Positions 1 through 33,349 of a stretch of 33,349 nucleotides of DNA are shown piece after piece. Where the stretch lies: positions 1-33,349 of IMG/VR virus record IMGVR_UViG_3300032321_000208. One strand, 5' to 3'. The notes beneath the pieces are model-generated. The model ran no database searches and was not told where the DNA came from. It saw only the letters and a program-made list of their open reading frames with translations. Positions within the stretch are counted from its first letter, which is position 1. Every line of letters begins with the position of its first letter. The stretch comes from a virus. Lineage: Duplodnaviria; Caudoviricetes. The position numbers and the translations under genes are program-made.

Positions 1-344
1 CACATCCATCCAAAGAAGTATCCCTCTGTGTGATAATTGAAATTGTAGATTCTCTTTCCCTTCTCTTTACTCTTCTGCCAATCAATAGGTAGATTAATTA
101 CATCTACACCATCTACCTGTTTAAACTTCTTACGCTTCTTCTTATTAATAGAGAACTCACCGAAGCCAAATGGTAGCTTAGCTTTCTCTCCAGTTTCAAG
201 AATGTAGTTTTTGAATGCTTCGTTAAACGAATAGATGATATTCCTCCACTCATCAAATGTGAGTTTTATTAGAGGATGCTTCTTACAGAAGCTTTTGTAG
301 TTGTCTTTACTGGATGATCTCCAGTCTATTTTAACTCTTGGCAT
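1..344 (-). CDS. IHF/HU-like DNA-binding protein of crAss-like phages (partial, runs off window; not in ORF track)
   Basis: ATG at 344 overlaps the stop of 344..1057 (TAATG). Translation MPRVKIDWRSSSKDNYKSFCKKHP...ILETGEKAKLPFGFGEFSINKKKRKK has the IHF-like 'LPFGFGEFSI' motif. Confidence 0.65.
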   Translation of the reverse strand, partial: MPRVKIDWRSSSKDNYKSFCKKHPLIKLTFDEWRNIIYSFNEAFKNYILETGEKAKLPFGFGEFSINKKKRKKFKQVDGVDVINLPIDWQKSKEKGKRIYNFNYHTEGYFFGWM

Positions 345-1057
345 TATTGTTTGCTTACTTGATCATCTTTATTATCAGATGTTTTATCATCATCAATCTT
401 AAAGTATGTCGAGATTAGTTTCTGCGAGGTTAATTCTAGTACCTGTTTTTCTAGGTATCCTGGACAACCATATTCTTTATCTAAAGGATTCATGCAATAG
501 TCATTAAGATCTACACCATGTGCACAGCAACATTCAGAAAACATTATCTCATTAGGAACATCTTCTTCAAAGAATGCAGCTATTCTCATAGCTTTTAACA
601 ATGGATTATTGATATACAGATATCCATTAACAATCCAATAGTAAGATTGATTCTTGATAATAGGAAGACCTAATAAGTTTAAGTATCTGTTAATTGTTAC
701 TTCTTTAAATCTTGTTCCTTGACCTCCCATAGCATTGATGGACCAAACACCTTGAATAAGGTATTGATAGTTACCTTCTCCAATACGAGGAAGCTTGAAC
801 TTAGTTCTAGCTACATTACATGGATCAACATAATCACAACACTCAGAGATAGGTACTTGCACCATCTCTAAACAAGGGATAGTTGTGAAGATAGTATCCG
901 TAGCCCAAAGCTTACGAAGATTAGTCTCACGTTTAAGTAATAGCTGTGTGCAGTTTTTAATCTCAGACGCAACAACCCTATCAGTGATAAGATTGTCTGT
1001 CGATAGCAATTTGTGCATTGAACGCACGTCTGAAACTAACTTTCTTAATGTTGCCAT
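344..1057 (-). CDS. Virion structural protein, probable tail/neck ring protein
   Basis: 237 aa in the late module. Helical N-terminus, 'YYWIVNGYLYINN' beta core and a helical C-terminus resemble crAss-like ring proteins. Inferred from position and overall pattern. Confidence 0.5.
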   Translation of the reverse strand: MATLRKLVSDVRSMHKLLSTDNLITDRVVASEIKNCTQLLLKRETNLRKLWATDTIFTTIPCLEMVQVPISECCDYVDPCNVARTKFKLPRIGEGNYQYLIQGVWSINAMGGQGTRFKEVTINRYLNLLGLPIIKNQSYYWIVNGYLYINNPLLKAMRIAAFFEEDVPNEIMFSECCCAHGVDLNDYCMNPLDKEYGCPGYLEKQVLELTSQKLISTYFKIDDDKTSDNKDDQVSKQ

Positions 1058-1059
1058 TG

Positions 1060-2307
1060 TTATATTCTTTCTTCAAATTCAGCAATCTTGCCAGTGTCTT
1101 TGTTATAGACTAGAGCAAGTGCTGCTCTAACACTATGAACATAGTTGTTATCTAAGTGCCATCTATCTGTACCAGACAAGCTAGGCATCTGTTGTATTCT
1201 TACACCTTTGACTTCTTTAGCCATGTAGTGGTGTTTATCTCCTGTGTGAACCTCTCTATACTTAGCATATCCAAACATTTGGCTATACTCAGGATGAGTT
1301 GCAAACAATAATGGAAGATCTTCAATCTTACAGTTACCATGATGATAACCAATAAATGTCTCACCCACCATTACACCCTTCACTGTACTATGTTCTCTTA
1401 GAAAAGATACACTAGGATCATTCTTAAAGAATACATCTAGTGCATGTGCTAGGTAATAAGACTTAGTTCTGTCATGATTACCTTGTACTAATACTACCTT
1501 CACATTCTCACAAACCCTACTGATTGCTTTAATAGTGTCTACAAGTAAACTAAAGCCTTGCTCATATTCATCAGCATAATCCATAATGGTGTCCTGTGGA
1601 GTACCATTTGTTGTTTGATGCTGATAGTTATCAGTGTGAAAGAAATCGTTTGATATAGGAAACACAATCGTGTCAATATCATACAATGATGTTACATTAG
1701 AAATAAGAGTTGTAGCAGTTCTATAATATCTTGCACATCTCTCAAATATAGAGTTATCACCATCTATGTGTCTCTTAGCTAAGTGATAATCAGACAGTGA
1801 TAGTTCAACATCTACCATCTTCTGCTCAATATAAGAAGATGTTTGTTTTGGTTCAGGAATGTAGTTAGGAGTATAATTTTGTAGAAACTTTGCAAAGTCC
1901 TCAGCAGTGTAGTCTTTACCTTCTTTTCTCTTAGAGAATACTGAAGAAGTAAATTTACCATTAGGTAAAACCTTAGACCAATAGTTTGTAATAACGTATT
2001 TATCAAGATTAATCTTGTGTAGAGTAGCAAGCTCTATATCATCCTTAGGTTCAAAATCGAGTATCAATGTACTCTCAATAGTTCCTTTCTCAACATTAAC
2101 TTTCTTTACTGATTCATGATACCTTTGAGAGGCAGATTGTAGAATATTAATTGAATCTTGATCATCTTCTCGTAATTCCCTCAATTCTTTTAATAAATTT
2201 TCTACTTCAATTTCGCTAACACCTAGCCTTGCAGCATAGTATGTTTTACTTTTCTTCTGCTTCAAAAGTGCTTGAAGCATTGAAAGTTGATCTTGGTTTC
2301 CCATCAT
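1060..2307 (-). CDS. Calcineurin-like metallophosphoesterase with N-terminal HTH
   Basis: Motifs LSDYH, NDFFH, GNHD, HHG, GDKHH. N-terminal 'TYYAARLGVSEIEVENLLKEL' is HTH-like. Confidence 0.8.
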   Translation of the reverse strand: MMGNQDQLSMLQALLKQKKSKTYYAARLGVSEIEVENLLKELRELREDDQDSINILQSASQRYHESVKKVNVEKGTIESTLILDFEPKDDIELATLHKINLDKYVITNYWSKVLPNGKFTSSVFSKRKEGKDYTAEDFAKFLQNYTPNYIPEPKQTSSYIEQKMVDVELSLSDYHLAKRHIDGDNSIFERCARYYRTATTLISNVTSLYDIDTIVFPISNDFFHTDNYQHQTTNGTPQDTIMDYADEYEQGFSLLVDTIKAISRVCENVKVVLVQGNHDRTKSYYLAHALDVFFKNDPSVSFLREHSTVKGVMVGETFIGYHHGNCKIEDLPLLFATHPEYSQMFGYAKYREVHTGDKHHYMAKEVKGVRIQQMPSLSGTDRWHLDNNYVHSVRAALALVYNKDTGKIAEFEERI

Positions 2308-2334
2308 CCTAGTTGTAGTTTAGTTAAATTGTCC

Positions 2335-2367
2335 TAAATATATAAATTATTTTTTGGAATTACCAAA
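2335..2367 (-). promoter_or_regulatory. Bacteroidota sigmaA-like promoter for the phosphoesterase operon
   Basis: Minus strand TTTG (2367-2364), 21-nt spacer, TATATTTA (2342-2335), a variant of -33 TTTG / -7 TAnnTTTG. Confidence 0.5.
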
Positions 2368-2411
2368 CAATCTTAATCAAATTAATTATATAGCTTAACT
2401 AAGTTAGTTAT

Positions 2412-2447
2412 AAAAAAGAAAACTCCCAGGAGGTTTAGTCCTGGGAG
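2412..2447 (-). terminator. Rho-independent terminator
   Basis: 9-bp stem CTCCCAGGA/TCCTGGGAG (2423-2431/2439-2447) followed on the minus strand by TTTTCTTTTTT. A second small hairpin lies at 2452-2471. Confidence 0.85.
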
Positions 2448-2483
2448 AAACCCTGTAAACCAACAAACAGGATTTTTTGTATC

Positions 2484-3149
2484 TTAAACAGATGTAATAA
2501 CTTGCCAAGCAGATCCTGTATATACATTAAGCTTAGAAGTTGTTGTATTGAAAATAATCAAACCTGCAGCAACAGAAACCATTGCATCTCTTTGACCTGT
2601 AGTCATATTCTTTGCAGTAAGTCCTGGCAAGGATGCTTGATAAGAAGCAATAAGAGTATTTAGATCAGCAAGCTTTACATAGTTAGTATCTACATCTAAT
2701 GCTAGTGCTGCTAAATCTACGTCTGTTGCACAAACTTTATTAATAATAGCCTGAACTATAGCATGAGTATCAGTAGAAGCTGTAACACCAGTTAAGCAAC
2801 CAATGTCATAATCAGCATTTAACGTAGCAACAGAAGCAGCTACAGCAGTAACTTGTGCTTGTAAACTACAAGCAGCTTTTACTAATGCTCTAAATAACTC
2901 AACAGCATTAGGAACTCTACCTACAGGTAAGTATGCTGTAACAAGAGCACAATAATCTCCATCAGCAATTGTAATATCAATACCTGTTCCATCTAAGAAT
3001 GAAACAACATTTTCAATAAGTGCTTCTTCTACAAGTAATAAACTATCACCATTAGCAATTCCTAATGGGATGCTATCTAATCCTGTGTATCTAACACATT
3101 TATCAGATATGATTTCTACACATCCGTTATAACAATTTGTACAAGACAT
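2484..3149 (-). CDS. Cys-rich virion/fibre-associated protein
   Basis: N-terminus MSCTNCYNGC...SDKCVRYTG, a central coiled coil, and a C-terminal 'MTTGQRDAM..AGLIIFNTTTSKLNVYTGSAW' module typical of fibre/adhesin-like proteins. Confidence 0.6.
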   Translation of the reverse strand: MSCTNCYNGCVEIISDKCVRYTGLDSIPLGIANGDSLLLVEEALIENVVSFLDGTGIDITIADGDYCALVTAYLPVGRVPNAVELFRALVKAACSLQAQVTAVAASVATLNADYDIGCLTGVTASTDTHAIVQAIINKVCATDVDLAALALDVDTNYVKLADLNTLIASYQASLPGLTAKNMTTGQRDAMVSVAAGLIIFNTTTSKLNVYTGSAWQVITSV

Positions 3150-3157
3150 TTCTTTTT

Positions 3158-3424
3158 CTATTTATGAATTAAAACTTTTACTCTACTAGCTATCATCTCT
3201 ACAGTAAACATTTCACAATAACAAGGATTACAAAGCTTGTATGTTAATATTTGTTTATAGTGTATTAAGTCAGCAATTACTTCTCCTGGTATATAGTTGT
3301 TTAAAGCAAACACAATATTATTATATTGATTATTAGCTAAGTCTGTTAGCTTACAATCAATATCAGTTAGTAGCACAGGGATACTAGCACAATAAATACA
3401 ATCAACGAGTCTTGGTGTTAACAT
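3158..3424 (-). CDS. Small Cys-rich protein of the structural module
   Basis: 88 aa ORF in the operon with CxxC and CxxCxC. Confidence 0.6.
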   Translation of the reverse strand: MLTPRLVDCIYCASIPVLLTDIDCKLTDLANNQYNNIVFALNNYIPGEVIADLIHYKQILTYKLCNPCYCEMFTVEMIASRVKVLIHK

Positions 3425-3428
3425 TTTA

Positions 3429-3551
3429 TTACTTATTTACAGCTGCTTGTGCTTCTTCTTGCTTAACAGCGTAGTTACAAGCTGAGCAGTAGCCATTTAC
3501 TAATTGACATCCACACCCAACTTTTACGTGACATCTTTTACAATTAGCCAT
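3429..3551 (-). CDS. 40-aa Cys-rich peptide (not in ORF track)
   Basis: MANCKRCHVKVGCGCQLVNGYCSACNYAVKQEEAQAAVNK*. It fills the gap between 3553..4119 and 3158..3424. Confidence 0.7.
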   Translation of the reverse strand: MANCKRCHVKVGCGCQLVNGYCSACNYAVKQEEAQAAVNK

Positions 3552-3552
3552 A

Positions 3553-4119
3553 TTAAGGGAAATTAACTATATAGTTGTTACCAGTACATCCACAATTATT
3601 TCTAATGAAATTATCTAACATAGTGTTAGCTTGAACATATAGCTTATTAGCTGTATCTACTGCACAGTTATTAGCAGCAGCAATAGATCCTTGAATCATA
3701 TACCAAATACTATTTAACTGCACCTTTGCTTGTGTTCTAATTGCTGAGTCACATTCCATCATATCAAGTTTCATAAATGCATTATCAAACTTCTCTTGAA
3801 TCTGTTCAACACGCATAATGCTTTTCTCTACATAATTTTCATATGGAGGAGTCACTGTATACTTTAAGAAATATACACCATCAGGAAGAGGCACGTTACC
3901 TAATCCAACAGCAGTTAATCCTAATGATGTTGAGTTAAATACATTAAAGTCCTCAGGAACAAAAGGAAGAATTACAGGATCAAAACCAGGCATTGTAATT
4001 TCAATACTAGGTGCTGATACATTAGGAGGATTAGTAGGATACGTGGATATATCAGCAATGCCCAATGTTAAAGTATTGAACGTATTGATTACTAATATAT
4101 CTAATTTTAAAGTTGGCAT
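3553..4119 (-). CDS. Putative virion structural protein (beta-rich N-domain plus helical C-domain)
   Basis: 'LPDGVYFLKYTV' beta motif and C-terminal CGC. Lies downstream of the putative auxiliary capsid gene. Confidence 0.55.
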   Translation of the reverse strand: MPTLKLDILVINTFNTLTLGIADISTYPTNPPNVSAPSIEITMPGFDPVILPFVPEDFNVFNSTSLGLTAVGLGNVPLPDGVYFLKYTVTPPYENYVEKSIMRVEQIQEKFDNAFMKLDMMECDSAIRTQAKVQLNSIWYMIQGSIAAANNCAVDTANKLYVQANTMLDNFIRNNCGCTGNNYIVNFP

Positions 4120-4127
4120 ATCGTTAT

Positions 4128-4175
4128 AAAATAATAATGCCAGAGGACAGAGTTTATCCTCTCACCCTCTGGCAT
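4128..4175 (-). terminator. Terminator/processing hairpin after the putative auxiliary capsid gene
   Basis: ATGCCAGAGG/CCTCTGGCAT (4137-4146/4166-4175) with inner AGAG/CTCT, followed by TATTATTTT on the minus strand. Confidence 0.7.
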
Positions 4176-4200
4176 AGGTTATATGATTCTTACCTTCTGA

Positions 4201-5346
4201 TTAAGGAATCAACGTAGTTGTTGTTGAAGTAGAAGGCCAAACAGTAGTAGTAGTACTTGTTGTAGAAGTAATAGGACCACTTTCATTTGTTGCAGTTCCT
4301 AAAGCAGCAGCTAAAACAGCACTAATACCTGAAGATAATGCTGTAGGAGAAGCAATGATTACAGTTGCATCTTCCTTGATATAATCTCCCCACTCATAAG
4401 CAGACTTATCATAGTTGTTAAACTTGATATAGTAAGTGTCATAAGTAGTTCCATCAGTTACCCAAGATTCAAAGTTCTCATTGTACCCAACCATACGGTA
4501 TAAGTGCTTTAAGTAACCAGCTTGGTAGCTATAGAAGTTCTTCTCTAATTGTTGAATCTCAGCAGAAGTACCAGAAACATAAGATGAACGTTGAGTCACC
4601 TCAGCATCAGCAACCATGTTACAATTATCTGCAACAATAAAGTCAGCAGTAGTAGCAGGACCAGCATACACGAATGTACGGAAATAGAAACGGTCATACT
4701 CCCAAGGGAATGCAGCCACGTCGCAAGGTTGTCCATAAACTGTTAATGGCTTACCAGAGATACGTAAGATAGCATCTTGATCATTACCAATACGTTGGAA
4801 TTGGTAGAACTGAGTGAAGTAGATGTTGTCAGGGTTGTTACCTGGAGCATGCTCTTCAAATTTCAAGATGAACGCATCGATTAATGCAGGAACATCAACA
4901 TCAGCACAAGGATCTCCACCACAAGCTAAACATGCACCTTTAACAGTCACTGAACGAGTGAAACCATTGAAGTACAATGTTTGTAAGTAAGAAGAGAAAC
5001 CACGTAATGTGATAGTTACATCAGTACCAGGAGTAACAGTCCAGTTAGAGATATCTGTTACTTGGTTTGCAGGAACTGGATTACCAGTTACTTTGTACCA
5101 CTCAGTTACGTTAGAACCATCAGATGCAATCTTGTCAGAACGCTTTGATCCTTGTAAGTAAGTGTTTGTACGACCTTGAGCTACATAGAAATAAGGTTTA
5201 GCCGCAATGTTACCAGCATTAGCTACTGTGTAATCACTACGGAAGAAGCCTACTTGACCAGCAGTTAAGTTTTCTGTAGATCCAGAACTAGGCAATGTGT
5301 TGCCTACAGGAACTACAAACAGGGTGGTTAATGAGAAATCAGCCAT
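4201..5346 (-). CDS. Probable auxiliary capsid/structural protein
   Basis: 381 aa, beta-rich, third gene after MCP as in the crAss-like capsid module, followed by a strong hairpin. Has a Thr/Ser-rich C-tail. Confidence 0.6.
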   Translation of the reverse strand: MADFSLTTLFVVPVGNTLPSSGSTENLTAGQVGFFRSDYTVANAGNIAAKPYFYVAQGRTNTYLQGSKRSDKIASDGSNVTEWYKVTGNPVPANQVTDISNWTVTPGTDVTITLRGFSSYLQTLYFNGFTRSVTVKGACLACGGDPCADVDVPALIDAFILKFEEHAPGNNPDNIYFTQFYQFQRIGNDQDAILRISGKPLTVYGQPCDVAAFPWEYDRFYFRTFVYAGPATTADFIVADNCNMVADAEVTQRSSYVSGTSAEIQQLEKNFYSYQAGYLKHLYRMVGYNENFESWVTDGTTYDTYYIKFNNYDKSAYEWGDYIKEDATVIIASPTALSSGISAVLAAALGTATNESGPITSTTSTTTTVWPSTSTTTTLIP

Positions 5347-5372
5347 TTGTATATATTAATTAAATTGTTTAC

Positions 5373-6104
5373 TTATTCATTTGTCTTGATTCTGTATATT
5401 GAACTATCAACTGCTGATGCGTTCTCTGTATACATTGCAAGATTTTGTACGGTCAAGTCTAGAATTTCATCCTCTAGATAAGTTTCAAGCTCACAGTCTC
5501 GATCATACGATGGTTCTCCATCTAACATTATATATCCTTCTTTATTCATATAGACTGGATACCTCATGTATGAGATGTAGATATTACTTGGGATGAAGGT
5601 TCCATCAGTAAAGATGGAGATCTCATCTGAGGATAAGAAATTGAATGTCTCTTGATACTCGAATGATGGTCTGTAGTGAGTGTTGTTTAAACAATACTGC
5701 AAATCACCATGTTTAGCAAGATCACGATTGATCCAAATCTTTTTATCCTTACACAATCCTTTACTAGCAATTACATAACTATCTATGTAAAACATGTACT
5801 TAGGAACCAGAGCGTGGATATTTGCAGCCCACTGATTTAACTCTGGATTCTTTAAGTGAAGAGGTAGCTCACCATCATTGTAAGCTACCACTAAACTTTG
5901 CAGGTCTTCATATCTTTTCTTAAAGGCATCTAAGCCCAATCCTGATATGGTGTTCTGACCATCTACTTTTTGCTTTATTAACTTAATCTGAGCCTCATTG
6001 AGAGCTAAGATTTTGTCTTCTAACTGAATCTGTTGATGCTCGTTTGCTGATAGCTTATTTAGTCTTTGGTCAATCTTATATAATAAACTATCTATGGGGA
6101 TCAT
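5373..6104 (-). CDS. Probable neck/tail ring protein (conserved crAss capsid-module gene)
   Basis: Pattern 'ALNEAQIKLIK...FKKRYEDLQSLV...YISYMRYP...CEL..YL.DEILDL.V' and position two genes after MCP. Confidence 0.6.
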   Translation of the reverse strand: MIPIDSLLYKIDQRLNKLSANEHQQIQLEDKILALNEAQIKLIKQKVDGQNTISGLGLDAFKKRYEDLQSLVVAYNDGELPLHLKNPELNQWAANIHALVPKYMFYIDSYVIASKGLCKDKKIWINRDLAKHGDLQYCLNNTHYRPSFEYQETFNFLSSDEISIFTDGTFIPSNIYISYMRYPVYMNKEGYIMLDGEPSYDRDCELETYLEDEILDLTVQNLAMYTENASAVDSSIYRIKTNE

Positions 6105-7069
6105 ACAGCGGCCAGTTTTTTCGTTTTAAGTTTCTGCTCTAAGATCAGTAAATCATCTTGGTGATCTTCATCAATCAAGAACTTAACTAATTCTTCCTCA
6201 TCTATAGCAACTTCGAATTCGCCTTGGTAAATTTTACCATTTGGTTTGACTCTATAAATAGAATGAGTGATTGCTTGTTTTACTAAATCTTTAATATGAA
6301 GAAGGCTTTCTTGCATATCTGCAAATCTACCAAACACTTCAATTGTTGAAAGACCTTGATATTTACCATCTTTGAACTCAGTCTGTTTTAAGATGTTGTC
6401 CACTAGGTTATATACCACTTCGTCTTTACTATCTTCTGATACAGGTAAGCCTAGTAAACGAGCTACTTTACGTTTCTTCTCAGGAGTCATTGAATCAAAC
6501 TTGCTAATAGCACGGTTAATCAATTGTTTCTTCTTGAACACGATTGCATTCTCAATCTCATCATCTACTACATAAAACTGTGTATCTGCTGGATATTCAC
6601 CACGTTCCCAAGATTGATAGCTAGAAGCTATTGTTGGATGAACTCTTAACCAAGCAAAAGCTAACTCTTGCATTGGATTAGTGAAATCAAAGAAGTTATC
6701 ACCATCTAGCAATTTAACTGCTTGTACGTGTAACATATCATCTGCACCTTGTGATAAACCATAGTTCCAAAACTTAGAACGAGGACCTAAATCCACATCA
6801 CCTAATGCATATTCTAGTTTACTACGTAAAGTAGTTACACGTTCGATTTCTAATTGTCTTTCAGTTTCATCACCAATACGTCTAATGTATGCAGCTTCAG
6901 GATTTAATCCTGTACGATACTGACCATCAAGTTCTTTGTAAGGATACTTAAACACTCCTGTACCAGGAATACGTGTCATACCTTTTGCAGCAAGACCACC
7001 TTGCATGGTTTGCATTTGTGCATTGTTGTACTCTTTCTTAATAGTAGAGATTTTTCCTAACTTACCCAT
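6101..7069 (-). CDS. Conserved crAss-like protein encoded immediately after MCP (gene-75-like)
   Basis: 322 aa. Synteny with MCP, 'YRTGL' N-terminal motif, helical C-terminal half. Confidence 0.55.
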   Translation of the reverse strand: MGKLGKISTIKKEYNNAQMQTMQGGLAAKGMTRIPGTGVFKYPYKELDGQYRTGLNPEAAYIRRIGDETERQLEIERVTTLRSKLEYALGDVDLGPRSKFWNYGLSQGADDMLHVQAVKLLDGDNFFDFTNPMQELAFAWLRVHPTIASSYQSWERGEYPADTQFYVVDDEIENAIVFKKKQLINRAISKFDSMTPEKKRKVARLLGLPVSEDSKDEVVYNLVDNILKQTEFKDGKYQGLSTIEVFGRFADMQESLLHIKDLVKQAITHSIYRVKPNGKIYQGEFEVAIDEEELVKFLIDEDHQDDLLILEQKLKTKKLAAV

Positions 7070-7095
7070 ATGTAGTTTAAATTTAATTTGGTTTG

Positions 7096-7238
7096 CAGAG
7101 TGACGTTCATCGAAGAACTTAGCAACTGTGACAGCTCAGTCACTCTGTTTCAAGAAAGAGCTCCCCCTGAGGAGGGAGGATAGGGGGAGGTTCTTTCTTG
7201 TAGCCTGCTGATTAGCAAGCATTTAGGCATGGAGCCTA
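7096..7238 (-). ncRNA. Structured cis-RNA region between MCP and the next gene
   Basis: Two short hairpins (7224-7238, 7203-7220), a long hairpin (7151-7200) and a three-way junction closed by CAGAGTGAC/GTCACTCTG (7096-7147). Confidence 0.6.
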
Positions 7239-7241
7239 GTA

Positions 7242-8795
7242 TTAGAATTGAGGGATTTCTTCAATCAAGACTGTACGAGACAAGTCTTCAATGAACACAT
7301 CACAACGATCCTTCATCCAGATTTCATATCCTGGGAATTTGTTCGCAGAACTCATACCTTGAGACTTAGCAAAGCCTAAGTGGTGACGAGTACCATCGAT
7401 ATAACCCCAAGTCATTGAAGGAGCACCCTTCATACGTACCTCACGGATGTTATTAACCATTGAACCATCAGACATTGGAGATACATCAAACACCATAAAT
7501 ACTGGAGTTGATTTCTTGTTCTGTCCAAATTCTAAGTTAGTTTGAGGAAGGTCTAATTCTTTTAAGTGAATTAATTCAACACGACCAGTCTCACGAGTAA
7601 CCATTGCATCGAATGCAAAGTTGTAAGTGATGTGTTGTCCTTCTCCTTGCATATAACGATTACCTGAATCAGCCATGAAAGTCAAACCTGAATTCAATGC
7701 ATCATTTTTCAAAGCTTGTTGGAACACGTCAAACCCAGCTTCATTAGTGTACATTTTAACACGACGATCCTTAACATCCACACGACGATAGAATAAATCA
7801 CCAAATACTGAACGAATCAAGTTAGCAGTGAATTCTCCACGGTTGTATTGTACTAAGTTACCATTGTTACGCATTCTGTGATAAACACCAGCAGATGTAC
7901 GCTTTAATTCTTGCTTAGAACCATTAGTCTTCACGGTACCAGGCTTAGCCCAGATCATACGCTTAACTTTCAATTCTAACATAGACTTACGCATCCAGAA
8001 CTCAATAAACGGTTCCCACTTAACATCATTACGAGTTAAAGGTAACTGAGCACGACGTTGTGGAGCATATACTAAAATATCTAATGGCTTACCAGAAGAA
8101 TCAACCATCATCTTATCATCAGCCCATTCAGTAATTTTGTGCTCATAACCATATGCAGAACCTAATGATTCAAACATTGTGATTTGCTCACCTAAACGAG
8201 GCAATCCTAATAAGTCTTGATCAAACTCACCAATAGCAGCATCAACTAATTCTAACTCAATACCAGTTTGTAAGAATACAGGAGATACAAAGTCTACAAT
8301 TGGGTTATCACTGATTAAAGTAACAGTGTACAAATAACCTACGTTCCAAGGCTGTGGATCTTTAACCACATAAAAACGAGGACCATACTGACGAGTACCT
8401 ACAGAAACAATTGCGTTCTTAGAGAATTCGTTAGTGTCGATAATGATCTGAAATTCTTGACCATCGATACCTGGCTTATCTAAAGCTAGAGTAGTATCAG
8501 GGATGTCAATAATTTTAGGGAACTTGTAAGGAACCTGTACTTGCCACTTCCAAGCATCACTGTTGTTGTCAATGTAATACGGTGTTGACTTGTTGATCAT
8601 GTCCAAGAAGTCATTGCTGTACAATGAACTCTGAGTGTACAGAGAGATAATATTCTTATCGTAGTCTGCTGGCTCAGTTGAGTGAAAGCTTTCCAAGTGG
8701 TTTGAATCAGTTAACTTACCAACTGCACGCTTGTCCATCGACGCAACGCGAGCATAAGTAAAACCAGTTAAACCTGGGATTGTTTGAATTGCCAT
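7242..8795 (-). CDS. Major capsid protein (crAss-like)
   Basis: 517 aa. 'LTDSNHL' N-terminal motif, order terminase-portal-acidic protein-MCP, and strong downstream hairpins. Confidence 0.85.
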   Translation of the reverse strand: MAIQTIPGLTGFTYARVASMDKRAVGKLTDSNHLESFHSTEPADYDKNIISLYTQSSLYSNDFLDMINKSTPYYIDNNSDAWKWQVQVPYKFPKIIDIPDTTLALDKPGIDGQEFQIIIDTNEFSKNAIVSVGTRQYGPRFYVVKDPQPWNVGYLYTVTLISDNPIVDFVSPVFLQTGIELELVDAAIGEFDQDLLGLPRLGEQITMFESLGSAYGYEHKITEWADDKMMVDSSGKPLDILVYAPQRRAQLPLTRNDVKWEPFIEFWMRKSMLELKVKRMIWAKPGTVKTNGSKQELKRTSAGVYHRMRNNGNLVQYNRGEFTANLIRSVFGDLFYRRVDVKDRRVKMYTNEAGFDVFQQALKNDALNSGLTFMADSGNRYMQGEGQHITYNFAFDAMVTRETGRVELIHLKELDLPQTNLEFGQNKKSTPVFMVFDVSPMSDGSMVNNIREVRMKGAPSMTWGYIDGTRHHLGFAKSQGMSSANKFPGYEIWMKDRCDVFIEDLSRTVLIEEIPQF

Positions 8796-8832
8796 TTTTG
8801 TTTATGTTTAATTTTTACTATTTATTATTGTT

Positions 8833-10080
8833 TTATGCAAACCAAGATGTAGGGCTAGTTCCAGACGACTTAGATTTTACTGAGCTCTTGGATGCTTGTC
8901 TAGCAACTTCACCAAATAACTCAGTTGACTTCTTAGAGATTCCTGACTTTTGAATGGTTGATAATGTAGGATCTTTCTCAAGGATCTTCAATAGAAGACC
9001 AACCTTCACCTTTAACGCATGGTTCTCAGGACGCTTTAAGTCAAGAATGGTACGATCAAAATCTGTTAATGTTTCTCCAGATGGTGTCTTCCACTTCTCA
9101 GCCAAAAGAAAATCTTGTAGTTCTGTAGCTAGTTTAGAATTAAGAGGTATGCCATCAAACTCCTTGCTTTTAATCTTTTCTTGCAATACAGTGTTCACGT
9201 TTTGGTGATACTGTTGCTTGATTGCAGCTTGTTGTTGTAATTGAGCAGTTCTATCTGCTTCTAATTTTTGAAGCTTTATACCTTCTTTCTTTACTAATAC
9301 TTTATGATGTTTTTCAGCAACGCTTTCTAAATCACCATAGTTCTTCAGTCTTTCAACCTCAGAGGTTATATCTTCAGGATCAAAACCTTGATCAGCTAAA
9401 GCTTGTTTAATTATTGCTACTTGATTTGGCTCTTGGGATAAATCCATTTGAGTAAAATTTTCGATAGCATTATATGTACTGAAATATTCTTTAGGATCAA
9501 CCCCATTAACATAGATTGCTTGAAATGCTTGTTGGTAGTCTTCACCAAACTGTCCAATGAAGTTATTCACAACATCAATAGCACCTTTCTTCTTCTCTGC
9601 TTCAAAACGTTCTAAGAACTCTTCTGGTGTGGAGATTGCAACATCATCTTCGTCATCATCCTTAGTGAATACACCAAGTTTAAACAAGTCATTAGATAGA
9701 GCAGAAAACTGAGTAGTTGGAACAACATCTTCTGAATCTTCATCATTTTCTGAAGCTTCTGTTTTTGGTTCAGCAGCAACTGCAGTATCCTCTTCTTCTT
9801 CTTCTGTATCATATAAGAAGTCAGTGATAGATTTTTTATCATCTACCTTTTTATCTTCTTGATCAATGTCTTCATCAGAAGCAGCAACTGGTGCTTTCTT
9901 CTTAGTAGCTTGAGCAGCAGGAACAGGATCAGGAGTATTGATATCTTGGATATCATCAGGGTTAGCTGTAGAAGTATCAGGGCCTAATAAGTCGTTTAAC
10001 AACTCTTGACTACCCATTCCTTCTACTGTACTCTGAATACTGAAGTTCCCAAAATCTGGGGTTTCTAAATTATCAGCCAT
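8833..10080 (-). CDS. Acidic scaffolding-like protein
   Basis: D/E-rich low-complexity N-half and Q-rich coiled coil, located between portal and MCP. Confidence 0.7.
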   Translation of the reverse strand: MADNLETPDFGNFSIQSTVEGMGSQELLNDLLGPDTSTANPDDIQDINTPDPVPAAQATKKKAPVAASDEDIDQEDKKVDDKKSITDFLYDTEEEEEDTAVAAEPKTEASENDEDSEDVVPTTQFSALSNDLFKLGVFTKDDDEDDVAISTPEEFLERFEAEKKKGAIDVVNNFIGQFGEDYQQAFQAIYVNGVDPKEYFSTYNAIENFTQMDLSQEPNQVAIIKQALADQGFDPEDITSEVERLKNYGDLESVAEKHHKVLVKKEGIKLQKLEADRTAQLQQQAAIKQQYHQNVNTVLQEKIKSKEFDGIPLNSKLATELQDFLLAEKWKTPSGETLTDFDRTILDLKRPENHALKVKVGLLLKILEKDPTLSTIQKSGISKKSTELFGEVARQASKSSVKSKSSGTSPTSWFA

Positions 10081-10110
10081 ATGTAGTTACTTTGTAATTG
10101 GTTTTCGATA

Positions 10111-10141
10111 TAAAAATATGTTTTATTAAATTAATAACAAA
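10111..10141 (-). promoter_or_regulatory. Bacteroidota sigmaA-like promoter for the scaffold/MCP operon
   Basis: Minus strand TTTG (10141-10138), 19-nt spacer, TATTTTTA (10118-10111), 30 nt before the ATG. Confidence 0.55.
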
Positions 10142-10218
10142 TAGATTTGAGTTGATAATGCTTATTATTGTTGATAATATAGCATTAATAAAATTTGCTC
10201 TAACCTATTTGGTTAGAA

Positions 10219-12801
10219 TTACTTACTCTTTGAAGCTCTGTTCTTAGCATTCTCTTTAGCAATAGCTAAGTCATTTGCTTGATTCTTAAGAGCAATTGAA
10301 TTCTTTTCTCTTTCTATTGCCATTTTATCAGCAGCAATCTTGTTCTGTTGCTGAATTCTCATTAGCTCAGTTTGATAAGCAGTTGCAGCTTTATTTTCTT
10401 CAGCAGCTAGTTTACTCATTTCTAATACATCAGGAGTACCAGAAGTATCCATATCAGACAATGGACCTGCTTTAGATTCAGCAGCAATCATTGCAATCTG
10501 TACCTTGTTGATACGTTCTAATTCATTTTGATAATCATCATGAGCAATCTTTTCTTGTTGCATTTGAGTAGCTTGTGCAAGAGCAGCTTCAGATTGTTTC
10601 TGTTGTTGCTCTATCTCTTGTTGCTTTTGTTGCATCTGTTGATCTTGCATCTGCTCTTGACGATCTTTAAGAGTCTTAAATACCTTCTTCATCTGACGCA
10701 TTGAATCAGTACTATAAAGCTCAATAACATCATGCAATGAACCACCATTCTGTAGAACAGCTTGAGACAATCCTCTAATCTCGTTGAACATCTGCTTATC
10801 TTCTGGACGATTAGTCAAGAACACTTTAAGATCACGGAACTTAAGATCAGATCCATTCACTTGTACAAATGCTGATTCTCCTTCAGATGTAATATAAGAA
10901 AGAGTAGATTGTGGTTTAGCACTCTCTACATATAATGATGCATCAATGATTGCTTGATATAACTGACCTAATACATACTCATGAGCTACAAACAATGGTT
11001 CAGTTTGTGAGTAAGATTGTGTAATAGCAGTGTTAGTACCTGTAGCAGTTTCAGAGGCTGAGATAGAGCCTAAACGTTGCTTAGACATACCAATCAGTTC
11101 CCAACACTCTTGCTTCAACTGCATAGCTAAGTTGTAACGAGATTGAATCTCCTGTGTACGCGTTAGGTCAATATCTCTAAATTGATTGAATGAGCTTGGA
11201 GATTTTAAGTTCTCTGGGCTATCATCAATAAACATTACACCACGGTTACGTGCTTCCATTTCCCAGATGTCAAGAGCATCTTGTGCATCTCCATCTTTAG
11301 GAATAGGAATATGTCTGATAGATGTAAGATACACCTTACCTACCTCTTTCTCAAGAAGCTTGTACAATTGGTTCATACAAACATTGTACAACACTTGGAA
11401 TGGCTTCATTAAATCTACAAGACTCTTAGCCTCTGTGTTCTTCACCTCATGTACTACACCAATGATAGGACAATAGTTTAATAACTTGTAAGGTTTGATA
11501 TGGTAGATATCTGGTCCAATTTTAATTCCTTGATACCATTGATTAATCCATCCCCATTCTAATGACTGTTGCGTAGGAATTGTTCCTGATTTATAGTTCT
11601 CATCTACAAGCATTGACTGCTCATTTTCCATTTCATCAATGTAGATGAGCTTACCAATCTTCTTTTTAGAAATCCAATAACAACGTACCACTACATATTT
11701 GTATCCAAATGAAGACACATTTGATGTAAGTCCTAAGAAGTCCTTTAGTCCATCATTGTTCTCTTTCATCTCTGATTCAATAATCATACGTGTCTGAAGG
11801 ACAAGAGGATCGTATGTATCATATTGTACTGAGTCTTGACCTGGAGTAGCATCTGGATTACCTAGATTAGATTCACGAACGTTAATCAAACCATAGTCTT
11901 GTAATGAGCTACGAAGGTGATCAATCTCATCCTTTGTAATATCTGGAATAGATTCAATAATCTCTGATAATTCCATCACTTGTACAGTACCAGCAGCATA
12001 CGCACCTTGAGCACGTCCTGTAGGATCTGATACATATTTACGATCTGGTGTTGTTAAAAACCAAGTGTTCTTAGGGTTAGCTACCTCAACATTAAATCCC
12101 ACCTTAGAGTTATCCTCATACACATGATAGAACTCACGAGCAGAAATTAACATATCACGGAATGCATCTTCTGATTTTTCTTTAAGAACAAAGTCTGCTT
12201 TATTACATGTAAGAACATGGTTAGCCCATTTCTCAGCAACAGATGTATATGAATCAAGCTCATCTTGAACTTCAGCCATTGTCATTTTCTGAACATCCTC
12301 ATCACTAATCTCTTCTCCTTGTAGCTTAGCTTTCTCTAAGATCTTTTGCTTAGCTGTAGACATAATGTATTCTTGAAGAATACCTGTCTTGAATTCTAAC
12401 TCCTCAGACTTACTATCATCATCAAATGCCTTAACACGAAATGCATCTGGTCTTTTTGAAATCTCACCAATCAACTCATTAATAGGAGTGGTAATGATTG
12501 AATACATCTTTACATAAGAAGGAAGAGCAAGATCAGCTGTAAGCATATCTGTAAAGCTTCTCACCTCTGGCTCTTGATAAAAATCCTCAGGACGAAGGAT
12601 ACCTTTCACTAAGTCATAGTTCTTAACAAATGTATCACGGTTCTTTACATACTCAGCATAAGCCTTGTTTGCAAAGTAGTCCATGGTGTTTTTGATCCAA
12701 CTCTCATCCTGCTTTTCCTTCTCAGTTTTAAACTGATCAGGGAAGATGTTCAGGTAAGCATACCTGATAGTCGCATCTTTTGTATATCTAATAATTGCCA
12801 T
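10219..12801 (-). CDS. Portal protein
   Basis: 860 aa, directly after TerL (TAATG overlap). Long Q-rich C-terminal coiled coil with 'DMDTSGTPDVLE', as expected for crAss-like portals. Confidence 0.85.
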   Translation of the reverse strand: MAIIRYTKDATIRYAYLNIFPDQFKTEKEKQDESWIKNTMDYFANKAYAEYVKNRDTFVKNYDLVKGILRPEDFYQEPEVRSFTDMLTADLALPSYVKMYSIITTPINELIGEISKRPDAFRVKAFDDDSKSEELEFKTGILQEYIMSTAKQKILEKAKLQGEEISDEDVQKMTMAEVQDELDSYTSVAEKWANHVLTCNKADFVLKEKSEDAFRDMLISAREFYHVYEDNSKVGFNVEVANPKNTWFLTTPDRKYVSDPTGRAQGAYAAGTVQVMELSEIIESIPDITKDEIDHLRSSLQDYGLINVRESNLGNPDATPGQDSVQYDTYDPLVLQTRMIIESEMKENNDGLKDFLGLTSNVSSFGYKYVVVRCYWISKKKIGKLIYIDEMENEQSMLVDENYKSGTIPTQQSLEWGWINQWYQGIKIGPDIYHIKPYKLLNYCPIIGVVHEVKNTEAKSLVDLMKPFQVLYNVCMNQLYKLLEKEVGKVYLTSIRHIPIPKDGDAQDALDIWEMEARNRGVMFIDDSPENLKSPSSFNQFRDIDLTRTQEIQSRYNLAMQLKQECWELIGMSKQRLGSISASETATGTNTAITQSYSQTEPLFVAHEYVLGQLYQAIIDASLYVESAKPQSTLSYITSEGESAFVQVNGSDLKFRDLKVFLTNRPEDKQMFNEIRGLSQAVLQNGGSLHDVIELYSTDSMRQMKKVFKTLKDRQEQMQDQQMQQKQQEIEQQQKQSEAALAQATQMQQEKIAHDDYQNELERINKVQIAMIAAESKAGPLSDMDTSGTPDVLEMSKLAAEENKAATAYQTELMRIQQQNKIAADKMAIEREKNSIALKNQANDLAIAKENAKNRASKSK

Positions 12802-14834
12802 TATGTAAACAGTTTACGTTTATACTTTCCTCCACCAGAATTGAATAGACTAGAGGATTCTGTAAATAATTTATTGTTTTTATTTCTTTTCTGCATTGAC
12901 ATCACTCTTGCATCACCTGTGCCACCGATTCTTCCCATAATAGGATCCATCTTCATAGCCATAGCTACAGCTAGTTCTGCTGCAATAATACGGTCAAAGT
13001 TACCATCTTCATTGTATTGTATCATTTCTTCTAACAATACAGGATCAAATATCTTTACCATACCTTTAGTCTCTGAGAGTATGTTACCATCATCATCTCT
13101 TTCTGTAACTAAAGTTTCCTCTGTGTATTTCTTGAGACATCCATGCAAGAAATCCCTAATCTTCTCTGAGGATCTATGTATACCATAGTCACGTCTCACG
13201 GTAGTATTAGGAACAATATCTTTCAACCAATCTGGTTGTCTCTCTAGATAGTGTGCATCATTCTTAGAAATCATGTAATCAATGAATGAAATCTCATCAT
13301 TCTCACACAGTGTTCTAGCATTGTAATATTTGATAAGAAGTCGTGCTTGCTCCTCCCACGTTTCTTTCTTATCAGGACGTGCACAGTAGGAAGCTACGAA
13401 CATATCTTGATATTTCTCACCTGTCAACTGATGCATCCTTTTATATATGTATACAGATCCTAATGAAGTTGAATATGCAGATTTACCTTGGCGGTAGGGA
13501 TCGACTCCTGCTACATATAATCCATAAGGAGGTGTATCAATAGGAAACTCATATATCACTACAGGAGCATCCTTCATGTCTGTGTTCTTAAGAGGGAAGT
13601 TGGAGATGGGTAGCTTGTCTGTAAATTCATGCTTAATCCCTTCTCCATCATCATATAGCACGACTGGTATGCCTGTACGCTCTTGTTGTAAGAGTCTAGC
13701 TTTTTGTCGTTTTGCTCCCTCTATATCAAATATATTAGTATCTTCATTCAAGAAAATATCATCCACCTCTTGTGGGTAATACATTTTCTCCTTCAAGTAG
13801 GCTACTCTATCACCTGCCTTCTTGAGTCTTTCTAAGTTTTCGTTGGTTATTTTGGTAGCCTTTTCTTCATTAGACACTAACATCTTTACATTGTGTAGGT
13901 CTGATTTCTTAGGCAAATCTAAGAATGCACCAAGAGAAGATTCTTCTTTGGCTTCCATTCTAAACTTATGAGAGATGAACAAGCCATGTATTCTTGATTC
14001 ATCTTTGGAATTATTGTATGTAAGGAAATTGAAGTTGTCTACATCGAACATCAAGGACTTAGCGTCCATGAATTTCTTCATATCCCCACCAGTTCCTGTA
14101 AGAATCGGTGAGCAGCCCCAGCCAAAGGGTGTAGTGAAACCTGGAATAGCCGCTTGTAACCCTCGTAAAAAACTACCTTTACCAATCTCATCTATAATTA
14201 ATCTTCTAGGTTTTGTACCTGCAATTGCTTCTTCATTGTTACCATCATCCAAGTTACGTATAAGAATCTGTGAGAAAGGGATACGTTCACCACTCTTTGT
14301 CTTTATACCTAATGTAACTTGGTTCTTCCAGTTATCTTCTACCCTCTGCCATTTCCAGGCTTCAGGCAAGAAGTTCAAACCCTTGTCAATCTTGTCTGTA
14401 ATCAGCTTAATATCGGAGGCATTCAAGCCTGCAATAATGTTTTGACTGTTCTCATCAAATGTAGCTCCATGTGAAATGTATGAAGCCTCAATTACTGACT
14501 TAGCAAAACGTCTGATACCAAGAATAACAAGTCCTTTACGTTCTTTCTGAGCTCTGTCAATCTCTGTAGAAACTAACCACTCATTGTCACGAAGGGATGG
14601 ATTAGCATATTTCTGTGCAATTCTACCAAACTCATCTATAACGTCCACTTCTGTATGCCATGCATTAAGATGCCAATATAAGAATGGGTTAATATATGTA
14701 TCTCCCATCATGCAGCCATTCTTACATAGCTCCTCATGGAAATCAAAGAAAGCATCATGCTCAGCAGAGTCTTTATCTGGAAGCCTTCCTTGGTTCATTA
14801 ACCAATCCTTATAATCTATCTTATGTAGCTTCAT
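12801..14834 (-). CDS. terL: Terminase large subunit
   Basis: Divergent Walker A 'GIRRFAKS', Walker B 'LIIDEIG', 'TGTGG', and nuclease motifs 'VAGVDPY' and 'NFDRIIA'. Confidence 0.9.
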   Translation of the reverse strand: MKLHKIDYKDWLMNQGRLPDKDSAEHDAFFDFHEELCKNGCMMGDTYINPFLYWHLNAWHTEVDVIDEFGRIAQKYANPSLRDNEWLVSTEIDRAQKERKGLVILGIRRFAKSVIEASYISHGATFDENSQNIIAGLNASDIKLITDKIDKGLNFLPEAWKWQRVEDNWKNQVTLGIKTKSGERIPFSQILIRNLDDGNNEEAIAGTKPRRLIIDEIGKGSFLRGLQAAIPGFTTPFGWGCSPILTGTGGDMKKFMDAKSLMFDVDNFNFLTYNNSKDESRIHGLFISHKFRMEAKEESSLGAFLDLPKKSDLHNVKMLVSNEEKATKITNENLERLKKAGDRVAYLKEKMYYPQEVDDIFLNEDTNIFDIEGAKRQKARLLQQERTGIPVVLYDDGEGIKHEFTDKLPISNFPLKNTDMKDAPVVIYEFPIDTPPYGLYVAGVDPYRQGKSAYSTSLGSVYIYKRMHQLTGEKYQDMFVASYCARPDKKETWEEQARLLIKYYNARTLCENDEISFIDYMISKNDAHYLERQPDWLKDIVPNTTVRRDYGIHRSSEKIRDFLHGCLKKYTEETLVTERDDDGNILSETKGMVKIFDPVLLEEMIQYNEDGNFDRIIAAELAVAMAMKMDPIMGRIGGTGDARVMSMQKRNKNNKLFTESSSLFNSGGGKYKRKLFT

Positions 14835-15160
14835 TATCGATTCTTAAGAAACCTCTCTGCTTTGGAGCTTAATTCTCCTTTTCCTCTCACCTCCACCTTA
14901 GCTTCTTCTTTCTCTCTTAGCTTATCTACCACCTCTAATAAGGCTAGATAGTTCTTCATGGTCTCTTGGATAAACTTACCCTGGCTTTCAATAGATGCAA
15001 TCACCATTGGTAACATGCCTCCTTTAGCTGTAGGTTTCCATTCAATCCTGTCCTTAAGCTCGTGCATTGGGTTAGCATCAACATATTGCTTCCAAGAAGA
15101 CAATTGTTGTTCTGCCCATTCGAGCTCTGTATTAATGTATGTAGTTCTGTTAAGTGCCAT
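14834..15160 (-). CDS. Candidate terminase small subunit
   Basis: 108-aa helical protein translationally coupled to terL, with C-terminal 'EVRGKGELS'. Positional inference only. Confidence 0.45.
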   Translation of the reverse strand: MALNRTTYINTELEWAEQQLSSWKQYVDANPMHELKDRIEWKPTAKGGMLPMVIASIESQGKFIQETMKNYLALLEVVDKLREKEEAKVEVRGKGELSSKAERFLKNR

Positions 15161-15166
15161 AATAGC

Positions 15167-15445
15167 TTAGTCTAAATCTTCTTCGTCCTCTTGCAATATA
15201 GTGTCTAGATTCATTCCATCTCTCACTATCTTTTCAATCTCTGATTCATCTGGATGAGGAACATCCATTGTTAATTGTGACTTGTACTTACTGAGAGCAT
15301 AAAGCATCTCTTTATCTGTCATACCCCAAATGTCTTTGTAGTCACTAAGGGCTGTATCTAAATGTCTACCTAGATTATAACTAGGGAACGTTTCTTTCAG
15401 TTCAACTAGAACAGAAAGGATTTGTTCATATGCGGTGGGTTTCAT
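15167..15445 (-). CDS. Hypothetical protein
   Basis: 92 aa, in operon, acidic C-terminus. Confidence 0.65.
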   Translation of the reverse strand: MKPTAYEQILSVLVELKETFPSYNLGRHLDTALSDYKDIWGMTDKEMLYALSKYKSQLTMDVPHPDESEIEKIVRDGMNLDTILQEDEEDLD

Positions 15446-15717
15446 AGCAATTGGTTTAAATCATCATCAGACAACTTATTTACTGTTATCTTGATATCTA
15501 ATATATCCTCCTCATCATCTGCTAATTCATCCTCAGTTAAACTATCTAATGCCTCCTCAGACATGTACTCATGTGAAAATTTTATTGTCATCCTATCATC
15601 TTCTGTAGGATTTTCAGGAGCCAACATATCAATGTAGTCCACTCCTTTATTATAAAGATCTGTAAGAATCTCTATTAAGTCATCTAATGGAATCTTCTTT
15701 ATAATAGCTCTATTCAT
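15442..15717 (-). CDS. Acidic hypothetical protein
   Basis: Likely start MNRAIIKKIPL at 15717 (ATGA overlap with the upstream stop) rather than 15780. Confidence 0.6.
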   Translation of the reverse strand: MNRAIIKKIPLDDLIEILTDLYNKGVDYIDMLAPENPTEDDRMTIKFSHEYMSEEALDSLTEDELADDEEDILDIKITVNKLSDDDLNQLL

Positions 15718-15992
15718 AGCTTTTCTAGCTCTTCGTTTTCTTCTTCTGTTACATGTGCTTTCCAAAAACTCTTTGGACAATCACACGACATACACTTTGT
15801 CTTTGCTGACAATGGACATCCACAATCTGTACAATGCTCATCTATACGTATAGACGCATGTCTACTAGAATGGAATTCACAATCCCTGCATATTTGTAAT
15901 CTGTCACTGGAAACTATTCGTATCGTCTCCTTCATCTTTGCTGGGGGAATCAACTTGTTCCTCCAACCCTCGTAAATCTCTGAGAAATTCAT
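15714..15992 (-). CDS. Small Cys-rich (Zn-binding) protein
   Basis: 'RLQICRDC...CTDCGCPLSAKT...CP...W' pattern common in phages. Confidence 0.7.
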   Translation of the reverse strand: MNFSEIYEGWRNKLIPPAKMKETIRIVSSDRLQICRDCEFHSSRHASIRIDEHCTDCGCPLSAKTKCMSCDCPKSFWKAHVTEEENEELEKL

Positions 15993-16329
15993 TGCTTATG
16001 TTTGGTTTAAGTAAAGCTATGTGATCGACCATGTCATTGTAAATCAGACTGGCCTTTCTTATTTGTTCTGCTGTAGCATCTGGATGATCAATAATGGTCG
16101 ACATGTCATGCTTCTTCATCATGTACGTCTTCAATCTCCTAGCTGCTTTCTTCTCATTGAACATAAACTTACCAAATCCACTTATCTCTATAGACTGATT
16201 GGTATCCATTGCACTATTTGCAGAAATGAACTGATGATTAATCACTGTCTCAATAGTCTTCTCAGCCATCATTAGCTTACTAGCTATTGTCTTAATCAAC
16301 AACTCTTTATCTGTAAGTGGTCTAGCCAT
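15904..16329 (-). CDS. HU/IHF-like DNA-binding protein
   Basis: 'LIKTIASKL....TIETVI...QSIEISGFGKFMF' HU/IHF signature. Confidence 0.75.
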   Translation of the reverse strand: MARPLTDKELLIKTIASKLMMAEKTIETVINHQFISANSAMDTNQSIEISGFGKFMFNEKKAARRLKTYMMKKHDMSTIIDHPDATAEQIRKASLIYNDMVDHIALLKPNISNEFLRDLRGLEEQVDSPSKDEGDDTNSFQ

Positions 16330-16684
16330 TATGCTCCATTTTTAACTCCAATGTGATATTACTATCAAATGAGAGAATGATCATTGGATTCACCTTAATC
16401 TTCGTACCATCCTTTACAAACACACCAATACGCTTAAGCTTGGAAATGATGTTATTAATAGTTGGTGATGTAGACTTATACTTGTTGCAGAAATCTTCTC
16501 TAATATTAGAATAAGAAATGTTTCCTCTTATAGCTGTGAATGCTACTAACTGTATCTCTCTTTGTGTAAGTTTTAAATCATTAATCGTAGAGAGCATTGC
16601 ATAGTATTTCTCTGCCATAGCATAATCATCCTCCACTTTACGTAAGAACTTCTGGACAATTATCTTCTTGCTACTAGTTTCCAT
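16322..16684 (-). CDS. Winged-helix DNA-binding protein (RepL-like fold)
   Basis: 'LTQREIQLV...SPTINNIISKLKRIGVFVK....KVNP' wHTH pattern. First gene after the late promoter. Confidence 0.65.
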   Translation of the reverse strand: METSSKKIIVQKFLRKVEDDYAMAEKYYAMLSTINDLKLTQREIQLVAFTAIRGNISYSNIREDFCNKYKSTSPTINNIISKLKRIGVFVKDGTKIKVNPMIILSFDSNITLELKMEHNG

Positions 16685-16697
16685 ATTTAGTTTGTGG

Positions 16698-16727
16698 CAA
16701 ATATATGTATAATGTTTGGATTATCAA
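16698..16727 (-). promoter_or_regulatory. Consensus Bacteroidota sigmaA promoter heading the late operon
   Basis: Minus strand TTG (16727-16725), 19-nt spacer, TATATTTG (16705-16698) = TAnnTTTG, 13 nt before the ATG. Confidence 0.75.
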
Positions 16728-16754
16728 TGATGACTAGATAAACCCAATGCTATA

Positions 16755-16904
16755 TTATGCATTAATTTTTGTATATACAAGAGAAATAGAGAATAATAAC
16801 AGATCAACTGTTAACTCCCTAATAATATAGTTAGACAGATGTCTTGCCTTATACTTAAAACCTAAACCAAAACTCCTATGTGTATTGAGTTGTAATAGTA
16901 TCAT
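16755..16904 (-). CDS. Small hydrophobic protein (49 aa)
   Basis: MILLQLNTHRSFGLGFKY...DLLLFSISLVYTKINA. This is the plausible part of ORF 16755..17069; the upstream extension crosses the homopolymer patch. Confidence 0.4.
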   Translation of the reverse strand: MILLQLNTHRSFGLGFKYKARHLSNYIIRELTVDLLLFSISLVYTKINA

Positions 16905-16922
16905 AATAAATAGATTTAGAAT

Positions 16923-17096
16923 GGCCCCCCCTTTATCCCCCCCAAATATCGAGAGAATATTTTTACCATCCAAATGTGAGAGTGGGGAGAACATAAAATT
17001 TTTTTCCTGGGGGCCATACCCATTGTGTGCATAGGAAGGAAGGCCCCTCCATATTGCAACCCCAGGCACGATGTGAGCGGTTGGGGGTATCCCCCA
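16923..17096. other. GC-rich homopolymer/palindrome patch at the strand switch; possible genome terminus/packaging site
   Basis: C7-TTTAT-C7 (16925-16943), CCTGGGG/CCCCAGG (17006-17012/17060-17066), TGGGGG-TAT-CCCCCA (17082-17096). Confidence 0.4.
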
Positions 17097-17128
17097 CGTT
17101 CAGGTGTTGTGAGCCTTAAGTCATTCAC

Positions 17129-17347
17129 ATTAGTGCGTTTGCACTTTGCAAGAACTCTGTACACCTAGGTGCACTGACAGAGTTACAAGACAAGCAAAGT
17201 GATAGCGTAAAAAGTTCCATTAAAGGAGAACTTTATGCACTAATTGTAGTCAGAGAGGGCAGGCTCTGACATCATTACTAGCATTTATATATGAATGCAG
17301 TTTTCAACTAACCTTGAGCAAGTTAGCCATTTTACACAAACTACAAG
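17129..17347 (+). ncRNA. Large multi-stem structured RNA (or ssDNA) element of unknown family
   Basis: Seven mutually compatible helices; see findings. Confidence 0.6.
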
Positions 17348-17382
17348 CTTATTACACAATCAAAGGGAAACAGCGTATCTGA

Positions 17383-17790
17383 ATGAAACAACAAATGAGA
17401 AGTACAGCAATTACATCAGGTAAGTTTGCAACAGGTGAAGGACAGAAAGGTAACTTCACAGCTTACAATTCACGCAGAGAGCAAATCTTCATTCACAAGT
17501 CAGTAATGGCAGAGCAAGGATGGAAAGAGGACAAAGATGTTCCTAAGATGTTCTACGCATTGGTTGATGACAAGGACATCCAAACTCGTGATGAGAATGG
17601 TGAGTTGACAGACAAGACAGTAAAGCGTCTTACAGCATTATCAATCTTTGCAACAGAAGCAGACTTAATCAATGCAGTTAACTCTGATGCACGCTTAGAG
17701 GTTGCCATCAAGCAAGACCTTAAAGCTATTGCAACATCAGCAGGCTTGACAGAAGCTAGTATGAAGTCATTGCTAGAAGTAGCAATCTAG
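17383..17790 (+). CDS. First plus-strand (early) gene, hypothetical
   Basis: 135 aa, beta-rich N-half, followed by its own terminator. Confidence 0.75.
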   Translation: MKQQMRSTAITSGKFATGEGQKGNFTAYNSRREQIFIHKSVMAEQGWKEDKDVPKMFYALVDDKDIQTRDENGELTDKTVKRLTALSIFATEADLINAVNSDARLEVAIKQDLKAIATSAGLTEASMKSLLEVAI

Positions 17791-17796
17791 TGTAAC

Positions 17797-17826
17797 AGGA
17801 GGGAGAGTAACATCTCTCTCCTTTTA
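17797..17826 (+). terminator. Rho-independent terminator
   Basis: AGGAGGGAGA/TCTCTCTCCT stem followed by a T-rich tract, 6 nt after the stop. Confidence 0.8.
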
Positions 17827-18092
17827 TTCCATTATATATATGGGTGGGTGCAGTACGATAGGTAGCACGTAGGGTGGGATATTTACTGTGCATTCCAATT
17901 ATGATGCAATATTACCATTGCTCTCTAGGGAGAAAGTAACTTTTGGGGTAAAATAGCATCAGAATATATATATTGTGTAGATGAAAACAACAACGTGGAG
18001 ACAGTTAGGGATAACTCATGGTATTTTAGCAGGTGTTAGAATACAGTATTGAATAGAAATATATAGCAATAACATAAACTTTATATAGATAT

Positions 18093-18260
18093 ATGAAAAC
18101 ATATATAGTTACATTAGTAGGATGGGATGGTCCTATGAAGAGTGAGTTTGCTCTTGGTTTTAATAGTCAAGATGTATATGATATGTATAGAAATGAGTAT
18201 CCTGTTCAGGATTATCCTCAGATACAATACATAGATGTTTCGCAAGTTCTTAATAGATAG
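18093..18260 (+). CDS. 55-aa hypothetical protein (not in ORF track)
   Basis: MKTYIVTLVGWDGPMKSEFALGFNSQDVYDMYRNEYPVQDYPQIQYIDVSQVLNR*, followed by hairpin GGGAGA/TCTCCC-TTT. Confidence 0.6.
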   Translation: MKTYIVTLVGWDGPMKSEFALGFNSQDVYDMYRNEYPVQDYPQIQYIDVSQVLNR

Positions 18261-18278
18261 GGAGACTAGTTCTCCCTT

Positions 18279-18389
18279 TATCTAATGCATCAGTCCAGCT
18301 TCCCAAGTGTCTGGCAATTGTATATAATAGCAGAGATTCCCAATTAAGGGTGCCATTCTGTGAGTATACAATTGAATGCAGAGGGGATA
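18279..18389 (+). ncRNA. Twister-class self-cleaving ribozyme (type-P1-like, extended P5)
   Basis: P1 TATC/GATA, UAA, P2 TGCA/TGCA, P4 CCAG/CTGG with loop containing TCCCAAG, and GAGGG after P2' giving the T1 pseudoknot. P5 is CAATTGTATA/TATACAATTG. Confidence 0.75.
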
Positions 18390-18611
18390 TTAACATAGAG
18401 TAAGAGGTTTTCAGGCGAATCTGTTGTAAAAATGCCCTCTTATGATAGCATAGCATAAGTGCTGATGAAACAATGCTGGTTAGGAGTTAACAACTAAACT
18501 CACACAACACATTGAGGTGTTGATCAGTTGGCAGACTTGAACTGCATATCTTTATGGTGGAAGGATAAAACCATTATTTATATTCGCACACACAATCAAA
18601 TCAATAAAGAC

Positions 18612-18818
18612 ATGAAAAGTACATTTTTAACTAATGAACAAGTTAATAAGCTAGAAGACATTCAATGGGATGTCATTGCTAATCCTGTATATATTAAACT
18701 ATATCAAGATGAGATGAATAACCAAGCATGGGTTGCATTATGTGATACACTAGGTGTAGACATTAACACAGACCATGTTAGAATATTATGTATTGCAAAA
18801 CAAGTTCCAAACTATTAA
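18612..18818 (+). CDS. Hypothetical early protein
   Basis: Likely start MKSTFLTNEQ at 18612 after an A/C-rich leader. The track's 18528 start lies in hairpins. Confidence 0.6.
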   Translation: MKSTFLTNEQVNKLEDIQWDVIANPVYIKLYQDEMNNQAWVALCDTLGVDINTDHVRILCIAKQVPNY

Positions 18819-18832
18819 ACACACACAATCAA

Positions 18833-19126
18833 ATGAAAAAGTTATTATTTATCGCAGCTATTGCTGCTACAATGTTCAGTTGTAATACTGACATGCACAC
18901 TATTATATTACCTAATGGTGCTAAGGTTGAAGCTAGAGATGTATCACGTACTATTCAATATAGTGCTGGTACTACAGTTTGTATTGTTAAGACTAACACA
19001 TCAAGCTGGAACATCTGTACTGATGGTGAAATGGTAGACACTAGTTATGTACGTTCTTATAATGAGGATGGAAAGACTAAAGTATATACTGTTACACATA
19101 AAATAGGTAAAATATCTGTACGTTAA
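18833..19126 (+). CDS. Predicted lipoprotein
   Basis: Start at 18833 gives MKKLLFIAAIAATMFS-C, a signal peptide II with a Bacteroidota-type lipobox. Confidence 0.75.
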   Translation: MKKLLFIAAIAATMFSCNTDMHTIILPNGAKVEARDVSRTIQYSAGTTVCIVKTNTSSWNICTDGEMVDTSYVRSYNEDGKTKVYTVTHKIGKISVR

Positions 19127-19135
19127 TATAGCATT

Positions 19136-19303
19136 ATGAAGAAGATTGAATTAGTATTATGGACATTATTGTGTGTGATGATGACAGTAAACTTTGCATG
19201 GATGGCCTTCATTGGTCATTCATGGAGTGCTGTTATATCAGGCATACTGTCGTTAGTATTCTTTAGAATAGTTATACTGACAAGTAAAGAGAATAGGGGT
19301 TAA
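19136..19303 (+). CDS. 55-aa membrane protein with two TM helices (not in ORF track)
   Basis: MKKIELVLWTLLCVMMTVNFAWMAFIGHSWSAVISGILSLVFFRIVILTSKENRG*. Confidence 0.65.
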   Translation: MKKIELVLWTLLCVMMTVNFAWMAFIGHSWSAVISGILSLVFFRIVILTSKENRG

Positions 19304-19317
19304 GACACATGAATGCA

Positions 19318-19348
19318 TAAAGGGCTAGTCTTATAGATTAGTCCTTTA
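19318..19348 (+). terminator. 13-bp hairpin (terminator or regulatory)
   Basis: TAAAGGGCTAGTC-TTATA-GATTAGTCCTTTA. Confidence 0.6.
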
Positions 19349-19384
19349 TATTAATCTATTTATTCACACTTAAATAACACAATC

Positions 19385-19534
19385 ATGAAAAAGGTTAAGT
19401 TATTGCCAACAGAATACTATGTCTTCAAGGATGTAGCAAAGCTTATGAACATGTCCTATTCACTATTTGGTGTGTCAGGAGGCTTTGTTATCATTGAGGC
19501 TAATATAGAGCTGTTGAGACAAATCGGTTATTAG
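19385..19534 (+). CDS. 49-aa hypothetical protein (not in ORF track)
   Basis: MKKVKLLPTEYYVFKDVAKLMNMSYSLFGVSGGFVIIEANIELLRQIGY*, with leader ACACAATC-ATG. Confidence 0.65.
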   Translation: MKKVKLLPTEYYVFKDVAKLMNMSYSLFGVSGGFVIIEANIELLRQIGY

Positions 19535-19538
19535 TACA

Positions 19539-19577
19539 AGGAGCTCTCACATTATATATGTGGGAGTTCTTATTTTC
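19539..19577 (+). terminator. 14-bp hairpin (terminator or regulatory)
   Basis: AGGAGCTCTCACAT-TATAT-ATGTGGGAGTTCTT followed by ATTTT. Confidence 0.65.
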
Positions 19578-19600
19578 TAACATTTTAAACAAGTAAACAA

Positions 19601-19801
19601 ATGAGAGTATTTTCAAAAGGTTTAGGCAAGTATTGTACAGTTGTATCAACTAAGCAATTAAAAGATGCAAAGGAAGCAGGTATTCCTGAAGCAAAGATTA
19701 CAGTGGAGGTTCATGTAAATGTAAATGGTCAAGGAGAATCACCACATTACAAGAAACTAGAATTAACAGAAACAAAGTATAAAGACTTAAAATTTATCTA
19801 A
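19601..19801 (+). CDS. Hypothetical protein
   Basis: 66 aa with A-rich leader. Confidence 0.65.
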   Translation: MRVFSKGLGKYCTVVSTKQLKDAKEAGIPEAKITVEVHVNVNGQGESPHYKKLELTETKYKDLKFI

Positions 19802-19802
19802 C

Positions 19803-20192
19803 ATGAGAGCACAAGCACAAGAGCTAGTAAAACTAGTAAAAGGATTAAAGGTAGAAATAAACAAAATTGATGATCTTAGGAACAACAGGTTCCCAATCAC
19901 TGATGAAGTTGATTTGTATGTCAATGATGCAAAAGACTATGTACATGTAACTTTCAACAAAGGTGGAAAACAAGTTGATATTACCATTCATGACTACAAT
20001 GAGAACCATTATTCTGAGACAGTGAACATTGATTTATCAATCATTGATCATGAATTAGATAAGATTGTTAAACGTAGTAAGAACATTGTTAATATATTTG
20101 CCACCGTGTATCATAACTGGGCAGAAGAAATTAAAGAGAAGAAGATTGAAGAACTAGAAGCAGAGATAGCTAAACTTAGAGGAGACGCATAA
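19803..20192 (+). CDS. Hypothetical protein
   Basis: 129 aa, C-terminal coiled coil, tight operon spacing. Confidence 0.7.
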   Translation: MRAQAQELVKLVKGLKVEINKIDDLRNNRFPITDEVDLYVNDAKDYVHVTFNKGGKQVDITIHDYNENHYSETVNIDLSIIDHELDKIVKRSKNIVNIFATVYHNWAEEIKEKKIEELEAEIAKLRGDA

Positions 20193-20677
20193 TGTATCAG
20201 TTAGCTAAACTAGTATTAATCAACTATCAACCCAAGGAATTGGAAGAAGATATGATGTTTGCCATGGATGTGCATTTACGCACATTCGATGGTGAATTCT
20301 CATACTTGCATGTACACACACTTGACAAGATACCCAAGGATCAGGATAAATACATTCGTGAGAATGGATTTCCTGTACACATGTATCTGATTGCTCAAGA
20401 ACAGACTAATCCAGATATATCAGAGAGAATTATAGCACACCATAGTCAAATTGGTTGGTGGGATGATGGTAATGATGTAGACACACTACGAACCATTGAA
20501 CTTAGTGATATCAATAGCATCCTCATGAATGAAGGATATGTTATGGTAGATGCTGATGAAGATGGTGATCCTATCCTTGAGATGGGAAATGTCACACTCT
20601 GTTCACACATAGATGATGAGGATGAAGAATGGATAGAACAATGGGGAGAAGACGATAAGCTTTTCCGAGAAGATTAA
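20192..20677 (+). CDS. Acidic hypothetical protein
   Basis: 161 aa, TAATG coupling. Confidence 0.7.
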   Translation: MYQLAKLVLINYQPKELEEDMMFAMDVHLRTFDGEFSYLHVHTLDKIPKDQDKYIRENGFPVHMYLIAQEQTNPDISERIIAHHSQIGWWDDGNDVDTLRTIELSDINSILMNEGYVMVDADEDGDPILEMGNVTLCSHIDDEDEEWIEQWGEDDKLFRED

Positions 20678-20710
20678 ACATAGAAATTCAATACACAAAA
20701 CTTAGAAAGC

Positions 20711-21469
20711 ATGAAAAAGTCACAATTAGTTACAGGATTTACATCCTCAAACTTTAAACAATGGTTAGGTAGTAAAAAGATTAGCTTCTTAGCAGGTATC
20801 AATAGATCTATTGATCCAGCACAAGTAACCAAGTTAGCAAAATCAATTGATGCAATTGGTACACAACGTACTATTGTTATTGCAGAATTATCATTTATTA
20901 CAGGTAAAACAGAGTGGTATATTATTGATGGTCAACATTTATATCATGCGTTAATGCGTAATGGTTCAGATATTCCTTATGTAGTGGTAGAAATAAAAGA
21001 CAAGGCTGATTTAGTTGAGAAAATAGCGTTATTAAACGCTTCATCTAAAAGCTGGTGTACTCAAGATTATATCACTGCATGGAGTTGTTTAAAAACTGAT
21101 TACGTAAAGTTAAATGAGTATTTGAATCGTTATGATTTAGAGAAATCATTTACTGCTAGTATTTTAATGAATCGTGGATATGATGGTAGTGAAATTATCA
21201 GAGATATCAAGAGAGGAGAATTTAAAATTATTAATGAAGAAGCAAATGTTTTAATATTAGACTACATTACTGATGTTTTAAGAATTATTCCTCGTCAGAA
21301 TCGTACAGAAAATAGATATTTATGTCGTGAATTCTTAAAGTTTCTTAAATCTTGTGCTGATTATGATCATGTTCGATTTATTAAGAATATTACAAAGGTT
21401 AAAGATGAGTTTAAATTTGCTACACAAGAAAGTGGTAAGCTATCAGACTTCTTTTATAAACTTAAATAA
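20711..21469 (+). CDS. ParB/Srx-like N-terminal domain protein
   Basis: 'NRSID..QVTKLAKSI...G...I.I...YIIDGQHLYHAL' ParB-N signature. Confidence 0.75.
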   Translation: MKKSQLVTGFTSSNFKQWLGSKKISFLAGINRSIDPAQVTKLAKSIDAIGTQRTIVIAELSFITGKTEWYIIDGQHLYHALMRNGSDIPYVVVEIKDKADLVEKIALLNASSKSWCTQDYITAWSCLKTDYVKLNEYLNRYDLEKSFTASILMNRGYDGSEIIRDIKRGEFKIINEEANVLILDYITDVLRIIPRQNRTENRYLCREFLKFLKSCADYDHVRFIKNITKVKDEFKFATQESGKLSDFFYKLK

Positions 21470-21481
21470 TCATGAAAAACC

Positions 21482-21775
21482 ATGAGACGAACAGGCAAAT
21501 CAATCGTAACCAAGTATCTTAAGGATATAGGTGTACCATATAAAATGGTAAATGATAACAACATCCTAGTGATGAAAGCTAATTCTAGATACCACTATTG
21601 TGTAGTGGAATTCTTTGGTATGCCTCAAGAATGGTACAGTAGACAACAGTATTTCAAGTTTAAACGCATCTTTCAAGGGCAGAGTGCTAATAGTATTATA
21701 ATTAAATTAAATGAATATTTGTATGAAGACACGTGTAGGGAAGTTAATTATGGTGGAGAATCCACGTCAGGGTAA
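21482..21775 (+). CDS. Hypothetical protein
   Basis: 97 aa ORF on the coding strand. Confidence 0.55.
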   Translation: MRRTGKSIVTKYLKDIGVPYKMVNDNNILVMKANSRYHYCVVEFFGMPQEWYSRQQYFKFKRIFQGQSANSIIIKLNEYLYEDTCREVNYGGESTSG

Positions 21776-21935
21776 AACAACATCACATCAATATCGTGGT
21801 GTTATAATGAAAGAGAATGGTATAGCATTACCTTATGTATTTACGGACACAGAGCTTGAAGTAGCTTATGCTCGTTATAATAAGTTTATGGATACCATCC
21901 TCAAACAGAGTTTAATATCTAAGATTGTAGACTAA
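21723..21935 (+). CDS. Hypothetical protein
   Basis: Likely start MKTRVGK. Stop overlaps the next ATG. Confidence 0.55.
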   Translation: MKTRVGKLIMVENPRQGKTTSHQYRGVIMKENGIALPYVFTDTELEVAYARYNKFMDTILKQSLISKIVD

Positions 21936-22087
21936 TGAACAGACAAGATAGAGAAATTGCAAAGCTTGGTGCTATCATAGTATCAGGATTGTTACTAATG
22001 GCTGTTATTTCGTTTGTTGCATTTAGCACATATATGTATATTAAATATCCTGATACAAAACCAGTACAATTTAAAATAGGTAAATGA
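21935..22087 (+). CDS. 50-aa single-pass membrane protein (not in ORF track)
   Basis: MNRQDREIAKLGAIIVSGLLLMAVISFVAFSTYMYIKYPDTKPVQFKIGK*, coupled to neighbours at both ends. Confidence 0.65.
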   Translation: MNRQDREIAKLGAIIVSGLLLMAVISFVAFSTYMYIKYPDTKPVQFKIGK

Positions 22088-22353
22088 TGGGAAAGACAAA
22101 AGGTAGTAGCTATGTAGACTGTTATCATCCTGATAACGATGACTTATGGTGTCAGCTTGAAGTGTTCTGGGAACACAATCATGAAGAAGCAGTGATGTAT
22201 TACAATGATGGATCAGGTTATCCTGGTGATGATTCATTTGAAATTACAGACTCAAAGATGATTACATATTGTGGTGAACCAGTACAAAACATGACTGAAC
22301 CACATTGGATCAATTGGGACAAGGTACAGGAGGATTTAGATACTGAAATTTAG
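22084..22353 (+). CDS. Acidic hypothetical protein
   Basis: 89 aa with 'YYNDGSGYPG'. Confidence 0.65.
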   Translation: MMGKTKGSSYVDCYHPDNDDLWCQLEVFWEHNHEEAVMYYNDGSGYPGDDSFEITDSKMITYCGEPVQNMTEPHWINWDKVQEDLDTEI

Positions 22354-22390
22354 ATTAAACAAGTAAAACTCACAATTAAACAATAACAAG

Positions 22391-22738
22391 ATGAAATTAT
22401 TAAAATTTAATGCAGAACAGTTAAAAACAGGTAATTATGAATTACTAACGTCAGATGGTAGAGCAGTAAAGCTTGGACATATTGATCCAACAGAACGTGC
22501 AGCTATCTTTGGATGGGTTAGTGGATTTGCATGTATCTGGGATATCAATGGTATTTATATCACTACTAAAAACATGTCTAAATATGATTTAAAGCTAAAG
22601 CCTATATCTCAAACTTTACACATCACTGTTACACGTGGTAAGAATGAAAAGATTAATGTGTATTGTAGCACAGATGGTTTACCAAAGGTGAAGAGTGGTT
22701 CAACATTATTAAAACGTTTACAAGTAGAATTAGACTAA
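22391..22738 (+). CDS. Hypothetical protein
   Basis: 115 aa with 'TSDGRAV...W...G....YDL', a pattern seen in small phage proteins. Confidence 0.65.
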   Translation: MKLLKFNAEQLKTGNYELLTSDGRAVKLGHIDPTERAAIFGWVSGFACIWDINGIYITTKNMSKYDLKLKPISQTLHITVTRGKNEKINVYCSTDGLPKVKSGSTLLKRLQVELD

Positions 22739-22890
22739 TGAAAGTAGCAACTATCACTGTACAGTCAGCATTTGAGCATATTGACAAAGAGCTGAAAAAG
22801 GAGTATCTTCGTGATAAACAACAGTGGATGGAGAAATGGAATGTTAGAATGATTAAAACATCCAGACCAAAGACTGCGTTAGAGCGATGA
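22738..22890 (+). CDS. 50-aa hypothetical protein (not in ORF track)
   Basis: MKVATITVQSAFEHIDKELKKEYLRDKQQWMEKWNVRMIKTSRPKTALER*, TAATG overlap. Confidence 0.6.
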   Translation: MKVATITVQSAFEHIDKELKKEYLRDKQQWMEKWNVRMIKTSRPKTALER

Positions 22891-22893
22891 TAT

Positions 22894-23127
22894 ATGTCTA
22901 GAAGTACTAAGAAGCCAATCATTAAGGATGCACCTCGTAATGCCAAGAAATCAGCCCTCTATTGGAGAGCTGTACGTAAGGGAATGAAGAGAGCTGTGAA
23001 CAGATTAGCACGTGGTGAGGAGGTAGAGATACCTTCTCATCATAGCTTAGTTAATGATTATGATTATAGTGACTTTACATTATATGCTTATGATGAGAAA
23101 TCAAAGAAGAAGTTTAAACGTAAATAG
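22894..23127 (+). CDS. Small basic protein
   Basis: MSRSTKKPIIKD..., K/R-rich, 77 aa. Confidence 0.65.
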   Translation: MSRSTKKPIIKDAPRNAKKSALYWRAVRKGMKRAVNRLARGEEVEIPSHHSLVNDYDYSDFTLYAYDEKSKKKFKRK

Positions 23128-23129
23128 TT

Positions 23130-23264
23130 ATGGAAGATAAATTATATAGTGATATAGAGCTTGCTATTATACGTTGGACACTTGATGGCACAAGAACAGC
23201 AGGTTCATTAACAAGAGAGATTATGTTAATAATTAAACAACAACAAGATGAAGAAACTAAATAA
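23130..23264 (+). CDS. 44-aa hypothetical protein (not in ORF track)
   Basis: MEDKLYSDIELAIIRWTLDGTRTAGSLTREIMLIIKQQQDEETK*. Confidence 0.6.
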   Translation: MEDKLYSDIELAIIRWTLDGTRTAGSLTREIMLIIKQQQDEETK

Positions 23265-23436
23265 GTTTGAGAGATATGTATTAGAGCAAGGATTAACTAT
23301 GTGGCAAGAAGAAATGCTAGAACATATTGTTGAGACTGAGACTAAAGGTAAGAGATCAGTATTTGCTGCAGAATATCCACCTATGGTAGTCAAAGAGATT
23401 ATGGATAAGTTAGATCAATTCACAACTAAACAATAG
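23248..23436 (+). CDS. Hypothetical protein
   Basis: 62 aa with A/C-rich leader. Confidence 0.6.
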   Translation: MKKLNKFERYVLEQGLTMWQEEMLEHIVETETKGKRSVFAAEYPPMVVKEIMDKLDQFTTKQ

Positions 23437-23440
23437 CACC

Positions 23441-23641
23441 ATGCCTGATATAGCAATGTGCCTTGGGACTGAATGTCCTAAGAAGAATAACTGTCACAGA
23501 CATACAGCTAAGGCTAGTGACTATCAATCTTATTTTACAACACCACCTATTAAGGAAGATGGTAGCTGTGAGTATTTCTGGGATAACAAAGAATATCCAC
23601 CAGAAGGAGTGTTTCACATTAAACTAAAAGACGATGAGTAA
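23441..23641 (+). CDS. Small Cys-containing phage protein
   Basis: 'MPDIAMC....CP....C.R....QSYF...CEYFW' pattern. Confidence 0.7.
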   Translation: MPDIAMCLGTECPKKNNCHRHTAKASDYQSYFTTPPIKEDGSCEYFWDNKEYPPEGVFHIKLKDDE

Positions 23642-23849
23642 ACTAACAGCAGTAGAATGGCTAGTTGATCAGTTAGATAAAGAAAATATGTTTATGTATT
23701 TATTTACTAAACAGATAAAACAAGCCAAAGAAATGGAGGAACAGCAAATAAGAGAAGCATACGTTGATGGATGTGTGGGTGAGATGTATGAATTAAGTGC
23801 TACATACACCGCAGAACAATATTATAACGCAACTTATAAAGAATCATGA
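23634..23849 (+). CDS. Small phage protein (TAVEWL...AKEME...EQYYN type)
   Basis: Recognisable recurrent motif in Bacteroidota phages; function unknown. Confidence 0.7.
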   Translation: MSKLTAVEWLVDQLDKENMFMYLFTKQIKQAKEMEEQQIREAYVDGCVGEMYELSATYTAEQYYNATYKES

Positions 23850-25795
23850 AAGTATTTATTTATGACATTGAAACGATGCAAGAGCTGTTTCTCATACATG
23901 TCTACGATCCACAAGAAGACAAGGGATATGATTTCTTAATCAGTCAATGGCATAATAACTTTGATGGTTTTATTAAACTCTTACACAATCATCCTGAACA
24001 CTATTGGGTAGGTTATAATAATCTACGCTTTGATGCACAGGTTGTTGAGTGGGTGTTACGTAGTTATGAGGATTGGCATGAAGCTAGTGGTCTTGAGATT
24101 ACTGCTAAGATTGCACAGAAAGCAGCAGATGTTATTCATGATGCTAACTTTGAGGTGTTCCCTGAGTTCAGAGAAGACCAACTATCATTCAAACAGATAG
24201 ATTTATTCAAGGTGAATCACTATGATAACAAGAATCGAATGGTTAGTCTTAAAAGGCTAGAGTTCGAGATGGATCTTGAGAACATCGAGGAGATGCCTAT
24301 ACATCACACAAAGACAAACATGACCAAGGAAGAGATTGTTCTCACCATGGACTATTGTAGTAATGATGTACATGCAACTTATGAGTTCTACAAGGTTACA
24401 ACAGGTAACACTGAACATCCATTATACAAGGGCAATAATCAGATAGAATTGCGACAAGATATCCAAGAAGAATTTGGTATACCATGTCTTAACTATTCTG
24501 ATAGTAAGATTGGTGATGAGATGATTAAGAAGTATTATTGTGAACAGAAAGGTATTAAACCAGCAGATCTACCTAAGAAAGGATTCTTTCGTAAGGATAT
24601 CAGAGTGAAGAATTGCATTGCAGATTATGTTGATTTCCAAACACCACAGCTAAAACTCTTCTTGAAGAAGATGAAAGGCACAGTACTTGGATTATCAGAT
24701 GATTTCAAAGAACACATTACATTCTATGATAATGCATATTCATTCATGAAAGGTGGTTTACATACAGAGAACAAACCAGAAATATTTGAAGCTGATGAGA
24801 ATTATGAGATCATTGATTGGGATGTGTCTAGCTACTATCCTGCTATTATCATTAATAGTAAGCGTTATCCCTCTCATCTTGGTAAAGAGTTCCTTTTGGG
24901 TTATAAACAAATGTTTGACCGCAGATTGGAGCTCAAGCCCCAGGCAAAGAAGGATAAACGTATTAGGGGTATTGTTGGTGCTCTTAAGCTTGCTGTTAAT
25001 AGTGTGTATGGTAAGTCTAGTGATATGCAATCCTGGATTTATGATAGACAACTTACTATGTTTACAACTATTACTGGCGAGCTGTCTCTATTTATGCTTA
25101 TTGAAGCTTATGAACTAGAGGGCATACATGTAATATCAGCTAACACTGATGGTGTTACTATTCGCATAAAGAAAACAGACCTAGATAAAATGCATGCAAT
25201 TAATGCATGGTGGTCAAAACTAACTCAATATGAACTCGAAAGAACTGATTATAGCAAGATTATCTTCTCAACAGTCAATGATTACCTTGCAGTTAAAACA
25301 GATGGAGAGATTAAGAAGAAAGGAGATTTTCTTACTGACTTTGAGCTTCATAAGAATAAGTCTGGTAGGATTGTGCCTATTGCCCTTGAACAGTATTTCA
25401 TCAATGGTACTCCTGTTGCTGATACTATTTGCAATCATAGAAATATTTATGATTTTGCAATGCGGCAACGAGCTACAAAGGATTTTCACTTTGAAGGAAG
25501 ATCTGATAAAGGAACAACAGTCTACAACAAGCTCATTAGATACTATATATCAAATGTGGGGGAGAAGCTACTCAAAGTTAAGAATGAAGAATGTGACACA
25601 AGAGCAGCAGCTATATCACAAGTGGAAGCAGGAGAATGGTTGATGACAGTATGTAATCACCTATCACCTAAACATCCACTAGATAACATTAACCATTCTT
25701 ATTATATTGAGAAAGCAGAACGTATTATTAACAAGATTAATTATCAGGGCAAGAAAGTACCTGTAATAATCAAAAATCAACTAAGTTTATTCTAA
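23846..25795 (+). CDS. polB: Family B DNA polymerase with 3'-5' exonuclease
   Basis: ExoI YDIET, ExoII GYNNLRFD, ExoIII YCSNDV. Polymerase motifs DWDVSSYYP, KLAVNSVYG, ANTDG. Confidence 0.92.
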   Translation: MKVFIYDIETMQELFLIHVYDPQEDKGYDFLISQWHNNFDGFIKLLHNHPEHYWVGYNNLRFDAQVVEWVLRSYEDWHEASGLEITAKIAQKAADVIHDANFEVFPEFREDQLSFKQIDLFKVNHYDNKNRMVSLKRLEFEMDLENIEEMPIHHTKTNMTKEEIVLTMDYCSNDVHATYEFYKVTTGNTEHPLYKGNNQIELRQDIQEEFGIPCLNYSDSKIGDEMIKKYYCEQKGIKPADLPKKGFFRKDIRVKNCIADYVDFQTPQLKLFLKKMKGTVLGLSDDFKEHITFYDNAYSFMKGGLHTENKPEIFEADENYEIIDWDVSSYYPAIIINSKRYPSHLGKEFLLGYKQMFDRRLELKPQAKKDKRIRGIVGALKLAVNSVYGKSSDMQSWIYDRQLTMFTTITGELSLFMLIEAYELEGIHVISANTDGVTIRIKKTDLDKMHAINAWWSKLTQYELERTDYSKIIFSTVNDYLAVKTDGEIKKKGDFLTDFELHKNKSGRIVPIALEQYFINGTPVADTICNHRNIYDFAMRQRATKDFHFEGRSDKGTTVYNKLIRYYISNVGEKLLKVKNEECDTRAAAISQVEAGEWLMTVCNHLSPKHPLDNINHSYYIEKAERIINKINYQGKKVPVIIKNQLSLF

Positions 25796-26103
25796 TGGCA
25801 GGAACACAAAAACAAAGAGATCAATTGATCAAGAACCTAATAACTCTCCAGATGGAGGCTATTGGGAAAAGGTATGTGGATTGGATTGAAGTAGATAATC
25901 CAAGAGAGATGTATGTAATGACTGAAGAACAATACAAAGACTTTGATAAGAAGGCTATGTACTTAGTCAAGAAGACTAAGAAGTGTAACAGTGGAATTGC
26001 TCGTAACACAGTAAATCAATACAATCAACACGTAGGACTGTATGTAATACAACCTAAACCAGCATGGTGGGAGAGATTACGTAAGTTCTTTGTTGGTTAT
26101 TAG
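25795..26103 (+). CDS. Hypothetical protein
   Basis: 102 aa, coupled to polB. Confidence 0.65.
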   Translation: MAGTQKQRDQLIKNLITLQMEAIGKRYVDWIEVDNPREMYVMTEEQYKDFDKKAMYLVKKTKKCNSGIARNTVNQYNQHVGLYVIQPKPAWWERLRKFFVGY

Positions 26104-26304
26104 CATCATTAGTGCCATATATGACACTTAGTGATGGAAAAATCCAACAATTATACTATTTGGCATATAAATGTATAATATATTGCACTTTTATATGCTA
26201 TTGGGTATAAAATGTATAATATAGTTTACAAATCTGCATGAATTTTTCCGAATTATCATGCAGAATATGTCACAATTTGTCAAATAATTGTGACATATTC
26301 GGAA
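26104..26304. repeat. Array of abutting inverted repeats
   Basis: CATCATTA/TAGTGATG; TTATAC..TGGCATATAA/TTATATGCTA..GTATAA; TCTGCATGA/TCATGCAGA; and a perfect 15-bp GAATATGTCACAATT/AATTGTGACATATTC. Confidence 0.85.
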
Positions 26305-26333
26305 GTGTGCATTACTAATATAAACTATTCAAC

Positions 26334-26576
26334 ATGGAAGATAATGTAATCAATAGACTTGTTCCTAGACTTAAAAAGATAGGTATAGAAGTACAATTAT
26401 TTGGTAATTATCCATGGATATACCTAGATAGTGTAAATGGCAATAAAATAAAGAAAGAAGATTACTATCTTGGTAATCATGGATTTACCATTGCATTTTA
26501 TCCTATTAGACCAGGTGAAGTAATGGAAATCACTGATATAGGTAAAACATTTGAGATTATCAGAAAGTACAAATAA
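26334..26576 (+). CDS. Hypothetical phage protein
   Basis: 80 aa with 'RLKKIGIEVQL.GNYPWIYLD.VNG'. Confidence 0.7.
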   Translation: MEDNVINRLVPRLKKIGIEVQLFGNYPWIYLDSVNGNKIKKEDYYLGNHGFTIAFYPIRPGEVMEITDIGKTFEIIRKYK

Positions 26577-26579
26577 CAC

Positions 26580-26605
26580 AAGCCTCAGAGAAATCTGGGG
26601 CTTTT
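26580..26605 (+). terminator. Rho-independent terminator
   Basis: AAGCCTCAGA-GAAA-TCTGGGGCTT followed by TT; GNRA loop. Confidence 0.75.
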
Positions 26606-26628
26606 CACATTTAAACACAAATACAATC

Positions 26629-27180
26629 ATGGGAGCACAACAATTTATTACAAGACAAAGAGGTAGAAATGAACAAGTAGCATTTGATCAAGCAGTAGAG
26701 AATGCTATCGAAGAGTATGGTAATGATCCTTACAATGGTACAATCAGCACATGTACTAGCTATCAAGATGTTACACTAGAGTTCAAACGTTCCACATTGG
26801 ATAAAATGAGCTTTATTAACAAGAAGCTAGAAGAATCTGATAAACGTCAATGCTTTGCTATCACAGAACTAGAACCAATGGTTAACACCAACAAGATTAA
26901 GACTGTTGTTGATCATGAAGTTATCAAAGGAACCAGTAAGTGGGAACTTAGATACAATGTGTATGCAGGATGGGATGATAGACAAGTAGACTCTGCTAAA
27001 ACAAAAGCTGAAGCTGTTACTATTGCACGTAACTACACTGAGAAAACAAAGACTACTACATTTGTAAGAATGGAGAAGAAGCTTGTTAATCAGAATCCTA
27101 ATGTAGCATCTATTAAATACAAGGAATCATCTACAGAACGTGAAGGAAGTTATGTATTTTTTGGTTGGGGGGCTTGTTAA
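26629..27180 (+). CDS. Hypothetical phage protein
   Basis: Likely start MGAQQF at 26629, after the terminator and ACAATC leader. Motifs 'EEYGNDPYNGTIST' and 'YVFFGWGAC'. Confidence 0.75.
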   Translation: MGAQQFITRQRGRNEQVAFDQAVENAIEEYGNDPYNGTISTCTSYQDVTLEFKRSTLDKMSFINKKLEESDKRQCFAITELEPMVNTNKIKTVVDHEVIKGTSKWELRYNVYAGWDDRQVDSAKTKAEAVTIARNYTEKTKTTTFVRMEKKLVNQNPNVASIKYKESSTEREGSYVFFGWGAC

Positions 27181-27377
27181 ATATGATACACATGGAAGAT
27201 TACGAACGGGAAAGTCTAAAGGATTTAGTATATTTACAAGAGGATATTGAGCTGCTACGTAAAGAAGTGCAAATGGAAGTAAACAAGAGACAACCAGCTA
27301 AGATCCAAGTGATTGACGTAGATAGAATGTTACAAAAACAAAGAGATGAATCTAAAATTAACACTTTACCATTTTAA
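27177..27377 (+). CDS. Hypothetical protein
   Basis: Same frame as track ORF 27165..27377. The true start is probably the ATG at 27183 (MIHMEDYERE). Confidence 0.55.
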   Translation, partial: LNMIHMEDYERESLKDLVYLQEDIELLRKEVQMEVNKRQPAKIQVIDVDRMLQKQRDESKINTLPF

Positions 27378-27972
27378 TACTTTACAAAAATCTGGATTCA
27401 CATTAGACATGGTTTTCCTTCTCAAACTAGGGGAGGAAGGCCATGATCTTAAAGCTCTTTGTGCTAATGATCCCAAGATGGAAATCATCTATCAAGGGAT
27501 ACGTAGGAAAGGACTAATATCAGAGAATGATAAGATCACACTCACAGGTAACAATGTATTGAAGTTCCTCAATGAGGAAGCACCAAAGGATAAGATTATC
27601 AAGAAGAAAGCATCTAACGAAGAGTTTGATAGATGGTGGAAAGCTTTTCCTGGTACAGATACATTCAAGCATGCAGGTAAGACATTCTCAGGTACTAGAG
27701 CTCTACGTAGATCTATCGATGATTGTAGAATCAAGTTTAACAGCATTCTATCAGAGGGTGAGTATACAGCAGATGATTTGATAGCAGCACTGGAGTTTGA
27801 TGTCTTACAGAAAAAAGAGAACTCAGTGAAGAACAATGATAACAAGCTGAAGTATATTCAGAACTCTCTTACATATCTCACACAGAGAAGCTTTGAGCCT
27901 TTCATTGAGTTAGTTAGAGAAGGAATAGTAGTTAAAGCAGCAACCAAAACAACAGGAGGTACAGACATATGA
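27346..27972 (+). CDS. Putative replication initiator/helicase loader-like protein
   Basis: N-terminal wHTH-like region. C-domain 'FDRWWKAFP...KYIQNSLTYLTQRSFE' resembles phage replisome-organiser C-termini. Lies upstream of DnaB. Confidence 0.55.
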   Translation: MNLKLTLYHFNTLQKSGFTLDMVFLLKLGEEGHDLKALCANDPKMEIIYQGIRRKGLISENDKITLTGNNVLKFLNEEAPKDKIIKKKASNEEFDRWWKAFPGTDTFKHAGKTFSGTRALRRSIDDCRIKFNSILSEGEYTADDLIAALEFDVLQKKENSVKNNDNKLKYIQNSLTYLTQRSFEPFIELVREGIVVKAATKTTGGTDI

Positions 27973-28190
27973 CACCAAGAGAGAAAGCAATAGAATTGTA
28001 TAACAAGTTCTATGATTTGGCGACTGTTGTGATTGATATGAAAGTTAAGAAATATGTTACTAAACAGTGTGCTATAATTCATGTTCAGGAGATTTTTAAC
28101 ATAGATTTCCCTTGTTATCCATCTCAAGAAGATTATGACCAATTTGTAAATTACTGGCAAGAAGTTAAACAAGAGATAGAGAAGCTATGA
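27969..28190 (+). CDS. Small phage protein (MTP.EKA.EL...YWQEVKQEIEKL type)
   Basis: Recurrent motif of Bacteroidota phages; ATGA-coupled on both sides. Confidence 0.7.
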   Translation: MTPREKAIELYNKFYDLATVVIDMKVKKYVTKQCAIIHVQEIFNIDFPCYPSQEDYDQFVNYWQEVKQEIEKL

Positions 28191-29248
28191 GTTTTCAGGA
28201 TTTAAGTAAAGCAGTCCAAGATGGACTAGATGGTAGAAACAATGGAATCCCTATGGGGTTTGATAGACTGAATAGATACATTGGTATTCGTAAGTCTATG
28301 TATACATTGGTGGGTGGCTTAACTGGTTCAGGTAAGACTTCATTCATTGATGATGCATACGTGCTTAATCCATTTGATTGGTATGTTAACGGAGACACTA
28401 ATGGTGTTAAGTTAAAGATTATCTATCGATCAATGGAGAGGAGTAGAACGTATAAACTAGCAAAGTGGGTAGCCAGAAAGATATTCCTAGACAGTGGATA
28501 TCTTATACCTGTATCTAGACTGCTAGGATGGACTGAGAAGATGACCAAAGATGAACATGATTTGTTTCTGATGCAAGAAGAGTATATTGGCTTGATGAAA
28601 GATACTATTACAATCATTGATGGTGCAGAGAACCCAGTGGGTATTGCAAAAGACCTAAAGAAGCATGCTGTAGCTAATGGTGAGATTGTAGAGATTGATG
28701 AATACACTAGAAAGTATATACCAAACAATAATAATGAGGTGACACTTGTTGTTGTTGATCATATTGGTCTATTAAAACTTACTAAGGATCAACCTACAAA
28801 GAAACAAGCAATTGATAAGATGAGTGATGAACTACGCTATGCCAGAGATTTCTATGGTTATAGTCCAGTTGTTGTTAGTCAGTTCAATCGTGACATTTCT
28901 AATCCCACTAGACTAAAGAATGGTGATGTAGAACCACAGTTGGAAGACTTTGCAGACAGTTCAAGCACACAGAACGATGCTGATGTTGTATTAGCACTAT
29001 TTGATCCTATGAGATACAAGGTTGAAGATCCAAGTGGATATCAACTAGACAAGCTCAAGGATGACTTTGGTGCAAAGTATTTCAGAAGCGTTAGATTAAT
29101 CAAGAATAGCTTTGGTGAAGATGATGTTAGAATTGGTCTAGGCTTCTTAGGTCAGATAGGTATGTTCAAAGAACTACCAAGACTCAAGAACATGGATGAT
29201 AGCATCTATCAATCTGTAGTTAACAAAACATTCTTTTTAGAACAATGA
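28187..29248 (+). CDS. dnaB: DnaB-like replicative helicase (SF4)
   Basis: GLTGSGKT, SME, VVVDHIGLL, SQFNR, QNDADVVLAL, LIKN. Confidence 0.88.
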   Translation: MSFQDLSKAVQDGLDGRNNGIPMGFDRLNRYIGIRKSMYTLVGGLTGSGKTSFIDDAYVLNPFDWYVNGDTNGVKLKIIYRSMERSRTYKLAKWVARKIFLDSGYLIPVSRLLGWTEKMTKDEHDLFLMQEEYIGLMKDTITIIDGAENPVGIAKDLKKHAVANGEIVEIDEYTRKYIPNNNNEVTLVVVDHIGLLKLTKDQPTKKQAIDKMSDELRYARDFYGYSPVVVSQFNRDISNPTRLKNGDVEPQLEDFADSSSTQNDADVVLALFDPMRYKVEDPSGYQLDKLKDDFGAKYFRSVRLIKNSFGEDDVRIGLGFLGQIGMFKELPRLKNMDDSIYQSVVNKTFFLEQ

Positions 29249-30333
29249 GTTTAAGAGATCAAAGACAGAAAGAGTTTGCTGATGTATGGTTGGCAAAGAA
29301 ATGGGGTATCCTAAATCTCTGTCCCAGGTTTGGTAAGATATATACAACAATTAACATTTTGGAAAAAATGAATTCAAATATATCTATCATAATTGCCTAT
29401 CCTGACGTTAAAATCAAGGATTCTTGGGAAGAAGATTTCAAAGCACGTGAATACAACAATTCAAACATTACCTATACAACACACCTATCCATGCATAAAC
29501 ATGAAGACATCTCATACGATATGGTAATCATTGATGAGATACACTTACTGAGTGATGCACAACTAGATGCTTGTAAAGAGTTGATGAATAATAGCATGGT
29601 GTTAGGACTAACAGGTACGCTGTCCTCATGGACAGAATCAGAGCTAGATCAAAGGTTACGCTTACCAGTGATTGCACACTATCCTATTGAGCAGGCTATT
29701 GAAGAAGGAGTTATTGTGGACTATCAGATCACAGTGCTTAAAGTTCCTTTAGATAACATAGTTGTCCAGGAAGTGAAAGGTAAAGCTAGAACTGAGAAGA
29801 AGCACTACGATGCTACTAGTTGGGTAATTGATAAACTTGATAAACAAGGGCAGAATACAATGATGCTACGTTTAAAGAGAATGAGGATTATACAAAATAG
29901 TATAGCTAAGTTAGCTCTGACTAGACAGTTATTACAGAAGTATGAACAAGAACGTATTCTTGTATTCTGTGGTACAACAGATATGGCTGATAGCTTGGGT
30001 ATACACTCACATCACAGCAAGTCACTGGATAAAGATACATTCAGAAGATTTGCTGAGGGTGAAGGTAATCATATGGCTGTAGTGAAGATTGGTAACACGG
30101 GTGTAACCTATAAACCATTGAACAAGGTGATATTGAATTACTTTGACAGTAATGCAGAGAACCTAGCTCAGAAAGTGAACAGATGTATGGCTATGGAGTA
30201 TAGTAATCCTGATAAGAAAGCAGACATTTATATCATTTCTACTGATGAACCAGTAGAGGAAAAATGGTTAAATAAAGCTCTAGAGTTCTTTGATAAAGAG
30301 AAGATTAGGTTTGTAAATGTTAACAGAAATTAG
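29245..30333 (+). CDS. SF2 (DExH) helicase-like protein
   Basis: Q motif 'LRDQRQ', motif I 'PRFGKI', IIDEIH, GLTGT, 'ILVFC'. Confidence 0.8.
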   Translation: MSLRDQRQKEFADVWLAKKWGILNLCPRFGKIYTTINILEKMNSNISIIIAYPDVKIKDSWEEDFKAREYNNSNITYTTHLSMHKHEDISYDMVIIDEIHLLSDAQLDACKELMNNSMVLGLTGTLSSWTESELDQRLRLPVIAHYPIEQAIEEGVIVDYQITVLKVPLDNIVVQEVKGKARTEKKHYDATSWVIDKLDKQGQNTMMLRLKRMRIIQNSIAKLALTRQLLQKYEQERILVFCGTTDMADSLGIHSHHSKSLDKDTFRRFAEGEGNHMAVVKIGNTGVTYKPLNKVILNYFDSNAENLAQKVNRCMAMEYSNPDKKADIYIISTDEPVEEKWLNKALEFFDKEKIRFVNVNRN

Positions 30334-30341
30334 TAACTTTA
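30310..30341 (+). promoter_or_regulatory. Bacteroidota sigmaA-like promoter
   Basis: TTTG (30310-30313), 20-nt spacer, TAACTTTA (30334-30341), 28 nt before the ATG at 30370. Confidence 0.55.
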
Positions 30342-30369
30342 AGTAAATAAATAACTAAATAATATAAAC

Positions 30370-31041
30370 ATGGCAAGCAAATTAATCGGGGTTGTGGGCT
30401 CAACTGGTACTGGTAAATCTACCTCTATCAAGCACCTAGATCCAAAGGAAACCTACATCATTAATGTAGCAAAGAAAGAGTTACCATTCAAAGGTGCTGA
30501 CAAATTGTACAACGCTGAAAGCAAGAACTACAAGGAGATTGATGATGCAAATGAGATCACTCGTTTGTTAAAGACTATCTCTGAGAAAGCTACACACATC
30601 AAGAACATTGTAATTGAGGATTCTAATTACATCATGGGTTTTAGTATTGTATCTAAAGCTACTGAGATTGGTTTCACTAAGTTTTCTATCATGGCAAGAG
30701 ACATGGTTGAACTATTTAGAGAAGCTCGTAAATTGCGTGACGATTTGAAAGTGTTCTACTTTACACACCCAGAAACTATTGAAGAATCAGGTGAGGTGGT
30801 AGGATACAAGATCAAGACAGCAGGTAAGTTGATCGATAATCAAATTGTATTAGAAGGTTTATTGACTATTTGTCTCTACACTTATGTGGATGAGAACAAA
30901 GATGGTACATCTACCTATAACTTCGTAACTAATCGTTACAGAAAGTATCCTGCTAAGAGTCCTGATGGTATGTTTACGGACATCAAGATTCCTAATAACT
31001 TACAAGAAGTAGTAAACAAAATAGACGAGTATTATAACTAA
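30370..31041 (+). CDS. P-loop ATPase (AAA_24/Sak4-like recombination protein)
   Basis: GSTGTGKS, 'IVIED', 'AKSPDGMF...IPNNL'. Located before the SSB-like gene. Confidence 0.8.
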   Translation: MASKLIGVVGSTGTGKSTSIKHLDPKETYIINVAKKELPFKGADKLYNAESKNYKEIDDANEITRLLKTISEKATHIKNIVIEDSNYIMGFSIVSKATEIGFTKFSIMARDMVELFREARKLRDDLKVFYFTHPETIEESGEVVGYKIKTAGKLIDNQIVLEGLLTICLYTYVDENKDGTSTYNFVTNRYRKYPAKSPDGMFTDIKIPNNLQEVVNKIDEYYN

Positions 31042-31069
31042 TTTTAAACAATAAATAAACAAAGAAACC

Positions 31070-31936
31070 ATGGCAGTAGGAGGAAACGTAAGAGAATCTC
31101 AAGGTACAACAGACTTCAAGAAGAAAGTAGGGTATTTTGAAGCAGAAGTAATTGCAATCAATCCAACACTAGAAGAATACAAAGATCTTCTTGGTATTGA
31201 ATTGAAAGAAGACAGTAAGGCAACTGAGTATTTATCAGTGTCAACAGATGGTACATCTAAAGTGAGAGTAGATGTATGGTTACAAGATGTAAAAGGTGGA
31301 GACAAGTTTAAGTTAGCATTTTGGTTGGAAGACAGTAAGAAGCAGAACAAAGACAAGACTAAGAAGCAATATATCAATAACATTGGTATCACTTCTTGGG
31401 CTGCTGATGAGTCTGATCTACCAACATGGTTTGCTAAACGTGACTATCGTGTATCTTATGTAGGTGAATCAGAGTTCTTAGAGTTTTTACGTAACTGGTT
31501 ATCAGGTATTGATTTCTCTGCAGACAGTGCTGAACTTATGTTAGAATGGCGAAAGGTTATTGCTGGAAACTTGAAAGAGTGGAAAGATGAGATTGGTGGT
31601 AAGTATACTAAAACAGTAGGTGTACTAGCAACAGTTAAAACTGTAGAGAAAGAAGATGGACCTGTGTCTTATCAGTCTGTATACAGTAAAGCATTCTTCC
31701 CAGGCTATGCTATCAAGCAAATGCGTCAAGTAGATTTCAACAACCAAGATGTTGTTCGTCAATTGAAGTTCAAGCCTAGCAAAGAACTAAAACCTTATGA
31801 GCGTTTTGTTCTTAATGTAGTAGGTGAGTATGGATGCAAAGAGTATTATACATTCAAGGACTTACATGAATATGATCCAGCTAGTAACCTAGTTGAATCA
31901 AATGCTTTCATCTCTGATGATGGAGGAGACTTTTAG
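31070..31936 (+). CDS. Probable single-stranded DNA-binding protein
   Basis: Aromatic, beta-rich body with an acidic C-tail ending DDGGDF. Follows the Sak4-like ATPase and has its own terminator. Confidence 0.6.
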   Translation: MAVGGNVRESQGTTDFKKKVGYFEAEVIAINPTLEEYKDLLGIELKEDSKATEYLSVSTDGTSKVRVDVWLQDVKGGDKFKLAFWLEDSKKQNKDKTKKQYINNIGITSWAADESDLPTWFAKRDYRVSYVGESEFLEFLRNWLSGIDFSADSAELMLEWRKVIAGNLKEWKDEIGGKYTKTVGVLATVKTVEKEDGPVSYQSVYSKAFFPGYAIKQMRQVDFNNQDVVRQLKFKPSKELKPYERFVLNVVGEYGCKEYYTFKDLHEYDPASNLVESNAFISDDGGDF

Positions 31937-31957
31937 TTGAAAATAGTTCCGATCAGC

Positions 31958-31992
31958 AGAGCCCATTCTATCTTAGTTTGGGCTCTCTTTTT
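31958..31992 (+). terminator. Rho-independent terminator
   Basis: AGAGCCCA/TGGGCTCT stem followed by CTTTTT. Confidence 0.75.
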
Positions 31993-32009
31993 GTTAAACC
32001 AACAACAAT

Positions 32010-33023
32010 ATGCCAATTAACGGAAGAATGAAGCTTATGCCTATCAATGCTGATAGCATATTGCAGAAGGTTAGTGAGTATGATATATTCAGGTATTACA
32101 TGCCAAACAGTGATTGGAAACCTAATAATGTTACCTTCTCTCCATTTAGGAATGAGAAGACACCATCATTTATGATTGGTAACAAACATGGTAGACTAAC
32201 ATTCATTGATTTTGGTGACACTAGTAAGAGAGGCAGTTGTTTTGATTTTGTTAAGATGCTATTCAACATCCCAGAGTATCAGGATGCACTAAAGCTAATT
32301 GACAGAGACTTAGGACTAGGACTCACTAGAGAAACTAATACCCAAGATTATAAGAGGATTGTCACTGAGTATAAACAACCAGTGAGAATGCAGAAAACAT
32401 ACTCGAAGATTCAAGTTATTACTAAAAAGTTTACCAAAGATGAACTAGCATATTGGAACCAGTATCATATTGATATACAGGATCTCAAAGACAACAATGT
32501 GTATAGCATCTCTAAAGTGTATCTAAACAAGCAGCTATTTCCTGCTCCAATGGATGAGCTTAGATTTGGTTATCTCTATGGTGATAAGTGGAAAATCTAT
32601 CGACCTTATGCTAAAGATAAGCGTAGCAAATGGGTACCAAACAATGTACCTATTACAGCAATGGATGGTAAAGAGAACATCAAAGACTGTGATGTAGCAT
32701 TTATCAACAAATCAAAGAAGGATTATATGGTGATGAAGAAACTATTCCTGTGCAGTTGTGCTGTACAGAATGAGGGCTTAGGTTGTTTCTCTCCTGAGAA
32801 TGTAGAGTATATCAAGAGTAATTCTGCTAGTCAGATTCTCAGTTTTGACTCAGACATAACAGGTGTAGAGAACTCACAACAGATCACACAACTATTCGAC
32901 TTTGATTACTGTAATGTTCCCAGGAAGTATTTATCTGAGGGCATTAAAGATTGGGCAGACCTTGCTAGAGTGCATGGTTTGAAAGCAGTAGAAGAGTATT
33001 TATTAGAGAAACAATTAATATAA
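32010..33023 (+). CDS. DNA primase (DnaG-like, Toprim)
   Basis: Degenerate Zn-ribbon 'SPFRNEKTPSF...DFG...FDFV', Toprim 'FDSDITG', and 'KDWAD'. Confidence 0.85.
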   Translation: MPINGRMKLMPINADSILQKVSEYDIFRYYMPNSDWKPNNVTFSPFRNEKTPSFMIGNKHGRLTFIDFGDTSKRGSCFDFVKMLFNIPEYQDALKLIDRDLGLGLTRETNTQDYKRIVTEYKQPVRMQKTYSKIQVITKKFTKDELAYWNQYHIDIQDLKDNNVYSISKVYLNKQLFPAPMDELRFGYLYGDKWKIYRPYAKDKRSKWVPNNVPITAMDGKENIKDCDVAFINKSKKDYMVMKKLFLCSCAVQNEGLGCFSPENVEYIKSNSASQILSFDSDITGVENSQQITQLFDFDYCNVPRKYLSEGIKDWADLARVHGLKAVEEYLLEKQLI

Positions 33024-33208
33024 TGGTAAGAGATAATCGTGATTTAGCAATTCTTATTGTTAATAAGCTTGTAGAAGAAGGACTTATTCCTGATTGTACA
33101 GACAGAAATTATGCAGATCCAGATTATGAAATTGAATGGGAAGTTCAGGACATTATTGAAGATGTGTTAGACAAGTATTTATTCACAAACAAAAAAATAG
33201 AAATATAA
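33023..33208 (+). CDS. Hypothetical protein
   Basis: 61 aa, TAATG-coupled. Confidence 0.65.
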   Translation: MVRDNRDLAILIVNKLVEEGLIPDCTDRNYADPDYEIEWEVQDIIEDVLDKYLFTNKKIEI

Positions 33209-33349
33209 TGGGAAGATATTATTCAGGAGACATCGAAGGTAAATTCTGGTTCGGTGTACAAAGCTCAATGGTAGCAAGTGATAGATTTGGATGCCATGAA
33301 AGTGATCCAAGTCATGTAGATTTTTATGTAGAAGAACATCAATTACCTA
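33208..33349 (+). CDS. Hypothetical phage protein (partial)
   Basis: MGRYYSGDIEGKFWFGVQSS..., open to the window end. Confidence 0.65.
   Translation, partial: MGRYYSGDIEGKFWFGVQSSMVASDRFGCHESDPSHVDFYVEEHQLP

Follow-up and report, generated by a model that had tools for sequence, protein, structure and literature searches.

A twister-like element is present on the plus strand at positions 18279–18389 of a 33,349-nucleotide phage DNA (IMG/VR record IMGVR_UViG_3300032321_000208, hereafter the window). We favour, as somewhat probable, the reading that it belongs to a phage subfamily of type-P1 twister-like RNAs and is predicted to cut the early transcript at U18283/A18284, likely more slowly in the window copy owing to two private changes beside loop L4. 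Because the element lacks the canonical T2 and L4 arrangements and stays below the Rfam threshold, it is placed as a variant within the twister type rather than as a plain member. Judged from the sequence and its relatives, the window element is predicted to work like a type-P1 twister, in a probably impaired copy.

Genome setting of the element

The window is a 33-kb fragment with an estimated completeness of 29%. Its minus strand encodes the portal, terminase, major head protein and virion proteins, and its plus strand encodes the DNA polymerase, helicases, primase and a Sak4-like annealing protein. Those relatives of its terminase that bear names are distant (27–40% identity) and include the Cellulophaga phages phi17:2 and phi4:1 and the gut phages cr50_1 and cr10_1; we take these phages and the window phage to be crAss-like. 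The element lies in sense orientation in the early region, between a 55-aa ORF that ends at 18260 and a 68-aa ORF that starts at 18612 (Table 1). In relatives, other small ORFs stand upstream and end 17–24 nt before the element.

The surrounding intergenic DNA contains several further structured stretches. A strong terminator-like hairpin (17797–17822) lies 3' of a 135-aa ORF, for whose upstream-encoded protein a search for relatives gave none, and the non-coding stretch 17830–17980 folds into a long stem that is conserved in the closest relatives. Downstream of the element, the non-coding module 18390–18525 contains two hairpins and is common to L368 and L369 and, in part, to contigs of runs X5 and X6; a hammerhead reading of a CUGAUGA-like word near 18462 in this module was rejected on inspection, as stem II is absent. 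The short structured module at 18524–18575 has a 97% match to L374 (over 18539–75), where it stands downstream of a different ribozyme arm. In addition, a CACACAAUCAAAU-like word repeats directly before early-gene start codons in the window, for example at 18587–18603 and 18820–18835.

Architecture of the window element

The segments listed by an earlier reading made from the sequence alone (the sequence-only reading) are all where it had placed them, and its assignment to the type-P1 architecture with intact catalytic positions A18284 and G18381 is borne out by the sequence, the order of the parts and the relatives. The core stems P1, P2 and P4 occur in type-P1 order, with P4 imperfect in the window copy. 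The UA cleavage step is followed by the conserved A and the next A (U18283 A18284 A18285), and the conserved G and A that open the 3' strand of L1 are G18381 and A18382. The cut had been predicted at U18283/A18284; the UAA is in place and corresponds by analogy to U6-A7 of the rice twister, so that the site stands as a prediction. For the proposed T1, the CCC of the loop is complementary to GGG; both sides are invariant in 36/36 relatives and hence show no covariation. P2 had been listed one pair short, as U18290-A18376 extends it. A type-P5 permutation was considered and rejected because the parts run in type-P1 order; the element ends in P1 and its P5 is closed.

Table 1. Features of the twister-like element and its immediate surroundings in the window
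Feature	Coordinates	Strand	Basis or remark
Small early ORF, 55 aa, no family match	18093..18260	+	Its stop codon overlaps the upstream hairpin
7-bp hairpin followed by a weak U-tract; terminator-like, also a P0-type stem	18259..18277	+	Similar hairpin upstream in L372–L375
P1, 5' strand	18279..18282	+	Pairs with 18386–89
UAA; predicted cleavage U18283/A18284, general-acid A	18283..18285	+	Sequence; analogy to rice twister U6-A7, as given in PMC6154101
P2, 5' strand: UGCA 18286–89 and U18290; five pairs including U18290-A18376	18286..18290	+	Covariation of the fifth pair; pairs 3 and 4 covary too
C, predicted one-pair T2 with G18307	18291	+	C and G invariant in 36/36 aligned relatives; inferred, no covariation
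P4 and L4: CCAG/CUGG stem 18295–98/18311–14, loop UCCCAAG 18301–07, two private changes 18308–10	18295..18314	+	Sequence; relatives' model
P5 arm: conserved 10-bp base 18315–24/18365–74 and 40-nt structured content	18315..18374	+	Pair probabilities 0.95–1.0
P2, 3' strand: A18376 and UGCA 18377–80	18376..18380	+	Covariation; fold
GAGGG: general-base G18381, A18382, predicted T1 partner of C18302–04	18381..18385	+	Sequence; agrees with the Rfam twister-P1 consensus line
P1, 3' strand	18386..18389	+	Fold
Non-coding modules, predicted to remain on the 3' cleavage product	18390..18575	+	First part common to L368/L369, last part to L374; precede the ORF that begins at 18612

P2, P4 and P5 form in the lowest-energy fold as the sequence-only reading described them, and P1 is 68% paired in the relatives. 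Folding energy alone is only modestly significant (z -2.1, with 8 of 200 shuffles equally good), and the arrangement of motifs recurred in 0/300 simulated windows with the same dinucleotide make-up. A public assembly (run X1), which may be the source of the window DNA, is identical over 17800–18800 with 0 differences.

Relatives and their detection

A search with the Rfam twister models had been suggested as a check of the sequence-only reading, and no model matches the site. At gathering and E-value thresholds Rfam returned nothing there; RF03160 and RF02684 run against the window's own record were likewise silent at the site, RF03160 even at E 10, and RF02684 gave 0 hits in five records including the window. 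The relatives fare no better. In 12 fetched loci Rfam found the canonical twisters in L011 and L060 and none of the long-arm elements, and in 13 further loci no long-arm element was recognised at gathering level. Since Rfam misses the relatives as well, the absent hit reflects the model rather than the element.

The relatives were collected with a family pattern of three conserved words separated by a 55–85 base gap, with the same words reversed as the control. This pattern retrieved 105 viral loci, against 0 for the reversed control; among the 94 distinct matches listed with the window, 2 are canonical tandem twisters and 1 is seemingly a chance match. The pooled scans yielded 185 complete elements, and C or U followed by C stands after P2 in 182 of them. 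A covariance model built from 36 relatives of similar arm length, with the window left out, matched 18277–18391 at 77.5 bits (E 2.5e-20), while its next-best match in the window scored 13.7 bits (E 0.058); a second copy within the window was sought with this relatives' model and none was found. The conservation and covariation that the sequence-only reading had proposed to look for in relatives were found, with P2, P4 and P5 covarying: 92.3% of the cells in the 36-relative alignment are paired and 19/29 pairs change on both sides, beyond 500/500 shuffles and all slid controls, with covariation counts inflated by the relatedness of the sequences.

The distribution of the element was followed in several collections. 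In 40 long records selected for carrying it, a terminase related to that of the window occurs in 38, and 35 have a single model match. From 80 terminase relatives picked regardless of the element, 39 had enough flanking DNA, and 8 of these carry it, including 7/8 of the closest, always at the same position (L372 and L373 hold the same element). Within one clade, and in many more distant phages, the element is an accessory feature. BLAST searches of 50,697 annotated phages, with the window element and the relative L011 as queries, gave no match, and bacterial and archaeal genome contigs (13/64 parts scanned) gave 2 complete elements among the 120 5'-half matches examined. Complete elements in bacterial genome bins are those of L532 and L590, which are possibly phage contigs binned in.

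The loci fetched by the family pattern also contain other ribozymes, namely a canonical twister-P1 in L011 (2547–2611), tandem canonical twisters in L060 (1497–1596) and a hatchet ribozyme with a long arm in L116 (4773–4939). Tandem or close copies of the element with differing arms occur in L135 (6001–6330), L278, L290, L020 and L153, and those of L135 and L278 directly abut. A short recurring motif, CCUAAGCA...AAACUGCU, lies beside many members, upstream in L183, L214, L111, L148 and L170 and downstream in L370 and L374; it has no Rfam match at gathering level in L183.

A probable rewiring of P2, T2 and L4

In the canonical twister, P2 has 4 bp and is followed by a conserved GC; these two bases, paired with two that bulge out of L4, make up T2, which is stacked on P2 (as described in PMC5408937). 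The window has UC against GU at these positions, so the canonical two-pair T2 is absent and one C-G pair may form. Among 96 distinct cores, the base after P2 and the base before P2' are C-G in 72, U-A in 19, U-G in 3 and unpaired in 2, and over 182 elements this fifth P2 pair is C-G in 148, U-A in 28, U-G in 3 and unpaired in 3. The canonical partner of the base after P2, which is the base after UCCCAAG, is G whatever that base is; the rival partner is therefore invariant. Pairs 3 and 4 of P2 covary as well (C-G 54/U-A 7 and A-U 58/G-C 3 in 61 parsed elements). The covariation between the bases flanking P2 and P2' points to a five-pair P2, a one-pair T2 and a seven-base L4. The canonical 4+2 pairing is likewise fully paired in alignment A1 (C-G 31, U-G 5), but it leaves this covariation unexplained. 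T1 and the single T2 pair never vary (36/36), so covariation is silent on both.

In the subfamily the L4 loop has one bulged base, and the canonical near-invariant G-C closure with two bulged bases is absent. Instead, the base after UCCCAAG pairs with the base in front of the loop, and a scan that fixed neither side of this closing pair gave U-G in 66, C-G in 20, U-A in 3 and C-A in 1 (90 of 110 matches, those with the 3' half). Most C-G cases sit in a form with a long P4 insertion and so represent few independent events. This form (~17/90) carries a multi-hairpin insert of 100–200 nt inside P4, which begins with a conserved GUGG/CCAC stem, and has C-G closing L4; examples are L386 (6883–6620, minus), L454, L455, L471 and L487. 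Taken together, the subfamily core likely consists of a P2 of five pairs, a T2 of one pair and an L4 of seven bases closed by U-G or C-G, and we infer that the six-pair stack of P2 and T2 is kept but built as 5+1 rather than 4+2. What the sequence-only reading described as an imperfect two-pair T2 (UC against GU) is present in its letters and is better read as a five-pair P2 with a one-pair T2.

Such a P2 extension is nearly inactive in the rice ribozyme, yet here it is conserved with covariation beside a shorter L4. The rice mutant A40C, thought to extend P2 and disrupt T2, has an activity of 0.09 (PMC5113685), and G13C/A40G has 0.03 (from the supplement of PMC5113685, values by column count). 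In the literature covered, no description of the rewired form was found; an earlier listing is possible, as Roth et al. 2014, Weinberg 2015 and the CHiTA/PMC11662667 supplement lay outside the search. Additional twister permutations were sought in a 2023 study, which reported none (PMC10085705).

Private changes in the window copy and its predicted activity

In the window copy, UCCCAAG is followed immediately by U18308, and the stretch from the loop to P5 is longer by one base. A purine follows UCCCAAG in 90/90 relatives, whereas U does so in 0/90 and in 0/119 from scans that left this base free. A longer spacing before P5 is found in 3/90 relatives, and an unbroken 5-bp P4, which the window does not have, is usual in them. 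In each of the 8 relatives that carry the element at the same position, the loop is followed by G and the spacing is 6 bases. The bulged P4 that the sequence-only reading had pointed out is indeed there, but it is private to the window copy (0/90, 0/119), so that, like U18308, it looks like damage. A metagenome scan for the P4 form of the window copy returned 46 loci and 0 twisters. Furthermore, the match to two contigs with ~97% identity upstream breaks off after G18307, five letters short of their end, which is a hint rather than proof that close strains differ at the 18308 region and that the change is recent.

Outside this region the window keeps U18290-A18376, C18291, T1 complementarity and both catalytic bases. 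The closure of L4 can be drawn in two registers, one with U-U and a bulge below it and the other with an extra loop U and a C-U mismatch in P4, so that the closing pair reads U-U or a shifted U-G. The second register resembles the rice mutant G13U/C31U, whose relative activity is 0.05 (G13U alone 0.03; supplement of PMC5113685, by column count), although the rice scaffold is without P5 and has an 8-base L4, and its values may not transfer to the window copy. By this match the window copy is likely weakened. According to a published assay of natural twisters (PMC11662667), loop-proximal (position-4) P4 defects have a cleaved fraction of 0.58 and one T2 mismatch 0.53, against 0.76, and examples with upstream P0 stems have 0.40 against 0.85; other P4 imperfections are well tolerated, all P5-bearing examples exceed 0.80 and ~94% of those assayed are active.

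The main rival, in line with the cutting foreseen by the sequence-only reading, is that the copy is a natural variant that keeps full activity despite its extra U and its P4 bulge, which is possible though doubtful. All catalytic and T1 positions are intact, P1, P2 and P5 form in the fold model, the P4 stem (CCAG/CUGG) differs from its orthologs by compensated changes, and the assayed natural twisters speak for tolerance, as ~94% are active, P4 faults are mostly tolerated and P5-bearing examples are all above 0.80 (PMC11662667). Against full activity stand the occurrence of U after the loop in only 0/90 and 0/119 relatives, the value of 0.05 for U-U at the corresponding T2 position of the rice twister (in the PMC5113685 supplement), and P4 pair probabilities of only ~0.37. 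When the upstream hairpin is included, the lowest-energy fold also drops P2 and P4, a result of nested folding, which cannot judge pseudoknots.

It is unlikely that the copy is catalytically dead and survives only as a remnant of recent date, or as a patch of DNA homology shared by exchangeable modules. Decayed copies are not rare, since 11/90 relatives are altered at a catalytic, T1 or T2 position (hand count), P5 arms without a ribozyme exist (L077, L147), and the loss of matching in two close contigs after G18307 suggests recent change; yet the catalytic residues of the window copy are unchanged and all its other stems are intact. Still less probable, indeed very improbable, is that the whole subfamily has lost cleavage and now acts as a structural scaffold for the display of variable RNA arms. 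The replaced canonical T2 G, the near inactivity of a P2 extension in rice (A40C 0.09, G13C/A40G 0.03; PMC5113685) and the failure of Rfam to recognise members would fit a scaffold, but UAA and GAGGG, where the scan left them free, are kept in most of 90 elements, in contrast to the freely varying arms, which is the pattern expected under selection for catalysis. That AT-rich intergenic DNA resembles a twister here by chance, or that the assembly is at fault, is of negligible probability given E 2.5e-20 on an independent model, 0/300 simulations and the same position in 7/8 closest relatives, even though Rfam gives no hit and the folding z is only -2.1.

Upstream hairpin and transcript context

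The sequence-only reading had placed the element just after a terminator-like hairpin in the early region. The hairpin at 18259–77 is real; the terminator scan, however, made no call there, because its U-tract is weak. An intrinsic terminator was taken to be a G+C-rich stem with 5 or more U among the 8 bases after it; the stem of the window hairpin has 7 bp, 4 of the 8 bases after it are U, and the U-tracts of its relatives are longer. The predicted cut lies 7 bases past the last G-C pair of the window hairpin. A hairpin with at least 4 U in 8, located 3–12 bases before the cut, occurs in 35/181 elements (window included) against 41/3167 control UAA sites, and under a stricter hairpin rule 21/25 cases lie 6–9 nt before the cut. 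Intrinsic termination ends transcripts at about this distance, so that read-through transcripts, once cut, would get nearly the same 3' end as terminated ones. Upstream of about 80% of members a terminator-like hairpin is missing, so terminator-linked cutting would be one use of the element and not the rule.

The members lie in coding orientation, with 98,973 same-strand against 15,924 opposite-strand ORF bases around them, and 3/120 are inside a same-strand ORF. In some relatives, tRNA-like genes follow closely after the ribozyme: L375 (after the element at 6627–6762, minus), L372, L394, L396, L119, L133 and L167. tmRNA genes are found in the same early regions as the ribozyme in some relatives.

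In the mechanism that we propose, the window element would cleave the early transcript between U18283 and A18284, probably at a lower rate than the elements of its relatives owing to the two private changes beside L4, and transcripts reading through the weak terminator would be cut where termination would have ended them. The cut would separate the upstream variable gene from a downstream RNA with a 5'-OH end, which would begin with the ribozyme body and include P5 as well as the downstream modules. A structured 5'-OH start resists 5'-end-dependent decay. At the DNA level, the conserved halves of the ribozyme may act as crossover points, with flanks and arm contents swapped between phages.

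The P5 arm and probable module exchange

The long P5, listed as unusual by the sequence-only reading, is the norm in the subfamily (arm median 74 nt, range 10–164). Of the P5 contents, 170 had sufficient length for comparison; they form 130 groups, of which 103 are singletons, and the 40-nt content of the window is among the singletons. In 53 pairs the content is shared; both flanks are unrelated in 39 of these pairs and P4 differs in 34. Across 164 elements (13,366 pairs), 205 pairs share the upstream flank, the content or the downstream flank; 188 share exactly one of these and 2 share all three, while a control with shuffled flanks gave 0. Upstream flank, P5 content and downstream flank thus assort independently across phages. 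Since pairs share mostly one module with unrelated flanks, module exchange is supported, and crossovers likely fall in the conserved halves of the ribozyme. The Sak4-like protein of the window could presumably promote such exchange.

Matches outside a recognisable twister were found for 8/170 contents; inspection of seven places showed a bare arm in L077 and L147 and a degenerate twister in L164. These stand-alone P5-type arms without a ribozyme core lie at ~1325–1390 (minus) in L077 and at ~7000–7100 in L147. The P5 contents failed to stand out as a strongly structured class, with 12% below z -2 against 13% of neighbouring-DNA controls, and a six-member content group showed two-sided change in just 2/23 pairs.

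Relation to known ribozymes

The nearest known system is twister type P1 (RF03160; rice Osa-1-4). As described in PMC5408937 and PMC6154101, it shares with the subfamily the strand order P1-UAA-P2-P4/L4-P2'-GAGGG-P1', which ends in P1, the CCC/GGG complementarity of T1, the general-acid A and general-base G, and an optional P5 at the same junction. The differences are concentrated in the core and the arms. The subfamily has no P3; the T2 dinucleotide is GC in type P1 and YC in the subfamily, whose P2 has a covarying fifth pair that leaves one T2 pair; L4 in type P1 has 8 bases closed by G-C, in contrast to 7 bases closed by U-G or C-G. P5 is present in ~1% of annotated twisters, whereas it is long and apparently constant in the subfamily, about a fifth of which have a 100–200 nt insertion inside P4. 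The permutations type P5 (RF02684) and type P3 have the same catalytic motifs and a P5 helix, but the window element ends in P1 with P5 closed.

Two other natural systems are comparable. The Schistosoma T-variant twisters, as presented in PMC8501958, are likewise natural variants with a relaxed P1, and their cut sets the 5' end of a downstream RNA. They differ, in the same account, in that their variation affects P1 and the adenines at the cleavage site and in that they stand at the start of a retrotransposon; a scan of 38 window ORFs revealed no reverse transcriptase. The theta ribozymes of gut phages (10.1101/2023.06.13.544163) are also a phage ribozyme subfamily near small RNA genes, and a tRNA lies close after the element in L375. 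Theta ribozymes have an HDV-like fold and not that of a twister. The body of the window ribozyme would stay on the downstream RNA.

Implications

Processing of polycistronic transcripts has been suggested but not established for bacterial ribozymes, and the role of ribozymes near phage genes is described as unresolved (PMC6765202). A cut site that overlaps terminator U-tracts, together with independent shuffling of flanks and arms, offers a concrete handle on this role. A broader proposal, unlikely as a whole, is that crAss-like phages carry this strand-switched twister (5-bp P2, one-pair T2, 7-base L4) in active form as a plug-in launcher of host- or defence-acting small structured RNAs, drawn from an exchangeable library in P5 and P4. 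If this were true, the launcher twister would cut out small RNAs and protect their 5' ends, in a geometry in which the rice ribozyme is almost inactive.

The window copy itself would mainly be a natural mutant of the loop-closing region, and the subfamily as a whole offers a natural experiment on the extent to which the twister double pseudoknot is required. In addition, hundreds of phage copies escape Rfam, with ~320 stored stretches estimated, and since these copies are invisible to Rfam, ribozyme counts in phages would be too low.
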